Assembly: GCA_035536455.1 (NCBI GenBank)
Contig: DATLOC010000053.1
Location: 61,095 to 125,094, forward strand
Direction: 5' to 3'
Length of the DNA stretch: 64,000 bases
Source of the DNA: Thermoanaerobaculia bacterium
Lineage (GTDB): Bacteria; Acidobacteriota; Thermoanaerobaculia; Multivoradales; UBA5704
In this document: positions 1-64,000 of the stretch, one piece after another
How positions within the stretch are numbered: the first letter of the stretch is position 1
How the letters are laid out: each line of letters begins with the position of its first letter
The notes under the pieces: generated by a model
What the model was told of the DNA's origin: nothing
The model's input: only the letters and a program-made list of their open reading frames with translations
Database searches by the model: none
Made by a program: the position numbers and the translations under genes

Positions 1-1260
1 GGTCTCCTCCTCTTCGTCGGCCGGGGCGGCGCCCCGCCGCAGGGCCGCCGCGCGCCACTGCTCGAGCGTCTCTTCGCCCTCGCCGGTCGCCCGCACCAGC
101 AGCTCCAGGAGCAGGAGGCTGTCCTCGAAGTGGGGGCGGCGCGTGTAGCGGAGGCGGTCGGGAAGCTTCCAGCGCGGCTCGCAGAGGCGCCAGAAGCCGG
201 TCAGGGCCTGCACGACCTGCAGCGCCTTGGCGTTGGAGGCCGGGAAGCGCTGGAAGAAGCCGGAGGCGGTCTCGCGCACCAGGGCCTCGACGGCGGCGCG
301 GGTCAGCGGGCGCTGGTCGAGCGCCTCGACGTCGTAGCGGCGGAGGAGGACCTGGGGCAGGAGCAGGGCGCCGACGAGGACGGTGTCGGAGAGCTGCCGC
401 TCCTCGCCGACCAGGGCGTCGATCGAGGGCGGGATCTGCCCGAAGTCGCCCAGCCCGCGCTCCGCCGCCGAGACCATCGCGTAGGCCTCGGGCAGCAGCA
501 CCTCCATCATGCCCAGCTCGAGCATCCACTGCATCGCCGCGCCGGCGTGGCCGCAGCGCAGGAGCTGGGCGATCTCCTCGGTCAGGCGCGCCGGCGAGGC
601 GCGCTCGAGGTCGCGGCGGTGGCGGTGGATCGCCTCCTGGGTCGCGGCCTCGATGCCGAAGCCGAGCCGGCCGGCGAACTCGCAGGCGCGGAGCATCCGC
701 ACCGGGTCCTCGCGGAAACGGACGTCGGGGTCGCCGATCGCCCGCACCAGGCGGCTCTGGAGGTCGGGGATGCCGCCGGTGTAGTCGACGACGCTGAAGT
801 CGGCGACGTCGTAGAAGAGCGCGTTGATCGTGAAGTCGCGGCGGAAGGCGTCCTCGCGCGGCGAGCCCCAGAGGTTGTCGCTGGTGATGAGGACGTCGCG
901 CTCGGGCTCGCCCTCCTCCACCGCCGCCGCCGGCTCGGCGCCGCGGCGGAAGGTGGAGACCTCGACCACCTCGCCGTCGTGGAAGTAGACGTGGACCAGC
1001 CGGAACCGGCGGCCGATGACCCGCGAGTTGCCGAAGAGGCGGCGCACCTCGTTGGGGCGGGCGTCGGTGCCGACGTCGTAGTCCTTGGGCCGCCGCCCGA
1101 GCATCAGGTCGCGCACGCTCCCCCCCACCAGGTGAGCCTTGTAACCGGCCGAGTGCAGCCGGTACATGACCTTGAGGGCGTTGCGGCTGATGTTCTTGCG
1201 GGAGATCGGGTGGTCCTGCCGCGGCAAGATCAGCGGCGCCACCCCACTGCGTTCACGCAT
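1..1260 (-). CDS. pcnB: poly(A) polymerase I / CCA-adding nucleotidyltransferase family protein; C-terminus runs off the left window edge
   Basis: Not in the ORF track because there is no stop inside the window. My own minus-strand translation from ATG 1260..1258 gives MRERSGVAPLILPRQDHPISRKNISRNALKVMYRLHSAGYKAHLVGGSVRDLMLGRRPKDYDVGTDARPNEV...RRDFTINALFYD. These are the GG-VRD / DxD / RRDFTINA head-domain motifs of PcnB-type nucleotidyltransferases. Confidence 0.8.
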   Translation of the reverse strand, partial: MRERSGVAPLILPRQDHPISRKNISRNALKVMYRLHSAGYKAHLVGGSVRDLMLGRRPKDYDVGTDARPNEVRRLFGNSRVIGRRFRLVHVYFHDGEVVEVSTFRRGAEPAAAVEEGEPERDVLITSDNLWGSPREDAFRRDFTINALFYDVADFSVVDYTGGIPDLQSRLVRAIGDPDVRFREDPVRMLRACEFAGRLGFGIEAATQEAIHRHRRDLERASPARLTEEIAQLLRCGHAGAAMQWMLELGMMEVLLPEAYAMVSAAERGLGDFGQIPPSIDALVGEERQLSDTVLVGALLLPQVLLRRYDVEALDQRPLTRAAVEALVRETASGFFQRFPASNAKALQVVQALTGFWRLCEPRWKLPDRLRYTRRPHFEDSLLLLELLVRATGEGEETLEQWRAAALRRGAAPADEEEET

Positions 1261-1312
1261 CCGGCCGATTGTATAGGAGGCGCCGGGCCCTTTTTCCGTC
1301 ATACTTACGCCC

Positions 1313-3745
1313 ATGCCCCCGCGTTTCGACCTGGAGCGGCGGACGCTCGAGCTGGCGGTGGCGGACCTGCTGGAGGCGGGGCTGCTGCGCACGCTCGGGT
1401 TCTCGCAGCGCGGCGGCTACGAGCGCCTCTGGCTGGGGCAGGCGATCCACAGCCGCTACCAGGAGCAGGCGCTGGCCGGCGACCCGAGCTACCGCCGCGA
1501 GGTGTGCGTGGCGTGCAGCTTCCCGCACCGCGGCTGGGAGGTGACGGTCTCGGGCCGCATCGACGGCTTGCGCCGCGAGCCGGACGGCACGCTGGTCGTC
1601 GAGGAGATCAAGTCGGTGCGGCGCGGCGCCGCGCTGCCGCCGGCGCAGCGCGAGATGTACCAGCGGCAGGCCCTCCTCTACGCCTGGATCGTCGCGCAGT
1701 GCGAGGAGGCGCCGGTGCGCGCCGAGCTGGTGCTCATCTCGATCGGCAGCGACGAGGTGGAGCGCGAGGAGCTGGCGGCCGACCCGCGCGGCCTGGAGCA
1801 CGCGGTCCACCGCCGCATCAACGCGCTCATCGCCGCCTACGAGGCCGAAGCCGAGGCCGCGGCGGCACGACGCGCGGCGGCGGGGCGGCTCGCCTTCCCC
1901 TACCGCGAGCTGCGCCCGGGGCAGGAGGAGATCCTCGCGGCGGTGGGGACCGCGCTCGCCAACGGCGAGCATGTTCTCCTCCAGGCGGCGACCGGCATCG
2001 GCAAGACGGTGGCGGCGCTCTACCCCGCCTTGCGCTACGCCCTGGAGCACGACAAGCGCCTCTTCGTCCTGACCGCCAAGACCCTGCAGCAGGAGATGGC
2101 GGGGGCGGTGCTGCGCCTTCTCAACACCGAGGGCGCCTTCCGCTCGCTCCGCCTGCGCGCCAAGGCCAAGATGTGCGCCAACGAGCAGGTGATCTGCCAC
2201 GAGGAGTACTGCCGCTACGCCAAGGACTACGCACTGAAGCTCCAGGGGAGCGGCCTGGTGCGGCGGCTCCTCGACGAGCACCCGACGCTCGAGCCGGACG
2301 ACGTCTTCCGCGCCGCGCAGGCGACGGAGGTCTGCCCCTTCGAGGTGAGCCTCGAGCTCCTGGGGCGGGCGCAGGTCACGGTCTGCGACTACAACTACGC
2401 CTTCGATCCCTACGTCTCGCTCCCCGACTTCGGCCCCGACCGCGACCTCTCGGACGTGGTGCTGGTGATCGACGAGATCCACAACCTGGTGGACCGCGGG
2501 CGCGGCTACTACAGCCCGGAGCTCTCGGCCGGGGAGGCGCGGCGGGCGGGGGAGGTCGTGGGGCGGGGCGGCGAGCCGATCCACTTCGAGATCGAGCGCC
2601 TGTGCATGGCGCTCGCGACGCTCATCGAGCGCACCGTGGACGACGCGCTGGAAGAGGGGCCGCCGGGGGAGCGCGCGGTCGAGGTGCCGCTCCCCGAGGA
2701 CCGCCTCTGGATGCTGCGCCCAGACCTCGACGCCGCGTTCGTCGATTACCTCGAGCACCAGCGCTCGACCCGCACCTTCCGCGCCGACGACCCGTTCGTC
2801 GATCTCTACTTCGACGTGCTGCGGTTCTTGAACGGCCTGGTGGTCTCCGACGAGGCCTTCAGCCACTACGTCGAGCGGCGCGGCGGCGACAGCCGCTGGA
2901 AGGTGCTGTGCAAGGACCCGAGCCGCTTTCTGGGCGGCGTCGTCCGCCGGTCGCATGCGACGATCGGGCTCTCGGCGACGCTCTCGCCGCCGCAGTTCTA
3001 CTTCGACCTGCTGGGCTTCGAGGCCGGGCGGACGGCGTTCGTCGAGCTGCCCAACCCCTTCCCGGCCGAGAACCGGCGGGTGGTGATCGACTCGACGGTG
3101 GCGACGGCGTACAAGGAGCGGGAGGCCAACTACGAGCGGCTGGCCGAGCGGCTGGCCGAGTTCGCCGAGGCGGTGCCCGGCAACTGCCTGGCGCTCTTCC
3201 CGAGCTACAACTTCCTGGCCGAGGTGGCCGGGCGGATGCGGCTGCGCGGCAAGCGCGTCCTGGTGCAGCGGCAGGTGGACGGCGACCGCGAGCGCGAGGC
3301 GATTCTCGACGCGCTGCGGCTGGCGGTGCTCGGCGACGTGCTGCTGCTGGCGGTGGCGGGCGGGGTCTTCGCCGAAGGGGTGGACTACCCGGGCGACATG
3401 CTGCGCGGCGTGGCGGTGGTCGGGCCGTGCCTGCCGGCGCTGACGCTCGAGCAGCAGCTCCTCAAGGCCTACTACGAGGAGCGCTTCGAGAAGGGCTTCG
3501 AGTACGCTTTCGTGGTGCCCGGGATGACCCGCGTCGTGCAGGCCGCCGGGCGGCTCATCCGCTCGGCCCACGACACCGGCGTCATCGCCCTCTTCGACCG
3601 CCGCTTCCTCCACGTCCCCTACCGCGACCACCTCCCCGCCGACTGGCTCCCCGGCGAAGGCGCCGGCGCCCTGGTCGGCGAGCCGGGGGCGGTGGCCGAG
3701 GAGTTCTTCCGCGGGTTGACGGCAATGCAACGCCAGCGGGCGTGA
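1313..3745 (+). CDS. XPD/DinG-family Fe-S DNA helicase with N-terminal PD-(D/E)XK (RecB/Cas4-like) nuclease domain
   Basis: 810-aa ORF. The N-terminus has GRIDGL (D), VVEEIKS (ExK) and QALLYAW (QxxxY) nuclease motifs. Helicase features: Walker A ATGIGKT; Cys cluster CANEQVICHEEYC...CPFE...CDYNY (XPD-type 4Fe-4S); DEIH box VIDEIHNL; C-terminal motifs GVFAEGVDYPG and QAAGRLIRS. Confidence 0.85.
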   Translation: MPPRFDLERRTLELAVADLLEAGLLRTLGFSQRGGYERLWLGQAIHSRYQEQALAGDPSYRREVCVACSFPHRGWEVTVSGRIDGLRREPDGTLVVEEIKSVRRGAALPPAQREMYQRQALLYAWIVAQCEEAPVRAELVLISIGSDEVEREELAADPRGLEHAVHRRINALIAAYEAEAEAAAARRAAAGRLAFPYRELRPGQEEILAAVGTALANGEHVLLQAATGIGKTVAALYPALRYALEHDKRLFVLTAKTLQQEMAGAVLRLLNTEGAFRSLRLRAKAKMCANEQVICHEEYCRYAKDYALKLQGSGLVRRLLDEHPTLEPDDVFRAAQATEVCPFEVSLELLGRAQVTVCDYNYAFDPYVSLPDFGPDRDLSDVVLVIDEIHNLVDRGRGYYSPELSAGEARRAGEVVGRGGEPIHFEIERLCMALATLIERTVDDALEEGPPGERAVEVPLPEDRLWMLRPDLDAAFVDYLEHQRSTRTFRADDPFVDLYFDVLRFLNGLVVSDEAFSHYVERRGGDSRWKVLCKDPSRFLGGVVRRSHATIGLSATLSPPQFYFDLLGFEAGRTAFVELPNPFPAENRRVVIDSTVATAYKEREANYERLAERLAEFAEAVPGNCLALFPSYNFLAEVAGRMRLRGKRVLVQRQVDGDREREAILDALRLAVLGDVLLLAVAGGVFAEGVDYPGDMLRGVAVVGPCLPALTLEQQLLKAYYEERFEKGFEYAFVVPGMTRVVQAAGRLIRSAHDTGVIALFDRRFLHVPYRDHLPADWLPGEGAGALVGEPGAVAEEFFRGLTAMQRQRA

Positions 3746-3759
3746 GAGGAAGACGACGA

Positions 3760-4344
3760 GTGCAGCTCGAGAGGCCAGCGCGGTTGCCGACGGTGAACGA
3801 TCCGTTCACCAAGGAGGAGCTCCTCGACGAGCTGCGTTCCCTGCACGAGCAGAGCACCGCGTTCTGGGAGTCGTTTCCGACGGCGGAGTTCTTCGTCTCA
3901 CTCGGCGAGGCCTGGTCGCCGGCGGACAACGTACGGCACCTCCTCAAGTCGAACCGGCCTGTGGCGCGGGCGCTCGGGACGGCGCGGGTGGCGCTGGCGC
4001 TTCGCTTCGGGGTCGGCTTCCGGGAGTCGAGGAGCTACGCCGAGATCCGGGAGACCTATCGCACGGCGCTGGCGGGCGGGGTGACCGCCGGCCGCTTCGC
4101 GCCCCGCCCCGAGCCGGCGCCCGCCGACCCCGAGACGGCGCGCCGGGCGCTCATGGAGCAACGCGAGGCCACCGCCTCCGCGCTCGCATCGGCCCTCGCG
4201 CGCTGGGGCGAGGGTGCGCTCGACCGGCTCCGGCTGCCGCACCCCGCGCTCGGCAAGCTCACGACCCGCGAGATGCTCTTCTTCACCCTTTACCACAACC
4301 TCCACCACGTCCTGAACGTCGCGCGGCGGACGGGGCGCGGCTAG
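3760..4344 (+). CDS. DinB-family (DinB_2) protein
   Basis: Only the last ~195 codons of the 130..4344 frame look real. GTG 3760 is preceded by GAGAGGA (3744-3750); an alternative GTG lies at 3793. WSPADNVRHLLKSNRPV ... TREMLFFTLYHNLHHVLNV is typical of the DinB four-helix-bundle His-triad family. Confidence 0.7.
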   Translation: MQLERPARLPTVNDPFTKEELLDELRSLHEQSTAFWESFPTAEFFVSLGEAWSPADNVRHLLKSNRPVARALGTARVALALRFGVGFRESRSYAEIRETYRTALAGGVTAGRFAPRPEPAPADPETARRALMEQREATASALASALARWGEGALDRLRLPHPALGKLTTREMLFFTLYHNLHHVLNVARRTGRG

Positions 4345-4351
4345 CCTCGCC

Positions 4352-4660
4352 ATGCCGGACTTCTACTCGCTCTTCCTGGCCGCCGCGATCGCGCTCGTGG
4401 GTGGGGCGCTGGGGGCGGCGGCGCTGTTTCGAATCGGCGCGCTGGGGTGGCGCTGGCGCGGGGCGGTGCGGACTGCGGCGTTGGCCGGCTTGGCGCTGGG
4501 TGCGGCGGCGGCGCTCGTCCACCTGCGGATGGATCATGAGCCCGGGACTCCGGCCGCGCTCGGCTGGAGCGAGTTCTTCGTCGAGCACCCGGCGCTCATC
4601 GTCGTCGCGGTCGGCGGCCTGCTGGCCGTCTGGCTCTCGGCCTGGCGGCGCGGCCCGTAG
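4352..4660 (+). CDS. small hypothetical membrane protein (about 3 TM helices)
   Basis: 102-aa ORF starting 8 nt after the DinB stop. It contains hydrophobic helices (LFLAAAIALVGGALGAAALF, AALAGLALGAAAALV, ALIVVAVGGLLAVWL). No family recognised. Confidence 0.5.
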   Translation: MPDFYSLFLAAAIALVGGALGAAALFRIGALGWRWRGAVRTAALAGLALGAAAALVHLRMDHEPGTPAALGWSEFFVEHPALIVVAVGGLLAVWLSAWRRGP

Positions 4661-4681
4661 CCGCGGCGGCGGCCCGCCGGC

Positions 4682-6313
<1,632 letters not shown>

Positions 6314-6417
6314 CGGGGGGGGATGCTAGCAGCCGCAAACGTTTGGGCCGGTCCCGCCGTATATAGGGGTGAACGGACGAGAGACGGAACAGCTCCTTCT
6401 CCCGGATCCCTCCTCCA

Positions 6418-6442
6418 CCCCGCCGCGAGGCGGGGTTTTTTT
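6418..6442. terminator. GC-rich hairpin (CCCCGCC-GCGA-GGCGGGG) with T7 run on the plus strand and A-run on the minus strand
   Basis: Stem 6418-6424 / 6429-6435, loop GCGA, T-run 6436-6442. It sits 5 nt downstream of the TAA stop of the minus-strand gene 6441..6995, so it probably terminates the ECF operon. However, the canonical U-tract is only present for plus-strand transcription. Confidence 0.55.
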
Positions 6443-6995
6443 ATGGCCCGAGCGGCCGGCGCCCGGGGGGGAACCGCCGCCCCTGGCCGGCGCGCAGCCG
6501 GCGCACGAACTCCAGGAACAGCCGCTCCTGCTCGCCGTCCAGGACGGCGCGGCTGTCGACGACGTTGGCGGCCATCGCCCCCTCCAGCTTGGCGTAGCTG
6601 CGGCCGATCTGCTCGACCAGGGCGTCGATCCGCGCCCGGCGCGGCGCGGGGGCCAGGAGCTCCTGCCGCAGCTCGCGGTGGAGCTCGGCGAGGACGCGGC
6701 GCTCCTCGCGGCTGGTCGCGAAGAAGCGGCGCTGGATCGCCAGGAAGCGCCGCTTCTCCTCGCCCTCGAGCCGCATCTCCTCGACCAGCCGCTGGAGGCG
6801 CCGCTGCGGCCCGCCGGGTCCCGGGCGCGCCGCCGGGCCGTCGTCCGGCCGCCGGTCGAACGCCGGCGGTGGCGGCGCCGGGAGGGGTGCGACCGTCGTC
6901 TCCTCCCGCGCGCGCTGGGTGGCCAACGTGGCGAGGATGCCGACGTTCACCCCCAGCGACAGCAAAAGGGCGAGGACCAGCCCCCAGCGCCTCAC
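6441..6995 (-). CDS. periplasmic Spy/CpxP-like (heavy-metal-sensor family) protein
   Basis: GTG 6995 overlaps the anti-sigma stop (GTGA). N-terminal TM/signal VRRWGLVLALLLSLGVNVGILATLA. The helical Arg/Glu-rich body (EEKRRFLAIQRRFFATSREERRVLAELHRELRQELL...ALVEQIGRSYAKLEGAM) is typical of the third gene of ECF/anti-sigma operons. Confidence 0.6.
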   Translation of the reverse strand: MRRWGLVLALLLSLGVNVGILATLATQRAREETTVAPLPAPPPPAFDRRPDDGPAARPGPGGPQRRLQRLVEEMRLEGEEKRRFLAIQRRFFATSREERRVLAELHRELRQELLAPAPRRARIDALVEQIGRSYAKLEGAMAANVVDSRAVLDGEQERLFLEFVRRLRAGQGRRFPPGRRPLGP

Positions 6996-7480
6996 GAGCC
7001 CTCCCCGTCCTCGCCGGCCAGCGCCGCCAAGTACTCCTCGGCCAGGCTGGGAGCGAGGAAGCCACCCTCCTCCTCGCCGGCCGGCGCCGTCTCGACGACG
7101 GCCGCGGCCGCGGTCGCCGCCGACGGGCGCTCCGCCGGCCGCCGCAGAGTGCCGAGGCCGGCGCCGGCGACGATCCCGGCGGCGAGCGCCGCCGCCCCCG
7201 CCGCCCGCACCCAGAGCGGCGCGAGCCTCCAGGAAAGGACGGGCGCCCCCTCGGCCTCGCGCCGCGCCCGCGCCATCACCTCGCCCGCGAAGCCGGGCGG
7301 CACCGGCGCGCCGGGCACCGGCCCGGCGTCCCGCCAGGCGCCTTCCAGCCGCCGCCACGCTGCGGCCAGCTCCGGCTCGCGCGCCAGCCGCGCCCGCAGC
7401 GCCGCCGCCTGCTCCCGCGGCAGCTCGCCGGCCAAGAGGCGCACCAGCTCTTCCCTGTCGTGCCCGCTCATCGCTCGCAC
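6992..7480 (-). CDS. putative anti-sigma factor (single-pass membrane protein)
   Basis: Lies directly downstream of the ECF sigma gene (16-nt gap). It has an N-terminal helical cytoplasmic segment (LVRLLAGELPREQAAALRARLAREPELAAAWRRLE) and one TM helix (LWVRAAGAAALAAGIVAGAGLG). The call rests on position plus architecture only. Confidence 0.6.
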   Translation of the reverse strand: MRAMSGHDREELVRLLAGELPREQAAALRARLAREPELAAAWRRLEGAWRDAGPVPGAPVPPGFAGEVMARARREAEGAPVLSWRLAPLWVRAAGAAALAAGIVAGAGLGTLRRPAERPSAATAAAAVVETAPAGEEEGGFLAPSLAEEYLAALAGEDGEGS

Positions 7481-7495
7481 CTCCCTTGAAACCAG

Positions 7496-8089
7496 CTATT
7501 CATCGCGATCCTGCGCCGCTTCGAGCCGGCGCATCGCCCGCACCAGGCGGCTCTCGACCGCCCCTTCCGTGATCCCCAGGACCGCCGCCGCCTCGCGGTA
7601 GGAGAGCTCCTCGAAGCGCACCAGCACCAGCACCGCCCGCTGACCCGGCGGCAGCCGCTCGATCGCCCGGCGCGTCGCGTGCCAGCGCCGGCGGGCCAGG
7701 AGCTCGGCCTCGGGGCCGGCGCGCCCGTCGGCGGGCTCGAGCGGCGGCGCCTCGTCCTCGCCCGCTCCCTCTCCCAGGCGGATGAAGCGCACCACCCGCC
7801 GCCGGCGCAGCAGGTTCAGGCAGTGGTTGACGGCGATGCGATAGAGCCAGGTGTAGACCTGGCCGCGCGGGCGGTAGCTCCCCGCCTTGCGGAAGGCCTT
7901 GAGGAAGACCTCCTGCGCCGCGTCGCGCGCCTCCTCGACGTCGCCGAGCAGGCGCTCGCAGAGCCGCAGGAGGCGCTGCTCGTGCCCCGCCACCAGCGGC
8001 GCGAAGGCCTCCACCTCGCCGGCGGCCACCCGCCGCAGCAGCTCCCAGCCCGGATCGGCGGCGTCCGCGTCGTTGAGCCCCGCTGCCAC
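7496..8089 (-). CDS. ECF-type RNA polymerase sigma-70 family factor
   Basis: Region 2: EVFLKAFRKAGSYRPRGQVYTWLYRIAVNHCLNLLRRRR. Region 4 HTH: LPPGQRAVLVLVRFEELSYREAAAVLGITEGAVESRLVRAMRRL. Confidence 0.9.
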   Translation of the reverse strand: MAAGLNDADAADPGWELLRRVAAGEVEAFAPLVAGHEQRLLRLCERLLGDVEEARDAAQEVFLKAFRKAGSYRPRGQVYTWLYRIAVNHCLNLLRRRRVVRFIRLGEGAGEDEAPPLEPADGRAGPEAELLARRRWHATRRAIERLPPGQRAVLVLVRFEELSYREAAAVLGITEGAVESRLVRAMRRLEAAQDRDE

Positions 8090-8106
8090 GCGCCTTGTGG
8101 AACCCC

Positions 8107-8367
8107 TCAGTCGGGCGGCCCCTGCGCGCGGTCCCGCCCCTCGGCCCAGCGCTGGCAGCGGCGATGGAGGGTGACGAGGAGCCAGGCGTCCTTGTCAGCG
8201 ATGCGGTCCCAGCGGTAGGTCAGGACGAGCGCCACCTCGTGGAGGATGCGCTCGGCCTCGGCGGCGGGGAGCCGGAAGCGCGCGAAGAGGCGCTCGGCAT
8301 CGGGCTGCAGCCGGCGCAGCAGCTCGGCCAGCCCCTCGCTGCCCGAGGGGCCCTTGGACGGGACCAT
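8107..8367 (-). CDS. hypothetical 86-aa protein, weakly sigma-70 region-2-like
   Basis: ORF lies 18 nt upstream of the ECF sigma gene on the same strand. AEAERILHEVALVLTYRWDRIADKDAWLLVTLHRRC resembles the sigma region 2 helix pattern, but no region 4 is present. Coding status is uncertain. Confidence 0.35.
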   Translation of the reverse strand: MVPSKGPSGSEGLAELLRRLQPDAERLFARFRLPAAEAERILHEVALVLTYRWDRIADKDAWLLVTLHRRCQRWAEGRDRAQGPPD

Positions 8368-8427
8368 AAGAAGAGCGCGCGTCGCGGCGCGCGGGGGAAC
8401 GAGCTTAGGGGCGCAGCGTCCGGAGCA

Positions 8428-8799
8428 TCACGCGACGCGGCTCTCCGCCGCCTCGTGCATCTCGTCGGGGTCGTACTCGTAGAGCAGCGAGCGGACGGTC
8501 AGGCTCGGCGCCACCGCCATCCCCTCCTCGTAGCTCCACATCGGGATCGTCTCCCACGGGCAGTAGCGGGCGCAGAGCTGGCAGCCGATGCAGCGCTCCA
8601 GGTCCACCTCGACGAGTTTCATGAAGTCGCGGTGCTCGGGGCCGGGGACGATCTCGATGCAGTCCACCGGGCAGAAGGCGATGCAGGCCTCGCAGCCGGT
8701 GCAGCCGGTCTGGTCGATGACCGCGAGCTGCTTCGGCGCCTTGGCGCGCGGCGGCTTGTCGATCTCGATCTTCTTGGCGTAGGGGAAGCTCTCGGGCAT
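8428..8799 (-). CDS. 4Fe-4S dicluster ferredoxin-domain protein
   Basis: Two CxxCxxCxxxCP motifs (CTGCEACIAFCP and CIGCQLCARYCP). I placed the start at ATG 8799 (MPESFPY...) because the longer 8865 start would overlap the divergent luxE-like gene. Confidence 0.8.
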   Translation of the reverse strand: MPESFPYAKKIEIDKPPRAKAPKQLAVIDQTGCTGCEACIAFCPVDCIEIVPGPEHRDFMKLVEVDLERCIGCQLCARYCPWETIPMWSYEEGMAVAPSLTVRSLLYEYDPDEMHEAAESRVA

Positions 8800-8863
8800 C
8801 GGGTCTCCGGCCGCGGACAGCGCGCGAAAGATATCAAAAAAGGCCGTGGCAGAATCCCCGGCC

Positions 8864-9910
8864 ATGATCGTCGAGCGGGTAGCGCGCTTCGTCGGGGACC
8901 CGCGGGCGGAGTCGTTCGACGAGCTGGCCCTGGCCGCCTTCGCCTGGCAGCACGAGCGGATCGAGCCCTACCGCCGCCTCTGCGCGGCGCGCGGTGCGAC
9001 ACCCGCGACGGTCGCCGACTGGCGGCAGGTGCCGCCGGTCCCCGCCTCGGCCTTCAAGACGATGGAGCTGGCCGCGGCGCCGGCGGTCGAGGTCTTCAGG
9101 AGCAGCGGCACGACGGCGGGGCCGGAGGAGCGGAGCGTCCACCGACACCCCTTCCCGGACCTCTACCGGCAGACGATCGACGCCGCCTTCCCGGGCTTCT
9201 GCCTGCCCGTGCCGGCTCCTCTTCCGATGCTCTCGCTGATCCCGCCGCGTGTGCAGGCCCCGGACTCCAGCCTCGCCTTCATGATCGACCACGTCCTCGC
9301 CCGCTGGGGCGGGCCGGAGAGCGCCGTCGCCGTCGGCCCGCGCGGCGTCGAGGCGGCGCGCGCCCGCTCCTGGGCCGGGGCCCGCCAGCGCGAGGGGCGG
9401 CCGGTGCTGGTGCTCGGCACTTCGCTCGCCCATCTGCAGTGGCTGGAGACGCTGGAGCGGCAGGACCTGCGCTTCCGCCTGCCGGCCGGGAGCGCGGTCT
9501 TCGACACCGGCGGCTTCAAGGGACGAGGACGGGAAACGGCGCCCGGCGAGCTGCAGGCGCGGCTCGCCGACCGCCTCGCGGTGCCGGCCGACCGCGTGGT
9601 GCGCGAGTACGGGATGACCGAGCTGACGAGTCAGCTCTACACGCGGGCGCTCGCCGGCGGCGACCCCGACCTGTTCGTGGCGCCGCACTGGGTGCGGGTG
9701 CGGGTACTCGATCCGGAGACGTTAGAAGAGGCGCCGGCTGGGCGTCCGGGGTTGGTGGCCGTCTTCGACCTCGCCAACCTGGGGTCGGCCGTCCATCTCT
9801 TGACCGAGGACTTGGGCGCGATGGAAGAGGGAGGGGTCCGTCTCCTCGGCCGCGCAGCGGGCGCCGGCCTGCGCGGCTGCTCGCTGGCGGCCGAGGAGCT
9901 GGGAACCTGA
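8864..9910 (+). CDS. LuxE-family acyl-protein synthetase / acyl-adenylate-forming enzyme
   Basis: W..VPPVPASAFK...VFRSSGTTAG...SVHRH near the N-terminus and FDTGGFKGR / EYGMTE / LRGCSL further on match the LuxE (PF04443-type) layout. The ATG at 8864 is in frame with the 8846 ORF-track start. Confidence 0.75.
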   Translation: MIVERVARFVGDPRAESFDELALAAFAWQHERIEPYRRLCAARGATPATVADWRQVPPVPASAFKTMELAAAPAVEVFRSSGTTAGPEERSVHRHPFPDLYRQTIDAAFPGFCLPVPAPLPMLSLIPPRVQAPDSSLAFMIDHVLARWGGPESAVAVGPRGVEAARARSWAGARQREGRPVLVLGTSLAHLQWLETLERQDLRFRLPAGSAVFDTGGFKGRGRETAPGELQARLADRLAVPADRVVREYGMTELTSQLYTRALAGGDPDLFVAPHWVRVRVLDPETLEEAPAGRPGLVAVFDLANLGSAVHLLTEDLGAMEEGGVRLLGRAAGAGLRGCSLAAEELGT

Positions 9911-9916
9911 GCCGTC

Positions 9917-11998
9917 CTACTCGAAGGCGCAGACACTCTCGATGAGCGCCGCGTCGTGCGCCGTCCCGAGGCCCTGCTTCGTCGTCTTGAGCACCGTCAC
10001 CCAGCCCTGCGAGACGACCCCGAAGAGGTCGGTGTCGCGGTGGCCGAGGTCGATCTCGGTCCAGCCGAAGGGCTCGGTCACGTCGAGCGCCGCGCTGCCG
10101 ACGATGACCGCTTGGGTCGCCAGCGGGAAGCGCTCGCGGGTGGCCGGGAGCGTCGTCACCCCCTCCTCCTCGTCCCAGGCCACCAGCTCGGGGGCACCGA
10201 GCGGCGCCCACGACGGCGCGCCGCTGCAGTCGACCGGCGCCGCCGCAGCGCTCTTGGTGTCGCGCCAGACGGTGAGCACGGTCTCGGCCCCGCTCGTCCC
10301 GCCCTGCGCGTAGCTCGCCGCGAAGCGGGCCCCGAGCGGCTGGCGGTTGTCGCTCGCCTGGCCGCCGACGTAGCGGCCGTAGAAGGTATAGCCGGAGCCG
10401 TACGCCGTCTCGTCGGCCGCGATGTGCACCGCCTGCTCGCCCTGGGCGATCCGCTTGCGCGAGTCGACGTAGGCGTACTCGCCGAGGAGCACGTTGTCGT
10501 TGGCCGCCACGCCCAGGCCGCCCTGGACGAAGTAGCCCGCCGACGAGGGGTTGAGCGGCGAGCACGAGTTGACGACGTCCACCGTCACGTAGCCGGTCGC
10601 CAGGAGGCCCTGGCGGGGACTGGCGTGGCAGAGACCGCGCAGCTTGCGGCCGGTCAGGGCCCGCTGCAGCGGCTCGGCCGCCACCTGCGCCGGCGCCAGG
10701 GTGGCGCCGCAGCCGGCGAACTGGGTGGCGCCGTCGGAGAGCGCGCCGACCGGGCTCGTCGCCGCCCCGGTCTCCGGCAGGACGCCGTTCTCCAGGATGT
10801 CGCGCAGGTTGAGCGTCTGCACGTCGAAGCCGGAGAGGTAGAGGTTGAAGGTCAGGCTCGGGACCGCCCAGTCGCTCCACAGGGTGACGCTCACCAGGTG
10901 GGCGCGCGAGTCGGCGTTGGTGATCGAGAGCATCGTGGTGAGACCGTTCGGGGTGCCGAGATCGACGCCGAACCAGGGAACGAGCAGCGTCGCCGCCGGG
11001 CGCACCGAGACGCGGCAGTCGCCGCCGTCCGGGCAGGCCGGGCCTTCCGCCACGTCTTCGCAGGCGTCGCCGAGGCCGTCGCCATCGGCGTCGAGCTGGG
11101 CCGGGTTGGCCCCGAACGGACAGTTGTCGCAGGCGTCGCCGAGGCCGTCGAGGTCGACGTCGGCCTGGTCGGCGTTGACCGTCGCCGGACAGTTGTCGCC
11201 GAGGTCGCTGCCTTCACCGACGTCCCCGCCGCCGGGCGGGATCGGATCCACCGGCGGGAGGCCGCCGCCGGGGGGCGGAGTGCCGCCGCCGGGAGGCGGG
11301 GTTCCGCCGCCGGGAGGAGGCGGCTCGCCGCCGCCCGCCGGGGGAGGCGGAGGGGGCGGCGTTCCCAGGGTCGCCAGGTAGAAGGTCTCGAAGCCGCCGT
11401 CGGTGTCGCTGATCGTGGCCGCCAGGCCGACGCGGTTCTCGCCGTCGGCGAAAGCAAAGGCAGCCGAGGCCGGATCGTCGAGGACGAAAGCCCAGCCGGC
11501 GTTGCCGATGCCGGAGTCCGTGGCCTGGATGACCAGCGGCGCGTTGCCGAACGACGCCGTGAAGAGCAGCGCTCCGTCCGGGGCCAAGATGCGCAGCACC
11601 AGCGCCTCGATCCGCAGCCGGTTCTTCGTCCCGCCCTTGGGCTCGTTGGCGTTGAAGACGAGCAGGACCTGGTCGGCGGCAGGGTTGCCGACCTCGGCGA
11701 GCCGGCGGGTGAGGGTCTGCGAGGCCCCCTTCTTCTCGTTGCCGCCGGCGATCCCCGCCGGGCAGCCGGGCGCCCCGGGACCGAAGACGTCGGCGCTGCC
11801 GTTCCAGGAGACGCAGCCCGACTCCAGGTCCTGCTCCTGGATGGTGAGCAGCGTCTTGACGTGGCCGAGGCCGCTGCCCTGGTGCTGCACGGGGCCGGCA
11901 TAGCTGAGCCCCGCGCCGCGCGCGGCGGCCGGGACGATCAGCGCTGCGAAGGCGAGGACTGCGAGGAAGGGAAGTACACGACGACCGACAGGAACCAT
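9917..11998 (-). CDS. secreted multidomain protein: unknown N-domain, Pro/Gly-rich linker, thrombospondin type-3 (DxDxDGxxDxCDNCP) repeats, unknown ~360-aa C-domain
   Basis: ATG 11998 is preceded by GGAGG 9 nt upstream. Signal peptide [28 protein letters not shown]. Linker [37 protein letters not shown]3-like [46 protein letters not shown]. The C-domain is paralogous to 32616..33671. Confidence 0.8.
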
Positions 11999-12167
11999 GA
12001 CTGGGAACCTCCGCTGATGTGCTGCATTCATGGTGAATTACCCGATTCCCCCACCCGCCCACTGCGCGGCAACAGCAACTCGAATGCCATCGACGGGCGC
12101 GCATAAACAGACGGCCGCGCGGCGGGGTCGCCGCGCGGCCGGATTGTCGATGCGGAGCGCTGCGGCG

Positions 12168-14915
12168 CTACGGGTTGCGCACCGTCTTCGCGACGCTGAT
12201 CTCGACCGCCTTCGCGCCGCCAAGCTGATCGATCACCTGCACGGTGTAGACGCCGGCGAGCGCGGGCGTGGCGTCGAGCCCGGACAGCGCGCTGCCCGCG
12301 ATCAGCGCGCCGCCGGAGGCGAGCAGGCCGCCGCCGGGTCCGACGAGCCGCACGAGGAGCGGCTTGGCGCTGCCTGCGACGACGACCGAGAGCTCCTCGG
12401 TCGCCGCGTCGGTCACCACCGTCGCCGTGGTCAACGCGCCGGGGAGGCCGGAGAGCGTCCCGGCGCGCAGCTCGGTGAGCGAGCGGCTGAGCGGCGCCGA
12501 CTCGTCGGCGTCGGCGGTGCCGCGCGCGGGCGCGATCTCGAAGGCGTCGAGCGTCGCGATCCCGGAGCGGTGGGCGACGACGATCTCGTGCGTCCCCTCG
12601 CCGAGCCCGTCGAAGGTTGCCGAAGCGCCGAAAGCGGGATCGGCCGTCGGGCCGGCGAAAGAGACGGTCCGCGCCAGCGCGCCGTCGATCGAGACGTCGG
12701 CCGTGCCGCCGGCGCTCGAGGTGGCGTAGAAGTAAGTGATCGCGGAGCCTGCGAAGACCAGCCGCGCGGTGGGGTTCGCCCCGCCGCCGCCGTTCTTGCC
12801 GCCGACCCGCCGGTGGTAGCTGCCGCCGGAGGCGCCGGCCGCCTCCTTCCGGTGCCAGCCGCCGGCGTACTCGATCGCCGGGTCGTCGTTCTCGACGCGT
12901 AGCGGCTCGGCGCGCAGCGACGGCCCCGCCGTCTGGCGGACGACGATGCCGTCCATCCGGCTCGCGGCGGCGCCGAAGGTGTCGCAGTCGGCGTCGCAGG
13001 TGTCCACCCCCGCCGCCCAGAAGCCCTGGGCGAAGGCCGGCGCCTCGGCCGGCGGCACCTCGACGTCGAGGAAGTCGAACATGCCGGCGCAGCGCCCGGG
13101 GCCGCAGTTGCCGCGGTGGACCGGCTGCGCCGGGTTGTTGGCGACGTCGAAGACGAAGAGCGGGTCGGCGTCGAGCGCGTTGGTCGAGACGACCTCGTAG
13201 AGGTTCCATGGCCGCTGCGCGTCGCCGCGGTCGCCAACGACGGTGCCCGGGAAGTGGATGACGATCCGGCCGGGGTCGCCGGCGTCGATCGTCGGGAAGT
13301 TGACCTCCTGCACACCCGGCGGGGCGATCATCAGCGGCGCGCTCCAGGTGAGGCCGTGGTCGCGCGAGATGGTCAAGTAGGGCAGGCGGTCGTTCTCGTC
13401 CCACCAGGTCATGTAGAGGTTGTCGGCGAGATCGACCGCGGTGGTGTTCTCGTGCTCGGTGCCGGGGAGCGGGATGTCGCGGTTGGCGAAGACCCGCTGC
13501 CAGCTCATGGCACCGTCCTCCGAGATGGCGATGCCGGGGAGGCCGCAGCGCCCGGCCGGCAGGAACACCCGCCCGGCGCTGTCGGTGCGCAGGTGCGCCG
13601 TCAGGCCGCCGCAGAGGCCGGGCACGCCCTCGTGCGGCCCGGGCCCGGTGTTGTCGGGCTCGAAGCCCTGGAACGCGAAGCCCGCCTTGGTGAAGGTCTG
13701 GCCGCCGTCGAAGCTGCGCAGGCAGGGACTGACGGCGACGGTGTTGTAGCAGACGTAGACCACCTTGCCGTAGAGCAGGTCGACCAGCGGCGCCACGTCC
13801 GGCGTCGGCGGGCCGGAGAAGATCGTCTGGTGGTCGGTGACGCCGGCGTCCACGACCACCGGGTTGCGCCCCCAGGTTTCCCCCTCGTCATCCGAGAAAA
13901 GCAGCCACATGCCGCCGCCGTCGTAGGTGTCGAGGCTGAAGACGCGGCCGGTGTCCTCGTCGACGTAGACCATCGGGTCGCCGTTGACCGGCGGCTCGCT
14001 CTTGAGCGGCTCGGGGAGCTCGGGCGAGACTGACACCCAGGTGGCGCCGCCGTCGCGCGAGCGCATGACGAGGGTGCGCGGCAGCACCACGGCGGCGCCG
14101 TCGAAGGTCGCCGCGGCGTAGAAGGCGGTGCCGCTCTTGAGAATGCCGAGCGTCGGCTCCGCGGCGCCGCGGCCGATGGGGTGGATGGCCGTCTCGAGCG
14201 CCGGCCCGTCGTAGGCGGCGAGGGTGTTGGGGTTGCCGGCGAAGTCGGGGGTGGTGCCGGCGGAGACGCGGGTGCCGTGGTAGGCGCCCGAGGTGATCGT
14301 CGGCGGCACCGGCAGCGGCTCTCCGACCGCGGCGAAGACCGGGTTGAGGCGGATCGGGAAGGAGGAGACGGCGCCGTTCGGCGGGTCCTCGGCATCCGTC
14401 GTCGCGTCGATGAGATCGACGAGCAGCTCGCCGTTGGCGGGCGCGATGTTGGCCGAGGGGATGACGCCGGCGACGGCGGTCGGGTTCGTCGTCGCGGAGA
14501 TGAAGATCACCGCCACCGCCCCCGCCGCCGCGGCGTTGTTGGAGATGAGGGCGAACGGCGTCGCCGGCAGGGTCGGGTCCGTCAGCTTGACGAGCCCGAT
14601 CCGCCCTCGCGCCGACGCCGGCCACTCCGCGAGCGTCTGGCCGTTGCGCACGAAGACGTAGCGTTGGGCCATGGATCCCACCGGCGGCGCCGGCGTGCCG
14701 GCCATCGGGTAGAGGCCGAGGTTCTGCGGCTGCCCCGCGGCCGCCGGCAGGTCCTCGGCGGGGACCACGGCGCCCGTCGTGTTCGCATCCACCGCGGACG
14801 CCTCGAGCACGTCCACCGACCACCCCTGCCCCGCCGCCGGCGCCGCGTCGGCGGCGCCGAGCAGCAGGACGAGGCAGGAAAGAAGCTGGATCGGGTGCTG
14901 CAAGCGCTGGCTCAT
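12168..14915 (-). CDS. secreted BNR/Asp-box beta-propeller (sialidase-fold-like) protein with N-terminal PA-like domain and C-terminal beta-sandwich domains
   Basis: 915 aa with signal peptide MSQRLQHPIQLLSCLVLLLGAADA. Asp-box motifs SRDGGATW, SDDEGETW, SFDGGQTF, SEDGAMSW, SRDHGLTW. The enzymatic function cannot be inferred. Confidence 0.8.
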   Translation of the reverse strand: MSQRLQHPIQLLSCLVLLLGAADAAPAAGQGWSVDVLEASAVDANTTGAVVPAEDLPAAAGQPQNLGLYPMAGTPAPPVGSMAQRYVFVRNGQTLAEWPASARGRIGLVKLTDPTLPATPFALISNNAAAAGAVAVIFISATTNPTAVAGVIPSANIAPANGELLVDLIDATTDAEDPPNGAVSSFPIRLNPVFAAVGEPLPVPPTITSGAYHGTRVSAGTTPDFAGNPNTLAAYDGPALETAIHPIGRGAAEPTLGILKSGTAFYAAATFDGAAVVLPRTLVMRSRDGGATWVSVSPELPEPLKSEPPVNGDPMVYVDEDTGRVFSLDTYDGGGMWLLFSDDEGETWGRNPVVVDAGVTDHQTIFSGPPTPDVAPLVDLLYGKVVYVCYNTVAVSPCLRSFDGGQTFTKAGFAFQGFEPDNTGPGPHEGVPGLCGGLTAHLRTDSAGRVFLPAGRCGLPGIAISEDGAMSWQRVFANRDIPLPGTEHENTTAVDLADNLYMTWWDENDRLPYLTISRDHGLTWSAPLMIAPPGVQEVNFPTIDAGDPGRIVIHFPGTVVGDRGDAQRPWNLYEVVSTNALDADPLFVFDVANNPAQPVHRGNCGPGRCAGMFDFLDVEVPPAEAPAFAQGFWAAGVDTCDADCDTFGAAASRMDGIVVRQTAGPSLRAEPLRVENDDPAIEYAGGWHRKEAAGASGGSYHRRVGGKNGGGGANPTARLVFAGSAITYFYATSSAGGTADVSIDGALARTVSFAGPTADPAFGASATFDGLGEGTHEIVVAHRSGIATLDAFEIAPARGTADADESAPLSRSLTELRAGTLSGLPGALTTATVVTDAATEELSVVVAGSAKPLLVRLVGPGGGLLASGGALIAGSALSGLDATPALAGVYTVQVIDQLGGAKAVEISVAKTVRNP

Positions 14916-15039
14916 GACCGTCCCTCCTCGGCCGGCGTCAGGGCCGGCCTTTGAGAGCGGTCATCTCAAATCGAAGGGGCGGCGTCCATCGGGGAAAACC
15001 CCCAGCGCGGGCGGGGAGTTGGCCTCAGGGGGCGGTAGC

Positions 15040-15504
15040 ATGACCTCCATGAGCCGACCGCACGCCACGTCCCGGGACCTCGCCACGCTCGACGACTTCG
15101 CGCCGGGCCAGAGCGCTTCCTTCTCGAAGACGATCGGCGAGGTGGAGCTGGCGCTCTTCGTGGCGTTGAGCGGCGACGTCAACCCGCTGCACGTCGACGA
15201 GGAGTTCGCGCGCCGGACGTTCTTCGGCGGCCGCATCGCCCACGGCCTGCTCTCGGCGTCCCTCCTCTCGACGGTGATCGGCACCCTCCTCCCCGGCACC
15301 GGCGCGATCTACAAGGGCCAGAGCCTGCGCTTCCTCCGCCCCGTCCGCCCGGGCGACACCCTGACGGCGACGGTCGAGGTGCGCGACGTCGACCGCGCCC
15401 GCGGCGACCTCCACTTGGCCACCTGGATCGCCAACCAGCGCGGCGAGCGGGTCATCGAAGGCGAAGCGGTCATCGGGCTCCTGCGCCAGCTGCGCGACGC
15501 CTGA
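15040..15504 (+). CDS. MaoC-like (R)-specific enoyl-CoA hydratase / dehydratase
   Basis: The hot-dog fold hydratase motif LSGDVNPLHVDEEFARRTFFGGRIAHG is present. ATG 15040 (or 15049) is in frame with the 14779 ORF-track start. Confidence 0.85.
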   Translation: MTSMSRPHATSRDLATLDDFAPGQSASFSKTIGEVELALFVALSGDVNPLHVDEEFARRTFFGGRIAHGLLSASLLSTVIGTLLPGTGAIYKGQSLRFLRPVRPGDTLTATVEVRDVDRARGDLHLATWIANQRGERVIEGEAVIGLLRQLRDA

Positions 15505-15608
15505 GCCTTTTTCCCCCGGTGCGCTGAGGTGATCCCCTCATTGCGCCGCGGGCGCGGGTGAGTTATGTCTTGCGGCTGCCGGACCTTGAGTCCGCGGGAG
15601 GGAACGCC

Positions 15609-17222
15609 ATGAGACCATCCGCCGCCAGCCGCTTCGCCGCCGTCGTCCTACTCGTCGCCCTCGCGCCGCTCGCCGCGCACGCGGCGACGCCGCCGGCCGG
15701 GACGGTCTCCTCCACCTCGCCCAGCGCCGCCTGGACCGGAGGGCCATTCCTGGTCTCGAACCCGGCCGGCTGCACGGGCGTCGACCCCGGGTGCGACCAC
15801 TACGCGCTCACGATCGTCCCGCCGGCGCGCGGCAGCTACGTCGTCGAGATCACGACCGAGCCGGCAAACGCGAGCGACGACTACGACCTCTTCGTCTTCA
15901 ACGCCGAAGGTGATGAGGTCGGCAGCTCGGCCTCCTCCGGCGGTCGCGAGCGGGTGAGCCTGATCGACCCGCCGGCCGGCACCTACACCGTCGAGGTACA
16001 GGCCTTCTTGGTCGCAACCGGCTCCACTTACGGCGGCGCCGCCGCGCTCGGGCCGCTCGACGGGCGCGAGTCCACCAAGTGGACGATCACCTACCACGGC
16101 CAGTGCTGTGAGGGGAACCTCGCCTCCTCGGGTTCGATGAACTACGTCCTGCTGCCCGAGCTCCTGACCGGCAACGACATCAAGCGGAGCGACGACGGCG
16201 GCCTCACCTGGGAGAAGACCTACCCGCCGGTGGATGCCTCGATCCCCTTCGGCATCGAGGGGGACCTGCGCGCCTACGGCGACGACGTGGTCTTCTTCGG
16301 CACGCAGCTCGCGAACGGTGTGGCGGCGCGGAGCGACGACCGCGGCGCCACCTGGACGATGACCCAGATCCCGGTCGCCTTCGCCGCCAACGACCAGGCC
16401 TGGCAATACCTCGGCCCGATCCAGTACTGCCCGCTGCAGACGGTCCCCTACGTCCTCGCCGGCTGGTACCGCATCGGGTCGGTCGCGCTCTTCTCCTGCG
16501 ACGGCGGGCTGACCTGGCCGATCCAGACGCCGCTCCCCGGCGCCAACGGCTCGGGGCCGGCGCACGTGGTCTGCCAGCAGACCGCCCGCCCCGGCTGGCC
16601 GGCCGGCGACACGCGCGTCAGCGACGAGCGCTTCGCGACGATGAAAGCCGGCCGTCACGGCGGCTTCGGCACCGACGGTCGCTTCTATTGGACGCAGGTC
16701 TCGGGCGACGAGCTCTTCGTCTGCCGCACGCGGAACTTCGGCGCCACCTGGGAGGGGATCCGCCACCCGCTCGCCGAGGGCACTCCCGCCGGCCAGCCGG
16801 TGACGACCTTCGCCTTCGATCAGAACGGCACGCTCTACATCCTGCACGCCAACAAGCTGTACGTGAGCTTTGACCAGGGGGAGAGCTTTCGCTACGTCCA
16901 CACCCTGCCGAAGTGGGGGAACGACCCGTCGGTCGGCGACAGCGGCTCGGCGGAGTTCTTCGTCGTCAACGACGGCACAATCCACGTCGGCTTGAAAGAG
17001 GCGAGCCCCGACGGCGCTTCGCGCCTCTTCTACCTGCGCGGCAAGCACGTCGACACCGACCGCCCCGGCTGGCGCTCGGAGCTGGTGGACACGGTCGGCG
17101 CCGTGCGCCTCGACTTCATGCAGATCACGGTGGACGGCAACGGCATCCCGACGCTCGGCTACACGACTCCGCCGGACTTCACGCTCGGGGTGACGACGGC
17201 GAGCCGGCGCTCGCCGTTGTAG
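15609..17222 (+). CDS. secreted BNR/Asp-box beta-propeller protein with N-terminal pre-peptidase-C-terminal-like domain
   Basis: ATG 15609 follows GGGAGGG. Signal peptide MRPSAASRFAAVVLLVALAPLAAHA. The DDYDLFVFNAEGDEV...GTYTVEVQAF segment is PPC-like. Asp-boxes SDDGGLTW, SDDRGATW, SCDGGLTW. Confidence 0.8.
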   Translation: MRPSAASRFAAVVLLVALAPLAAHAATPPAGTVSSTSPSAAWTGGPFLVSNPAGCTGVDPGCDHYALTIVPPARGSYVVEITTEPANASDDYDLFVFNAEGDEVGSSASSGGRERVSLIDPPAGTYTVEVQAFLVATGSTYGGAAALGPLDGRESTKWTITYHGQCCEGNLASSGSMNYVLLPELLTGNDIKRSDDGGLTWEKTYPPVDASIPFGIEGDLRAYGDDVVFFGTQLANGVAARSDDRGATWTMTQIPVAFAANDQAWQYLGPIQYCPLQTVPYVLAGWYRIGSVALFSCDGGLTWPIQTPLPGANGSGPAHVVCQQTARPGWPAGDTRVSDERFATMKAGRHGGFGTDGRFYWTQVSGDELFVCRTRNFGATWEGIRHPLAEGTPAGQPVTTFAFDQNGTLYILHANKLYVSFDQGESFRYVHTLPKWGNDPSVGDSGSAEFFVVNDGTIHVGLKEASPDGASRLFYLRGKHVDTDRPGWRSELVDTVGAVRLDFMQITVDGNGIPTLGYTTPPDFTLGVTTASRRSPL

Positions 17223-17270
17223 GAGAGACGGAGAGCTACGCCGGTGATCGCAGGCGAGGCGGTCGTCGGG

Positions 17271-17777
17271 TTAGTGCGGCGGCTGCGGCAGGACGGCTGA
17301 GTCTCCGCCGCCCGCGGCCGCCCAGCGGGCGCGCAGCGCTTCCACCCGCCGCCGGTTGACGCCGCGGTCGGAGATGCCGATGCGGGAGCCGGAGCGCAGG
17401 TGGACGACCTTCGCTTCCGGATCGACCTGGCCTTCGAGGTCGTCGACGAAGCCGAAGAAGCGCGAGCGGAGCTCGGCGTGGAGGTAGCCGCCGACGCGCT
17501 GGACGACGCGGCTGCGCGGCAGGGCGGCGACGGCCGCGGCCAGGCGCTCCATGGCCGCTTCCGCCTCCCCCGCGAACGGCAGCGGCTCGACCGCCCGCCC
17601 GCCGCAGCCGGGCTGCGAGCAGACGCAGTTGGTGGCGAGCCGGCAGGGGCGGAGACGGCCGTCCTTCAGGCCGCGCGTGCGCGGGCGCCGCGACTGCGCC
17701 GCCAGCCAGGCGAGGTACGCCGAGTAGGCCGCGGCGAGGGCGGCGAGGACGAGGAGGGTGAGGAGACCGCCGGACAT
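17271..17777 (-). CDS. DUF1499-family protein with N-terminal membrane anchor
   Basis: ATG 17777 (MSGGLLTLLVLAALAAAYSAYLAWL). YLHAELRSRFFGFVDDLEGQVD...LRSGSRIGISDRGVNRRRVEAL matches the DUF1499 signature as I remember it. Confidence 0.65.
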   Translation of the reverse strand: MSGGLLTLLVLAALAAAYSAYLAWLAAQSRRPRTRGLKDGRLRPCRLATNCVCSQPGCGGRAVEPLPFAGEAEAAMERLAAAVAALPRSRVVQRVGGYLHAELRSRFFGFVDDLEGQVDPEAKVVHLRSGSRIGISDRGVNRRRVEALRARWAAAGGGDSAVLPQPPH

Positions 17778-17821
17778 GGCGGAAGCGCGGCGCCGGCGAG
17801 GCCGCGGGCGCGCGCGGGGGG

Positions 17822-19255
17822 CTAGGCGGCCGCCTCGCCCGACGTGCGGTGGGCGCGGAGGAAGGTCTCCGGCTTGCTGAAGACCTTGGCCAGGTTCATC
17901 CCCTTGCGCACCGCGCCGAGCGAGACCTTGCCGGTGGCCAGCGCGGCGCCGAGCTGGAAGTAGGTGCGCGCCTTGCCGCGGTGGCGGTAGCGCACCTCGA
18001 GGGCATGCCGCCAGAGGCGCGAGTACTCGGCGTAGAACTCCTCGAGCGGCAGCTTCGTCGGCAGCACGGTGTGGACGATGTCGTACATCTCCCAGTCGTG
18101 CGTCGTGACGTTCTGCTTCGCCGTCTCCCAGAGGTCGGTGCCGGGCAGCGGCGTCAGGATCGAGAAGCCGCTGTTGTAGGCGGCGGTCGTCGCGATCCAC
18201 TCGCGCAGGCGGGCAAAGTCCTCGCGGTCCCACGCCGGATCGACGATGAAGTTGGGGGTGAAGCCGACGCCCATCTCCTTGAGGATCTCGATCGCCCGCC
18301 GGTTGTTGGCCGCCGTGTTGTGCTTGTTGACCAGCTCGAGCCCCGCGTCGGTGACCGATTCGAGGCCGAGGAAGATCGCCAGGTTGCCGCACCCCTTCCA
18401 CAGCTCGATCAGGTGCGGGAACTTGCAGATGATGTCGGTGCGGGTCTGGACGGTGAAGTACTTCTTGATCCCGGCCGCCTGGATGGCGCGCGCGATCTGC
18501 TCGCTGCGCCGCACGTCCATCCAGAAGATGTCGTCGATGACGAAGATGTTCTCGGCCTCGATGGCCTGCAGCTCGGCGACGACGCGCTCGGCCGACTTCT
18601 CCCGGAACGTGCTGTCGTGGAACTTCCAGACCGAGCAGAAGTTGCACTTGAAGGGGCAGCCGCGCGCCATCTCGATCAGCGCCAGGGGCTTCCTGAAGTT
18701 GATGTAGTAGTGCGGCGCGTACTCGGCGATCAGGTGCCGCGCCGGCAGGGCGTAGGAATCGAGGTCGGCGCGCATCGGCGCGCAGCCGGTGGCGACGGGC
18801 CGGCCGTCGACGTTGAGCAGGAGGCCGGGCGCCTGGCGCAGGTCGCCGCCGCGCTCCAGCGCCTCGACCAGCGGCGGCATGACCTCCTCGCCGTCGCCGA
18901 TCGCCACCGCGTCCACGCCCTCGCCGATGAACCACTCCGGCTGGCGCGAGGCGTCGTGGCCGCCGATGACGATGAAGGCCTCGGGGAGCATCTGCTTGAC
19001 CTGGCGGACGAGCCGCAGGGTGCGCCGCCTTTCGGTCGTAAAGTTGCACTGCAGGCCGACGACCCGTGGCGCGAAGTCGCGGCAGCGCGCCAGCCCCTTC
19101 TCCTCGCCGTCGATGCGCAGGTCGAAGACCGCGCAGCGGTGCCCCGCTTCCTCCAGCTGGGCGGCGACGCAGATCATCCCCAGCGGCTCGACGAAGGTGA
19201 GCATCTCGAGCCCGAGGATGCCGCCGATCGGCGGCTTCAGAAAGGCGACGTTCAT
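17822..19255 (-). CDS. B12-binding-domain radical SAM protein (class B)
   Basis: N-terminal Rossmann-type B12-binding-like domain (VVGLQCNFTT...IVIGGHDAS) followed by the CxxxCxxC cluster motif MARGCPFKCNFCSVW. 477 aa. Substrate unknown. Confidence 0.85.
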   Translation of the reverse strand: MNVAFLKPPIGGILGLEMLTFVEPLGMICVAAQLEEAGHRCAVFDLRIDGEEKGLARCRDFAPRVVGLQCNFTTERRRTLRLVRQVKQMLPEAFIVIGGHDASRQPEWFIGEGVDAVAIGDGEEVMPPLVEALERGGDLRQAPGLLLNVDGRPVATGCAPMRADLDSYALPARHLIAEYAPHYYINFRKPLALIEMARGCPFKCNFCSVWKFHDSTFREKSAERVVAELQAIEAENIFVIDDIFWMDVRRSEQIARAIQAAGIKKYFTVQTRTDIICKFPHLIELWKGCGNLAIFLGLESVTDAGLELVNKHNTAANNRRAIEILKEMGVGFTPNFIVDPAWDREDFARLREWIATTAAYNSGFSILTPLPGTDLWETAKQNVTTHDWEMYDIVHTVLPTKLPLEEFYAEYSRLWRHALEVRYRHRGKARTYFQLGAALATGKVSLGAVRKGMNLAKVFSKPETFLRAHRTSGEAAA

Positions 19256-19273
19256 GGGAGCGTGGATCTTACC

Positions 19274-20119
19274 TCATGGCTCCAGCCAGAGGCCGACGGC
19301 GACGCTGCTCTCGTCGAAGAGGAAGAGCTCGCCGAGCGCCATGCGGCCATCGTAGAGGGCGACGCCGAGGCGCCAGCGACGGTCGCCGGCCGGCACGGAG
19401 AGGCCGAGGTGGAGGCTCGAATCGAGGCGCCAGTCCTGCTCCTGCATTGTCTCCAGGTTCGCGGCCGCGTACCAGCCGAGCCGCTCCCGCGCGCGGAACG
19501 GGCGGTGCAGCTCGGCGCCGGACTGCAGGCGCCCGCGCTCTTGGCCGAGCTCCCGCTTGACCCTGTAACTCCACCCCGCTTCGCCGTAGAGCCGCGCGCC
19601 GCGGGCATCGCTCCACGCCAGGCCGGCCGCGGCCTCCTCGCGGGTGTAGCCGAGCCGCCGGCGCCCGGTGCGCTCGGCGTACTCGTCGCCGACGTGGGCG
19701 GAGACGTGCTTGGTACCGAGCTGCAGGCTGACGCCGCGGCCGAGGCGGGTGCTGGCGAGAAAGCCGTAGGTGCCGTCCCAGCCGATGTTGTCGAGCGAGT
19801 GCGCGAGATCGAACTGGCCGAGGAAGCCGGCGTGGATGTCGAGCTGCCAGCCGCCGTCGGGCTCGCCTTCGCGGTGCACGCGGAAGAGTCCGAAGCGGCC
19901 GCCGAGCTTGAGCCCCACCCGGTTCGCTCCCGAGTCGGGCACCTCGGGGTCGGGCACGCGCAAGAGCGCCATCCCGAACTCCGGGCTGCGCGGGTCGGCG
20001 GTGTAGTGCGGGTAGAGGCGCTCGGAGGGGAAGAGGCGCACGTTCGCGGCGTCGGCCGCGGCGGGAGCGAGCAGGAGCGCACCCGCGGCCAGCGCGGCGG
20101 CGAGGGACTGAGGCGGCAT
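19274..20119 (-). CDS. DUF1207-family putative outer-membrane protein
   Basis: ATG 20119 with signal peptide MPPQSLAAALAAGALLLAPAAADA. LFPSERLYPHYTADPRSPEF and GTKHVSAHVGDEY resemble DUF1207 (assignment from memory). Its stop lies 18 nt upstream of the rSAM gene start. Confidence 0.6.
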   Translation of the reverse strand: MPPQSLAAALAAGALLLAPAAADAANVRLFPSERLYPHYTADPRSPEFGMALLRVPDPEVPDSGANRVGLKLGGRFGLFRVHREGEPDGGWQLDIHAGFLGQFDLAHSLDNIGWDGTYGFLASTRLGRGVSLQLGTKHVSAHVGDEYAERTGRRRLGYTREEAAAGLAWSDARGARLYGEAGWSYRVKRELGQERGRLQSGAELHRPFRARERLGWYAAANLETMQEQDWRLDSSLHLGLSVPAGDRRWRLGVALYDGRMALGELFLFDESSVAVGLWLEP

Positions 20120-20157
20120 GAGCGAGGCCGACTCTAACCTCCCGTCATAATCGCCGC

Positions 20158-21414
20158 GTGCTGCGCGATGCTGCTCTGCCGCCGGGGGTTGCAGCGCCGC
20201 CGTTCGCGGCGCGGGTGCGGGCGGGGGTCGGGTACGAGGGGGCGGTGTGGGACCCCGAGGCGCTGGGAAATCTCGTGGCGAGGCTGGCGGAGGAGGGGCC
20301 GGCGCTGGCTGCGCTCTCCGATGCGCGGATCCTTGCGGCGTGGGCGGGGGCGGTGAGCGAAATCGGGCGCGTCGTCGAGGATGTTCTGCCTGCGCTCTGC
20401 GGTCTCTCCCCCGCCGGCACGCGCGCGGGGCTCGAGCGGGTGCTCGGCGGGGTGAGCGGGGAGCCGGCGCGGCGGCTGTTCGCGGAGGCCGAGCGGCGCC
20501 GCAGCGGGGCTCGCGGCGGCGGGCCGGTGCTCGTGGTCCTGGCTTCCAACCTGCCCGGTCTCGCGGTGCAGCCGCTGCTCGCGCTGCTCGCACTCCGCCG
20601 CCCGGTCCTCTTGAAGTCCCCCTCGGCCGAGCCGCTCTTCGCGCCGGCCTTCGTCGCGGCGCTCGCGACACGGGAGCCGGCCCTCGCCGGCGCGGTCGCC
20701 GCCGCGACCTGGCCGGGCGGCGACCGGGCGCTGGAGGCGCCGGTCCTCGCCGGAGTCGAGCGGGTGATCGCCTACGGCGAGCGGGAGAGCCTGGAGGACC
20801 TGGAGCGGCGCGCGCCGGGGAAGATCGTGGGGTACGGGCCGAAGACGAGCCTGGCGGTGATCGCGCGCGAGGCGGTGACCGCCGAGACCGCGGCGCGGCT
20901 GGCGGAAGACGTCGCCCTCTTCGACCAGCGCGGCTGCCTCTCCGTCGCCGCGGTCTACACCGACGGCGACGCCGCCGCGCTGGCGCGCCACCTGGCCGCG
21001 GCGCTGGCGGCGCTGGCCGAGCGCTGGCCGCCGGGGCCGCCCACACTTGCCGAGCTCGCTACGGTGCAGCAGCTCCGCTCGGAGGTGGAACTGCGGGGAG
21101 CGAACTCTCTTCAGGTAGGGAGAAACACGGCGGCGGGCACGGTGATCGTCGACGATGCGCCGGCCTTCCGCTCTTCGCCCGGCCTGCGCACGGTGCGCGT
21201 GCATCGGACCGCCGACCTGGCGGCGCTCCCCCACCTGCTCTCCCCCTGGCGCGGCCGCCTGCAAGGCGCGGCGCTCGCGGGAGACGCCGCCTGGGCGCTC
21301 GCCGCCTCCCTCGAAGAGCTAGGGATCTCGCGTTGCGCGGCGCCGGGCGAGCTGCAGTCCCCCGACGCCCTCTGGCACAACGGCGGCGTGCACCCGCTGG
21401 AAGTCTTGGTCTAA
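20158..21414 (+). CDS. LuxC-family acyl-CoA (acyl-protein) reductase
   Basis: VLASNLPGLAVQPLLALLALRRPVLLKSPSAEPLFAPAFVAAL...WPGGD...VIAYGERESLEDL...FDQRGCLS parallels the LuxC layout (NVP..., KxSS..P, catalytic Cys context). GTG start. Confidence 0.75.
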   Translation: MLRDAALPPGVAAPPFAARVRAGVGYEGAVWDPEALGNLVARLAEEGPALAALSDARILAAWAGAVSEIGRVVEDVLPALCGLSPAGTRAGLERVLGGVSGEPARRLFAEAERRRSGARGGGPVLVVLASNLPGLAVQPLLALLALRRPVLLKSPSAEPLFAPAFVAALATREPALAGAVAAATWPGGDRALEAPVLAGVERVIAYGERESLEDLERRAPGKIVGYGPKTSLAVIAREAVTAETAARLAEDVALFDQRGCLSVAAVYTDGDAAALARHLAAALAALAERWPPGPPTLAELATVQQLRSEVELRGANSLQVGRNTAAGTVIVDDAPAFRSSPGLRTVRVHRTADLAALPHLLSPWRGRLQGAALAGDAAWALAASLEELGISRCAAPGELQSPDALWHNGGVHPLEVLV

Positions 21415-22235
21415 CCCCGCGAGACGATCTTCGCCAGCGCCGCCTCGGGCGTCTTCCACCCCTCGCCGCTGATCCGCCCGACCTCGCGCCCGCCGACGTA
21501 GACGATCCCGACCGGCACGCCGTGCACGTTCAGGCGCTGGGCCTCCGGGTGCTTGAGGTCGCGCGGCAGGCCGAAGTACTCGATCTGCACCTTCGACCCC
21601 TTGAGCTGCTCCTCCACCTTGAGCAGGTGGGGCAGGTACTGCTTGCAGAACGGGCACCAGGAGCCGAAGAAGACGCGCACCTTGACCGGCTTCGCCGCCT
21701 TCTTGAGCGCCGCGATCTGCTGCCCGTTCGGGCGGTAGGCCTGGGCGCCGCGGCCGTAGCTCGGCGAGTAGGCGCGCAGCGCCGCGGCGTTCTTGGCGCC
21801 GAGCAGCGGCGGCTTGGTCTTGAGCTGCGCCTGGCGGCCGTCGACGGTGAAGGCGACGTCCTCGCCTACCACCTTGAACTGCCCCTGCGGCTCGAGCACC
21901 GCGTCGGCGAGGAGGTCGATCGTGCCGTTCTTCTGCTTGGCCACCTTCATGATGTGGACGGTCTCGACCGACTGCTGCCGCGGCAGCAGCATGACCGGCG
22001 ACGGCAGCGACGAGGAGAGCACCAGGATGGCCGGCACGGCCTCGGCCTGGTAGATCTCGGCGCTCACCGGCTTGCCGCCCACCCAGAGGACGAAGTCGCC
22101 CGTCGGCTCGAAGCCGCGCAGCACCGCGTCGGAGGGGACCTGCGCGGCGGCCGCGCCGGCCATGCAGAGCGACGCAAGAAAGGCGAGGAGGAGCGCCGCG
22201 GGGCGGCGGGGAGTCGTCGGGATCCGGTGCGTCAT
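21411..22235 (-). CDS. secreted thioredoxin-fold (TlpA-like) protein with unknown N-domain
   Basis: Signal sequence ...ALLLAFLASLCMAGAAAAQ. Thioredoxin motif FFGSWCPFCKQYLPHL. Its start overlaps the stop of the upstream gene by 4 nt. Confidence 0.8.
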   Translation of the reverse strand: MTHRIPTTPRRPAALLLAFLASLCMAGAAAAQVPSDAVLRGFEPTGDFVLWVGGKPVSAEIYQAEAVPAILVLSSSLPSPVMLLPRQQSVETVHIMKVAKQKNGTIDLLADAVLEPQGQFKVVGEDVAFTVDGRQAQLKTKPPLLGAKNAAALRAYSPSYGRGAQAYRPNGQQIAALKKAAKPVKVRVFFGSWCPFCKQYLPHLLKVEEQLKGSKVQIEYFGLPRDLKHPEAQRLNVHGVPVGIVYVGGREVGRISGEGWKTPEAALAKIVSRG

Positions 22236-23230
22236 CGTTCGTCGCCTCTCGTCAGAGCGGGGCCGAGCCCCGCGTAGGTCTCGATCACTTTGCCCTGCCG
22301 GACCCGGAAGGCGCGCGGCAGGCTGCGGTAGAGCGGGCGCACCACCGCGGGCGGCGCATCGCGGATCTGGAAGGCCGGCCCCCAGCGCCAGTAGAAGGCC
22401 GTGTGCTTCTCGGGCGGGGCGGCGGAGACGACCACCAGCCCCGGCTGCCCGGCCTCGCCGGCGTATGCGTTCAGCCTCTCGACCGCCTCCCCGAACGCCG
22501 GGTCCTCGAGATCGGCCAGCACCACCAGGTGCTCGCCCTCGGCGAGCTCCGGCGCCACCGTGTCGAGGCAGACCCGCTCGCCCTCGGTGCCAGCGCAGAG
22601 GTCGGCGACCTCCACCCCGCGCTTCAGCCGCGTCGCCAGATCGTCGAGCGGCAGCGCCGGCGACCGCCAGGCGAAGAGCGCCGCCCCCGCCGCGGCCAGC
22701 AGGGCCGCCGTGCCGCGGAGCGGCGGGAACGCCCGCCCGCCGCGCGGCCGCCCGACGAAGGCCAGGGCCAGCGCCGGCACCAGGAGCAGGAGGTCCTGCC
22801 AGAACGCCTCGGCCGGCGTGCGCTGCACCAGGTTGCCGAAGCAGCCACAGGCGGCGGCCTCCGGCGGCGCGATGCCGCGCACGTCCATCCAGTACGCCCT
22901 GCCGGTGAGGAACAGGAAGAAGGCGACCAGAATTGCCGCCGGCACCAGCACCCAGAGGCGGCGGACACCGAGGAGGAGTGCCAGGCCGAGCCCAACCTCG
23001 AGGGCGATGACGGCCAGGGCGAGCGGCCCCGCCGCAACGAAGCGGTCCAGCCCCTCGAGGCGGATCTGCTCGGCGAAGGCGGCCGGGTCGAGCGCCTTGG
23101 CCCAGGCGGCGAAGAGGAGCACCGCGCCGAGGACGACGCCCGCCGCGGTGCCGATCCAGCGCGCCCGGCCGGGCGCGCGCGCCGCCGCCAGGCTGGACGG
23201 CGCGGTCGCGGTCATGGAGGAGCCGTTCAT
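22232..23230 (-). CDS. MauE/DoxX-family membrane protein fused to a thioredoxin-like C-domain
   Basis: The N-half is polytopic (FAAWAKALDPAAFAEQIRLEGL..., CGCFGN motif typical of MauE). The C-half is soluble and alpha/beta-like. An alternative ATG lies at 23215. 4-nt overlaps at both ends. Confidence 0.7.
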   Translation of the reverse strand: MNGSSMTATAPSSLAAARAPGRARWIGTAAGVVLGAVLLFAAWAKALDPAAFAEQIRLEGLDRFVAAGPLALAVIALEVGLGLALLLGVRRLWVLVPAAILVAFFLFLTGRAYWMDVRGIAPPEAAACGCFGNLVQRTPAEAFWQDLLLLVPALALAFVGRPRGGRAFPPLRGTAALLAAAGAALFAWRSPALPLDDLATRLKRGVEVADLCAGTEGERVCLDTVAPELAEGEHLVVLADLEDPAFGEAVERLNAYAGEAGQPGLVVVSAAPPEKHTAFYWRWGPAFQIRDAPPAVVRPLYRSLPRAFRVRQGKVIETYAGLGPALTRGDER

Positions 23231-24177
23231 CGAACGCCGATCCTACCCGGACCGCCTGCCGGCCGCGCCTGCAGCACCGTCGTCCCCGCCAGCCGGTCGT
23301 GCAGCGCCAGGCGCTCGGGGCCCAGCGCCATCCAGAAGCCGGCGCCGAGCGGCAGCGCCGAGAGCGCGTAGCCGGCGAGGCGGAGGAGGGCGCGGCCGAC
23401 CGAGAGGCCGGCGCGGCCGTCCGGGCCGTGCACGGTCAAGCCGAGGAGGCGCTTGCCCGGCGTCGTCCCCCAGAGGCACCAGCCGGCGAGCGGCACGAAG
23501 AGGGCGAGGAGGCCGGCGAGGACCCAGGCCAGGAGCCGGCCGCGCGGCGTGAACGGGCCCCCGAGCGGCAGGGCGAGGACCGACGCGCCGGCGACCACCG
23601 CCACGGCGTCGAGCGCGAAGGCGCCCGCCCGCGCCCAGAACTCGGCGGGCACGAGCTCCACCGGCACGGCAGGCGCCGGCGTGGGCGGTGCGGCCGCCGG
23701 CGCGGGCGGCGGCGCGGCCGGCGGCGGCGTCCTGTCGAGAGCCGGTACGTGCCAGGGCGCCGGCGAGGCGATCCCCGGCGGCGAGGTCAGGTCGCCGGAG
23801 GTCGAGGAGGCGGCGGCCAGCTCCTCGGGCGTGGGGACGGGCACGACCCGCGACGGCCGGCGGCCGTCGTCGCGGGCGAAGCGGAGGAAGGCCTGCGTCT
23901 CCCCCACCGTCAGCCGGTCCCCCTCGGCCATCGGCGTCTCGGCCTCGACGCGCTGGCCGTTCAGATAGGTGCCGTTGCTCGAGCGCAGGTCCTGGACGGT
24001 CACCCGGTCGCCGCGCACCCAGACCAGCGCGTGGCCGCGCGACACCGCCGGGTCCTTGACCACGACGCCGCAGCCGCGGCTGCGGCCGAGGGTCGTCTCC
24101 CCCTCGCGCAGCTCCACCCGCCGACCCTGGATCTCCAGCACCCAGGCGCCGCGGCCGGCGCGGCTGCCGCCGGTCAC
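23227..24177 (-). CDS. FHA-domain protein fused to an RDD-family membrane domain
   Basis: FHA core: TLGRSRGCGVVVKDPAVSRGHALV...VQDLRSSNGTYLNGQRV. A Pro/Ala linker follows. The C-terminal RDD-like TM region reads FWARAGAFALDAVAVV...GTTPGKRLLGL...LHDRLAGT. The GTG start overlaps the uvrA-like stop (GTGA). Confidence 0.8.
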   Translation of the reverse strand: MTGGSRAGRGAWVLEIQGRRVELREGETTLGRSRGCGVVVKDPAVSRGHALVWVRGDRVTVQDLRSSNGTYLNGQRVEAETPMAEGDRLTVGETQAFLRFARDDGRRPSRVVPVPTPEELAAASSTSGDLTSPPGIASPAPWHVPALDRTPPPAAPPPAPAAAPPTPAPAVPVELVPAEFWARAGAFALDAVAVVAGASVLALPLGGPFTPRGRLLAWVLAGLLALFVPLAGWCLWGTTPGKRLLGLTVHGPDGRAGLSVGRALLRLAGYALSALPLGAGFWMALGPERLALHDRLAGTTVLQARPAGGPGRIGVR

Positions 24178-27068
24178 GAGGCGGCGCCGGCGGCCAGCTC
24201 CTCCATCTCCAGCTCCTCCGCCGCCGGCCAGCGGAGGTGGCGGCGGAGCTCGCGGGCGGTGGGGCTGTCCGCCTGCTCCAGGAAGGGCTCGAGCGGGCCG
24301 GAGTAGAGGAGCTCGCCGCCGTGGGCGCCGCCCCCCGGCCCGAGGTCCACGATCCAGTCGGCGCGGGCGATCAGGTCCGGGCTGTGCTCGACGACGACGA
24401 CGCCGTCGCCGCGCTGCACCAGGCGGCGCAGCATCTGGTAGAGGAGGTCGATGTCGGCCAGGTGCAGGCCGGTCGTCGGCTCGTCGAAGAGGAAGAGCCG
24501 CCGCCCCTCACCCTTGGGCCGGTCGAGGAAGCTCGCCAGCTTGAGCCGCTGCGCTTCGCCGCCGGAGAGGGTCGAGGTGGGCTGCCCGAGCCGCAGGTAG
24601 CCGAGCCCGACGTCGGCGAGGAGGCTCAGCCGGCGCCGCAGGCGGCGCTGGTCGGCGAAGGCGACGATGGCCGTCTCGACGGTCAGGTCGAGGGTCTCGG
24701 CGATGGTGCGGCCGCGGAAGCGCACCGCCAGCACCTCGGGGCGGAAGCGGCGCCCCTGGCACTGGTCGCAGGGTACGGTCACCGGCGCCATGAACTGCAT
24801 GTCCACCTCGGTGACGCCGGTGCCCTGGCACCCTGGGCAGCGGCCGCGGTCGAGGTTGAAGGAGAAGTGCGCGGCGGTGATGCCGCGGGCGCGGGCATCG
24901 GGCAGGCCGGCGTAGAGCTTGCGCAGCTCGTCGTAGGCCTTGATGTAGGTGATCGGGTTGGAGCGGCTGGAGCGCCCGAGCGGCCGCTGGTCGACGAGCG
25001 TCACGTCGGCCAGCTCGTCGAGCCCGAGGAGGGCGTCGCAGTCGCCGGGGTCCACGTCCACGACGCCGCGCGCCCGGTGGTAGGTGCCGTAAAGGACGTT
25101 CTCGACCAGCGTCGACTTGCCCGAGCCGGAGACGCCGGTCACCGCCACCAGCGCCCCGAGCGGGAACTCGACGTCGATGCCGCGCAGGTTGTGGGCGCGG
25201 GCGCCGCGCACCGCGACCCGCGGCAGGCCCGACAGCTCCTCGACCAGCGACTCCCAGCCGTTCTCGCGCCGGAAGCGGGCCATGTGCCGGCGCGCCGGCG
25301 TCGGCGGGCGTTCCTTGAGATACCGCCCGGTGAGCGAGCGCTCGCAGGCGAGGATCGCCGAAAGGGGCCCCTCGGCCACCACCTCGCCGCCGCGCTCCCC
25401 CGCCTGCGGCCCCAGGTCGATGACGTGGTCGGCGCCGCGGATGAGCGTGCGGTCGTGCTCGACGACCAGCACGGTGTTGCCGCGCGCCGCGAGGTCGCGG
25501 AGGAGATGCAGGAGCCGCTCGCTGTCCTGGGCGTGGAGGCCGATCGTCGGCTCGTCGAGGACGTAGAGGGTGCTGGTGAGGCCGCCGCCGAGAGCCGCCG
25601 CCAGATGGATGCGCTGGGTCTCGCCGCCCGAGAGCGTCCGCGCCTGGCGGTCGAGCGTCAGGTAGTCGAGGCCGACGCGGTGCAGCACCTCGACGCGCTC
25701 GGAGAGCTCGTCGAGGAGGTGGCCGGCGACCTCGCGCTCGCGCGGCGTCCAGCGCACCGTGCGCAGCCAGACGCGCAGGTCCTCGACCGAGAGGGCGGCC
25801 AGCTCTGGCAGCGTCCGGCCCTTGAGGCGCACCGCCGTCGCCTCGGCCTTCAAGCGCGTGCCGCCGCACCCCGGGCACTGGGTGTAGGAGCGGTAGCGCG
25901 CGAGCAGCACGCGCACGTGGACCTTGTAGGTGCGGTTCTCCAGCCACTGGAAGAAGCCGGTCAGGTTGACGAACTTGCCGGCGCCGCTCCACACCCACTC
26001 CTGCGTCGCGGCCGGGAGATCGGCCCAGGGAACGTCGAGCGGCACCCGCTTGCGCCGGCAGGCGGCGTAGAGCTCGTCGTACAGCTCCTCGTAGGCGGGC
26101 GTGTTCCAGGGCGCGATCGGGCGCTCGCGCAGCGTCCGGCGCGGGTCGGGGACCACGCGCTCGCGGTCGATGCCGATGACCCGCCCGAAGCCCTGGCAGA
26201 CCGTGCAGGCGCCGAGCGGCGAGTTGAAGGAGAAGAGGGCGGGGGTGGGGCGGCGGAGCGGCTCGCCGCAGACGCCGCAGGCGAGCTCGCGGGCGTAGAG
26301 CCGGACGCCCAGCGGCCCGCGCGCTTCCGCCCGCCCGCCGGCCATGCGGTAGGCCTCCTCCAGTGTCGCCGCCAGGCGGGCCGAGGCGTCCTCCCCGTCC
26401 GCTCCCGCGCGGAAGCGGCCGAGCACCAGCGGCAGCGGATCGAGCTTGGCCGCCCAGGGCTCCCCCGGCTCCATGCGCCGCGCCTCGTCGCCGTCGAGGC
26501 GCCGCGCGAACCCCTGCCGGATCAGCTCGGCGAGGGCGGCGTCGGCTTGGCGGCGCGGGCGGGGCAGGCGCACGACGACGAGGAAGGGGTCGCCGACGGC
26601 GCCGGCGGCAAGCTCCGCCGCGGCCTCTTCGACGGTGACGGCGCGCGCCGGGCCGTGCCCGTGCGGGCAGACGACCTCCCCCAAATGGGTGAAGAGGAGC
26701 CGGAGGACGTCCTGCGTCTCGGTGATCGTGCCCACCGTCGAGCGGGCGTTGCGCACCGCGTTGCGCGCCTCCAGCGCCACCGCCGGCAGCACGTTGTCGA
26801 TCGCATCGACGGGCGGCCGCTCCATCTGGTCGAGGAACTGTCGCGCATAGGTGGACATCGACTCGACGAACCGCCGCTGCCCCTCGGCGAAGACGGTGTC
26901 GAAGGCGAGCGAGGACTTGCCGGCGCCGGACGGGCCGGTGACGACCGTCACCGCCCGGTGCGGGATGCGGCAGTCGATCCCTTTGAGGTTGTGCGTGCGG
27001 GCGCGGCGGACCAGGATGGCGGGGCTCTGCGGCATCTTTGGCGGCCCCGCCCCGGACGCGCCGGCCAA
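24174..27068 (-). CDS. uvrA: UvrA-family ABC ATPase (excinuclease ABC subunit A or a divergent paralog)
   Basis: Walker [11 protein letters not shown] and [10 protein letters not shown]. Signatures [12 protein letters not shown] and [12 protein letters not shown]. Walker [13 protein letters not shown] and [12 protein letters not shown]. Zn modules CGVC..CTVCQG, CPGCGG, CPGCQG..CDQCQG. It diverges from canonical UvrA in the signature domain ([23 protein letters not shown] instead of PAISIDQK). An alternative ATG lies at 27035. Confidence 0.8.
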
Positions 27069-27160
27069 GGGTTCAACCTGCGGCCGGCGGCGGCGGGGCG
27101 AAGCACGCCATCATACAGCCGTTCCCGCCCCGCGCAGTGCTGCCGCCGGGAGGCTGCGGC

Positions 27161-27856
27161 CTAGAAGCGCGAGCTGGCGCGAGCGTCGCGCACGACCTCG
27201 ATCTGCTCGGCAAGCAGGCGGCTGCCGAGGTCGCGCACCTCGACCTCCACCTCGTCGCCGCGCTCGAGGTTCTCGGGCTCGTAGTTGCGGCCCTCGAAGC
27301 GCACCACGGTGTCGGCGTCGTAGTGGACGACGACGCGGCCGCTGCGCACGTCGGACTCGAAGCTGCGCTCGACGTCGACGTTCTCGAGCTCGATCGTGCG
27401 GTCGCCGGTGTCGACGTAGCGGACGATCCCGCGCAGGTCGGCGTAGCTGCTGCCCGTCGAGCTGCCGGTGCCGCTGCCGCGGCTGATGTCGGAGAGCACC
27501 TCGATCTGGTTGGCGACGAGGCGGCTGCCGTTGCGCTCGACGTCGGCGGCGATGCGGTCGCCGCGCTCGAGGTCGCCGGGCTCGTAGGTGCGCCCCTCGA
27601 ACTCGACGCGCGTCTGGTCGTCGTAGTAGAGCGCTACCTGGTCGGCCTCGTTGCGCAGCTCGGAGCGGTAGTCCTCGGCCTCCAGCCAGATGATGCGGGA
27701 GCCGGTGTCGACGCGCTCCACGGTGCCGCGCACGTCGCCGGCCTGGCTGGGCGAGCCGCCGCCGCCCAGGATGTCGCCGATGTCGGTCGAGCCGCAGCCG
27801 GCGACGGCCAGGGAGAGGCAAACGATTGAAAGGAGGAAGGTTCGGGTCGTTCTCAT
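27161..27856 (-). CDS. lipoprotein made of two tandem copies of a ~90-aa domain
   Basis: ATG 27856 and lipobox LSLAVAGC. Repeat 1: VRGTVERVDTGSRIIWLEAED...VEFEGRTYEPGDLERGDRIAADVERNGSRLVANQIEVLSD. Repeat 2: LRGIVRYVDTGDRTIELENVD...VRFEGRNYEPENLERGDEVEVEVRDLGSRLLAEQIEVVRD. Confidence 0.75.
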   Translation of the reverse strand: MRTTRTFLLSIVCLSLAVAGCGSTDIGDILGGGGSPSQAGDVRGTVERVDTGSRIIWLEAEDYRSELRNEADQVALYYDDQTRVEFEGRTYEPGDLERGDRIAADVERNGSRLVANQIEVLSDISRGSGTGSSTGSSYADLRGIVRYVDTGDRTIELENVDVERSFESDVRSGRVVVHYDADTVVRFEGRNYEPENLERGDEVEVEVRDLGSRLLAEQIEVVRDARASSRF

Positions 27857-27995
27857 GGTGTTGGCTCCTGGTTGTGGAGACCCGTCGGGCGTCTCTGGGA
27901 GGTAAACAGAGCAGGAGCCGTGCCAGCTGCGGACGCCCGGCGCGCCGGGTGACGGCCGGAGCGGGCGACGCCAGCCCGCCCCGGCCGCTCGGCGA

Positions 27996-28583
27996 TCAGT
28001 CGTCGTGGCCGCACCCCCGGTGGTGGCGGTGGTGGCCGCGGCCGCGCTTGCCGCGGTGCTTGCCGCCGTGACGGTCGTCGTCGCGGTCGTAGCGGCCGCG
28101 GCGGTCACGGCGGTCGTAGCGATCGTCATAGCGGTCGCGGCCGTAGCGGTCGTCGCGGCCGCGACGGTCGTACCGGTCGTCGTAACGACCGTACCGATCG
28201 TCGTAGCAGTCGCGGCCGTAGCCGTCGTAGCCGGCGAAGCGGGGCGCGTAGCGGTCGAACGCCCAGTAGGGGTCCACGTCGTAGCTGCGGAAGTGGGCGC
28301 CGACGAGCGGGCAGGACTCGTGGTGGTAGTAGCGGCCCGCGTCGTGGAAGCAGGAGCGGCTGCACTGGTGGCCGCGGTAGCGGATCGGCCGGTCGTAGCG
28401 GTAGTAGTAGGCGGGTTGGGAGGCGAAGCTCGGTCTGCCGAAGACGAACGAGATGTGCGCGGCGCCGACCCGGAAACCGGCGCCGACCGCGAGCCAATCG
28501 TGGTAGGCCCGCGCCTCGGGGACGAGACCTGGAGCGAACAGCGTCGCCCCGACCAGGACTCCGGCCACAAGCAACTTGCGCAT
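27996..28583 (-). CDS. secreted protein with Cys/His core and extreme Arg/Tyr/Asp-rich, His-rich C-terminal tail
   Basis: Strong SD (AAGGAGG) 9 nt upstream of ATG 28583. Signal peptide MRKLLVAGVLVGATLFAPGLVPEARA. Tail: DDRYGRYDDRYDRRGRDDRYGRDRYDDRYDRRDRRGRYDRDDDRHGGKHRGKRGRGHHRHHRGCGHDD. Confidence 0.65.
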   Translation of the reverse strand: MRKLLVAGVLVGATLFAPGLVPEARAYHDWLAVGAGFRVGAAHISFVFGRPSFASQPAYYYRYDRPIRYRGHQCSRSCFHDAGRYYHHESCPLVGAHFRSYDVDPYWAFDRYAPRFAGYDGYGRDCYDDRYGRYDDRYDRRGRDDRYGRDRYDDRYDRRDRRGRYDRDDDRHGGKHRGKRGRGHHRHHRGCGHDD

Positions 28584-28684
28584 CGCTGTGAAACCTCCTT
28601 TGCTGGCCGGCAGGGATCACGAAATGTGCCAGCGGGACGGGAGGACGGCCGCCCAGGGCGGGCGTCGCGGTGAGGCCGGCGCGC

Positions 28685-28700
28685 GTCCACGGCCGTGGAC
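28685..28700. promoter_or_regulatory. perfect 16-bp palindrome GTCCACGGCCGTGGAC in the divergent promoter region upstream of the XRE gene
   Basis: I checked by hand that the sequence equals its own reverse complement. Its 3' end lies 43 bp upstream of the XRE start codon (28743). Candidate operator. Confidence 0.45.
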
Positions 28701-28742
28701 GAGGGAGCCGCCTCGAGGGGTCGGGCGCGGTAGGCTTCGGAC

Positions 28743-29120
28743 ATGGAGGACAAGGACCTGGGGAGGGCGCTGGAGGTGCTGCGGATCGCCCGCGGCTGGA
28801 CGCAGGACGAGCTGAGCCGCGCGGCGGAGATGCGCGGCAGCTCGATCTCCAGGTACGAGAGCGGCAAGGAGCTGCCGGACGCCGACGCCGTGCGGCGGCT
28901 CGTCGCCGCGCTGGGCTTCGCGCCCGACGCCGTGGAGCGGACGCGGCGGTTCCTGGCCGGGCTGCGCGGGGAGAAAGAGGCGAGTGAGAAAGGCGGAGCG
29001 TCTGAGGCCGAAGCGCCTTCGGCACAGCCGGGCGAGGCGGAACGGCTCGAAGCGGAGATCGACGGCGTCGTCTCCGACCTCGGCCGGGTCCTCCGCGAGC
29101 TCGCGCGCCGCCCCGTTTAG
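28743..29120 (+). CDS. XRE-family helix-turn-helix transcriptional regulator
   Basis: HTH_3 pattern LRIARGWTQDELSRAAEMRGSSISRYESGKELPDADAVRRLVAALG, followed by a low-complexity acidic C-half. The last 20 nt including the stop codon belong to the tandem array. Confidence 0.8.
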   Translation: MEDKDLGRALEVLRIARGWTQDELSRAAEMRGSSISRYESGKELPDADAVRRLVAALGFAPDAVERTRRFLAGLRGEKEASEKGGASEAEAPSAQPGEAERLEAEIDGVVSDLGRVLRELARRPV

Positions 29121-29500
29121 CTCCCGGACGCGCCGTGACCGTCCCGGGCGCCCCGTTTCCGTTGTGGGCGCCCGATTTCCATCGCGGGCGCCCCGTTTCC
29201 TTCGTGGGCGCCCAAGATCCGTCGCGGGCGGCCGATTTCCGTCGCGGGCGCCCCATTTCCCTTCCGGGCGCCCCATCTTCGTCGCGGGCGCCGGATTTCC
29301 GTCCCGGGCGCCCCGTTTTCATTACGGGCGGCCAACTTTCCTCCCGGACGCCCGATCTCCGTGGTCGCCCGCCGATCTCCGTCGCGGGCGCTCCGTGAAC
29401 GTGCCGGGCGCTCGGTTGCCGTCGCCGGCGCGCCGCGACCGTCGCGGGCGCCCCGGGATCCTCCCGGGAGCGCGGCGACCGTCACGGGCCGTTCCGTCAG
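29101..29500. repeat. tandem array of about 20 units of exactly 20 bp, consensus about GTCGCGGGCGCCCCGTTTCC
   Basis: Units start at 29101, 29121, 29141 ... 29481 with no indel. Examples: gtcccgggcgccccgtttcc (29141), atcgcgggcgccccgtttcc (29181), gtcgcgggcgccccatttcc (29241), gtcgcgggcgccggatttcc (29281). Units degrade toward both ends. Confidence 0.9.
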
Positions 29501-30045
29501 CCCACCCGATCCCAGAAGGGCGGGTAGCGCACGACGAGGTCCGCGTCGTCGACCTCGATCTCGGTCGAGAAGCCGGTGGCGCTCTCGTAGCGGAGGCGGC
29601 GGGCGTCGAGCCGGGTGTAGATCTGCGCGAGGAGCTTGACCTCGAGGCTCGGGAAGAGGACCCAGGCGGCGGTGACCTCGCGGCTCTCGCCGGGCGCGAG
29701 CGGGAGGCGGCGGAGCGGCAGGGTGTTGGTGGCCGGGGTGAGGCTGAGGTCCACGTCGAGGCAGCCGGCGACCGCCGGCAGCTCCTCGCCGCCCGCCCGC
29801 CACCGCCCCTCGCCATCGGCGTCGAGCTCCAGCTGCCGCGCCTCCCCGCCGTGCGCCATGAGGACCCGCACCCGCCGCGTCCGCCAGCTAGCGTCACACT
29901 CGATCTCGTACTCGACGTGCAGCGGTGTCCCCTCGTGCGCCAGGAGGATGGTGCCGGCGAGCCGCGGCCCGTCCGGTCCTTCGACCAGCCGGAAGTGCTC
30001 AAGCCCGGGGACGTCCAGCCGCCGCCAGAGAAAAGTGACGCTCAG
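29497..30045 (-). CDS. putative glycolipid-binding domain protein (PF06475/DUF1089-like)
   Basis: FLWRRLDVPGLEHFRL...YEIECDASWRTRRVRV...CLDVDLSLTPATNTLPLRRLPL...AAWVLFPSLEV...YTRLDARRLRYES...YPPFWDRV matches the family pattern as I recall it. There is no ATG/GTG/TTG near the family N-terminus. I provisionally placed the start at CTG 30045, which overlaps the PBP1A stop (CTGA). Confidence 0.65.
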   Translation of the reverse strand: MSVTFLWRRLDVPGLEHFRLVEGPDGPRLAGTILLAHEGTPLHVEYEIECDASWRTRRVRVLMAHGGEARQLELDADGEGRWRAGGEELPAVAGCLDVDLSLTPATNTLPLRRLPLAPGESREVTAAWVLFPSLEVKLLAQIYTRLDARRLRYESATGFSTEIEVDDADLVVRYPPFWDRVG

Positions 30046-32525
30046 CGCCCGCCGTCCTCCGGCGGCTCCTCGTCGCCGCGCTCCTCGTCCTCGCCGCGCT
30101 CCTCGTCGTCCTCGTCGTCGCCGAAGACTTTCTTCAGCCAGCGCCGGATCGGGTGGCGGCGCTCGGCGCGCTCGCCGCGTTGGGCCGGCGCCACCGCGTC
30201 CTCGATCGCCTCGCCGGCGTCGTCGAAGACCGCCCACTCCTCCGTCCAGCCGCGGTGGCGGTCGCAGACCTGGTCGGGGACGTCGCCTTCGCGGAAGACC
30301 TCGGTCAGCACGTAGGGGCAGAACTCGGTGGCCAGGAGGCCGGTCGTCGGGTCGATGACGGCGGTGGAAACCCCCGGCGGCTGGTCGAAGGCCGGGTAGC
30401 CGCCGGCCGGCGCCACCGCCTTGGCGAAGCGCGCCCAGACCGGCACCGCGCCGCGCGCGCCGGAGAGGCGGGTCGGCGAGTTGTCGTCGTAGCCGACCCA
30501 GACGGCGGAGGCGCGGTTGGGCGAGTAGCCGACGAACCAGCTGTCGCGGCGGTCGTTGGTGGTGCCGGTCTTGCCGGCCACCTCGCCGCGCACCCCCCAG
30601 GAGCGGACGCCGCGGCCGGTGCCGCGGTCCACGACGCCCTGGAGGATCGAGGTCAGGAGGTAGGCCGTCTGCGGCGTCAGCACCCGCGCGTGCTGCGGCA
30701 ACTCCGTGCCGGTCACCGGCTTGCTATAGCGGTCGTAGACGGCCGCGAGACCGTGTACCGGCGGGCGCACGCCGCCGGCCGCGAGGGTCGCGAAGACGGT
30801 CACCAGCTCGAGCGGCGTCACCTCGGCCGCGCCCAGCGCCACCGACGGGTTGGGCGCCAGCTCCCCCTCGACGCCGAGGTAGTTGGCGTAGTCGACGATC
30901 CGCTCGATCCCCACCTGCAGCGCCAGCCGCGCCGTCGCCGGGTTGTAGCTCCGCTCGAGCGCCGTGCGCACGGTCACCCAGTCGTGGAAGCTGCCGTCGT
31001 CGTTCTTCGGCCGCCAGGGGCGGCCGGCGAGGCGCACGGTGAGCGGCGAGTCCTCCAAGAAGGAAGCCGGCGTAGCGTGCCCGGTCTCGAAGGCCGCGGC
31101 GTAGACGATCGGCTTGAAGGCGCTGCCGGCCTGGCGCTCGGCGCGGCCGGCGCGGTCGAACTGGCTGGCGCCGTACTGCCGGCCGCCGACGTAGGCGAGG
31201 ATGCCGCCGGTGCGCGGGTCGAGCGAGACCAGCGCCGCCTGCAGCGGCCCCGTCGCCTTGCTCCGCCGCTCGTAGGCCTTCTCGACCGCCGCCAGGCCCT
31301 CCTCGACCGCCTCCTGCGCCGCCCGCTGGTCGCTCCAGCCGAGGGTCGAGAAGAGGGTGAAGCCGGCGTCCTCCAGCGACTCGACGCCGTAGCGGCGCTC
31401 GGCCTCGGCGGCCATGGCGTCGGCGAAATAGGGGGCGCGGCGGCGGAAGACCGGCGAGGGGTCGACGGCCAGCGGCTCGGCGAGCGCCCGCTCGACGCGC
31501 TGCCCGTCCACCCGGCCGAGCGCCGCCAGGCGGTGCAGCACCCAGTCGCGCCGCGCCTTGGCGCGCTCGGGGTGGTGGAGCGGCGAGTAGGGCGCGGGGG
31601 CGCGGATGACGCCGGCCAGCGTCGCCGCCTCGTGCAGCGCGAGCTGCGAGGCGTCCTTGCCGAAGAAGGCGCGCGAGGCGGCGCCGACGCCGATCAGGTT
31701 GACGCCGCCGGCCGACCCCAGGTAGATCTCGTTGAGGTACGCCTCGAGGATCGCCCGCTTGCCGTAGCGCAGCTCGAGGAGGAGCGCCAGCACCAGCTCC
31801 TGCCCCTTGCGCACGAAGGTCCGCTCCTGGGTCAGGTAGAGGTTCTTGACCAGCTGCTGGGTCAGCGTGCTGCCGCCCTGCCGCACCTCGCCGCCGCGGT
31901 AGTTCACCCAGGCGGCGCGCGCGATGCCGGAGAGCGAGACGCCGGGGTGGCGGAAGAAGCTGTCGTCCTCGGCCGCCAGGACCGCCTCGATCAGGTCTTC
32001 GGGGACGGCGTCCACCACGACCGGCCGCCGCTCCTGGTGATCGCTGCCGTAGTAAGTGTGGAGGAGCGGCGGCTCGAGCCAGGCGGCCTCGACCGCGGCG
32101 CCGTCCTTCGCCACCTTGGTCACCCGGCTACCGCGGAAGCCGACCTCGAGGAGGCCGCCGCCCGCGGCGCCTTCCGGCGTCACGAACTCGCGCAGGTGGA
32201 CGGCCAGGCCGTTGCGGTAGGGGCGGTAGCGGCCGCCGAGCAGCGGCTCGGTCGTGTCGTCCTTCTGGTAGCCGTCGGCGGCGAGCTCGCGGATCAGCCG
32301 GTCGCGCGACAGCGCCCGGCCCTCGTAGAGGCGCACCGGCGCGGCGTAGAGACGGGAGGGCTGGAGGTAGGTGAGGTCGTCGAACTGGCCGGAGAGGCGC
32401 CAGAACGGCCAGATGACGAAACCCGCGAGCAGCGCGAAGCCGGCCAGGACGAGGAGCAGCCGGCGGGCCCGCCGGCGCCGGTCCTCCGGGGCCGGACGGC
32501 CTGCGTACTGCGGTTTGCGGGTCAT
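30042..32525 (-). CDS. mrcA: penicillin-binding protein 1A (bifunctional glycosyltransferase/transpeptidase)
   Basis: N-terminal TM anchor. GT51 motif RQGGSTLTQQLVKNLYL. Transpeptidase SxxK (GSAFKP) and KTG (AGKTGTTND). Acidic Glu/Asp-rich C-terminal tail. Confidence 0.92.
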   Translation of the reverse strand: MTRKPQYAGRPAPEDRRRRARRLLLVLAGFALLAGFVIWPFWRLSGQFDDLTYLQPSRLYAAPVRLYEGRALSRDRLIRELAADGYQKDDTTEPLLGGRYRPYRNGLAVHLREFVTPEGAAGGGLLEVGFRGSRVTKVAKDGAAVEAAWLEPPLLHTYYGSDHQERRPVVVDAVPEDLIEAVLAAEDDSFFRHPGVSLSGIARAAWVNYRGGEVRQGGSTLTQQLVKNLYLTQERTFVRKGQELVLALLLELRYGKRAILEAYLNEIYLGSAGGVNLIGVGAASRAFFGKDASQLALHEAATLAGVIRAPAPYSPLHHPERAKARRDWVLHRLAALGRVDGQRVERALAEPLAVDPSPVFRRRAPYFADAMAAEAERRYGVESLEDAGFTLFSTLGWSDQRAAQEAVEEGLAAVEKAYERRSKATGPLQAALVSLDPRTGGILAYVGGRQYGASQFDRAGRAERQAGSAFKPIVYAAAFETGHATPASFLEDSPLTVRLAGRPWRPKNDDGSFHDWVTVRTALERSYNPATARLALQVGIERIVDYANYLGVEGELAPNPSVALGAAEVTPLELVTVFATLAAGGVRPPVHGLAAVYDRYSKPVTGTELPQHARVLTPQTAYLLTSILQGVVDRGTGRGVRSWGVRGEVAGKTGTTNDRRDSWFVGYSPNRASAVWVGYDDNSPTRLSGARGAVPVWARFAKAVAPAGGYPAFDQPPGVSTAVIDPTTGLLATEFCPYVLTEVFREGDVPDQVCDRHRGWTEEWAVFDDAGEAIEDAVAPAQRGERAERRHPIRRWLKKVFGDDEDDEERGEDEERGDEEPPEDGGR

Positions 32526-32615
32526 CGGCGGGACTTTACGCCTAACCGCCGGCCGTCCGTATCAGGCGGCCGGCGGTCGGATCGCACCGGGGAAGTGCAA
32601 GCGGCGCACCACGGG

Positions 32616-33671
32616 CTAGGGCGCGATGTACCCCTCGAAGATCGCGTCCCACGTCAGGTTCGGGTTCCCCGCCGGCGCGGCCGAGTTGAAGGAGAAGGCG
32701 TAGACCTGCGTGTCGATCTGGACGTTCGGCACGTCGAAGATCGAAAGCCAGCCCGCCAGGGTACCGGTGATCTGGCTGTTCTCGATCACGTTGACGACGT
32801 GGTCGAGCCGGATCGTGGTGTTCTGGACGGCGTTGCCGTCCTCGTCGTACTGCCGAAAAGTGTAGGCGGAGGCGCAAGGAGCCGCGTCGCAGAAGACCGA
32901 GGGGCCCTCCGTGAGGCCCGGCTTCCAGGTGAAGATCACCGCCCGGCTGCTGCCGCTCAGCGGCGTCGAGCGGAAGATCCGCAGATGGAAGCGGTCGATG
33001 TCTTCGTCGTCCGACTCCGTCGCGCAGCCCGTGGTTCCGGCCGGGTTCGTCGCGAGCTGCTGCGCGCAGAAGCGGGCGGTCGAGTCGATCTCCTCCCGGT
33101 TGTCGCCGGTGCTGTAGAAACCCCTCATGAAGCTGTCGGTGGTAGCGGGAACATTCTCCAGCGGCACCATCGCCAGCCCGTTCGCCGAGCCCTGGGAGAG
33201 GCGTGTGTAGTAGATGAAACCCTCGAGTGCGTTGGTGCTGCCGAACGGATAGCCGCCCTGCAGCGGGTTGAGCGCCGTCGCCGCGGTGACGATGTCGATG
33301 GTCATGAAGCCGCGGTAGAACGAGCCCTCGGTGAGCTGGGTGCGGACGGCCGGCGCGGCGGTGTTGATCAGGTCGCGCATCGCCGCGCTCCAGGAGTCCA
33401 GGGCGTTGAGGGTGATGTTGCCGTTGAGACCGGTCGCGTTGCCGTCGACGTCCCAGACGTGGTAGTGGAACGTGAGGGTGGCGATCAGCCAGTTGGTCAC
33501 CACCAGCAGCGTGTCGTGCGGATGGGTCGTGGAATCGATCCCGGTCTCGAAGAAGGGGACCAGCAGGGTGGCGGCGGGCACCCGGTCGGCGGCGCCGGGG
33601 ACGGCCAGGGCCGGCGCGGCCAGGGTCAGGGCCAGGAGCAGGAAGCAGGCTGCACAGAGCGATCGCTTCAT
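32616..33671 (-). CDS. secreted protein of unknown function, paralogous to the C-domain of 9917..11998
   Basis: ATG 33671 follows GGAGGAGA. Signal peptide MKRSLCAACFLLLALTLAAPALA. Shared blocks with the other protein: [11 protein letters not shown] vs [11 protein letters not shown]; GFMTIDIV vs GYVTVDVV; LEGFIYY vs LLGEYAY; AVIFTWK vs TVLTVWR; GWLSIF vs GWTEID. Confidence 0.7.
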   Translation of the reverse strand: MKRSLCAACFLLLALTLAAPALAVPGAADRVPAATLLVPFFETGIDSTTHPHDTLLVVTNWLIATLTFHYHVWDVDGNATGLNGNITLNALDSWSAAMRDLINTAAPAVRTQLTEGSFYRGFMTIDIVTAATALNPLQGGYPFGSTNALEGFIYYTRLSQGSANGLAMVPLENVPATTDSFMRGFYSTGDNREEIDSTARFCAQQLATNPAGTTGCATESDDEDIDRFHLRIFRSTPLSGSSRAVIFTWKPGLTEGPSVFCDAAPCASAYTFRQYDEDGNAVQNTTIRLDHVVNVIENSQITGTLAGWLSIFDVPNVQIDTQVYAFSFNSAAPAGNPNLTWDAIFEGYIAP

Positions 33672-33799
33672 CGAGCTCTCCTCCAGGTTGGCGTGGACGG
33701 GAGGAGGAACGCCTCCCGACGCGGGTGCGGCATGACGGACGGTTAGGCTGTCGCAGCCTAGCACCCGTTACACCCAACCTGGAGGAGCGCCTGTCCGTC

Positions 33800-34510
33800 T
33801 CAGAACCTCCAGGTGAGGCCGGCGGCGATGTCGCGGCCGGAGAGGTCGAGGTCGCCGAAGCCCTCGAAGTCGTCCCCCAGCTCGTCCTCGGCGCGCTGCC
33901 AGCGCCCTTCGGCGAAGAGAGCGACGCTGCGGCTCACCGGCACTTCGAGGCCGGCGAGCAGGTAGTAGCCGAAGGTCTCCCCCTCGGCGATGAAGGTCCC
34001 CGAGAAGATCTCCTCCGGCGGCGGGTTGAAGTCGATGAAGTCGCCGGACTCCTCGAAGCTGTAGCTGTAGAGGCCGCCGCCGGCACCGACGTAGGGCCGG
34101 ATCACCGCCTCGGGGCCGGTGAAGTGGAAGGTGGCGCCGAGGGTCAGCGACGTGATGTCGAGCGAGGTGGTGTGCTCGATGTCGTCGCCGAACTCGTCGG
34201 TGAAGTCGATGTAGTGCTGGTCGGTCTCGCCGGTGAAGGCGGTGCCCCCGAAGAGGAGCGAGAAGTGCGGTGTGACGTCGAGGCGGTAGTCGAGGCCGAA
34301 GGAGAGGTCATCCATGTCCTCGGCCCCGCCCGTGAAGTCGAGCGCCTTCTCGTCCCAGTAGGACGAATCCCCCTCCGGCACGAAGCCGCCGACGCGCAGG
34401 CGGAGGGCGTGGTCGGCGGGGTCGCCGCCGCGATGGCGGCCGTGCCGCTGGGCCGCCGCCGGAGCGGCCGCCAGGAGCAAGAGGACGACAGCGACGATGG
34501 AGCGCTTCAT
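33800..34510 (-). CDS. outer-membrane beta-barrel protein (OmpW/porin-like, 8-10 strands)
   Basis: ATG 34510 with signal peptide MKRSIVAVVLLLLAAAPAAAQ. It has an alternating hydrophobic strand pattern and a C-terminal aromatic end (...AAGLTWRF). Confidence 0.7.
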   Translation of the reverse strand: MKRSIVAVVLLLLAAAPAAAQRHGRHRGGDPADHALRLRVGGFVPEGDSSYWDEKALDFTGGAEDMDDLSFGLDYRLDVTPHFSLLFGGTAFTGETDQHYIDFTDEFGDDIEHTTSLDITSLTLGATFHFTGPEAVIRPYVGAGGGLYSYSFEESGDFIDFNPPPEEIFSGTFIAEGETFGYYLLAGLEVPVSRSVALFAEGRWQRAEDELGDDFEGFGDLDLSGRDIAAGLTWRF

Positions 34511-34656
34511 GTTCGTTTCTCCTTGCCCGTCGTAGGGACGGTGCTGGCGCGGCGGCGGGAGCAACCGCGGTGCCAGAGCGGCGCGATCGCGGGAAATGAC
34601 TGTGCGCGAAGAGTTTGCGGTGAAATGCCTGCGCCGCCGGCGGGCGCGAACGACCT

Positions 34657-35031
34657 CTAGAGAGGACGGCGGGCGCGGCGCGCGTCGATGAACGACTTGA
34701 CGCAGAGGACGACGAAGACGAGCGAGAGGAGCGCCATCGCCGCCTGCTCGAGGACCGCGTTGCGCCGCGCCACCTCGCCGCCGCCCAGGAGCGCGAAGGC
34801 GCGCAGCAGTCCGGGGAGGCCGCCCAGGAAGGCAAGCAGCCCGAGTGCCGCGGCGCCGTGCATGGCGTGCTTCAAGAGGTGTTCGCGCCGGGCGAGGACG
34901 CCGCAGGCGACGACAAGGACGCCGAAGAAGGCGGGGATGAGCGCGGTGACGCTCTCCTGCCCGGTTCCGAAGTAGAACCCCGCGCCGAGCGCGATCAGCA
35001 GCACTCCGTAGGCGATGGTGACGGCCGGCAT
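34657..35031 (-). CDS. hypothetical 4-TM membrane protein
   Basis: 124-aa ORF with four hydrophobic helices (VTIAYGVLLIALGAGFYF, LIPAFFGVLVVACGVLA, AAALGLLAFLGGLPGLL, AAMALLSLVFVVLCV). Confidence 0.55.
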   Translation of the reverse strand: MPAVTIAYGVLLIALGAGFYFGTGQESVTALIPAFFGVLVVACGVLARREHLLKHAMHGAAALGLLAFLGGLPGLLRAFALLGGGEVARRNAVLEQAAMALLSLVFVVLCVKSFIDARRARRPL

Positions 35032-35122
35032 GGTGCGCAGCCTAGCACCGGTAAGCTCGCGCCCATGCTCCCGCTCCTCGAGACCGAGCGGCTACGAGCT
35101 GCGCTGGTCGTAGGTGCCAACC

Positions 35123-36910
35123 TCATGGCCTCGCGCCCAGCGCTTGCGCGAAGCGGCGCCGCAGCTCCTTCTCGACCGCCTTGGTGTTCTGATCGATCAG
35201 CCCGGGGACGTCGTCCGTGGATTCGTCGGCCAGGGAGGACGCGTACTCGTGGATCTCCTCGCCAGCCGCCGCCAGGAGCCCTCTCAGCTCCTCGTCCTCG
35301 AGCTCTTCGGCGATGATGCTCATGACCCCGCGGTCGAGCCCCGGCGCCTCCGCCGTCTGGTACTTGCGGACCAGCCAGGACAGCGCCTGGTCTCCCGCCC
35401 ACGGCCGGATGATCGCGAAGAGACTGAGCTCGGCCTCGGTGAGGCGGGGCGCCGCCTCGAAGGCCTCGCTCAGCCGCTCCTTTTGCTCGCCGGTCAGGAA
35501 CGCGGCGAGGAGGGCCGGAGCCGGCTCGCTCTCGAACGAGCCGCCCTCGGCGAGGAAACGGGTGACGACCGCCCGCAGGTCCTCGGCCGTGTGCTCGGTC
35601 GAGGTACCTCGCCGCTCTGCGAGCTCTCCGAGCGACCACAGGGCGTAGCTCAGCTCGACGGTCGCTTCGTGCCGGGTCAGCGGCTCCTCGAGCGTCGCAA
35701 CCAACCACTCCACGAGGTCGGCGGGATGCGGCGCGCCGCGGCGCAGCAGCCGCGCCAGCGCCGACAGCCGCTCGCCGTAGGCCGCGAGCTCGGCTGCCGG
35801 CAGCGCCTTGAGGCCGAAGTGGTAGTCGGCGGACTCGTAGACCACCCTCCGGCTGCTCCCGTCGTCGCGGGTCCTGAGAAACGCCAGCACCTTGGTACCC
35901 GGCGCGAAGCCTCCCTCCTTCTCAGCCTCGACCTCGACGTGGTGGACGCGGATGCTGCGGCCGGGCGCACTGCCCTTCAAGGTGGTGCCGACGACGAAGT
36001 CCGTCGCCACCTCGCTGAAGCCCTCGTCCTGCTGGCGCGGAGCCGCAACGCCCACCCGCTGGCGAAAAAGGACCGGCTGGACATGCCGGCCTCGCGCCTG
36101 CACGACCGAGGGGCCGGCGGTAGCCAGCACCACCAGCTCGCTGTCCTCGAACAGTCGGCGGAGCGGTTCCTGCGCCACGACCATCACCCCTCCGAGAACG
36201 CCCCCCTCGTCACCGATGGCCGAGCCTTGCATGGCGACCTCTCGCCGCTCGCCGGGATTGAGCACGATGTCCGACTGCGGGGCGACCGCGAACCCCTCCA
36301 CCCAGGCCTCGAGGTCGTACACCCCGGATCCCAAGCCGTCGAACGCGAACTCGCCGTCGGCGGCGGTCGTCGCCGAGTGCTGCCGGCCGTCGAACGCGTT
36401 GCGCGCCACCACCTCCACGCCCGGAAGCGGGGCACCCGTTGCCACGTCGGCGATCCGGCCACGCAGGCCGGCGCCGTTCGCGGTCGGCCGCTGCGGTCGG
36501 GCGCCCTCCGGCTTCGCGCCCTGCTCGGGCGAACCCGGCGCCGTGGATGCAGCCGGCGGCGGGGCAGGCCCGGCGGCGACGGAGGTGCCAAGACCCAGGA
36601 AGCCGCTGACGACGGCAGCGGCGACCGGCGACGCCCGCCAGGGGCCGGGGTTGGCAGCCGCCGGCGGCGGACCGGGATCCAAGGTGACGATGCGCCCGTG
36701 GCTGTCCCGGGTGATGCGGGCGCACAAATGGCCGCGGCTCGCCTCGATCAGAGCCGCGATCTCGCGCGGCGTCATCTGGCCGAGATCATGGACCTGCCGC
36801 TCGCACTCCCGGCAGTACCGTCGCCGCTCGTCGCCCTGCATCCCGTCCCACGCCGTCGAGCATGGCGATCCGATCGCCAGCCGGCTCAGCTTCTCGTTCC
36901 TGGTCGTCAC
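35123..36910 (-). CDS. hypothetical protein with N-terminal Cys-rich motif, carboxypeptidase-regulatory-like (CarboxypepD_reg) domain and large helical C-domain
   Basis: N-terminal CSTAWDGMQGDERRRYCRECERQVHDLGQMTPREIAALI pattern. LRGRIADVATGAPLPGVEVVARN...ADGEFAFDGLGSGVYDLEA is a typical CarboxypepD_reg beta-sandwich. Start at GTG 36910 (or ORF-track 36961). Confidence 0.7.
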   Translation of the reverse strand: MTTRNEKLSRLAIGSPCSTAWDGMQGDERRRYCRECERQVHDLGQMTPREIAALIEASRGHLCARITRDSHGRIVTLDPGPPPAAANPGPWRASPVAAAVVSGFLGLGTSVAAGPAPPPAASTAPGSPEQGAKPEGARPQRPTANGAGLRGRIADVATGAPLPGVEVVARNAFDGRQHSATTAADGEFAFDGLGSGVYDLEAWVEGFAVAPQSDIVLNPGERREVAMQGSAIGDEGGVLGGVMVVAQEPLRRLFEDSELVVLATAGPSVVQARGRHVQPVLFRQRVGVAAPRQQDEGFSEVATDFVVGTTLKGSAPGRSIRVHHVEVEAEKEGGFAPGTKVLAFLRTRDDGSSRRVVYESADYHFGLKALPAAELAAYGERLSALARLLRRGAPHPADLVEWLVATLEEPLTRHEATVELSYALWSLGELAERRGTSTEHTAEDLRAVVTRFLAEGGSFESEPAPALLAAFLTGEQKERLSEAFEAAPRLTEAELSLFAIIRPWAGDQALSWLVRKYQTAEAPGLDRGVMSIIAEELEDEELRGLLAAAGEEIHEYASSLADESTDDVPGLIDQNTKAVEKELRRRFAQALGARP

Positions 36911-37097
36911 GGCACACCACCTTTCACCAAGCTCGTGCTCGGCGCGAGGTGCAAGCCACACACCAGGCCCTCGCGCGCGGCGGACCTTCAGTTAGACGCA
37001 ACAATCTGGTTTCAAGCAACCGAATGTCTCCACGATGATGAACGGGGGCGAGCTCGGCCTTGCGCCCTCCCGCCCCTTTCGCTACCATCCCGCCGAG

Positions 37098-37117
37098 CTT
37101 GTGACGGTTGTCACAAG
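37098..37117. promoter_or_regulatory. CRP/FNR-superfamily-type operator: CTTGTGAC-GGTT-GTCACAAG (contains TGTGA-N6-TCACA)
   Basis: Perfect 8-bp inverted arms with a 4-bp spacer, centred about 62 bp upstream of the actA start codon (37170), in the only sizeable non-coding gap before the respiratory cluster. Confidence 0.55.
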
Positions 37118-37169
37118 TGGGGTGCTTCGATAAGGTCGCTGCGCCACGGCGGGAGGGAGAGCGCGCCGG

Positions 37170-37817
37170 ATGCAGATCTTCCACCGCAGCACGAACACCA
37201 TCGCGAAGGTCAGCATCTTCGGGGCGGTCGCCTTCCTCGCGGTGCTGCTCTGGCTCTGGTCGACGCTGCTGCGCTCCGCCTACGCCACCGGCCAGGGCGT
37301 CATCCAGAAGCAGCCCGTCCCCTTCAGCCACGACCACCACGTCGCCGGTCTCGGCATCGACTGCCGCTACTGCCACACCACGGTCGAGAAGTCGGCCTTC
37401 GCCGGCATCCCGCCGACCGAGACCTGCATGAACTGCCACCGGCAGATCTGGACCAACGCGGATCTCCTCGAGCCGGTGCGCGAGAGCTACCGCAGCGGCA
37501 CGCCGATCGTCTGGAACCGGGTCAACGACCTCCCCGACTACGTCTACTTCAACCACGCCATCCACGTCGCCAAGGGGGTCGGCTGCGCCGAGTGCCACGG
37601 CCAGGTGGACGAGATGCCGCTGATGCGGCAGACGGCGTCGCTGCAGATGGAGTGGTGCCTGGACTGCCACCGCGACCCGGGCAAGCGCCTGCGCCCGCGC
37701 GAGGAGGTCTTCAACATGAAGTGGCGGCGGCCGGCGGACTTCGAGGCGATGCAGGCGCGGCTGGTCGAGGAGTACGACGTCAAGAGCCTCACGAGCTGCT
37801 CGGTCTGCCACCGCTAG
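37170..37817 (+). CDS. actA: alternative complex III subunit ActA (pentahaem cytochrome c)
   Basis: N-terminal TM helix plus five CxxCH motifs (CRYCH, CMNCH, CAECH, CLDCH, CSVCH). First gene of the act cluster. Confidence 0.9.
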   Translation: MQIFHRSTNTIAKVSIFGAVAFLAVLLWLWSTLLRSAYATGQGVIQKQPVPFSHDHHVAGLGIDCRYCHTTVEKSAFAGIPPTETCMNCHRQIWTNADLLEPVRESYRSGTPIVWNRVNDLPDYVYFNHAIHVAKGVGCAECHGQVDEMPLMRQTASLQMEWCLDCHRDPGKRLRPREEVFNMKWRRPADFEAMQARLVEEYDVKSLTSCSVCHR

Positions 37818-37824
37818 GAGACGA

Positions 37825-40800
37825 ATGACGAGCGACGGGCTGGTGCAAATAGGCGCGGGGGCGGGGCGGCTGGAGGTCGCGGAGGTCCGCCGCCGCCTGG
37901 CCGGCAAGCGCGGCCGCGACTTCTGGCGCAGCCTCGACGAGCTGGCCGCGACGCCGGAGTTCGAGGACCTGATGCACCGCGAGTTCCCGCGCCAGGCCTC
38001 GGAGTGGCTCGAAGACGACGGCCTCTCGCGCCGCCGCTTCCTCCAGCTCTCCGGCGCCTCGCTCGCCCTGGCGGGACTCACCGCCTGCACCAAGCAGCCG
38101 CCGGAGGCGATCGTCCCCTACGTGCGGCAGCCCGAGGAGGTCGTCCCCGGTCGGCCGCTCTTCTTCGCCACCGCGCTGACTCTCGCCGGCGTGGCGCGCG
38201 GCGTCCTCGCCGAGAGCCACCTCGGCCGCCCGACCAAGATCGAGGGCAACCCGCAGCACCCGGCGAGCCTCGGCGCCACCGACGCCTTCGCGCAGGCCGC
38301 CGTCCTCACCCTCTACGACCCGGAGCGCTCGCAGGCGATCGCGCGCGCCGGCCGCATCGGCACCTGGAGCGCCTTCGTGCAGGAGGTCGGGGCGCGCGCC
38401 CGCGCCCAGCAGGCGCTCGGCGGCGAAGGGCTGCGCTTCCTGACCGGCGCCGTCACCTCGCCGAGCCTCGCGGCGCTCTTCGCAGAGGTCGCCCGCGTCT
38501 TCCCCGCCGCCCGCTGGCACCGTTGGGAGCCGGCGGCGCCGCACCACGCCCGCGCCGCCGCGGCGCGCGCCTTCGGCAGCCCGCTCGAGCCGGTCTACGA
38601 CTTCACCCGCGCGCGGGTCGTGTTGACCCTCGACGCCGACCCGCTCTGCGAAGGCCCCGGCGCCGTGCGCTACGCCCGCGACTTCGCGTCCCGGCGCCGC
38701 CCGCGCGGCGGACAGCCGGAGATGAACCGGCTCTACGCCGTCGAGAGCTCGCCGACCTCGACCGGCACCCTCGCCGACCACCGGCTGGCGGTGCCGCCGG
38801 CGGAGGTGGAGGCCTTAGCGCTGGCGCTGGCGACGCGGCTCGGTGTCGCCGGCGCGGTTCCCGCGGCCGGCGCGCCGGCGCCCGCGCCGCGCGACCCGCG
38901 CCTCGCCCGATGGGTGGCGGCGGTGGCCGACGACCTGCGCGCCAACGCCGGCGCCTCGCTCGTCGTCGCCGGCGAGTACGCCCGCCCCGCGGTCCACGTC
39001 CTCGCCCACGCCATCAACCAGGCGCTCGGCAACGCCGGCGCCACGGTCACCTTCGCGCCGCCCGTCGAGGCGGCGCCGGTGGACCACCTCGCCTCGCTCG
39101 CCGAGCTGGTGCGCGACCTGCGCGCCGGCCGCGTCGAGACCCTCTTCGTCCTCGACAGCAACCCGGTCTACACCGCGCCCGCCGAGCTGGGCTTCGCCGC
39201 GGCGCTCGAGCGGGCGCCGCTGCGCGTCCACTCCGGCCTCTACTTCGACGAGACCGCGGAGCGCTGCCAGTGGCACGTGCCGGCGGCGCACGAGCTGGAG
39301 AGCTGGGGTGACGCCCGCGCCTACGACGGCACGGTCTCGCTCATCCAGCCGCTGATCGAGCCGCTCTACGGCGGCAAGACCCCGGCCGAGCTCCTCGCCG
39401 TCCTCCTCGGCCGCACCGACGCCACCGCCTACGAGCTGGTCCGCGAGCACTGGCAGACGCGGCTGCCCGGCGACTTCGAGGCCGCCTGGCGGCGCGCCCT
39501 CCACGACGGCGTCGTCGCGCTGCCCGCCACCGGCGCCGTCCCTGCGGCGCCCGCCTTCGCCGGCGGCGCCGCGGCCGAGGCGGCCGCCGGCATCGCCGGC
39601 CGCGCCGCCGAGGCGCGGGCCGCCGAGGGGGCGGACGAGCGCACCCTCGCCCTCTGCCTGCGCCCCGATCCCGGCGTCTACGACGGCCGCTTCGCCAACA
39701 ACGCCTGGCTGCAGGAGCTGCCCCGCCCGCTCACCAAGCTGACCTGGGAGAACGCGCTCCTCCTCGCCCCCGCCACCGCCGAAGCGCTCGGCATCGCCAA
39801 CGAGGACGTCGTCGAGATCGCCGCCGGCGCGCGCCGGCTGGAGGTGCCGGTCTGGGTCCTGCCCGGCCACGCGCCGGGCGCCGCCACCCTCCATCTCGGC
39901 TACGGCCGCACCCGCGCCGGCGCGGTCGGCTCCGGGATCGGGGCGAACGCTTACGCGCTGCGCACCTCAGACGCGCTCTGGAGCCTGCCGGTCACGGTGC
40001 GCAAGACCGGCGGCCGCCATCCGCTCGCCTGCACGCAGAACCACCACTCGCTCGACATGCCCGACGCCTACGAGGCCGCCGAGCGGCGCAAGCCGGTGCG
40101 CTCGGCGACCCTCGGCGAGCTCCGCGAGCGCCCGAACTTCCTGCACGAAGGGGAGCACGGCCCGGAACACCTGTCGCTCTACCCCGAGGATGAGTACCCG
40201 GGCTACGCCTGGGGGATGGCGATCGACCTCTCGTCGTGCACCGGTTGCAGCGCCTGCGTCGTCGCCTGCCAGTCGGAGAACAACATCCCGGTGGTCGGCA
40301 AAGAGGGAGTCGCGCGCGGCCGCGAGATGCACTGGCTGCGCATCGACCGCTACTTCGCCGGCGACCTCGACGACCCCGCGGTCCACAACCAGCCCCTTCT
40401 CTGCATGCACTGCGAGAAGGCGCCGTGCGAGGTGGTCTGCCCGGTGGCGGCCACCGTGCACAGCGACGAGGGGCTCAACGACATGGTCTACAACCGCTGC
40501 GTCGGCACCCGCTACTGCTCGCACAACTGCCCCTACAAGGTGCGGCGCTTCAACTTCCTCAAGTACAACGACGAGCGGACGCCGGTGCTGTCGCTCCTGC
40601 GCAACCCGGACGTGACGGTGCGCATGCGCGGGGTGATGGAGAAGTGCACCTACTGCGTGCAGCGCATCAACGCCGCGCGCATCGATTCCAAGGTCGAAGG
40701 CCGCAAGATCCGCGACGGCGAGATCGTCACCGCCTGCCAGCAGGTCTGCCCGACCCAGGCGATCGTCTTCGGCGACGTCAACGACCCGCAGTCGCAAGTC

Positions 40801-40956
40801 AGCCGCTGGAAGGCCGAGCCGCTCAACTACGGCCTCCTCGCCGAGCTCAACACGCAGCCGCGGACGACCTACTTGGCCAAGATCACCAACCCCAACCCGG
40901 CGCTGGCGCCGGCGGCGCCCGCCGCCGCCGCGGACGCCGAGGCGCACGGGAGCTGA
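37825..40956 (+). CDS. actB: alternative complex III subunit ActB (molybdopterin-oxidoreductase-like plus Fe-S domains)
   Basis: Tat signal SRRRFLQLSGASLALAGL. The N-half is molybdopterin-oxidoreductase-like. The C-half has ferredoxin clusters CTGCSACVVACQSENN, CMHCEKAPCEVVCP, CVGTRYCSHNCPYKVRRFN, CTYCVQRI..CQQVCP. Confidence 0.93.
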   Translation: MTSDGLVQIGAGAGRLEVAEVRRRLAGKRGRDFWRSLDELAATPEFEDLMHREFPRQASEWLEDDGLSRRRFLQLSGASLALAGLTACTKQPPEAIVPYVRQPEEVVPGRPLFFATALTLAGVARGVLAESHLGRPTKIEGNPQHPASLGATDAFAQAAVLTLYDPERSQAIARAGRIGTWSAFVQEVGARARAQQALGGEGLRFLTGAVTSPSLAALFAEVARVFPAARWHRWEPAAPHHARAAAARAFGSPLEPVYDFTRARVVLTLDADPLCEGPGAVRYARDFASRRRPRGGQPEMNRLYAVESSPTSTGTLADHRLAVPPAEVEALALALATRLGVAGAVPAAGAPAPAPRDPRLARWVAAVADDLRANAGASLVVAGEYARPAVHVLAHAINQALGNAGATVTFAPPVEAAPVDHLASLAELVRDLRAGRVETLFVLDSNPVYTAPAELGFAAALERAPLRVHSGLYFDETAERCQWHVPAAHELESWGDARAYDGTVSLIQPLIEPLYGGKTPAELLAVLLGRTDATAYELVREHWQTRLPGDFEAAWRRALHDGVVALPATGAVPAAPAFAGGAAAEAAAGIAGRAAEARAAEGADERTLALCLRPDPGVYDGRFANNAWLQELPRPLTKLTWENALLLAPATAEALGIANEDVVEIAAGARRLEVPVWVLPGHAPGAATLHLGYGRTRAGAVGSGIGANAYALRTSDALWSLPVTVRKTGGRHPLACTQNHHSLDMPDAYEAAERRKPVRSATLGELRERPNFLHEGEHGPEHLSLYPEDEYPGYAWGMAIDLSSCTGCSACVVACQSENNIPVVGKEGVARGREMHWLRIDRYFAGDLDDPAVHNQPLLCMHCEKAPCEVVCPVAATVHSDEGLNDMVYNRCVGTRYCSHNCPYKVRRFNFLKYNDERTPVLSLLRNPDVTVRMRGVMEKCTYCVQRINAARIDSKVEGRKIRDGEIVTACQQVCPTQAIVFGDVNDPQSQVSRWKAEPLNYGLLAELNTQPRTTYLAKITNPNPALAPAAPAAAADAEAHGS

Positions 40957-40958
40957 CG

Positions 40959-42360
<1,402 letters not shown>

Positions 42361-42368
<8 letters not shown>

Positions 42369-42900
42369 GCGCGGCGAGGTCTACGGCCTGATGGCCGAGT
42401 TCCACGCCCCGGCGGAGGTGCTGGCCGCGGCGCGGGCGGCGCGCGCCGCCGGCTACCGGCGGATGGACGCCTTCACCCCCTACCCGATGGAGGAGCTGTC
42501 GGAGGCGCTCGGGCACCACCACTCGCGGCTGCCGCTGATCGTGCTGGTCGGCGGCCTCCTCGGCGCGCTCGGCGGCTACGCCCTGCAGTATTGGGCGGCG
42601 GTCATCGAGTACCCGATGAACATCGGCGGCCGGCCGGTGCACTCCTGGCCGGCCTTCATCGTGCCGACCTTCGAGACCACGATCCTCTGCGCCGCGCTCT
42701 CGGCGGTGCTCGGCATGTTCGCGCTCAACGGCCTGCCGATGCCCTACCACCCGGTCTTCAACGCCCGCAACTTCGCGCTCGCCTCGCGCGACCGCTACTT
42801 CCTGCTCATCGAGGCCGGCGACCCGCACTTCGACCGCGCCGCCACCGAGCGCTTCCTCTGGACCCTGAGCCCGGCCGAGGTATCCGAAGTTGAACGGTAG
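42361..42900 (+). CDS. actD: alternative complex III subunit ActD (DUF3341)
   Basis: GLMAEFHAPAEVLAAARAARAAGYRRMDAFTPYPMEEL plus two TM helices. The 8-nt overlap with actC and its position in the cluster support the call. Confidence 0.85.
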
Positions 42901-43531
42901 GGTGCGCCTCCTCGCGGTCGCCTGCGTGTGCCTGGCCGCCGCCGGCTGCCGGCAGAACATGCACAACCAGGGGCGCTACGAGCCGCTGGAGGCGAGCCCG
43001 TTCTTCGCCGACGGCGCCTCGGCGCGGCCGCTGCCGGCCGGCACCGTGCCGCGCGGCCGGCTCGGCGCCGACCTCCCGGCCGCCACCGGCATCGCCGCCG
43101 ACGGCCGCTTCCTGGCGGCGCCGCCCTTCCCGCTCACCCGCATGGTGCTCGAGCGCGGGCGCGACCGCTTCGGGATCTTCTGCGCCCCCTGCCACGACCG
43201 CACCGGCAGCGGCCGCGGCATGATCGTGCGCCGCGGCTTCACCCAGCCGACCTCGTTCCACGACCCGCGGCTCAAGGGGTCGCCGGTGGGCTACTTCTAC
43301 AACGTCATGACCGAAGGCTACGGCGTCATGCCGAGCTACGCCGCGCAGGTGCCCGTGGCGGACCGCTGGGCGATCGCCGCCTACATCCAGGCTCTGCAGC
43401 TGGCGCAGGAGGCGCGCCTCGCCGATCTGCCGCCGGCGCTGCGCCGCGCCGCCGAGCGCGAGCTCGCTGCCCGCCCGGCCGCGCCCGGCGCGCCGGCCGC
43501 GCCCCCCGCGCCACCCGGAGAACACCCGTGA
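42890..43531 (+). CDS. actE: alternative complex III subunit ActE (monohaem cytochrome c lipoprotein)
   Basis: Lipobox LAAAGC, single CxxCH (CAPCH), and MPSYA distal-Met context. TTG 42890 or GTG 42902 start. Confidence 0.8.
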   Translation: MNGRVRLLAVACVCLAAAGCRQNMHNQGRYEPLEASPFFADGASARPLPAGTVPRGRLGADLPAATGIAADGRFLAAPPFPLTRMVLERGRDRFGIFCAPCHDRTGSGRGMIVRRGFTQPTSFHDPRLKGSPVGYFYNVMTEGYGVMPSYAAQVPVADRWAIAAYIQALQLAQEARLADLPPALRRAAERELAARPAAPGAPAAPPAPPGEHP

Positions 43532-44703
43532 TCGGCGACGCCCGCTACGCCGCTCCCGCGGCGCTCGACCAGGTGCAGCGGCGCGCCCTCATCGCCGGCG
43601 GCGCCGGGATCCTGCTCTGCGCCCTTGGCTTCTTCCTCGACCGGCCGGCCTTCTACCGCGCCTGGCTGGTGGGCTGGATCTACTGGCTGGGGATCGCGCT
43701 GGGGTGCCTGGCGATCATGATGCTCCACCACCTGACGCGCGGCGCCTGGGGCCTGGTGGCGCGGCGGGTGCTGGAGGCGGCGGGGCGGACGCTGCCGGTG
43801 CTCGCCCTGCTCTTCCTGCCGCTCCTCTTCGGCCTTCAGGAGCTCTACCCGTGGGCGCGGCCGGAGGCGAAGACGGACCACCTGCTGCAGGCCAAGGCGG
43901 CGTACCTGAACGTGCCGTTCTTCGTGGCACGGGCGGCGCTCTACTTCCTGATCTGGGGGGGCTTCGCCTTCGTCCTGTCCCGCCTCTCGCGCCGCCAGGA
44001 CGAGACCGGCGAGCTCTATCTCACCCGCCGCATGCAGCTCCTGGCCTCGGCCGGCATCGTCCTCTACTGCCTGGCCGCCAGCTTCGCCTCGGTGGACTGG
44101 CTGATGTCGCTCGAGCCGCACTGGTTCTCGACCATCTACGGCGTCTACTTCCTGGGCGGGCAGGGGATCTCAGCGCTCGCCTTCCTCATCGTCGTCGCCC
44201 TCTTCCTCTGGCGCCGCGAGCCGATGTCCGAGGTGCTCTCGCCCGGCCACTTCCACGACTGGGGGAAGCTCCTCCTCGCCTTCGTCATGCTCTGGACCTA
44301 CTTCTCCTTCTCCCAGTTCCTGATCATCTGGTCGGGCAACCTGCCGGAGGAGATCACCTGGTACGCCGCCCGCACCCGCGGCGGCTGGCAGTGGCTGGCG
44401 ATCGCCCTCGCCCTCTTCCACTTCGCGCTCCCCTTCGTGCTGCTGCTGTCGCGCGACCTGAAGCGCCGGCCGCAGCGGCTGGCGGCGGTGGCCGGCTGGA
44501 TGCTGGTGATGCGCTGGCTCGATCTGGTGTGGCAGGTGGAGCCGGCCTTCAGCCCCGAGCGCTTCACCTTCCATTGGCTGTATCTGGCGGCGCCGCTCGC
44601 CGTCGGCGGGCTCTGGGTCTGGGCCTGGGCGGCCGAGATCAAGAAGCGGCCGCTCCTGCCGCTGCGCGACCCCTGGCTGCCGGAGGCGCTCGCCCATGAC
44701 TGA
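43528..44703 (+). CDS. actF: alternative complex III subunit ActF (second NrfD-like membrane subunit)
   Basis: GTG 43528 overlaps the actE stop (GTGA). Polytopic membrane protein following actE, as in known act clusters. Confidence 0.85.
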   Translation: MIGDARYAAPAALDQVQRRALIAGGAGILLCALGFFLDRPAFYRAWLVGWIYWLGIALGCLAIMMLHHLTRGAWGLVARRVLEAAGRTLPVLALLFLPLLFGLQELYPWARPEAKTDHLLQAKAAYLNVPFFVARAALYFLIWGGFAFVLSRLSRRQDETGELYLTRRMQLLASAGIVLYCLAASFASVDWLMSLEPHWFSTIYGVYFLGGQGISALAFLIVVALFLWRREPMSEVLSPGHFHDWGKLLLAFVMLWTYFSFSQFLIIWSGNLPEEITWYAARTRGGWQWLAIALALFHFALPFVLLLSRDLKRRPQRLAAVAGWMLVMRWLDLVWQVEPAFSPERFTFHWLYLAAPLAVGGLWVWAWAAEIKKRPLLPLRDPWLPEALAHD

Positions 44704-45244
44704 GCGCGCGCGGCCGCACCCGGACCACGTCGAAGGCGCCGGCCCCGAGGGCTTCGACCAGGAGGTGGACCTGCGCGTCGTGACCTGGATCGGGGTCGCG
44801 CTGGCGGGGGCGACGGCGGTCGTGGCGCTCCTCATGTGGTGGCTGGTCGTCGGCTTCGAGCGCTTCGACGCGAAGCGCCAGCCGGCGGCGCCGCCGCTCG
44901 CCGAGGCGCGGCGGCAGGTGGCGCCGCCCGGGCCGCGCCTGCAGACGACCCCGGAGCGCGACCTCCGGGCGATGCGCGCCGAGGAGGACCATCGCCTCGC
45001 CGAGGCCGAGTGGGTGGACCGCGCCCGCGGCACGGCGCGCATCCCGATCGAGCTGGCGATGGAGGCGGTGGTGGCCGGCGTGAAGCCCGCCGCGAGCGGG
45101 ACGGCGGCGCAGCCGCCCGCCGGCACCGCGCCGCCGCCGGGCACCGGCGGCATCGGCGCTCCCGTCTCGCCGCAGCCGCTGGCCGACTCCGAGAGCCGAC
45201 GGCCGCCGCCGCAGACCACCGAAGAGGCGCCGCCGCCGCGATGA
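44696..45244 (+). CDS. single-pass membrane protein of the ACIII-oxidase operon (possible ActG-like accessory subunit)
   Basis: ATG 44696 overlaps the actF stop. One TM helix (VVTWIGVALAGATAVVALLMWWLVVGF) and a Pro/Ala-rich tail. Function is inferred from position only. Confidence 0.55.
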   Translation: MTERARPHPDHVEGAGPEGFDQEVDLRVVTWIGVALAGATAVVALLMWWLVVGFERFDAKRQPAAPPLAEARRQVAPPGPRLQTTPERDLRAMRAEEDHRLAEAEWVDRARGTARIPIELAMEAVVAGVKPAASGTAAQPPAGTAPPPGTGGIGAPVSPQPLADSESRRPPPQTTEEAPPPR

Positions 45245-46050
45245 CGCTCCGCCCGACGCTGGCTCTCCTGACCTGCCTCTTCCTGCTCGGAGCGGCCGGG
45301 GCGAAGGCCCAGTCGCGCTCGCCCGTCCTCCCCGACGTCGGCTTCGACCAGAACCTGGGCGCCAAGCTCCCGCTGGACCTCCCCTTCCGCGACGAAGCAG
45401 GCCGCGCCGTCCGCCTCGGCGACCTCTTCGGCCGCCGGCCGGTCGTCCTCGCCTTCGCCTACCACACCTGCCCGATGCTCTGCGGCCTGGTGCAGGAGGG
45501 GATCGCCAGCGCGCTCAAGCCCCTGGCGCTGGAGGCCGGCCGCGACTTCGACGTCGTCGTCGTCAGCATCGACCCGGCCGACACCCCCGAGCGCGCCGCC
45601 GCCGCCGAGCGCCGGGCGCTGGACCGTTACGGCCGCCGCGGCGCCGGCCAGACGCCGGCCGCCGGCTTCCACTACCTGACCGGGCGCGACCCGGCGATCA
45701 AGGCCCTCGCCGACGCCGCCGGCTTCCGCTACCGCCGGGTGCCCGAGCGCGGCGAGTACGCGCACGCCGCCGGCGTCGTCGTGGCGGCGCCGGACGGCAC
45801 CGTGGCGCGCTACCTCTTCGGCATCGAGCTGGCGCCGCGCGACCTCCGCCTGGCGCTCGTCGAGGCGGCGGAAGGCAAGATCGGCACCGCCGTCGACCAG
45901 ATCCTCCTCTACTGCTTTCACTACGACCCGGCGCTCGGCCGCTACAGCGCCGCGGTGATGAACCTGGTGCGCCTGGCCGGCGCCGCCACCGCCCTCGGCC
46001 TCGTCGGCTTCGTGCTGATCATGCGGCGGCGAGACACGGGGGGCGCCTGA
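45241..46050 (+). CDS. SCO1/SenC-family copper chaperone
   Basis: ATG 45241 overlaps the upstream stop (ATGA). Signal peptide present. CxxxC copper motif in YHTCPMLCG, plus a C-terminal TM helix. Confidence 0.85.
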
Positions 46051-47018
46051 TGCCGGAAGAGATCCCTCTCTTCCCCGAGGCAGCCTCCAGCCTCGCGCGC
46101 GAGGTCGACGCCCTCTTCGTCGCCTGGTCGCTGATCAGCGCCTTCTTCACCCTGCTGATCGCCGGCCTGATCGTCTTCTTCATGGTCAAGTACCGGCGGC
46201 GCGGCGAGCACGAGGTGGGGCTCGCCGAGCGGGCGCCGCTCTGGCTCGAAGCCGCCTGGTCGATCGTGCCGCTGGCCATCTGCCTGGTGATGTTCGGCTG
46301 GGGGGCGCGGGTCTTCTACAAGCTCTACCGGCCGCCGGCCGACGCCGTCGAGTACTGGGCGGTGGGCAAGCAGTGGATGTGGAAGTTCCAGCACCCGGCC
46401 GGCAACCGCGAGATCAACCGCCTGCGGGTGCCGGTGGGGCGGCCGGTGCGGCTGACCATGACCTCCGAGGACGTCATCCACAGCTTCTTCGTCCCCGAGT
46501 TCCGCACCAAGCAGGACGTGCTGCCGGGGCGCTACTCGTCGGTCTGGTTCCGCGCCACCAAGCCCGGCACCTACAAGCTCTTCTGCACCGAGTACTGCGG
46601 CGCCGAGCACTCGCAGATGATCGGCCAGGTCATCGCCCTGTCGCCGCAGGACTACGAGCAGTGGCTCGCCGGCGGCGTGCCCGGGCGCTCGATGACCGAG
46701 TCGGGCGCCGCGCTCTTCCAGACCCTGGCCTGCGACACCTGCCACCTGGCCGGCGCCGGCGGCCGCGCCCCGCGCGCCCCGGCCCTCGACGGCGTCTTCG
46801 GCAAACAGGTGGCCCTGGCCGGCGGCCAGGTGCTGATCGCCGACGAGAACTACCTGCGCGAGTCGATCCTGCAGCCGGCGGTCAAGGTGGTGGCGGGGTG
46901 GACGCCGATCATGCCGACCTACCAGGGGCAGGTCACGGAGGAGCAGTTGAACCAGCTCATCGCCTACATCAAGTCGCTCGGCGCGGCGACCGCCGCCGCG
47001 GGGACGGAGCCCGAATGA
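46050..47018 (+). CDS. coxB: cytochrome c oxidase subunit II with C-terminal cytochrome c domain (caa3 type)
   Basis: Two N-terminal TM helices. CuA motif [13 protein letters not shown]-terminal CxxCH (CDTCH). Confidence 0.92.
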
Positions 47019-48685
47019 CGATGGAACCGACCCGCGATACCGCGCTGCCGATGCGCAACTACCTGAACGCCTCTTACGGCGTCCGCTCCTGGCTCTTCAC
47101 CCTCGACCACAAGCGGATCGCCATCCTCTACCTCTTCTCGATCACCCTCTTCTTCTTCCTGGGCGGCGTCTTCGCCACCCTGATCCGCCTCGAGCTGCTG
47201 ACCCCGCAGGGCGACCTGGTGCAGGCGGACACCTACAACCGCCTCTTCACCATGCACGGCGTGGTGATGGTCTTCTTCTTCCTGATCCCTTCGATCCCGG
47301 CGACCTTGGGCAACTTCTTCGTGCCGATCATGATCGGCGCCAAGGACCTCGCCTTCCCGCGCTTGAACCTGGCGAGCTGGTACGTCTACACGCTGGGCGG
47401 GCTCTTCACCCTCTGGGCGATCGTCCACGGCGGCGTCGACACCGGCTGGACCTTCTACACCCCGCTCTCGACCAAGTTCTCGAACAGCTACGTCGTCTCG
47501 ACGGCGCTCGGCATCTTCATCATCGGCTTCTCGTCCATCTTCACCGGCCTCAACTTCATCGTCACCATCCACCGCATGCGGGCGCCGGGGCTGACCTGGT
47601 TCCGGCTGCCGCTCTTCATCTGGTCGCAGTACGCGACCAGCCTGATCATCGTCCTGGGGACGCCGGTCATCGCGGTGACGGTCCTCATGGTGGCGCTCGA
47701 GCGGGTCCTCCACCTCGGCATCTTCGACCCGGCGCTGGGCGGCGATCCGGTCCTCTTCCAGCACCTCTTCTGGTTCTACTCCCACCCGGCGGTCTACATC
47801 ATGATCCTGCCGGCGATGGGGGTGATCAGCGAGCTGGTCGCCGCCTTCGCGCGCAAGCGCATCTTCGGCTACCGCTTCGTCGCCTACGCCTCGATCGGCC
47901 TGGCGGTGCTCGGCTTCCTGGTCTGGGGGCACCACCTCTTCGTCGCCGGCCAGTCGCTCTACGCGGCGACGGTCTTCTCGGTCCTCTCGATGCTTGTGGC
48001 GGTGCCCTCGGCGGTCAAGGTCTTCAACTGGACGGCGACGCTCTTCGAGGGCTCGATCTCCTACGAGACGCCGATGCTCTACGCCCTGGGCTTCATCGGC
48101 CTCTTCACGATCGGCGGGCTGACCGGGGTGATGCTCGCGACCCTGGGCATCGACGTCCACGTCCACGACACCTACTTCATCGTCGCCCACTTCCACTACA
48201 TCATGGTGGGCGGCGCGATCATGGGGTACCTGGGCGGCCTCCACTACTGGTGGCCGAAGATCGTCGGGCGACTCTACCCGGTGTTCCTCTCCCGCCTCGC
48301 GGCGCTGCTCGTCTTCGTCGGTTTCAACCTGACCTTCTTCCCGCAGTTCATCCTCGGCTACCTCGGCATGCCGCGCCGCTACTGGTCCTACCCGGACGAG
48401 TACCAGGTGCTCAACGTCCTCTCCACCGCCGGCGCCTCGATCCTGGCGGTCGGCTATGTCATCCCGATGTGCTACTTCCTCTGGTCGATGCGTTACGGCA
48501 AGGCGGCGAGCGCCAACCCCTGGGGGGTCGTCGGGCTGGAGTGGGAGATCACCTCGCCGCCGCCGCCGCACAACTTCGACGTCCAGCCGGTGATCACGCA
48601 CGGGCCTTACGACTACGGCGTCGGCTACCACGGTGCCTCCGAGGAGGAGCCGGAGCGGCGGCCGGGGGAGGCGCACGGTGGCTGA
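47015..48685 (+). CDS. coxA: cytochrome c oxidase subunit I
   Basis: ATG 47015 overlaps the coxB stop. [37 protein letters not shown] and [17 protein letters not shown] are haem-copper oxidase signatures. Confidence 0.95.
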
Positions 48686-49343
48686 TCACGCCCACGCCGG
48701 CGGCCACCCGGCGCTCGCCCACCACTTCGACTCGCTCGAGCAGCAGCGCGAGTCCTCGACCCTCGGGATGTGGCTCTTCCTGGTCACCGAGATCATGTTC
48801 TTCGGCGGCTTCTTCCTCGCCTACCTGGTCTACCGCGTGCAGTACCAGCAGGCTTTCTTCGCGGCCAGCCACCACCTCGACATCACGGCCGGCGCGATCA
48901 ACACGGTGGTGCTGATCGGCAGCAGCCTGACCATGGCGCTCGCCGTCTGGGCGTCGCAGGTCTCACGGCGGAAGCTGATCGTCGTCTTCCTCCTCGCCAC
49001 GATCGCCCTCGGCGGCGTCTTCCTGGGCATCAAGGCCTACGAGTACAACCACAAGTTCCACGACCACCTGGTCCCCGGCCCCGACTTCCGCTGGGAGGGG
49101 CCGCACGCGCGCCACGCCGAGATCTTCTTCAGCCTCTACTTCGGCATGACCGGCCTGCACGCCCTGCACATGGTGATCGGCATCGGCGTCCTCGCCGCGC
49201 TGCTGCGGCCGTCCTGGAAGGGGCGCTACACGGCCGAGTACAACAACCCGGTCGAGAACGTCGGGCTCTACTGGCACTTCGTGGACATCGTCTGGATCTT
49301 CCTCTTCCCGCTCCTCTACCTGATCGGACTGCACGCGCGATGA
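48678..49343 (+). CDS. coxC: cytochrome c oxidase subunit III
   Basis: GTG 48678 overlaps the coxA end. [32 protein letters not shown] and [15 protein letters not shown] are typical of subunit III. Confidence 0.9.
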
Positions 49344-49639
49344 GCGAGCAAGCCCACTCCCGGCGGCCCTACTACCTGGTCTTCGGCGCCCTCATGGTGC
49401 TGACCGCGCTGACCTACTGGGTGGCGACCCTCGACCTCGGGCCGCTCAACGACGTCGTGGCGCTGGGGATCGCGGTGACCAAGGCGGTGCTGGTCATCCT
49501 CATCTTCATGCACGTGCGCCACAGCACGCGGATGACCAAGCTGACGATCGCCGCCGGCTTCTTCTGGCTGGCCATCATGCTGGCGCTGACGCTGGCGGAC
49601 TACCTGACGCGGGGGATGACCGGCATCCCGGGCAAGTGA
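49340..49639 (+). CDS. cytochrome c oxidase subunit IV (bacterial caa3-type small subunit)
   Basis: ATG 49340 overlaps the coxC stop. 99 aa with three TM helices; [14 protein letters not shown] is typical. Confidence 0.8.
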
Positions 49640-50223
49640 GGAAGGCCAACCAGTCGCTGCTCGACCTCTTCCTCGAGCTCCAGCTCCTCGACCGCATCCC
49701 GCGCGCCGGCTACGTGCTGCGCGGCGTCGCCTACCCGGAGAGCGTCACCGAGCACTCCTGGCACACCGCCTTCCTGGTCTGGGCGCTGGCGGCGGAGGCC
49801 CCCGAGGTGGACCGCGAGCGGGCCGTCGGCATCGCCCTCGTCCACGACCTCGCCGAGCTGCGCATCGGCGACCTCCCGCGCACCGCGGCGCGCTACTTCC
49901 CCGAAGGCGTCAAGCAAGCCGCCGAGACCGCGGCGATCGACGAGGTCCTGGCGCCGCTCCCCGAGGAGGCGCGCCGGCTCTACCGCGAGTACCTGGAGGG
50001 AACGACACCGGAGGCGAAGCTGGTCAAGGCCTGCGACAAGCTCCAGCTCATGGTGAAGGTCGCCGTCTACGAGCGCTGGGGGACGGGAGCGCTGGCGGAG
50101 TTCTGGGACAACCCCGACAACTTCCCCGACGGCGGCTTCCCGGCGGTCAAGGAGCTGTTCGAGGAGCTGCGGAAACGGCGGGAGCAGAACCGGCTGCCGA
50201 TGCCGGGGCCGGTGGCGGAGTAG
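49636..50223 (+). CDS. HD-domain phosphohydrolase (YfbR-like 5-prime-nucleotidase family)
   Basis: ESVTEHSWHTAFL ... ALVHDLAELRIGDLP (H...HD...D). The GTG start overlaps the upstream stop (GTGA). Confidence 0.8.
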   Translation: MRKANQSLLDLFLELQLLDRIPRAGYVLRGVAYPESVTEHSWHTAFLVWALAAEAPEVDRERAVGIALVHDLAELRIGDLPRTAARYFPEGVKQAAETAAIDEVLAPLPEEARRLYREYLEGTTPEAKLVKACDKLQLMVKVAVYERWGTGALAEFWDNPDNFPDGGFPAVKELFEELRKRREQNRLPMPGPVAE

Positions 50224-50253
50224 AGTTAAGCTAGCTACTCGGCGACGCTAGCC

Positions 50254-50481
50254 ATGACTTTCACGCGGATCACGATCGACCCCAAGCAGATGGGCGGAGT
50301 CCCCTGCATCCGCCGACTGCGCATCCCCGTGGCGACCATCGTCGACATGGTGGCCGAGGGTCTAGGCGTCGAAGAGATCCTCGAGGCCTATCCGGACTTG
50401 GAGGCGGAGGACGTCAAGGAGGCCCTACGCTACGCCGCCGAGGCCGTCCGGGAGCGTGAGCTGCCGCTCGTCTCGGCCTGA
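50254..50481 (+). CDS. DUF433-family antitoxin-like protein
   Basis: ITIDPKQMGGVPCIRRLRIPVATIVDMVAEGLGVEEILEAYPDLEAEDVKEALRYA is the DUF433 pattern. Confidence 0.8.
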   Translation: MTFTRITIDPKQMGGVPCIRRLRIPVATIVDMVAEGLGVEEILEAYPDLEAEDVKEALRYAAEAVRERELPLVSA

Positions 50482-50849
50482 TGCGCTTCCTGATCGACAA
50501 CGCCCTCTCTCCAGCACTCGCAGCGGCACTCGGCAACTCGGGGCACGACGCGGTCCACGTCCGCGACGTAGGTCTGCGTAACGCGGACGACGAGGACATC
50601 ATGCTCTTCGCCGCCACGGAAGCGCGGATCGTCGTGTCGGCCGATACCGACTTCGGCGCACTGCTGGCTCTCTACGAGCGACAACTGCCGTCTCTGATTC
50701 TCTTCCGGCGGGGCTCGCCCCGAGCGCCCATCCGCCAGGCAGCCCTCCTGCTTGCCAACCTTCCTCAGCTTGAAGAAGACCTTCAGCGCGGCGCCGTCGT
50801 GAGCATCCACGCCGGTCGCCTTCGCATTCGGCTACTTCCCTTGCGCTAG
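50481..50849 (+). CDS. DUF5615-family PIN-like (Mut7-C-like) putative toxin
   Basis: MRFLIDNALSP...GHDAVHVRDVGL..ADDEDIMLFA..EARIVVSADTDFG. The start shares one base with the DUF433 stop (TGATG). Confidence 0.75.
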   Translation: MRFLIDNALSPALAAALGNSGHDAVHVRDVGLRNADDEDIMLFAATEARIVVSADTDFGALLALYERQLPSLILFRRGSPRAPIRQAALLLANLPQLEEDLQRGAVVSIHAGRLRIRLLPLR

Positions 50850-51083
50850 AAGCAGCCCGCGGATCGCCTCGCCATCTAGCTCGTCGAGGAGCTGCCAGCC
50901 GTTGACGACCTCGCCGTGGTCGGCTTGGAGGATCGACTCCAGCAGGAGCGCCTGCTCTTCCAGGGAGAGGGTGAAGCCCTCCTGGGCTTCCGGCACCAGG
51001 AGGGTGACCGTCGCACCCTCCTCGAGAGTCCCGTCAGGCACGTCCAACTTGCCGCCGACGACCTTCGCGGTGATGACCTTCAT
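50832..51083 (-). CDS. small antitoxin-like protein (DUF104-like N-terminus)
   Basis: MKVITAKVVGGKLDVPDGTLEEGATVTLLV resembles the DUF104 antitoxin beta-barrel start. 83 aa. Convergent 18-nt overlap with the PIN-like gene. Confidence 0.5.
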   Translation of the reverse strand: MKVITAKVVGGKLDVPDGTLEEGATVTLLVPEAQEGFTLSLEEQALLLESILQADHGEVVNGWQLLDELDGEAIRGLLLAQGK

Positions 51084-51095
51084 ACAAGCTTTGGT

Positions 51096-51485
51096 CTATG
51101 CCAGCTCGCGCTTGATGCGCTCCACTAAGCCGCGGGCCGCTGCGATCTCTTCGCGCGCGCCGGCATCGTCGACGACGAACGCCCGGGCGTAGTCGGCTTC
51201 CTCGCGGAACTTCTGCAGCCGCGCCAGCAACCGCGAGGTGGCGGGATCGTAGACCCCGGGCTTCACGAGGTGCGCGTTCCACAGGTGCTGGACCCCGCCG
51301 TGGCTCCGCGGCTCGAGCCCGTCGGCGTAGAGCCGGGCGCGTACCGCGTGGAAGACGGCGAAGTAAGCGCGCGCGAGGGCGATGCGAGGGTGGCCCAGCT
51401 CCAGGAGATGATCGGCGACCCGCAGCTCCTCGTCGGCGAGCTCGAGCTCCGCCGCCGCCGCGTTGCGGCGGCCCTCGGCGGTCAG
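51096..51485 (-). CDS. HEPN-domain protein (toxin partner of the nucleotidyltransferase)
   Basis: AELELADEELRVADHLLELGHPRIALARAYFAVFHAVRARLYADGLEPRSHGGV...FREEADY shows the HEPN layout, including the R-x4-6-H-like RSHGG. There is no ATG/GTG/TTG near the domain start. I provisionally placed the start at CTG 51485, overlapping the upstream stop (CTGA). The ORF-track start at 51644 would overlap the upstream gene by 160 nt. Confidence 0.7.
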   Translation of the reverse strand: MTAEGRRNAAAAELELADEELRVADHLLELGHPRIALARAYFAVFHAVRARLYADGLEPRSHGGVQHLWNAHLVKPGVYDPATSRLLARLQKFREEADYARAFVVDDAGAREEIAAARGLVERIKRELA

Positions 51486-51838
51486 AGCGGGATCCCCTCG
51501 CGCTCTATATCCACGAGCAGCGGGCGCTCCTGGGCGCGCCAGAGAGCGTAGGTTTCGCGATCGAAGATGGCGGGAGAGAGGCGCAGGTCCAAGGGGAGAC
51601 CGACGTCCGTGGCGAGGTCGATCACGTCCCGCTGCGTCGTCCAATCAACGCGTTCCAGCACGACCGCCACGTCGACATCGGAGTCCTCGTCGGCTTCGCC
51701 GCGCGCGAACGAGCCGAAGAGGCGCACCTCGACGACGGCGTCGCCGAGCCGCCGGCGGAGCTCCTGAGCGAAGCGGGCGGCGGCGGTATACGCGAGTGGC
51801 GCGACGGCGACCTTGGGCTCGGCCATGGGACGGGCCAT
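51482..51838 (-). CDS. minimal nucleotidyltransferase (MNT-type antitoxin)
   Basis: LFGSFARGEADEDSDVDVAVV is the GS-x10-DxD nucleotidyltransferase motif. 118 aa. Confidence 0.85.
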   Translation of the reverse strand: MARPMAEPKVAVAPLAYTAAARFAQELRRRLGDAVVEVRLFGSFARGEADEDSDVDVAVVLERVDWTTQRDVIDLATDVGLPLDLRLSPAIFDRETYALWRAQERPLLVDIEREGIPL

Positions 51839-51887
51839 GGTAACACTCGGACTTCTGGCTGCCGCCGCAGCGCTCCTGTCGTTCGTT

Positions 51888-52265
51888 GGGGATTAAGGGT
51901 GCGACGCTCCGCGACGCCCGCCGAGCGGCGGCCAATGGCCTGCGGGAGGCGCGGAACTCCTTGCGGCGGCTTCGGAACCCTTTCCCGGAGCGTGGGAATG
52001 GGTTGCGCGGGCCGGGGAATGGGTTGCGGAGCGCCGGGAACCCTTTCCGAGCGCCTCGGAATAGGTTCCGCAGCGCGCGCAACCCATTCCCGGCGTCGCG
52101 CAATCGATTCCCGGCGCCGCGCAGGAGGTTCCGTCGGGCGCGCAGGAGGTTCCGAGGTCCCGGGAAGACATTGGGAGGCTCCACCGGGGCGTCTGAAGGT
52201 CGCGCGGGGACATTCCGGGGCTTCCGGCGGGCGTTACGCCAGGCGCGCAGGATCTCGGCCGGCAC
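51888..52265. repeat. tandem array of about 18 units of 21 bp related to the 29101-29500 array, with unit orientation switching in the middle
   Basis: 21-bp register: 51993 tgggaatgggttgcgcgggcc; 52014 ggggaatgggttgcggagcgc; 52035 cgggaaccctttccgagcgcc; 52056 tcggaataggttccgcagcgc; 52077 gcgcaacccattcccggcgtc; 52098 gcgcaatcgattcccggcgcc; 52119 and 52140 gcgcaggaggttcc.... GGGAATGGGTTGCG (left) is the exact reverse complement of CGCAACCCATTCCC (right). Confidence 0.85.
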
Positions 52266-52298
52266 GCTGGCCTGGCGCGGCCCGCCGAGGGCCGGGAC

Positions 52299-52898
52299 CT
52301 ACTCGCTTCGCCGGCGCGACTTGCCCTTTTCGCCTTCCAGCTCGATGCCGCGCTTGCCGAGGAGCTTCTTGAGGCGGGCGTAGATGTTCTCGCCGAGGAG
52401 GGAGTTGGCGGTGGTCGTCAGGTCGCGCAGCACGGTGCGCAGCTCCTCGGAGCCGCTCCAGTGGCGGCGGGCGTAGTTCTCCAGCTCGCCGCCGAAGGCC
52501 TGGGAGAGGACGGCCGCGGCGAGGACCAGGTCCTCCAGATAGCCGGCGCCGCCGATCAGCGCTTCGGGGAGGAGGTCGGTCGGCAGGATGAAGTACGCGA
52601 TGGCGCCGCCGATCAGCGCGCGCGTCGGCCCCGGGACGTCCTTGTCGAGGGCCAGCCGCACCAGCAGCATGAAGACGTCGGGGACGAGGAGGAGCGCCTT
52701 GAGCGCCTTGCCCGAGAGCTTCCCGCCCTTGCTCTCGGCGGTCGTGACCACCCGGCCGCGCAGCCGGTCGTAGAAGGAGAGGAGGCCGGTCGAGCGCAGC
52801 TCGCTCTCGAGCTCGGCGCCGCCGCGGACGAGCGCCGTCTCCGAGCGCTCCTCCGCCGCCGCGATCTCCACGTCAGGGTCCTTCGTCAGGTTGGCCAT
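52299..52898 (-). CDS. DUF1232 (YkvA-like) membrane protein
   Basis: AIAYFILPTDLLPEALIGGAGYLEDLVLAAAVL matches the Y..xP.DliPd..p..GyxDD pattern of DUF1232. Confidence 0.7.
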   Translation of the reverse strand: MANLTKDPDVEIAAAEERSETALVRGGAELESELRSTGLLSFYDRLRGRVVTTAESKGGKLSGKALKALLLVPDVFMLLVRLALDKDVPGPTRALIGGAIAYFILPTDLLPEALIGGAGYLEDLVLAAAVLSQAFGGELENYARRHWSGSEELRTVLRDLTTTANSLLGENIYARLKKLLGKRGIELEGEKGKSRRRSE

Positions 52899-52950
52899 GG
52901 CTCCCTCCGCTGCCTACTCAGCGCTTCAAGCGGCGTGCCACGCACGCCTT

Positions 52951-53937
52951 CTAGAAGATATACGCAATCGCGAACCCCACCTGCGCCGCCATCAGCATCA
53001 GGTACATGTGGCGCCAGGAGGGGTGGTTCTCGGTCGCGGTGAGCGAGGAGGGGTCGCGCACCAGGAGCCAGACGGTGTAGCAGCCCCAGAGGGTCAAGAG
53101 GACCCCCAGGGCGACGAGCAGCACCGGGTTGCCGGTCAGGATCGGCAGGCTCGGGTCTTTCGGGTCGCGCAGCCAGATGCCGAGCGGCACCAGGAGCCAG
53201 GGGAGGACGAAGAAGGGGCTCATGATCCACGCCGCCTTCTTGACGCCGTGGATGATCGGCAGCGTGCGGCAGCCGCCGGCGCGGTCCCCCTCGATGTCGG
53301 CGAAGTCCTTGGTCGAGGCGGCGCCGAGGAGGAAGAGGGCGAAGACCGCGCCGATGTACCAGGGCTCGGCGTACCAGACCGGCGCCACCATCCCCCACCC
53401 CGCGACCTTGAGCAGCATCCCGCGCGGGATGGCGATCGTCCAGTTGGCGAGCATGCCGCGCGTCTTCGTCCGCCCGAGCTGCGGCGCCGAGTAGACGAAG
53501 GTGAAGAGGAGACCGGCCAGGTAGATGAAGAAGCAGGCGCGCAGGCCGATCGGCGCCTGGAGCTTCTCGGCCAGCGTGTCGTAGGGGTAGGGCACGACCA
53601 GCCAGACCGGGATGAGCGCCAGGGCGTAGAAGACCCAGGTGAACCCCCACGCCTCGCGCAGCGACAGCTCGCCGGTCACCAGCGGCCGCCCCGGCTTGTT
53701 GAGGCGGTCAATCTCCAGGTCGTAGACCTGGTTGATGGCGTTCGAGGCCGCGTTCATGAAGGCGGCGCAGAGCGAGCCCAGCGCCACGGTGCCGACGACC
53801 GCCCAGGTGAGGCGGCGAGCCGGGTCGGGGTTGTGGGCCGAGCCGAAGGCGCAGATCGCCCCGGAGACGATGCCGAGGAGCGGCGGCAGCAGGGTGAACG
53901 GGCGGGCGAGCCGGACGTAGAGGGAGAGCTTCTTCAT
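52951..53937 (-). CDS. UbiA-superfamily aromatic/glyceryl prenyltransferase (DGGGPS/ChlG-like subgroup)
   Basis: ATG 53937. First Asp-rich motif NAINQVYDLEIDRLNKPGRPLVTGELS and second motif KDFADIEGDRAGGCRTLP. About 8-9 TM helices. Confidence 0.85.
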   Translation of the reverse strand: MKKLSLYVRLARPFTLLPPLLGIVSGAICAFGSAHNPDPARRLTWAVVGTVALGSLCAAFMNAASNAINQVYDLEIDRLNKPGRPLVTGELSLREAWGFTWVFYALALIPVWLVVPYPYDTLAEKLQAPIGLRACFFIYLAGLLFTFVYSAPQLGRTKTRGMLANWTIAIPRGMLLKVAGWGMVAPVWYAEPWYIGAVFALFLLGAASTKDFADIEGDRAGGCRTLPIIHGVKKAAWIMSPFFVLPWLLVPLGIWLRDPKDPSLPILTGNPVLLVALGVLLTLWGCYTVWLLVRDPSSLTATENHPSWRHMYLMLMAAQVGFAIAYIF

Positions 53938-53942
53938 CGCGC

Positions 53943-55304
53943 TCACCGCACCAGGGGCGCCAGCGCCATCGCGGCCAGCGCCCCGATCAGGGTGTTGAGG
54001 AAGTTGACCGCCTCGTTGTCGAGCCAGCCGCGCTTCTCGATCGTCGCGCCGACGACGCTCTCCAGGGTCGACCCCAGGAAGGCGGCGAGGACCACCGGCA
54101 GCACGCCGGCCCAGGGGTAGAGCCCGACCGCCGCGCCAAGCGCCGCGACGACGAGCGACGCGGCGACGCCGGCGAGCGTGCCTTCGAGCGACACCGCCCC
54201 CTGCGTGCCGCGCGGCACCGGGCGGAGGGTGGTGATGAGGAACGTGCGGCGGCCGAGGAGCTGGCCGATCTCGGATGAGGCGGTGTCGGCGGCGGCGGTG
54301 GCGAAGGCGCCGGCGAAGGCGAGGGCGAAGAGCGCCGGGTGCGGCGTCACCGCGGCGAAGAGAGCGCACGCCGCCGCGACGCCGCTGTTGGCCAGGGCGT
54401 GGCGCGCGCCGCGCCGCCCCCCCGCCTCCTGCGCCAGCTTGGCCGCCGCCTTCTTGCGGTAGCCGAGCTTGGTGGCGGCGCTGCCGAGGACGAAGAAGGC
54501 GACGAGGAGCAGGAACCCGCGCCAGTCGAGGAAGGCCCAGATCGCCGTCCCCAGGATCCAGCCGGCGACGACCCCCGAGACGTTCACCGTGCGCGCCGCG
54601 TAGGCGGCGGCGGCCAGGGCGGCGTTGACCGCGGCGCCGACCAGCAGGCGCGTGCCGATGCCGCTCGCCAGCCACCGCTCCCACCCCCCTTGCGTCAGCA
54701 GCAGGCCGAAGAGGAAGAGCCCGGTCAGGAGCGGCACGCCCAAGTTGTCGTCCAGCCCCTGCGGCAGCGACTCCAGCCAGGCGGCGAAGAGCGCCGCGGT
54801 CGCCCCCACCGCCACCGCGAACGGCCACTCGTAGCGGCCGGGCGCCGTCCAGAAGAGCAGCCCCGCCGCCGCCACCGTGCCGAAGAGGACGTAGGCCGCG
54901 CTCCCGGCCCAGCTCTTCCGCGGGTTCCAGGGGAGCTCGCGCCGGCCGAGCGTCATGCCGACGACCGACGCCATGCCGTCGCCGAAGGCGAGGATCCCCC
55001 AGCACGCCGCCGCCACCTCCAGCCGCCGCCAGAAGAGGAGCACGAGGAGGAGCACGGCGAGCGGATAGAGGACGATGCCGGCCGAGCCGCCGGCCGCGAG
55101 CTCGGCGTCGCGCCAGAGGCGCCGGCCGCCGACCCGCGGCAGCAGGTACAGGTTCATCAAGAGGGCCGAGCCCGCCAGCACCGCCGACCAGAACGGCCCG
55201 AGCGGCCGCAGGGCGAGGGCGAAGAGCCCGGTCCCCATGTGGACGGTCTTGCGCAGCAGCTCGCGGCGCAGGAGCGCCGAGCCGGGGGCGGGTGCCGGCG
55301 TCAC
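53943..55304 (-). CDS. fusion of a phytol/dolichol-kinase-like (VTE5/CTP-dependent) domain and a DUF92/TMEM19 (VTE6 phytyl-phosphate-kinase-like) domain
   Basis: GTG 55304 overlaps the upstream stop (GTGA). N-half: LLRKTVHMGTGL ... LAFGDGMASVVGMTLGRRELPWNPRKSWAGSAAYVLFG (VTE5/dolichol kinase motifs). C-half: GARHALANSGVAA...ATAAADTASSEIGQLLGRRTFLITTLRPVPRGTQGAVSLEGTLAG (DUF92 motifs). Confidence 0.75.
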   Translation of the reverse strand: MTPAPAPGSALLRRELLRKTVHMGTGLFALALRPLGPFWSAVLAGSALLMNLYLLPRVGGRRLWRDAELAAGGSAGIVLYPLAVLLLVLLFWRRLEVAAACWGILAFGDGMASVVGMTLGRRELPWNPRKSWAGSAAYVLFGTVAAAGLLFWTAPGRYEWPFAVAVGATAALFAAWLESLPQGLDDNLGVPLLTGLFLFGLLLTQGGWERWLASGIGTRLLVGAAVNAALAAAAYAARTVNVSGVVAGWILGTAIWAFLDWRGFLLLVAFFVLGSAATKLGYRKKAAAKLAQEAGGRRGARHALANSGVAAACALFAAVTPHPALFALAFAGAFATAAADTASSEIGQLLGRRTFLITTLRPVPRGTQGAVSLEGTLAGVAASLVVAALGAAVGLYPWAGVLPVVLAAFLGSTLESVVGATIEKRGWLDNEAVNFLNTLIGALAAMALAPLVR

Positions 55305-56305
55305 CGCTTCCACTGCCCGGTCTCCTCCAGCCAGCGGAAGGTGGCGGCGAGCCCCTCGTCGAGGCCGCGGGCGCGCCAGCCGAGGTCGGCCGCGGCGCGC
55401 GCCGAGTCGTAGGCCCAGTCGTGGCGGTAGACCTCGACCAGGTCGGGGGTGAGCTTCGGCGTGCCGCCCGTCAGCCGCGCCCACCCTTTTTGCGCCGCGC
55501 CCAGCGCCTTCGCCAGCCCGTCCGGCATGCGGCGGCGCGGCACCGGCACGCCGGAGAGCCGCTCGACCGTGCCGTAGAACGTGCCGAGCGTCACGTTCGG
55601 CCCGCCGAGGACGTAGCGGCTGCCGGGCGCCGCCCGCTCCAGGGTCGCCGCCACGCCGCGCGCCACGTCCTCGACGTAGGCGTAGCTCCAGCGCCGGTCG
55701 GGCGAGCCGACGAGCGCCGGCAGGCGCCGGTGGAGGAGGTCGAGCAGGTGGCGCACCACGATGTTGCCTTCGGTCATCTCGCCGGGGCCGTAGATCACCC
55801 CCGGGTAGACGACCGTGACCGGCGCCCGCTCGGCAATGGCGCGGCGGGCCAGCCGGTCGGCCAGGGTCTTGGTCTCCTCGTAGGGGTTGATCCAGGGGCG
55901 GTCGGCGGCGGTGTCGGCCGCCTCGTCGAGGACGCCGCCCGGCGCCTGCTCGGAAGGCCCGAGGGCGATGAAGCTCGAGACGTAGACGACTTTCCCCACC
56001 CCCGCCGAACGCGCCGCCGCGAGCACGTTCTCGAGCCCGCCGACGTTGATGCGCTCGAACTCCGCGCGCGGCGCCAGGATCTTGACCAGCGCCGCGGCGT
56101 GGACGATCGCCTCGCAGCCGGCGGCCGCCCGCTCCAAGCTGTCGCGGTCGGTGACGTCGCCGGCGGCGAGCTCCACGCCTTCCGGGAAGGGCGCGCGCGC
56201 TCCGGCGCGCGGCCGCACCAGCAGCCGCAGGGCGTGGCGCGGCGCCAGCTCCTCGACCAGGCGGCGGCCGAGGAACCCGGTGCCGCCGGTGACGAGGACC
56301 CTCAC
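55301..56305 (-). CDS. NAD(P)-dependent epimerase/dehydratase-family SDR (dihydroflavonol-reductase-like)
   Basis: MRVLVTGGTGFLGRRLVEEL Rossmann motif; extended SDR with YxxxK region (PYEETKTLAD). Confidence 0.8.
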   Translation of the reverse strand: MRVLVTGGTGFLGRRLVEELAPRHALRLLVRPRAGARAPFPEGVELAAGDVTDRDSLERAAAGCEAIVHAAALVKILAPRAEFERINVGGLENVLAAARSAGVGKVVYVSSFIALGPSEQAPGGVLDEAADTAADRPWINPYEETKTLADRLARRAIAERAPVTVVYPGVIYGPGEMTEGNIVVRHLLDLLHRRLPALVGSPDRRWSYAYVEDVARGVAATLERAAPGSRYVLGGPNVTLGTFYGTVERLSGVPVPRRRMPDGLAKALGAAQKGWARLTGGTPKLTPDLVEVYRHDWAYDSARAAADLGWRARGLDEGLAATFRWLEETGQWKR

Positions 56306-56323
56306 GCCGCGGCCGCGCTCCGG

Positions 56324-57598
56324 CTACCGCGTGACGCGCACCTGCAGGTTGGAGAACTTCCAGCCGACCGGCGGGAAGTAGGCGCCGTCGGCGACCCCGG
56401 CGAGCCCGAAGTTGAGCTTCACCGGGTTGCCGTTGCGCTCGGCGAGATCGAGGTTGAAGGCGGCACTGGTGGCGTCGGCGATCACCTGGTCGTTGCGGGA
56501 GACCACCATGCGCAGCGTCGCGGTCTGGGTGTCGTAGACGATCTTGACGTGGTGGACCGCCCCCTCCTTCCAGCCGGTGCCGAACTTGAGCGCCGGCTCG
56601 ACCACCGCGCTCCCCTGGTCGACGAAGGTGCGCGAGCGCTTGCCGCGCACGAAGCTGCCGAAGTAGAGGGTCTTGTTGAAGCGCTGGCCGCCGGTGTGGA
56701 ACATGCCGACCAGGCCGGTGAAGTGGGTGGTGAACTTGCTGATCCGCACGTCGAAGTCGATGGTGGCGGTGCGGTAGGCGCGGTTGGGCACCAGCGGCAG
56801 GGTGAACGTCATCTGCGAGTTGGCCGGGGTCGGCGCGAAGAACTGCTTCGGCCGGTCGAGGGAGACGGTCTCCACCACCGGCGCCGGCGGCGCGTCAAGC
56901 GGGTAGAGGAGGCGGAAGGCGCGGGCGTCGTCGCCGACGAAGGTGCCGTAGGCGTAGAACGGCTGGTTGCACGAGACCTCGGCGCGCAGCCCGCCGGCGG
57001 CGGACACCGAGAGCAACCTCTCGAACGGATCGTCCATGAGCCGGTGCGACAGCGGCAGGACCTTCACCTTGTCCACCGGCCCGAGCGGCGAGCCCTTGGG
57101 GCGGAGGAGCTTGACGTTGCAGTTGGCGTTGGCGGCGGCGAAGTTGAGGATCTCGAGGTTCGAGTGCCCCGAGGCGTCCCGCGCCAGCCCCTGGATGTGG
57201 GCCGTCTCCCCGGCCTTGAACCAGTTGTCCTCGGCGAGCACCGGCAGCGCCCAGGTCATCGTGTCGTCCCCATCGGGCAGGAAGAGGACGCCGGTGTTGA
57301 CCTGCATCCCCGCCCCCTGGAGCTTGAGCATCCCGGCGCCGCGGATGAACCCGGAGACGTCGAAGACGTTCGGCTTCTCGTCGTTGTCGACGTCGACGTC
57401 GAAGCCAGTGGCGCGGGAGCCGTCGATCCCGGTGTCGATGAAGATCGGGGCGAGGCGACGGGGCCCGCCCCGGCTCACCTCCAGCTTCCACTCGGCGCGG
57501 CGCAGGCCGTCGAGGTCCGGAGTGGGGATGTAGTACGTGCCTGCGGCGGCGGGGAGCGCCAGGGCGGCCAGGGCGAGCGTGAGCGCGAGCTGCTTCAT
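56324..57598 (-). CDS. secreted hypothetical protein with probable concanavalin/LamG-like C-domain
   Basis: Signal peptide MKQLALTLALAALALPAAAG. The C-terminal ~180 aa has a beta-sandwich-like pattern (HHVKIVYDTQTATLRMVVSRNDQVIAD...KFSNLQVRV). No confident family assignment. Confidence 0.6.
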   Translation of the reverse strand: MKQLALTLALAALALPAAAGTYYIPTPDLDGLRRAEWKLEVSRGGPRRLAPIFIDTGIDGSRATGFDVDVDNDEKPNVFDVSGFIRGAGMLKLQGAGMQVNTGVLFLPDGDDTMTWALPVLAEDNWFKAGETAHIQGLARDASGHSNLEILNFAAANANCNVKLLRPKGSPLGPVDKVKVLPLSHRLMDDPFERLLSVSAAGGLRAEVSCNQPFYAYGTFVGDDARAFRLLYPLDAPPAPVVETVSLDRPKQFFAPTPANSQMTFTLPLVPNRAYRTATIDFDVRISKFTTHFTGLVGMFHTGGQRFNKTLYFGSFVRGKRSRTFVDQGSAVVEPALKFGTGWKEGAVHHVKIVYDTQTATLRMVVSRNDQVIADATSAAFNLDLAERNGNPVKLNFGLAGVADGAYFPPVGWKFSNLQVRVTR

Positions 57599-57667
57599 GA
57601 CGGCTGCCTTCTCCTAGAAGAAAAATGGCGTCGGGGACGCGAGGAAGTCGGGGATTGTACCAGACGC

Positions 57668-58567
57668 TCAGCCGCGGGCCTGGACGGCGGCCCAGAGGTC
57701 GGCGAGGGCGTCGTCTAGGGTGCGCCGCGGCGCCCAGCCGAGGGCGCGAAGGCGGGAGGCGTCGCCGCAGAGAAGGGGGAGGTCGATCGGCCTTACCCGC
57801 GCGGGATCTTCCTCGACCCGCGCCTCGACGCCGGCCACCTGCATCAGCCCCGCGAGCGCGTCCGCGATCGAAGTGGCGCGCCCGGTGGCCACGTTGTAGA
57901 CCTCCCCGGGCGCCCCCTTCTCGGCCAGCAGGGCGAGGGCCTCGACGCCGTCGTCGACGTGGACGAAGTCGCGCCGGGCCGTGAGGTTGCCCACGCGCAG
58001 CACCGCGTCGCAGCCGCCGCGGGCGATGGCGGCGAGCTGGGCGGCGAAGCCGGGGAGCGCGAAGTCCGGCGACTGGCCCGGGCCGATGAGGTTGAAGAGG
58101 CGCATCACAACGGCGCCGAGCGGCAGGGCGAGGCGCTCGGTCCCCAGCTTGGTCAGGCCGTAGGGGCTGCGCGGGTCGAGCGGGCGGTCCTCGCGGATCG
58201 GCTGCTCCGCCGCGGGGACCGGGCCGTAGGCCTCGGCGCTGGAGGCCACGACCACGCGGCGGCCGGCGGCGACCACCATGAGGTTGGCGGTGCCCCCGAC
58301 GTTGACCTCGACGTACTGCGGCATCCGCTCCCAGGCCTGGCCGACGTGGGAGAAGCCGGCGAGGTGGACGACGGCGTCGGGGTCGCTGGCCGCGACCGCG
58401 CGCGCCAAGGCCTCACGGTCGAGGAGGTCGGCCTCGTGGAGCTCCACGCCGGGCAGGTCGGGGCGCTCGGCGAGGTAGGTGCCGGCCACGCGGTCGCCGC
58501 GCGCGAGCAGGAGCTGGGCCAGGCGGGTGCCGACGAAGCCGGAGACGCCGGTGACCAGGACACGCAA
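57668..58567 (-). CDS. NAD-dependent sugar-nucleotide reductase/epimerase, GDP-4-keto-6-deoxy-D-mannose reductase (Rmd)-like
   Basis: MRVLVTGVSGFVGTRLAQLL; SSAEAYG ... PYGLTKL (S/YxxxK catalytic triad). It lies immediately downstream of gmd. The specific activity is inferred from context. Confidence 0.65.
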   Translation of the reverse strand: MRVLVTGVSGFVGTRLAQLLLARGDRVAGTYLAERPDLPGVELHEADLLDREALARAVAASDPDAVVHLAGFSHVGQAWERMPQYVEVNVGGTANLMVVAAGRRVVVASSAEAYGPVPAAEQPIREDRPLDPRSPYGLTKLGTERLALPLGAVVMRLFNLIGPGQSPDFALPGFAAQLAAIARGGCDAVLRVGNLTARRDFVHVDDGVEALALLAEKGAPGEVYNVATGRATSIADALAGLMQVAGVEARVEEDPARVRPIDLPLLCGDASRLRALGWAPRRTLDDALADLWAAVQARG

Positions 58568-58582
58568 GCGCTTCGCGGTCCG

Positions 58583-59575
58583 CTAGACGGCTGCCACTTC
58601 GGCGGGGCGGCGGCGACGCGCCAGGGTCTCGCGCCAGTAGTCGAGGAGGTCGGCGACCGTCTGCTCGAAGGGGATGCGCGGCTCCCAGCCGGTGTCGGCG
58701 CGGAACTTCGAGCTGTCGCCGATCAGGATCTCGACGTCGGAAGGGCGGAGGCGATCGGGGTCCACCTCGACGTCCACCTTCACCTTCGCCAGGCCGACGA
58801 TCATCTGCAGCAGCTCGCGGATCGAGATGCCGTGCCCGCTGGCGATGTTGTAGACCTCCCCCGGCCGCCCGCGCTCGACCGCCATCCAGTAGGCGCGCAC
58901 CATGTCGCGCACGTCGGTGAAGTCGCGGATGGCGTCGAGGTTGCCGACCCGGATGACCGGCTCCTGCAGGCCTTGCTCGATGGCCGCCACCTGGCGGCAG
59001 AAGTTGGAGGTGACGAAGGGGTGGCCGCGGCGCGGGCCGGTGTGGTTGAAGCCGCGGGTGCGGATGACCTTGAGGCCGTAGCTCTGGAAGTACTGGTAGC
59101 CGAGCAGGTCCTGCGCCACCTTGGAGACGGCGTAGGGCGACAGCGGCCGCAGCGGGTTGTCCTCGGTGATCGGCACCTCGTGCGGGTAGACCATGCCGTA
59201 CTGCTCGGAGGAGCAGGCGATCTGCACCACCGGGTCGAGGCGCAGGGCGCGGATCGCCTCGAAGAGGTTGACCTGGCCCTGGACGTTGGTGGTGAGGGTC
59301 TCGTTGGGGGCCGTCCAGCTCGACGGCACGAAGCTCTGCGCCGCCAGGTGGAAGATGGCGTCGGGACGCGAGCGCTCCAGCGCCTGTTGGATCGAGCTGT
59401 AATCGCGCAGGTCGGCCTCGAGCAGCTGCACGCCGCCGTCGATGTGGTCGAGGTTCTCCATGCGGCTGCGCCAGCGGTGGGTGCCGAAGACCTCCACCTC
59501 GGGGTGCTCCTGGAGAAGAAACTCCGCCAGGTGGGAGCCGGCGAAGCCGGTGATGCCGGTGATCAGGACACGCAT
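58583..59575 (-). CDS. gmd: GDP-mannose 4,6-dehydratase (short bacterial type)
   Basis: MRVLITGITGFAGSHLAEFLL; CSSEQYG; SPYAVSKV; RGFNHTGPRRG; RDFTDVRD. These are characteristic Gmd blocks. Confidence 0.8.
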   Translation of the reverse strand: MRVLITGITGFAGSHLAEFLLQEHPEVEVFGTHRWRSRMENLDHIDGGVQLLEADLRDYSSIQQALERSRPDAIFHLAAQSFVPSSWTAPNETLTTNVQGQVNLFEAIRALRLDPVVQIACSSEQYGMVYPHEVPITEDNPLRPLSPYAVSKVAQDLLGYQYFQSYGLKVIRTRGFNHTGPRRGHPFVTSNFCRQVAAIEQGLQEPVIRVGNLDAIRDFTDVRDMVRAYWMAVERGRPGEVYNIASGHGISIRELLQMIVGLAKVKVDVEVDPDRLRPSDVEILIGDSSKFRADTGWEPRIPFEQTVADLLDYWRETLARRRRPAEVAAV

Positions 59576-59591
59576 ACGGAAGTCTCCTCTA

Positions 59592-60443
59592 TCATCCTCT
59601 GCCCCGCCGGAGGGCCGTCAGGTACTCGACCAGCCCCCACCCCCAGGGCTCGACCCGGCGGAGCGCCCGCTCGAAGCGGCTGACGTCGAGCACCGAGTAG
59701 GCGGGGCGCGGCGCGGGGCGGGGGACCTGCGCGGTGGTGACCGGCACCACCTCGACGTCGCTGGCCCAGAGGCGGGCGATCTCGTCGGCGAAAGCGTACC
59801 AGGAGACCGGCTCCCGGTTGCGGTAGTGGACGACGCCGTCGAGGGCGAGGGGCGCCAGGTCGAGGACCGCCCGCGCCAGAAACGGCGTGTAGGTCGGGCA
59901 GCCGACCTGGTCGTCCACGACCTCCAGCCGCCGCGTGCCTTCGTCGATCTTGCGCACGATGGTTGCCGCGAAGTTGGGCCCGCCGGGGCCGAAGAGCCAG
60001 CTCGTGCGCACGACGAGCGCCCGCGGCGCCGCCAGCGCCGCCTCCTCCCCGGCGAGCTTGCTGCTGCCGTAGACCGAGAGCGGCGCGGTGGCCGCGTCCT
60101 CGGGGTAGGGCTCGGCGGCGCGGCCGTCGAAGACGTAGTCGGTCGAGAGCTGGATCAGCCGCGCGCCGGCCTGCCGCGCCGCGTCGGCGACGTGCTCGAC
60201 GGCGCGGCCGTTGACCTCGGCGGCGCGCTCGGGCTCGCTCTCGCAGGCGTCCACCTTGGTGAAGGCGGCGCAGTTGACCACCAGCTCGGGACGGAAGGTC
60301 TCGGCCCAGTAGAGGAGGCGGTCGCGGTCGCGCACGTCGGCCTGCCCGCGCGGCAGCGCGAGGGCGGCGAAGTTGCGCGCCCGCGCTTCCGCGACGAGCG
60401 CCCGACCGAGCATGCCGGCGCCGCCGAAGATGAGAGTCCGCAT
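59592..60443 (-). CDS. rfbD: dTDP-4-dehydrorhamnose reductase
   Basis: ATG 60443 (MRTLIFGGAGMLGRAL). NCAAFTKVDACE, STDYVFDG, YGSSKLAGE and QVGCPTY are RmlD signatures. Confidence 0.88.
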   Translation of the reverse strand: MRTLIFGGAGMLGRALVAEARARNFAALALPRGQADVRDRDRLLYWAETFRPELVVNCAAFTKVDACESEPERAAEVNGRAVEHVADAARQAGARLIQLSTDYVFDGRAAEPYPEDAATAPLSVYGSSKLAGEEAALAAPRALVVRTSWLFGPGGPNFAATIVRKIDEGTRRLEVVDDQVGCPTYTPFLARAVLDLAPLALDGVVHYRNREPVSWYAFADEIARLWASDVEVVPVTTAQVPRPAPRPAYSVLDVSRFERALRRVEPWGWGLVEYLTALRRGRG

Positions 60444-61510
60444 CAGGTGATGCCGACTTCGGAGTTGTCGCCGAGCATGAAGCGGTAGGCCTTGGGCTTG
60501 TAGTCGGTCTTGACGATGCGGACGTTGCGGCCGACGAGCGAGCCGTCGATGCGCAGGGGGATGTCGCGGATCTCGCAGTCGGAGAGGACGATCGAGTTCT
60601 CGATCTCGCAGCGCACCAGCGTGCAGCGGTCGCCGATCGAGGTGTAGGGGCCGACGAAGGCGTGTTCGAGGCGGGTGCCGGCGCCGATCACCACCGGTCC
60701 CCGGATCAGCGAGTCCACGATCTCCACCCCTTCGCCGAGCTGCACCCGCCCTTCGATCTGACTGCCCTTCCCGACCTCCCCGCCGCGCCGCACCTCGAGG
60801 GTCTCGAGGACGATGCGGTTGGCCTCCAGCATGTCCTCGAGCTTGCCGGTGTCCTTCCACCAGCCGCGCACGACGTGGGGGTGGACGTCGAGGCCGCGCT
60901 CGATCAGGTCCTGGATGGCGTCGGTGATCTCCAGCTCGCCGCGCGCCGAGGGCTTGATCCGGTTGACCGACTCGAAGATGTGCGGGTCGAACATGTAGAC
61001 GCCGACCAGCGCCAGGTCGCTCTTGGGCTCCTTGGGCTTCTCGACCAGCCGCCGCACCTTCCCCTCGGAAGTCAGCTCGGCCACCCCGAACTGCTCGGGG
61101 TTGTTGACGTGGGCGAGGAGGATCTCGGCGTTGCAGCCGAGGGTGCGGAACTCCTCCACCAGGCTGGTGATGCCGCCGGCGATCAGGTTGTCGCCGAGGT
61201 ACATGACGAAGGGGTCGTCGCCGAGGAACGGCTCGGCGATCTTGACCGCGTGGGCGAGGCCGCGCGGCGCATCCTGCTCGATGTAGCGGACGCGGGCGCC
61301 GAAGCGCCCGCCGTCGCCGACCGCGGCGCGGATCTCCTCCTTGGTCTCCCCCACCACGATGCCGATCTCCTCGATCCCCGCCGCCACGATCGCCTCGATG
61401 GCGTAGAAGAGGACCGGCTTGTTGGCGACCGGCACGAGCTGCTTGGCCGAGGTGTAGGTGAGCGGCCGCAGCCGCGTCCCCTTGCCGCCGGAGAGGATGA
61501 GCCCCTTCAT
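60443..61510 (-). CDS. rfbA: glucose-1-phosphate thymidylyltransferase, long form with C-terminal left-handed beta-helix
   Basis: ATG 61510. MKGLILSGGKGTRLRPLTYTSAKQLVPV and YLGDN motifs. The C-terminus has hexapeptide repeats. Its stop shares one base with the rfbD start (TGATG). Confidence 0.85.
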   Translation of the reverse strand: MKGLILSGGKGTRLRPLTYTSAKQLVPVANKPVLFYAIEAIVAAGIEEIGIVVGETKEEIRAAVGDGGRFGARVRYIEQDAPRGLAHAVKIAEPFLGDDPFVMYLGDNLIAGGITSLVEEFRTLGCNAEILLAHVNNPEQFGVAELTSEGKVRRLVEKPKEPKSDLALVGVYMFDPHIFESVNRIKPSARGELEITDAIQDLIERGLDVHPHVVRGWWKDTGKLEDMLEANRIVLETLEVRRGGEVGKGSQIEGRVQLGEGVEIVDSLIRGPVVIGAGTRLEHAFVGPYTSIGDRCTLVRCEIENSIVLSDCEIRDIPLRIDGSLVGRNVRIVKTDYKPKAYRFMLGDNSEVGIT

Positions 61511-61512
61511 CG

Positions 61513-63789
61513 CTACTGCTCCGAGGGGACCGAGCTGCGCCCCGTGAGGTCCAGGAAGGTGCCGACGTTCTTGAGCGTCACCGAGAAGCGGTACTCGCGG
61601 TTGCGCAGCGCCTGGGCCTGGAAGCTCAGCAGCTCGAGGCGGAAGCCGTAGCACTGCGACATCCAGTTGACGACGTAGCGCTGCTGCTGGATCTCGGCCT
61701 CGTCGAGGTCGTAGGAGAGGCGGCCCTCGACGCGCAGGCGGTTGGGGCGCAGGCCGAGGGCGCCGAAAAGCTGCACCTGGGTGCCCAGCTCGCCGGGGTC
61801 GCCGGGGCGCGGCCGGCGGTAGAGAGTGAGCCCGAGGTTGTTGGCCACCCCCCAGCCGTAGCCGCCGGAGAGCGAGCTCGAAGCGAGGCGCGCGTCGAGG
61901 GTGTTGTAGGTGACGCGCGACTCGAAGCTCGTCTTGTCGCTGGGGTTGATGCGGACCAGGGCCTCGAGCGGCCCGGCGGTGTCGTTCTCCAGCCCGTCGA
62001 TCGAGGTCTGGAGCGGCTGCAGGTCGTCGAACGAGAGGTCGCGCGCCACCTCGAAGAGGAAGACCTCTCGCGCGGTCCCCACTCCCCCTTTGCCCCCTTC
62101 GGGCTTGGCCAGGATGCGGTTGACCAGGGCGACGCGGGCGCGGTTGGTCGAGAAGGCCGTGTCCACCTCGTCGAAGCGCGGCACCAGCGCCTGGTCCTCG
62201 ACCTCGCCGCTGTAGACGTAGCTGATGCGCGGCGCCACGACGTGCTTGAAGCGGGCGAAGGCGCCGAGCTTGCGCTCGTAGATGCGCGACAGCGACGGCC
62301 CCACCAGCTCGGCGCGGCCGAAGGGGAAGCTGCGGGTGAAGGTCTCGCCGGTGAAGGTGCCGTCGACCGGCGACAGGCTGTCGCCGTACCAGGTGTAGCG
62401 GCCGCCGCCGGTCAGGTTGAGCGACAGCCAGGGCAGGGTCGAGACCGGCAGCGACAGCTCCGGCCCGACGTCGACGCGGCCGTAGGTCGCGTCGAGGGTG
62501 CGCTGGTTGTCGAGGTCGAGGTAGTCGGCCGAGCCGCGGAAGCCGACGTAGAAGGGCGTCTTCCAGAGCCGCGTCGAGCGCAGCCGGTACTCCACCTCCG
62601 GGAGCTTCCGCTGCACCACGGTCACGCCCGGCACGTCGAGGGTCTGGATCTCGTTGAGCAGGACGTTGAGGAGGTGGGCGCCGCGGTTCCTGCTGACGAA
62701 GGCGCGGCTGGCGACGCGGCGCGTGGTGTTGCGGTCGATGTCGCGCTCGAAGTCGCGGAAGAACTCGAAGTCGGAGAAGTCCTCGTAGGCGATGACGCCG
62801 CGCATCCCCCACGGCAGGTCGTTGGTGACGTGGTCGAGGTTGACCTTCCAGCGCCACTCGTCGCGGTCGGGGTCCTGGACGGCGTAGCCGACGAAGCTGC
62901 CGCGCGTTCCCTCGCTCGGCATGTAGCGCAGCTCGTTGCCGATCCCGAAGTAGCCGCGGCTGTAGCTGTCGATGTGGAAGGTCGTGTCGTAGCTCCGCCC
63001 CAGGGTCTGGAAGTAGGCCAGCGAGAGCGAAGCGCCGCGGCGCTCGGAGTAGCCGATGTTGGGGATCAGCAGGCCCGAGCTGCGCTCGCTCTTGGCCGGC
63101 CAGAGGAGGTACGGGGTGTAGAGCACCGGCACCTTCTTGATCCGCACCGCCGCGCTGCGCACCCGCGCGTAGCCCTCCATCTCGACCGTCGCCTGGCCGA
63201 GCCGGAAGCTCCAGTCCGGGTTCTCGCCGCTGCAGGAGGTGAAGATGCCGTCGGTGACGGTGTAGACGTCCTCGGCGACCTTCGCCACCTCGGCGCCGCT
63301 GAAGTAGTACTCGGAGGCGACGTGGGCGGTGGCCTCGGTGAGCTTGCCGGTCTTGGTGTCGAGGTCGAAGGTGGCGGTCTCGCCGGTCAGCCGCCGCGGC
63401 CCCTGGTCGACGATGACGTTGCCGGTGGCGGTCACGACCTTGGTCTCGAGATCCAGCTCGGCGCGGTCGGCGGAGAGCTCCATGTCCTGGTACTTGATCT
63501 TCACCGCGCCGGAGAGGACGGCGAAGTCCTTGGTCTTGTATTCGAGGTCGGCGGCGCTGCCCGAGGCGCTGCCGCCGCCCTGGTCGTCCGGGAACTTGAG
63601 GTCGAACTCGATGCGGTCGGCGGCCGCGGCGGGGACCGCGGGCTGGGCGGGCTGGGTCGAGGCCGGCGGCACGGCCGGCTCGCCTGTCGTCTCCGGCTCC
63701 CCGCTGAGCTCCGGCTTCTGCGGGTCCTGGGCGGCGAGGGGGCCCGCCAGGCAGACGGCGAGCGCGAAGGTGGCGAAGGTTCGGAGCAC
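61513..63789 (-). CDS. lptD: LPS-assembly outer-membrane protein LptD (OstA family)
   Basis: Signal peptide MLRTFATFALAVCLAGPLAAQ. N-terminal OstA-like beta-jellyroll (VKIKYQDMELSADRAELDLETKVVTATGNVIVDQG). FTSC..PDWSF.. and the LLIPNIGYSERRG block, then a large C-terminal barrel. Confidence 0.85.
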   Translation of the reverse strand: MLRTFATFALAVCLAGPLAAQDPQKPELSGEPETTGEPAVPPASTQPAQPAVPAAAADRIEFDLKFPDDQGGGSASGSAADLEYKTKDFAVLSGAVKIKYQDMELSADRAELDLETKVVTATGNVIVDQGPRRLTGETATFDLDTKTGKLTEATAHVASEYYFSGAEVAKVAEDVYTVTDGIFTSCSGENPDWSFRLGQATVEMEGYARVRSAAVRIKKVPVLYTPYLLWPAKSERSSGLLIPNIGYSERRGASLSLAYFQTLGRSYDTTFHIDSYSRGYFGIGNELRYMPSEGTRGSFVGYAVQDPDRDEWRWKVNLDHVTNDLPWGMRGVIAYEDFSDFEFFRDFERDIDRNTTRRVASRAFVSRNRGAHLLNVLLNEIQTLDVPGVTVVQRKLPEVEYRLRSTRLWKTPFYVGFRGSADYLDLDNQRTLDATYGRVDVGPELSLPVSTLPWLSLNLTGGGRYTWYGDSLSPVDGTFTGETFTRSFPFGRAELVGPSLSRIYERKLGAFARFKHVVAPRISYVYSGEVEDQALVPRFDEVDTAFSTNRARVALVNRILAKPEGGKGGVGTAREVFLFEVARDLSFDDLQPLQTSIDGLENDTAGPLEALVRINPSDKTSFESRVTYNTLDARLASSSLSGGYGWGVANNLGLTLYRRPRPGDPGELGTQVQLFGALGLRPNRLRVEGRLSYDLDEAEIQQQRYVVNWMSQCYGFRLELLSFQAQALRNREYRFSVTLKNVGTFLDLTGRSSVPSEQ

Positions 63790-63800
63790 GCAGTGGAAGT

Positions 63801-64000
<200 letters not shown>

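Follow-up and report, generated by a model that had tools for sequence, protein, structure and literature searches.

The locus considered here raises a simple question, namely, what a long tandem array of short, strictly phased units is doing at the very end of a small regulator gene. In a stretch of DNA from a Thermoanaerobaculia bacterium, 64 kb long and referred to here as the window, an XRE-family helix-turn-helix (HTH) gene of 125 codons (28743..29120, + strand; Pfam HTH_31/HTH_3/HTH_19) converges on a Glycolipid_bind gene (29497..30045, − strand; PF06475, Pfam E=4e-57), and 20-bp repeats span the whole gap between the two, as the original prediction had stated. PBP1A and UvrA2 genes are the other neighbors. 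Is the array a landing site for a protein, a part of the XRE mRNA, or a repeat without function?

Structure of the array in the window

The array, at 29101-29500, comprises 20 units of exactly 20 bp, in a 20-nt register that no sub-unit insertion or deletion disturbs. The unit consensus is GTCGCGGGCGCCCCGTTTCC, and single units match it at 10–19 of 20 positions, the identity falling off toward both array ends; in all these respects, the earlier description of the repeat proved accurate. TRF calls the repeat at 29109-29455, with a period of 20, 17.4 copies, and 69% matches. The autocorrelation is 0.65, 0.67, and 0.66 at lags 20, 40, and 60, and about 0.3 at other lags; the value of 0.67, against a background of 0.395 ± 0.026, makes the array the strongest periodic signal of the 64-kb window. 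Lag 60 does not rise above lags 20 and 40, which speaks against a protein-coding repeat of 20 residues (60 nt). The coding reading, which we reject, is further contradicted by stop codons, one or two each, in five of the six frames of 29101-29500, which had been described, inexactly, as open in all frames, and by the 20-nt insertions and deletions that distinguish the arrays of relatives (net difference, 19 nt). The units are contiguous and lack spacers, which rules out a CRISPR array, and arrays of the same kind in independent NCBI, JGI, ENA, and Logan assemblies rule out an assembly artefact.

The register begins inside the gene. The final 20 nt of the XRE ORF, TAG included (29101..29120, + strand), form a weak unit that matches the consensus at 11 of 20 positions; the same segment of the relative L023 matches at 8 of 20. 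The original prediction held that the array thereby sets the C-terminus and the stop codon of the regulator. That claim is not supported, because the segment encodes the ...ARRxx C-terminus common to the whole XRE family, and ...LRELARR.. is kept in homologues although their arrays have different units. Together with the weak consensus match, this conservation indicates that the array abuts the stop codon and does not create the C-terminus. A degenerate first unit, CTCCCGGACGCGCCGTGACC (29121..29140, +), has a counterpart after the stop codon in all lineages. It is followed by a central block of nine well-conserved GTCGCGGGCGCCCCGTTTCC-type units (29141..29320, +; 14–19 of 20 consensus identity), where nhmmer scores are highest, and by a distal block of nine more divergent units with GTGAAC, GCGACC, or GGGATC tails (29321..29496, +). 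The distal units are similar to the unit type GGGCGCTCCGGGAC of distant relatives and are orthologous, one to one, with units of the relatives L005, L023, and L024.

Exactly eight of the 20 units carry the palindrome GGGCGCCC, in agreement with the earlier count; seven lie within 29141..29320, and the unit at 29441 has the remaining one. The sequence GGGCGCCCNNTTTCC, with at most one mismatch, occurs seven times, every time inside the array, against 0.2 occurrences expected. A T-rich patch of the TTT type, thought earlier to mark nearly every unit, is present in only about 9–10 of the 20. Near the distal end, a short GC hairpin or palindrome, CCCGGGA-TCC-TCCCGGG (29452..29468), is apparent in the sequence, and folding predictions for either strand also contain it. 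It may be a bidirectional stem that separates the convergent genes; it is kept in L005 and L023 and not in L024, lacks a U-tract, and gave no match in the terminator scan. More generally, promoter and terminator scans of 29101-29500 returned no match, and the GC hairpins of this segment are without a U-tract.

No further copy of the array was found in the window, in the flanks read, or in a related 5.46-Mb chromosome. Rfam 15 gave no match to the array even at E ≤ 10, nor any match in the whole window at the gathering score. Among 185,579 species genomes, a collection that apparently does not include the window’s own genome, scanning with a two-unit pattern identified one true relative, L005, at the orthologous locus; the other 14 matches are single chance matches. 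A single true relative among so many genomes speaks against a repeat family that is dispersed. Metagenomes scanned with this pattern added one orthologous locus, L023, and seven chance matches. A search of viral contigs found neither the array nor an XRE relative with a C-terminal match, and a tblastn search of 72,556 plasmids returned only generic HTH-domain matches. A 21-bp array described earlier as related does exist 22 kb away in the window (~51970-52160), but the kinship is not supported: a three-unit profile of the 20-bp family misses it, and its inverted halves form one long hairpin, an architecture unlike that of the 20-bp array. Nor is the MNT gene of the 21-bp array an ortholog of the Pol-beta gene located after the L031 array.

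An array linked to one narrow XRE family

The XRE protein belongs to a narrow family in Acidobacteriota/Thermoanaerobaculia, with 22 members in a database of 5.8 billion sequences; no exact-protein record was found for the window’s XRE or PBP1A. In each of the 11 lineages whose 3′ flank is readable, a 20-bp array of 4–21 units starts from the XRE stop codon. With W denoting the locus of the window and L numbers those of its relatives, the lineages are W, L005, L023, L024, L025/26, L027, L028, L029/30, L031/32, L033, L035, and L036, where W and its close relative L005 are counted as one. The array-bearing XRE relatives extend down to 45% identity to the window’s protein and occur in two gene contexts. 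In the window clade, the context is the convergent Glycolipid_bind–PBP1A pair; in distant relatives, Glycolipid_bind is replaced downstream by co-directional phd/PIN, Pol-beta/HepT, or other genes, and T2SSE/MscS/AbiEii genes lie upstream of XRE. The array stays linked to XRE when these neighbors change, and the link to the adjacent HTH gene first suspected from the window is strongly supported, being found in every readable family member and with no other gene. An architecturally different outgroup, P0019/L034, has no array. The family also has more distant full-length relatives (P0024, P0031, P0032, P0043, P0055, and P0067). The Glycolipid_bind gene is the boundary of the array in the window and lies outside the conserved module. 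Toxin–antitoxin genes, including type II pairs with their own operator, are common neighbors in relatives; no partition or replication gene is near the array. Since the array starts from the stop codon in every relative examined, gene and array look like an undescribed module of protein plus binding site in a group of soil Acidobacteria. A literature search on such an XRE–array module found no paper.

Across lineages, the array keeps its period, its phase with respect to the stop codon, and its core. The core GGGCGC(C/T)C(C), 8–9 bp long, is the same in every lineage, the remaining ~11 nt being lineage-specific, and the distance from the stop codon to the first core is fixed. All units of an array have one orientation. 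The perfect 8-bp palindrome is not kept outside the window clade, and the core is asymmetric in most lineages.

The T-rich patch is likewise not conserved, which bears on the proposal that the array is intrinsically curved DNA, with an A/T patch every two helical turns that organizes the nucleoid or positions a nearby promoter. Units do tend to have a short A/T-containing patch amid GC-rich DNA (regional GC is 73–76%, with no AT-rich stretch). However, the patch differs by lineage in sequence, in strand, and in position relative to the core: it is TTTCC in the window clade and GAAAC in L027, L031, L033, L035, and L036, and L025 (CAGAT) and L029 (GATCC) have a weak patch or none. The TTTCC version on which static curvature had been founded is thus specific to the window clade and is lacking in the arrays of distant relatives. 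A/T runs of three bend DNA weakly, and TTT is found in only about half of the window units. With the GC core rather than the A/T patch conserved, curvature is a very improbable basis for the array.

Substitutions between orthologous units show where constraint acts. Core positions 6–13 have 35 of 145 substitutions against 58 expected (p=4e-5), a level about half that of flank positions. Inside the array, there are no sub-unit insertions or deletions, only gains and losses of whole units; the sole 1-bp difference affects the degenerate unit that ends the array (L005 and L023). In contrast, intergenic regions elsewhere in the same pair of genomes have gaps in 20–30% of columns. W and L005 have the same number of units with 96% identity; third codon positions differ by ~9% (Fisher p=0.002) and other intergenic regions by 9–24%, against 4.0% for the array. 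Between W and L024, in contrast, array divergence is 21–26% against 22.5% at third codon positions of the adjacent gene, and XRE codons 78–125, the array, and the next gene together form a local divergence hotspot. Purifying selection on the whole array is supported by the first comparison and not by the second, so the claim of constraint is limited to period, phase, and core; beyond the core and the phase, the array sequence is close to neutral.

These data also bear on whether the array is a functionless minisatellite, that is, a slippage-prone 20-bp repeat seeded at the 3′ end of the gene, inherited with it, and persisting through recurrent expansion and contraction. Minisatellites of the VNTR/MIRU type are intergenic tandem repeats altered by gain and loss of whole units, and the array changes in the same manner. 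The homogenization of units within distant lineages, the copy number range of 4–21, the near-neutral rate of flank positions between W and L024, and the several metagenome contigs that end within the array are all compatible with such a history. Unlike VNTRs, however, the array is not polymorphic in close relatives, and its core and phase are kept with one gene family. The hypervariable form of the idea, put forward in the original prediction, is contradicted by units orthologous one to one, a depleted core, and a stable copy number (20 in W, 20 in L005, 20 in L024, and 21 in L023, including the weak unit inside the gene end). As for the functionless form, every one of the 11 lineages, to 45% protein identity, has retained the array with period, phase, and core unchanged; this retention, the depletion of core substitutions, the equal unit number and high identity of W and L005, and the absence of internal sub-unit indels where nearby intergenic DNA is rich in them all speak against it, and we judge it quite unlikely.

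The XRE protein and possible functions of the array

The XRE protein is predicted to have a five-helix HTH domain, a disordered linker (residues 78–97), and a C-terminal helix (98–122). The AF2 model has a pLDDT of 80, and its closest folds are ClgR and the controller proteins of restriction–modification systems; among PDB entries, it is matched best by ClgR, C.BclI, and C.AhdI, of the XRE/Cro-C1 five-helix fold. An HTH domain, a disordered linker, and a conserved C-terminal helix would suit oligomerization on repeated sites.

Upstream of the gene, a putative −10 element, TAGGCT (28731..28736, +), ends 6 nt before the ATG. The motif TAG(G/T)(C/G)T is found 6–8 nt 5′ of the start codon in W, L024, L025, L027, L028, L031, L033, L035, and L036, and is retained despite differing upstream genes; the L023 equivalent is TAATCT. 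L029 lacks the element, and its XRE gene is located 4 nt after a T2SSE gene. A generic sigma-70 scan found no promoter, and there is no Shine–Dalgarno sequence before the XRE gene. The closeness of the putative −10 element to the ATG and the missing Shine–Dalgarno sequence suggest that the XRE mRNA is leaderless or nearly so.

One possibility is that the array acts at the RNA level, as the structured, repetitive 3′ UTR of the probably leaderless XRE mRNA, where it might stabilize the 3′ end, serve as a termination zone that is factor-independent or modulates Rho, or sequester an RNA-binding factor as a sponge. In every lineage, the array starts precisely where the XRE gene stops, and its first core keeps a fixed distance; a DNA site would not need such a precise start, which could hint at an RNA role. 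No terminator separates the gene from the array. By reading, the core, GGGCGCUC, is self-complementary as RNA, with G·U pairs, on the sense strand only. Units 1 and 2 form a long post-stop hairpin in L025 (predicted fold) and in L027 and L031 (by reading), and predicted folds are more stable than those of shuffled sequences, with z from −2.0 to −4.6. These folds, however, agree neither in structure nor in strand preference: for W, z is −3.5 (+) and −2.0 (−), while L025 has the opposite strand order (−2.4 on + and −4.6 on −), and the post-stop hairpin is missing from L028, L029, and L033. The failure of Rfam to recognize the array adds to the doubt, and what is conserved, a brief asymmetric core that recurs at a fixed period between freely varying flanks, is a pattern more typically seen in protein–DNA sites than in helices maintained by compensatory changes. 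We regard an RNA element as rather unlikely.

We favor instead, with a probability of roughly 45%, the proposal that the array is a DNA landing pad with many phased sites, to be occupied by a sequence-specific protein that is most probably XRE itself. The conserved core, period, and phase, and the depletion of core substitutions, fit the iteron- or centromere-like protein-binding array that the original prediction had listed first among its options. That the array acts as DNA, that XRE is the binder, and what the complex does, we infer from these sequence features. In the proposed scheme, the array and the XRE gene would constitute one two-part chromosomal module, in which each unit presents GGGCGC(C/T)C(C) and each asymmetric core would be read by one XRE HTH domain. 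The flexible linker and the C-terminal helix would join adjacent protomers, and the strict 20-bp spacing (~1.9 helical turns) would let XRE polymerize along the array into one nucleoprotein filament of 80–400 bp, winding around the DNA as a gentle spiral. Such a complex might be a local roadblock or insulator at the gene 3′ end, a titration sink that buffers free regulator, or a chromosomal landmark.

Binding of XRE to the array is plausible; several observations count against it. XRE proteins usually target palindromes, which they bind as dimers, and the 8-bp palindrome is not conserved beyond the window clade. Moreover, the recognition helix changes and the core does not. The helix starts vary widely among clades (SSISRY, HWVGEY, RAVAQF, RLVGQY, GWMADY, and AWLADH), and identical GAAAC...GGGCGCTCC units are paired with different recognition helices; with the helix variable while the DNA core is constant, there is no protein–DNA covariation. 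Core copies elsewhere in the window are not enriched (11 and 6 per strand against ~9.4 expected), so that no regulon sharing the array core is visible in the window scan, and the promoter region upstream of XRE has no conserved core copy, which leads us to reject autoregulation through the array motif.

The invariant core beside a variable recognition helix would be expected if the array were a platform for a protein other than XRE, such as a nucleoid-associated protein or a replication or segregation factor, with the XRE gene linked to it historically or as a regulator. One candidate is a polar fork barrier comparable to Tus–Ter or RTP–Ter. The same orientation of every site agrees with this idea, as does the presence, by pattern scan, of only one such array in the related complete 5.46-Mb chromosome OY969474.1. 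Genes of fork-arrest proteins adjoin their Ter sites, as exemplified by E. coli tus/TerB and B. subtilis rtp/TerI-II, where the terminator-protein gene is beside its own sites; the array resembles them in that a small DNA-binding protein gene adjoins asymmetric, orientation-specific sites. Ter sites, in contrast, are single or paired rather than in 4–21 tandem copies, the protein folds differ, and the GC skew across the window shows no clean switch. Further, no gene but XRE is consistently linked to the array, and another binder would leave the strict co-occurrence with one narrow XRE family without explanation. We hold a separate binder to be unlikely.

Relation to known repeat systems and implications

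Among the closest known parallels are plasmid elements. The iterons of theta-replicating plasmids are direct repeats of 17–22 bp bound by Rep initiators, and they also serve in titration and “handcuffing” control. The array is similar in unit length (20 bp, in register), direct orientation, helical phasing, and position adjoining the gene of its presumed binder. Unlike iterons, it is at a chromosomal locus lacking a Rep-type winged-helix initiator, an AT-rich unwinding element, and DnaA boxes, and its copy number is above the usual one. At the RNA level, the ToxI element of type III toxin–antitoxin systems consists of 5.5 repeats of 36 nt upstream of toxN. Like ToxI, the array is a tandem non-coding repeat closely tied to one gene, often with toxin–antitoxin genes nearby. 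However, the period is 20 nt instead of ~36 nt (34–40 nt for the class), the array is downstream of an HTH gene rather than upstream of an endoRNase toxin (ToxN, CptN, or TenpN), and the gene after it is variable and, in the window, convergent.

Partition centromeres offer a second parallel. In the sopC site of the F plasmid, SopB binds a 43-bp direct repeat present in 12 copies (PMC3177203); ParR of pSK41 binds 20-bp repeats to form a superhelical segrosome (PMC9426499, PMC3074162). As in sopC and pSK41 parC, the array has in-register, head-to-tail repeats with a short conserved core directly beside a gene for a small DNA-binding protein (in 11 of 11 lineages); the unit length equals that of pSK41, and the copy number of 4–21 is in the range of sopC. 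There are differences as well. Pfam searches of W, L024, L025, L029, L031, and L033 found no ParA, ParM, or TubZ gene near the array, and the protein has an XRE fold rather than a ribbon-helix-helix, ParB-HTH, or TubR fold. In addition, the locus is chromosomal and syntenic, the core is asymmetric in most lineages and not an inverted repeat, and the array is 3′ of the gene, starting from its stop codon.

It is tempting to go one step further and to propose, as a doubtful but possible extension, that the XRE gene and its array make up a self-contained chromosomal unit, a protein supplied with a phased landing pad of its own, and that such units represent nucleoprotein landmarks of a new class among Thermoanaerobaculia-like Acidobacteriota. 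An HTH/coiled-coil protein, expressed from a leaderless mRNA, would polymerize on 4–21 same-orientation sites at 20-bp spacing to give a polar superstructure, working without a partition ATPase or a Rep protein. The structure might be a barrier to replication forks or transcription, an anchoring point, or an insulator beside a hotspot of toxin–antitoxin gene insertion.

If XRE does assemble on its own 3′ array, plasmid centromere or iteron complexes would have a minimal counterpart on the chromosome, one lacking the motor or initiator that normally gives such complexes meaning. This would also point to an unrecognized use of phased protein–DNA filaments in a poorly studied phylum, for example, in insulation, in fork or transcription arrest, in dosage buffering, or in locus anchoring. 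The module is compact (~0.5–0.8 kb) and fully defined by sequence, and nature provides a series of 4–21 sites and several unit variants, making it directly testable in vitro and a potential orthogonal DNA-tagging array. Even if its function should prove modest, the locus presents a minisatellite-like repeat whose period, phase, and core have been conserved over deep divergence.

Architecture of the 20-bp array

The array is made of 20 consecutive 20-nt units (29101–29500), and no indel interrupts them when 29041–29560 is laid out in 20-nt register. The consensus unit is GTCGCGGGCGCCCCGTTTCC. Single units match it at 10 to 19 of 20 positions, with a peak in 29141–29320 and a fall toward both array ends. 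TRF reports a repeat at 29109–29455, with a period of 20, 17.4 copies, and 69% matches. At lags of 20, 40, 60, and 80, self-identity reaches 0.65, 0.67, 0.66, and 0.63, compared with about 0.3 at every other lag, and the array has the top periodicity of the 64-kb window (0.67 versus 0.395 ± 0.026, all 400-nt windows compared). It occupies the whole gap between the XRE gene (28743–29120, plus strand, Pfam HTH_31/HTH_3) and the convergent Glycolipid_bind gene (29497–30045, minus strand), which comes after PBP1A. The original prediction of a strict, indel-free 20-nt array in a convergent gap is thus confirmed by the register, TRF, and self-identity, and eight units do carry the palindrome GGGCGCCC. 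Other details were overstated: the T-rich patch ascribed to nearly every unit is present in only 9–10 of 20, stop codons occur in five of the six frames that were said to be open, and the last 20 nt of the XRE ORF, described as a unit, match the consensus at just 11 of 20 positions.

An assembly artefact is excluded because JGI and ENA, and likewise NCBI and Logan, give identical arrays in assemblies made independently. A protein-coding repeat was rejected on three grounds: periodicity gains nothing at 60 nt, the indels that separate relatives are 20 nt long, and stop codons fall within the array. Spacers are absent, which dismisses a CRISPR, and the genome pattern scan and the family-profile scan argue against a dispersed repeat family.

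A second tandem array, with a period of 21 bp, lies at 51960–52170, between a DUF1232 gene (52299–52898, minus strand) and an MNT/HEPN toxin–antitoxin pair (51482–51838 and 51096–51479, minus strand). It had been thought related, but its build is different: its left half is an inverted copy of its right half, with 35-nt arms (83% complementary), and its minus-strand RNA is predicted to form one long imperfect hairpin (z = −7). Only GGAGCGCC-like words are common to it and the 20-bp family, whose profile does not detect it.

Distribution and linkage to the XRE gene

With a two-unit pattern, a search of one genome per species gave a sole true relative, the orthologous locus L005 of an Acidobacteriota MAG (OY969474.1, a complete 5.46-Mb chromosome); the other matches are single chance matches. 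Therefore, at two-unit-pattern stringency, this closely related chromosome has no second such locus. The metagenome scan added one further orthologous locus, L023. The XRE protein family is narrow, with 11 matches to a single query and 22 to a profile among 5.8 billion proteins. From 1.84 billion representatives, 13 clusters were obtained at E ≤ 1e-30, and several of these are multi-HTH proteins.

In every lineage whose DNA was read, a strict 20-bp array runs from the stop codon of the XRE gene. The window locus and L005 have 19 units after the stop codon plus a weak in-register unit inside the gene end, and the related loci L023 and L024 have 20 and 19. About 11 units, of sequence GCAGATGGGCGCTCCGGGAC, follow the gene in the pair L025/26, at least 9 (CGAAACGGGCGCTCCCGAAC) in L027, and about 10 (GATCCGGGCGCTCCCCGACC) in L029/30, where protein identity is 45%; L029, from a Thermoanaerobaculia MAG (GCA_036277075.1), is the most distant named relative. 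There are about 10 units in L031/32, about 9 in L033, and 4 in L035, and in L028 and L036 the array runs to the contig end. The short metagenome contigs L027, L028, and L036 break off within the array, and copy numbers from contigs that end there are minimum values, because short-read assemblies tend to break at such places. The outgroup L034 (179 aa, different architecture) has no array.

Gene order in the window clade is UvrA2–DUF5666–repeat protein–XRE–array–Glycolipid_bind–PBP1A, and in other clades T2SSE–(MscS)–(AbiEii pair)–XRE–array–(phd/PIN or Pol-beta/HepT)–TyrRS. The XRE gene is the array's sole constant partner. The repeat protein upstream of XRE (27996–28583, minus strand) is 195 aa long, secreted, and without a Pfam match, and it is conserved in both L023 and L024. 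RYDDRYDRR-type repeats (28077–28233, 9/27-nt periodicity by TRF) make up its C-terminal half. In relatives, the toxin–antitoxin pairs on either side of the module vary: upstream there is AbiEii together with a small partner, and downstream phd/PIN or Pol-beta/HepT (L025, 584–823 and 1559–2181; L029, 5184–5806; L031, 3694–4493 and 5221–6034; L033, 3801–4624; L036, 61–887). For such genes, the module borders look like a hotspot of insertion.

A TAGnCT element, in fuller form GCGGTAG(G/T)(C/G)T, lies 6–8 nt 5′ of the XRE start codon in 9 of 11 lineages checked, while the upstream gene varies (window 28725–28745; L025, 870–894; L027, 565–591; L031, 4540–4563; L035, 1340–1362). No Shine–Dalgarno sequence precedes the start codon, and GTG is the start at the same position in two lineages. 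The element looks like a −10 box, which suggests that the XRE mRNA may be leaderless.

Conservation of period, phase, and core

When lineage consensus units are aligned on their core, a GGGCGC(C/T)C(C) core is common to all, the remaining ~11 nt are lineage-specific, and the period is always 20. The distance from the stop codon to the first core is fixed, with a 1-nt shift in two lineages. The perfect 8-bp palindrome is missing from all distant arrays (GGGCGCTC), and the T-rich patch is confined to the window clade; that A/T patches recurring about every two helical turns make the array a curvature element is scarcely credible.

Window-clade arrays are not homogenised. The window locus, L023, and L024 have units that pair one to one; each comparison shows one to three whole-unit indels, and none shows a sub-unit indel within the array. 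The sole 1-bp difference (L005 and L023) falls in the degenerate final unit, next to the downstream stop codon. Elsewhere in the intergenic DNA of these genome pairs, 20–30% of columns are gaps. Core positions 6–13 take 35 of 145 substitutions at orthologous positions versus 58 expected (binomial p = 4e-5). Between the window and L005, the array differs by 4.0%, less than third codon positions (about 9%; Fisher p = 0.002) and other intergenic DNA (9–24%).

The comparison with L024, with the UvrA-like gene as the synteny and divergence reference, gives another picture. Flanking genes differ by 4–7% overall and about 10% at third positions, XRE codons 78–125 by 33%, the array by 21–26%, and Glycolipid_bind third positions by 22.5%. 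It follows that about 28975–30100 (L024, 10230–11350), in genomes that are otherwise very similar, is a local divergence hotspot. This may reflect a recombination tract or a repeat-associated increase in mutation. Outside the core and phase, the array evolves at roughly the local neutral rate; given this and the hotspot, constraint is claimed for period, phase, and core only, and not for each base. A functionless minisatellite would fit such flanks, but the one-for-one units and the depletion of core substitutions speak against it and against the hypervariable minisatellite first suggested, so that we regard it as very unlikely. The UvrA-like ABC ATPase itself (964 aa, 24174–27068, minus strand) is 98% identical to its L024 counterpart, which has UvrA_DNA-bind, and shares a block with FHA-RDD, MauE, thioredoxin, and LuxC/LuxE-like genes.

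A putative binder and its meaning

The core is short, invariant, and asymmetric, the flanks are free, the 20-bp period is rigid, all units face the same way, and the array is linked exclusively to a small HTH gene whose product has a helix of the oligomerisation type; phased, putative protein-binding sites on DNA best explain this pattern. The alternative that the array acts at the RNA level, as a 3′-UTR of XRE, is unlikely: RNA of either strand folds moderately more stably than shuffles (z −2.0 to −4.6), yet which strand is favoured varies between lineages, folding of both strands gave no structure common to them, and Rfam holds no match to a known RNA family. The promoter/terminator scan found no canonical terminator or promoter in the array.

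The most economical candidate for the binder is the XRE protein. Its AF2 model (pLDDT 80) has a standard five-helix XRE domain, closest to ClgR and R-M controller proteins, with a long helix 5, a disordered linker (residues 78–97), and a 25-residue C-terminal helix, which would be of the oligomerisation type. Residues R14, R17, W19, R31, E39, and G41 and the block RRLVAAMGFxPDAVER are among those invariant across the family, as is LxRxLRxLAR in the C-terminal helix. Lineages whose units differ share this C-terminus, so the array is not what creates it, contrary to the original prediction. Against XRE as the binder, its recognition helix varies while the core is constant, the XRE promoter has no core copy, and no regulon-like core enrichment was found in the window. 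The first of these points would suit a landing pad for another protein, which is nevertheless quite unlikely given that XRE is the only constant neighbour. We favour a DNA landing pad putatively bound by XRE, with a probability of roughly 0.45. At a spacing of 20 bp, or about 1.9 turns of B-DNA, each site is turned by about −34 degrees relative to the one before, and a filament on the array would spiral once per about 10–11 units.

Such a filament would resemble the arrangement that ParR is described as forming on the 20-bp pSK41 repeats (PMC9426499, PMC3074162), and the layout recalls the gene-then-array order of sopB–sopC (PMC3177203). In its presumed mode of action, the module is most like plasmid centromeres or iterons, yet it falls outside both: it lacks a motor or initiator gene (no ParA, ParM, TubZ, or Rep among the annotated neighbours), its protein fold is different, and it is chromosomal and syntenic, with no copy on the plasmids or viral contigs searched. 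Our literature search found no paper describing it. The module is a tandem array, putatively bound by protein, that is joined to the gene for its presumed binder, and it has a realistic, though less than even, chance of being a new type of chromosomal nucleoprotein landmark.

Follow-up and report, generated by a model that had tools for sequence, protein, structure and literature searches.

The locus considered here raises the question of what a strictly periodic block of short repeats is doing between the end of a conserved gene and a variable islet of toxin-antitoxin-like genes. It lies in a 64,000-nucleotide stretch of Thermoanaerobaculia DNA, referred to here as the window. The 21-bp array is a real, non-coding, chromosomal tandem array, and the evidence supports this conclusion well. 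Its core (51953-52174, no strand assigned) consists of 11 units in exact 21-bp register, eight of which match the core sequence exactly and three at seven of eight positions. Each unit combines a 12-bp dyad core, G[G/C]AA-N4-TT[G/C]C, with a G+C-rich spacer of 9 bp, and the half-sites of the strong units read GGAA..TTGC on the left and GCAA..TTCC on the right. All eight matches to GSAANNNNTTSC in the window fall inside the array, at exact 21-bp spacing from 51953 to 52100, compared with a mean of 1.4 and a maximum of 5 matches in shuffled sequence. When the eight informative core positions are scored in phase, the 11 units from 51953 to 52163 reach at least 7 of 8, a score that 0.09% of the background attains. 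Of the seven in-phase positions on the flanks, five (51911, 51932, 52205, 52226 and 52247) still score 5-6 of 8, for which the background is 6%. Degenerate in-phase units number two on the MNT-gene side (51911-51952, no strand assigned; scores 5 and 6 of 8) and about four on the DUF1232-gene side (52175-52265, no strand assigned; scores 2, 5, 5 and 5 of 8), and the one at 52205 retains ACATTCC. The total of about 17 units, 11 strong and about six weaker flanking ones (51911-52265), agrees with the first-pass annotation, which had proposed about 18 in a strict 21-bp register, best conserved at 51951-52160. The units that it had read are also present, namely GGGAATGGGTTGCG on the left at 51994 and 52015, two central near-palindromes at 52037 and 52058, and on the right CGCAACCCATTCCC and CGCAATCGATTCCC at 52078 and 52099 and CGCAGGAGGTTCC at 52120 and 52141. 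Array positions A4, T10 and T11 are retained in 10 of 10 units. The symmetric appearance of the conservation pattern is partly an automatic result of mixing both orientations of one unit.

The array had further been described as one large imperfect dyad built of two opposed blocks of units. The dyad itself stands. Its best inverted repeat pairs a left arm at 51994-52028, made of two GGAATGGGTTGC units, with a right arm at 52078-52112, made of a GCAACCCATTCC and a GCAATCGATTCC unit (35 nt, 83% complementary, no strand assigned to either arm), and unit u7 is the exact reverse complement of the core of u4. The interval 52037-52069 (no strand assigned) contains the central pair of near-palindromic units and the symmetry centre (52053); the hairpin apex is placed there in the folds, and the transcript of the whole array is predicted to fold into a single long hairpin on either strand (z = -7.8). 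However, the two opposed blocks exist at the half-site level only, because a clear mirror relation between individual units is seen for u3/u4 and u7/u8 only. Among the outer units mirroring is weak, with mirror pairs sharing 13.0 of 22 positions and other pairs 11.9 of 22. The reading as a five-unit block cleanly inverted was rejected, given that only the inner two units on each side mirror clearly.

The suggestion that this symmetry serves a selected long hairpin or cruciform was not upheld. L039 and L043 are the one orthologous pair of arrays containing flips, and in this pair one-sided changes that break predicted base pairs (19-30) are as frequent as those that preserve them (13-25). Substitutions affect 21% of paired and 25% of unpaired columns, without strand asymmetry. 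By this independent substitution test, selection for RNA or cruciform pairing was rejected; moreover, most sister arrays are purely direct repeats. RNAalifold reports zero broken pairs, but it does so by construction. Within single units the arms are 4 bp long, and six of the ten units carry a G.G or C.C mismatch rather than a wobble. Self-complementarity is predicted in many sister arrays (z = -4 to -9), and L081, L030a and L050 either have no palindrome or fold with a z-score near 0. Dyad symmetry was also rejected as a universal trait of the class, since the arms of the unit consensus average 4.2 nt against 3.7 expected in G+C-rich DNA, which is marginally above chance.

The genes on both sides of the array are those that had been named before. 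A conserved DUF1232/YkvA membrane-protein gene (52299-52898, minus strand), the stop codon of which lies 34 nt from the array region, is separated by the array from an MNT-HEPN operon. The product of the DUF1232 gene returned no record in an exact look-up. The operon comprises the gene for an antitoxin-like MNT nucleotidyltransferase (51482-51838, minus strand; Pfam scan), which is the first gene of the variable islet downstream of the array, and an ORF for its toxin-like partner with a HEPN domain (51096-51644, minus strand, start codon provisional; PF05168, E = 8e-14, residues 67-178). A DUF433 and PIN-like (DUF5615) pair forms a second toxin-antitoxin-like module of the islet (50254-50849, plus strand; Pfam scan), and the Pfam content of the neighbours is DUF1232, MNT, HEPN, DUF433, PIN and HD. 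A position at the edge of a toxin-antitoxin islet, as claimed earlier, is thus borne out, and siting at an islet edge recurs at array 1 and in relatives. Synteny with relatives stops at the DUF1232 stop codon, L006 has neither islet nor array, and the presence of an array tracks the presence of the islet at two loci. The locus is chromosomal, being situated between cox, HD and UbiA, LptD genes, with syntenic contigs reaching 5.5 Mb. Neither a par nor a rep gene was found among the window neighbours or in the islets of relatives, and no sigma-70 promoter or intrinsic terminator was found within 51400-52700. An Rfam search of the window at gathering score had no matches; at a permissive E-value (up to 10) it gave generic matches only, mostly to microRNA-precursor hairpins, the best of them at 34 bits against a gathering score of 168.

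Comparison with relatives indicates how such arrays evolve. Directly after the DUF1232 stop codon, relatives with a DUF1232 protein 80-97% identical to that of the window carry five different unit types, and none was found with the unit type of the 21-bp array of the window. It is well supported that arrays of this class form and are renewed at their site, whole units being gained and lost and units being inverted in register, so that the position of an array persists while its unit sequence changes fast. The arrays L001 and L002 differ by a 63-bp indel, orientation flips in register are also seen in L039, L043 and L068, and an IS element was found inserted within one array. In the units of L003 and L008 and in the first unit of array 1, the repeated sequence is copied from the 3' end of the adjacent gene, including its stop codon. 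At orthologous loci, arrays are retained across species with flanking proteins 81-87% identical. In L001 and L002 the GTACG core has one substitution in 65 columns compared with 20 in 161 elsewhere (p = 0.01), and in the 27 TACGnnGnnnCnCCAAACnT units of L081 the core never varies whereas the spacer is hypervariable. Between L070 and L077 the core A/T erodes. It should be added that the contrast between core and spacer in orthologues may partly reflect conversion between units rather than selection. Array 1 (29101-29500, no strand assigned), a sister element of the same class in the window, has a 20-bp unit, GGGCGCCC-NN-TTTCC, the first copy of which overlaps the stop codon of an XRE-HTH gene (28743-29120). 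Its orthologue in L240 differs by a 20-bp indel, and GGGCGCC is invariant across the two. Outside array 1, matches to its unit occur at chance level within the 64-kb window. The special kinship that the first-pass annotation had seen between the two arrays of the window has to be given up, as their likeness is weak and corresponds to the 88th percentile of array pairs from different genomes.

It is likewise well supported that the array is one case of a class of intergenic arrays with a period of 19-21 bp, or twice that, which is common in Thermoanaerobaculia and Holophagales. About 40 periodic loci with such a period were found in 1.47 Mb of Thermoanaerobaculia and Holophagales loci; they are mostly intergenic, and a few may be coding. 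Lags of 19-21 or 38-43 account for 97 of the 124 periodic segments in these 1.47 Mb, and among the 124 every other lag was a multiple of 3, whereas the same scan of 763 kb of unrelated contigs returned lags of 8, 10, 11, 14, 16, 22, 28, 32 and others. The arrays occur roughly once per 30-50 kb and contain 10-32 units each, with higher-order super-units of 40, 42, 63 and 83 bp, and in L056 a 21-bp perfect palindrome alternates with variable 21-bp segments. Unit sequences vary between loci, and also between close relatives at one locus. Sharing a genome does not make arrays more similar to one another than they are across genomes, and for this reason a trans-factor specific to each genome was rejected. 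A universal motif was rejected as well, as none exists across the arrays (the null model being imperfect); TCCGGCGAG, GAAGC and AGTCACT are each present in a few of them. A special role for GGAA-N4-TTCC was not borne out either, since the more than 120 metagenome matches to arrays of this core, on contigs of 31-72% G+C, are close to the number expected from a large random population of 21-bp arrays. Mini-arrays of 3-5 units occur in viral contigs, where the PHROGs context offered nothing informative. No family is shared among about 35 scanned flanking proteins (Thermoanaerobaculia and same-core metagenome arrays), and the roughly 40 arrays adjoin unrelated genes, many of them lying between housekeeping genes without an islet. 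Many sister arrays begin 0-50 nt past a stop codon, and convergent gaps are enriched for arrays (11/86 versus 14/310, odds ratio 3.1, p = 0.01). A full-text search of the literature found no description of such arrays in Acidobacteriota. Gap-filling, fast-evolving arrays with a mostly 20-21-bp unit are a previously undescribed habit of the uncultured soil lineage Thermoanaerobaculia.

As to what the array might do, we tentatively favour one reading, to which we give somewhat less than an even chance: a satellite-like DNA element, generated locally, in which protein-binding sites are phased so as to lie on the same face of the helix, and which occupies a fragile junction where the end of a conserved gene meets a variable toxin-antitoxin islet. 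The array would act at the DNA level. Short A/T-containing dyad cores, GGAA-N4-TTCC, would be presented every two helical turns in G+C-rich surroundings and would all face the same side of the helix because of this spacing, possibly forming a phased lattice for a putative dimeric or oligomerising DNA-binding protein, either a nucleoid-type or a specific one. Given that the core is a palindrome, a flipped unit would leave the lattice intact. Being repetitive and partly palindromic, the array is probably also a fragile junction, beside which small toxin-antitoxin, restriction and regulator islets may be gained and lost. What speaks against the lattice is that arrays within one genome differ in sequence; therefore either a single specific binder would need great tolerance or there would have to be many binders. 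A broader proposal, which we regard as rather doubtful, is a genome-wide system of "bacterial satellites" in Thermoanaerobaculia and Holophagales. Dozens of locus-specific arrays would have their period of two helical turns set by one molecular ruler, either an abundant protein that wraps DNA or forms filaments and reads periodic A/T-containing cores, not one exact sequence, or an enzyme that duplicates 20-21 bp, and would mark or create the junctions at which defence and toxin-antitoxin islets are exchanged. A candidate duplicating enzyme of this kind would be comparable to a staggered-cut integrase.

The main rival to the phased binding-site reading is a functionless or selfish minisatellite, generated by a lineage-specific mutational process that favours 20-21-bp duplications and tolerated only at harmless sites, namely gene 3' ends and convergent gaps. 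Slipped or template-switch replication and unequal recombination are candidates for such a process. We consider this explanation possible but on balance unlikely. Any local sequence can undergo amplification, examples being the 3'-terminal codons of DUF1232 and of the HTH gene together with their stop codons; sequences turn over fast between close relatives; no neighbour gene is common to the arrays; and the enrichment in convergent gaps fits tolerance as well as function. The absence of pairing selection, the palindromy barely above chance and the erosion of core A/T in L077 point in the same direction. However, we know of no mutational process with a 19-21-bp ruler, and in unrelated contigs the periods are widely spread. 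Under neutral divergence all unit positions should change equally, but in L081, L051 and array 1 the cores are invariant and the adjacent spacers near-random, while arrays are retained at the same loci even where flanking proteins are only 81-87% identical. An action at the RNA level, similar to that of REPs and BIMEs, is in our view improbable. Here the array would belong to the DUF1232 3' UTR, the MNT-HEPN leader or both, and its hairpins would terminate transcription, protect mRNA from 3' exonucleases or give long double-stranded RNA. REPs are indeed known extragenic palindromes with proposed RNA roles (PMC3733652), and the location of the array just past the DUF1232 stop codon, the similar placement of its sisters near stop codons and between convergent genes, and the strong predicted self-complementarity of both strands are consistent with such a role. 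Nevertheless, the half-site mismatches are not wobbles, the L039/L043 test gives no sign of pairing selection or strand asymmetry, several arrays lack palindrome or fold, and neither an intrinsic terminator nor an Rfam family match was found in the regions searched. In addition, the unit lacks, within the 64-kb window, the dispersal expected of a REP family, and a hairpin model leaves the fixed 19-21-nt period unexplained.

A feature of a mobile element is, in our estimate, more improbable still. It could be a stack of recombinase or transposase sites at the islet end or the footprints of repeated insertion at the DUF1232 3' end or, as a variant, a plasmid-type partition or incompatibility site or an operator array of MNT-HEPN. 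The array is located exactly at the synteny break and tracks the islet at two loci, the units of L003 and L008 repeat a gene 3' end like att cores, a fixed duplication length is expected of a staggered-cut enzyme, and one metagenome array adjoins a Mu-type transposase gene. Tandem 20-22-bp sites are also typical of Tn7 and Mu ends, plasmid iterons and pSK41 parC. But no integrase, transposase, par or rep gene lies in or beside the islet in the window and five relatives, the opposite islet boundary (50223-50254) has no matching array, many arrays lie between housekeeping genes without any islet, the MNT antitoxin has no DNA-binding domain by Pfam scan, and we know of no element that makes 20-21-bp target duplications. 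A blastn search with the array gave no meaningful match among plasmids (one 44-nt match inside a gene) and none among phages. With a chromosomal locus, no par or rep gene, no such similarity and about 40 arrays beside unrelated genes, the analogy to plasmid partition or incompatibility sites drawn by the first-pass annotation finds no support. That the array codes for an Arg-rich heptad-repeat protein, in an ORF at 51886-52383 (plus strand) or 51645-52265 (minus strand), has next to no chance of being correct. Both strands contain long ORFs, and a 21-bp unit corresponds to seven codons. However, codon-position GC is flat over 51840-52298, compared with third positions of 0.9-1.0 in the flanking genes, and the 165-aa ORF on the plus strand had no match in a Pfam scan and, among 5.8 billion proteins, no homologue beyond one match covering 18% of it. 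Furthermore, unrelated units occupy the same site in relatives, where no genes are called in those gaps, and sister arrays of 19 and 20 bp are unable to keep a reading frame or to encode heptads. The Arg-rich ORFs are thus a by-product, as had been supposed.

If the 19-21-bp ruler is a protein, the arrays would suggest that a major uncultured soil lineage organises or insulates its chromosome in a way not recognised so far, and they would be a bacterial counterpart to the connection in eukaryotes between satellite period and chromatin. Should the ruler be a duplication mechanism, it would be a new repeat-building mutational process, one that destabilises gene junctions where defence islets turn over. 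On the practical side, arrays break short-read assemblies, as illustrated by an independent short-read contig that is 100% identical at MNT and terminates at the array edge. In G+C-rich genomes the arrays give rise to long false ORFs as well, and we advise masking them in metagenome-assembled Acidobacteriota.

Several known systems share single properties with these arrays. CRISPRs are likewise composed of regular, partly palindromic repeats with variable sequence between them, a likeness that is clearest in L056. However, the "spacers" of the arrays are 8-21 bp long and mutually related, their repeats are degenerate, each of the many arrays per genome has its own repeat, no cas genes occur among the array neighbours, and the whole unit of the 21-bp array is shorter than CRISPR repeats, which are near-identical, measure 23-47 nt, alternate with unique spacers of about their own length and usually come with cas genes. 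Integron attC sites are single imperfect hairpins of 57-141 nt with R and L core boxes (GTTRRRY) that adjoin cassettes, in contrast to a multi-unit array of 220 nt in which no R boxes are seen by eye. Closer in layout are plasmid and phage tandem arrays such as the 22-bp iterons of R6K and pSC101, the 20-bp repeats of pSK41 parC and the palindromic iterons of the lambda origin. These, too, are tandem sites of about 20-22 bp (two helical turns) with a conserved core and a variable spacer, often dyad-symmetric and sometimes in blocks of opposed orientation, and 3-5-unit versions of the present arrays occur in viral contigs. In contrast, the arrays described here lack rep and par genes as well as an A+T-rich unwinding region, are found in a chromosomal housekeeping context, and comprise 10-32 units about once per 30-50 kb instead of once per replicon. 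Bacterial minisatellites or VNTRs, of which the mycobacterial MIRU are an example, share the intergenic head-to-tail repeats and the whole-unit copy differences between relatives seen in sister arrays (63-bp and 20-bp indels), and super-units of 40, 42, 63 and 83 bp are what unequal exchange predicts. Known VNTR sets, however, have many unrelated periods, whereas one period dominates a whole bacterial class here, and the arrays combine conserved cores with hypervariable spacers.

The last comparison is with REPs and BIMEs, among which E. coli BIME-2 elements are gyrase sites. REPs differ in being one sequence at tens to hundreds of loci, spread by RAYT transposases (Y1/HUH) and tagged with GTAG or CGTC, whereas each locus here has its own unit, of which the 64 kb hold no second copy, and no conserved GTAG or CGTC tag is present in the array units. 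The stems of the arrays are also only 4-5 bp, and their units follow head to tail at a fixed 19-21-bp period, up to 32 in succession. REPs are 20-40-bp extragenic palindromes with proposed roles in termination, mRNA stability and supercoiling (PMC3733652). The likeness lies in short, partly palindromic, lineage-specific units that occur in both orientations within one cluster, and in an extragenic location that favours gene 3' ends and convergent gaps, as with the array past the DUF1232 stop codon. For REPs and BIMEs, roles have been proposed both at the DNA level, through gyrase and IHF, and at the RNA level, and the same two levels are proposed for the arrays described here.

Set out in rows of 21 bp, the stretch between the DUF1232/YkvA gene (52299-52898, minus strand) and the MNT-HEPN pair (MNT at 51482-51838 with HEPN downstream, minus strand) reads as the first-pass annotation had described it, as a 21-bp tandem array (array 2). 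It lies within 460 bp without coding signal between the DUF1232 stop codon and the MNT-HEPN start, in a window of 72% G+C whose proteins assign it to Thermoanaerobaculia (Acidobacteriota) and whose nearest reference is the metagenome-assembled genome MFD05747.bin.1.131 (chromosome OY969474.1; DUF1232 protein 97% identical). All eight window matches to GSAANNNNTTSC fall inside the array at a spacing of exactly 21 bp, while shuffled sequence gave a mean of 1.4 matches and a maximum of 5. In-phase scoring recovers 11 strong units at 51953-52174 (background frequency 0.09%) and five weaker ones outside this block, about 17 units in total. Each unit joins a 12-bp dyad core, G[G/C]AA-N4-TT[G/C]C, to a G+C-rich spacer of 9 bp, and core positions A4, T10 and T11 are conserved in 10/10 units. 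The proposed dyad symmetry is borne out by the top inverted repeat (51994-52028 versus 52078-52112), with 35-nt arms that are 83% complementary around a centre at 52053. The idea of two opposed blocks holds for half-sites more than for whole units. Half-sites run from GGAA..TTGC on the left through GGAA..TTCC in the centre to GCAA/GCAG..TTCC on the right, but unit-by-unit comparison reveals clear mirror images only between u3/u4 on the left and u7/u8 on the right, and mirror pairs overall share 13.0/22 identical positions versus 11.9/22 for other pairs. We therefore reject a clean block inversion; the units of array 2 are near-palindromes, with half-site degeneration running in one sense on the left and in the opposite sense on the right.

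Reading the array as protein can practically be dismissed. GC per codon position is flat over 51840-52298 (0.62-0.88), the flanking genes have a third-position GC of 0.9-1.0, neither the 165-aa nor the 206-aa ORF across the array matches Pfam, and the 165-aa ORF has no homologue among 5.8 billion proteins except one match over 18% of its length; the earlier view of the array as non-coding thus stands. Rfam returned nothing at the gathering score and, at permissive E-values (up to 10), only generic matches, mostly microRNA-precursor hairpins, the best with 34 bits versus a gathering score of 168. Searches of 51400-52700 found neither a sigma-70 promoter nor an intrinsic terminator.

The placement of array 2 at the edge of an islet is likewise upheld by its relatives, in which synteny is lost directly at the stop codon of DUF1232. 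What comes next is a tandem array whose unit differs by relative: AAAGTACGCTTGTACC... in L001 and L002 (period 21 bp), GGAGCGAGTAGATCCAGGACC in L003 (21 bp), GTAGCGGGCCGTCCGCGACG in L005 (20 bp) and a mosaic of unit types in L008 (about 21 bp). Arrays also occupy this gene end in L025, L030, L056 and L060, and L006 has neither islet nor array there. The segment from DUF1232 to the HD gene is a variable islet (window 50224-52298; about 10600-17000 in L001, L002, L003 and L005) that carries, depending on the relative, MNT, HEPN (MNT-HEPN), DUF433-PIN, ParE, AAA_14/DUF4143 or an MmeI-type restriction-modification gene; no integrase was found in the islets of the window or these four loci. In L003 the unit, and in L008 one of the unit types, duplicates DUF1232's own last codons and stop codon, so any local 21-mer can be amplified. 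The window (52246-52258) and L005 (10659-10671) share a 13-mer, CGCAGGATCTCGG, at 41-44 nt from the stop codon of DUF1232 but in opposite orientations relative to the gene, which hints at a small inversion beside the gene end. For the HEPN ORF (51096-51644, minus strand), no ATG, GTG or TTG start codon is located close to the end of MNT; the sole one listed is 160 nt within MNT, and in L237 this region was split by the gene caller. The true start may be a different one, or a translational coupling mechanism may apply. L237 itself, an independent short-read contig (SRR8544467), is 100% identical over positions 1-460 to window 51466-51925 and terminates at the edge of array 2, confirming the islet flank and not the array itself; this end fits repeat-induced assembly breaks.

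The window's other array (array 1, 29101-29500; 20-bp unit GGGCGCCC-NN-TTTCC) has a collinear orthologue with the same unit in L240 (2481-2900) and L241, beside a flanking protein that is 87% identical; an indel of one 20-bp unit sets the two apart, and GGGCGCC does not vary. Its unit 1 (29101-29120), GCGCCGCCCCGTTTAG, coincides with the final five codons and the stop of the XRE-HTH gene, so either the C-terminal tail of that protein came from the array or the gene end gave rise to the array. DUF1232 in L003 and L008 presents the same alternative. L240 and L241 have array 1 together with the HTH gene and a 195-aa ORF, all three of which L238 lacks. This ORF (27996-28583, minus strand) adjoins the HTH gene, is Arg/Asp/Tyr-rich (RYDDRYDRR...) without family assignment, and contains 9- and 27-bp coding repeats at 28077-28233; its L240 counterpart has 193 aa. 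At both loci, then, array and islet presence go together; the arrays may arrive with the islets, or fragile arrays may attract insertions.

Array 2 belongs to a previously undescribed, lineage-wide class of 19-21-bp intergenic arrays. Across 80 DUF1232-centred loci from species-representative genomes (1.47 Mb), Tandem Repeats Finder (at least 4 copies) returned periods of 19 (n=2), 20 (n=10), 21 (n=20), 42 (n=7) and 63 bp (n=2) and almost no others. An unbiased autocorrelation scan (lags 8-44) gave 124 periodic segments, 97 of them at lag 19-21 or 38-43, the remainder all at multiples of 3, that is, coding repeats. Applied to 763 kb of unrelated metagenome and viral contigs, the same scan returned lags 8, 10, 11, 12, 14, 15, 16, 20, 21, 22, 24, 27, 28, 30, 32 and more, and is therefore not blind to other periods. 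Some 40 distinct array loci result, of which a few 21-bp ones may be coding; those of 19 or 20 bp cannot be, given their period. The arrays occupy intergenic gaps, many starting 0-50 nt from a stop codon, and by crude gene calls convergent gaps are enriched (11/86 versus 14/310, odds ratio 3.1, p = 0.01). Their neighbours share nothing (IS transposase, M23, M19 and trypsin peptidases, COX3, HD, ArgR twice, AlkZ, PadR, XRE, glycolipid-binding protein). An invariant core with a near-random spacer recurs in several arrays, for example L081 (27 units of TACGnnGnnnCnCCAAACnT), L051 and L014 (32 units). Between orthologous arrays the indels span entire units, 63 bp for L001 against L002 and 20 bp for array 1 against L240, and substitutions separating L001 from L002 spare the core (1/65 core columns versus 20/161 others, p = 0.01). 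Flips recur at the locus shared by L039, L043 and L068, where one unit forms forward and reverse blocks in register. Arrays of one genome are no more similar than arrays of different genomes; the likeness of arrays 1 and 2 lies at the 88th percentile. The 21-bp array of L012, homologous to that of L014, is interrupted by an IS element (15319-19068) that has two IS1-like transposase ORFs and whose terminal inverted repeats are GGGGGCACTGTCCTAGTTTGA.

What such arrays do can be argued at the level of DNA or RNA. Array 2 is predicted to fold on both strands into a single long hairpin spanning the array (z = -7.8), as the first-pass annotation had suggested, and many arrays have strongly negative fold z-scores, which are inflated for tandem arrays because shuffling destroys any repeat. 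However, when the fold predicted from the flip-containing array of L039 was scored in its orthologue L043 and vice versa, for each strand, changes on one side of a pair kept 13-25 pairs and broke 19-30, strand asymmetry was absent, and paired and unpaired columns were substituted at 21% and 25%. Selection for base-pairing is therefore absent in this comparison. The half-site mismatches of array 2 are moreover G.G and C.C and not wobble pairs, and an RNA-level, REP-like role is improbable. A DNA-level protein lattice fits better than RNA hairpins because of the fixed two-helical-turn period, the cores that hold the rare A/T bases and the indifference to orientation, although dyad symmetry of unit consensus sequences across the class is only marginally above chance.

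We thus tentatively regard array 2 as a lattice of phased protein-binding sites that would act at the DNA level and mark a fragile junction, where a candidate protein would bind cores two helical turns apart and the array site may itself be prone to breakage. The main alternative, somewhat less likely, is that the arrays are functionless minisatellites produced by a mechanism whose ruler is 20-21 bp. More doubtful still is a mobile-element end, a set of insertion footprints, an operator or a partition site. The partition analogy, raised from the opposed repeats, fails in particular: array 2 has no plasmid or phage similarity, and its locus is chromosomal, relatives retaining LptD, sugar epimerases, DUF92, UbiA and DUF1232 on one side and HD and cytochrome oxidase genes on the other.

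Outside the lineage, metagenome contigs were scanned for three GSAA-N4-TTSC cores 21 bp apart, and at least 120 matched, with 31% to 72% G+C and arrays of up to 15 units among the matches listed. In a scan of viral sequences, 29 contigs had mini-arrays of 3-5 units, again beside unrelated neighbours. The metagenome arrays (L088-L207; 15 units in L181, 12 in L194, 10 in L141 at about 500x coverage) have GGAA-N4-TTCC or GCAA-N4-TTGC cores and lie intergenically beside unrelated genes. For a collection of this size, the number of metagenome matches approximates the yield of a large population of random-sequence 21-bp arrays and says nothing about this core in particular.

Full-text searches found no report of such 19-21-bp intergenic arrays, and the nearest described elements are REPs (PMC3733652). 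In L056 (10414-10640), the DUF1232 stop codon is followed immediately by copies of a perfect 21-bp palindrome, GGAGGGCAGTCACTGCCCTCC, in alternation with variable segments of 21 bp, a layout that resembles the repeats and spacers of CRISPR but differs in that its 'spacers' are related to each other.
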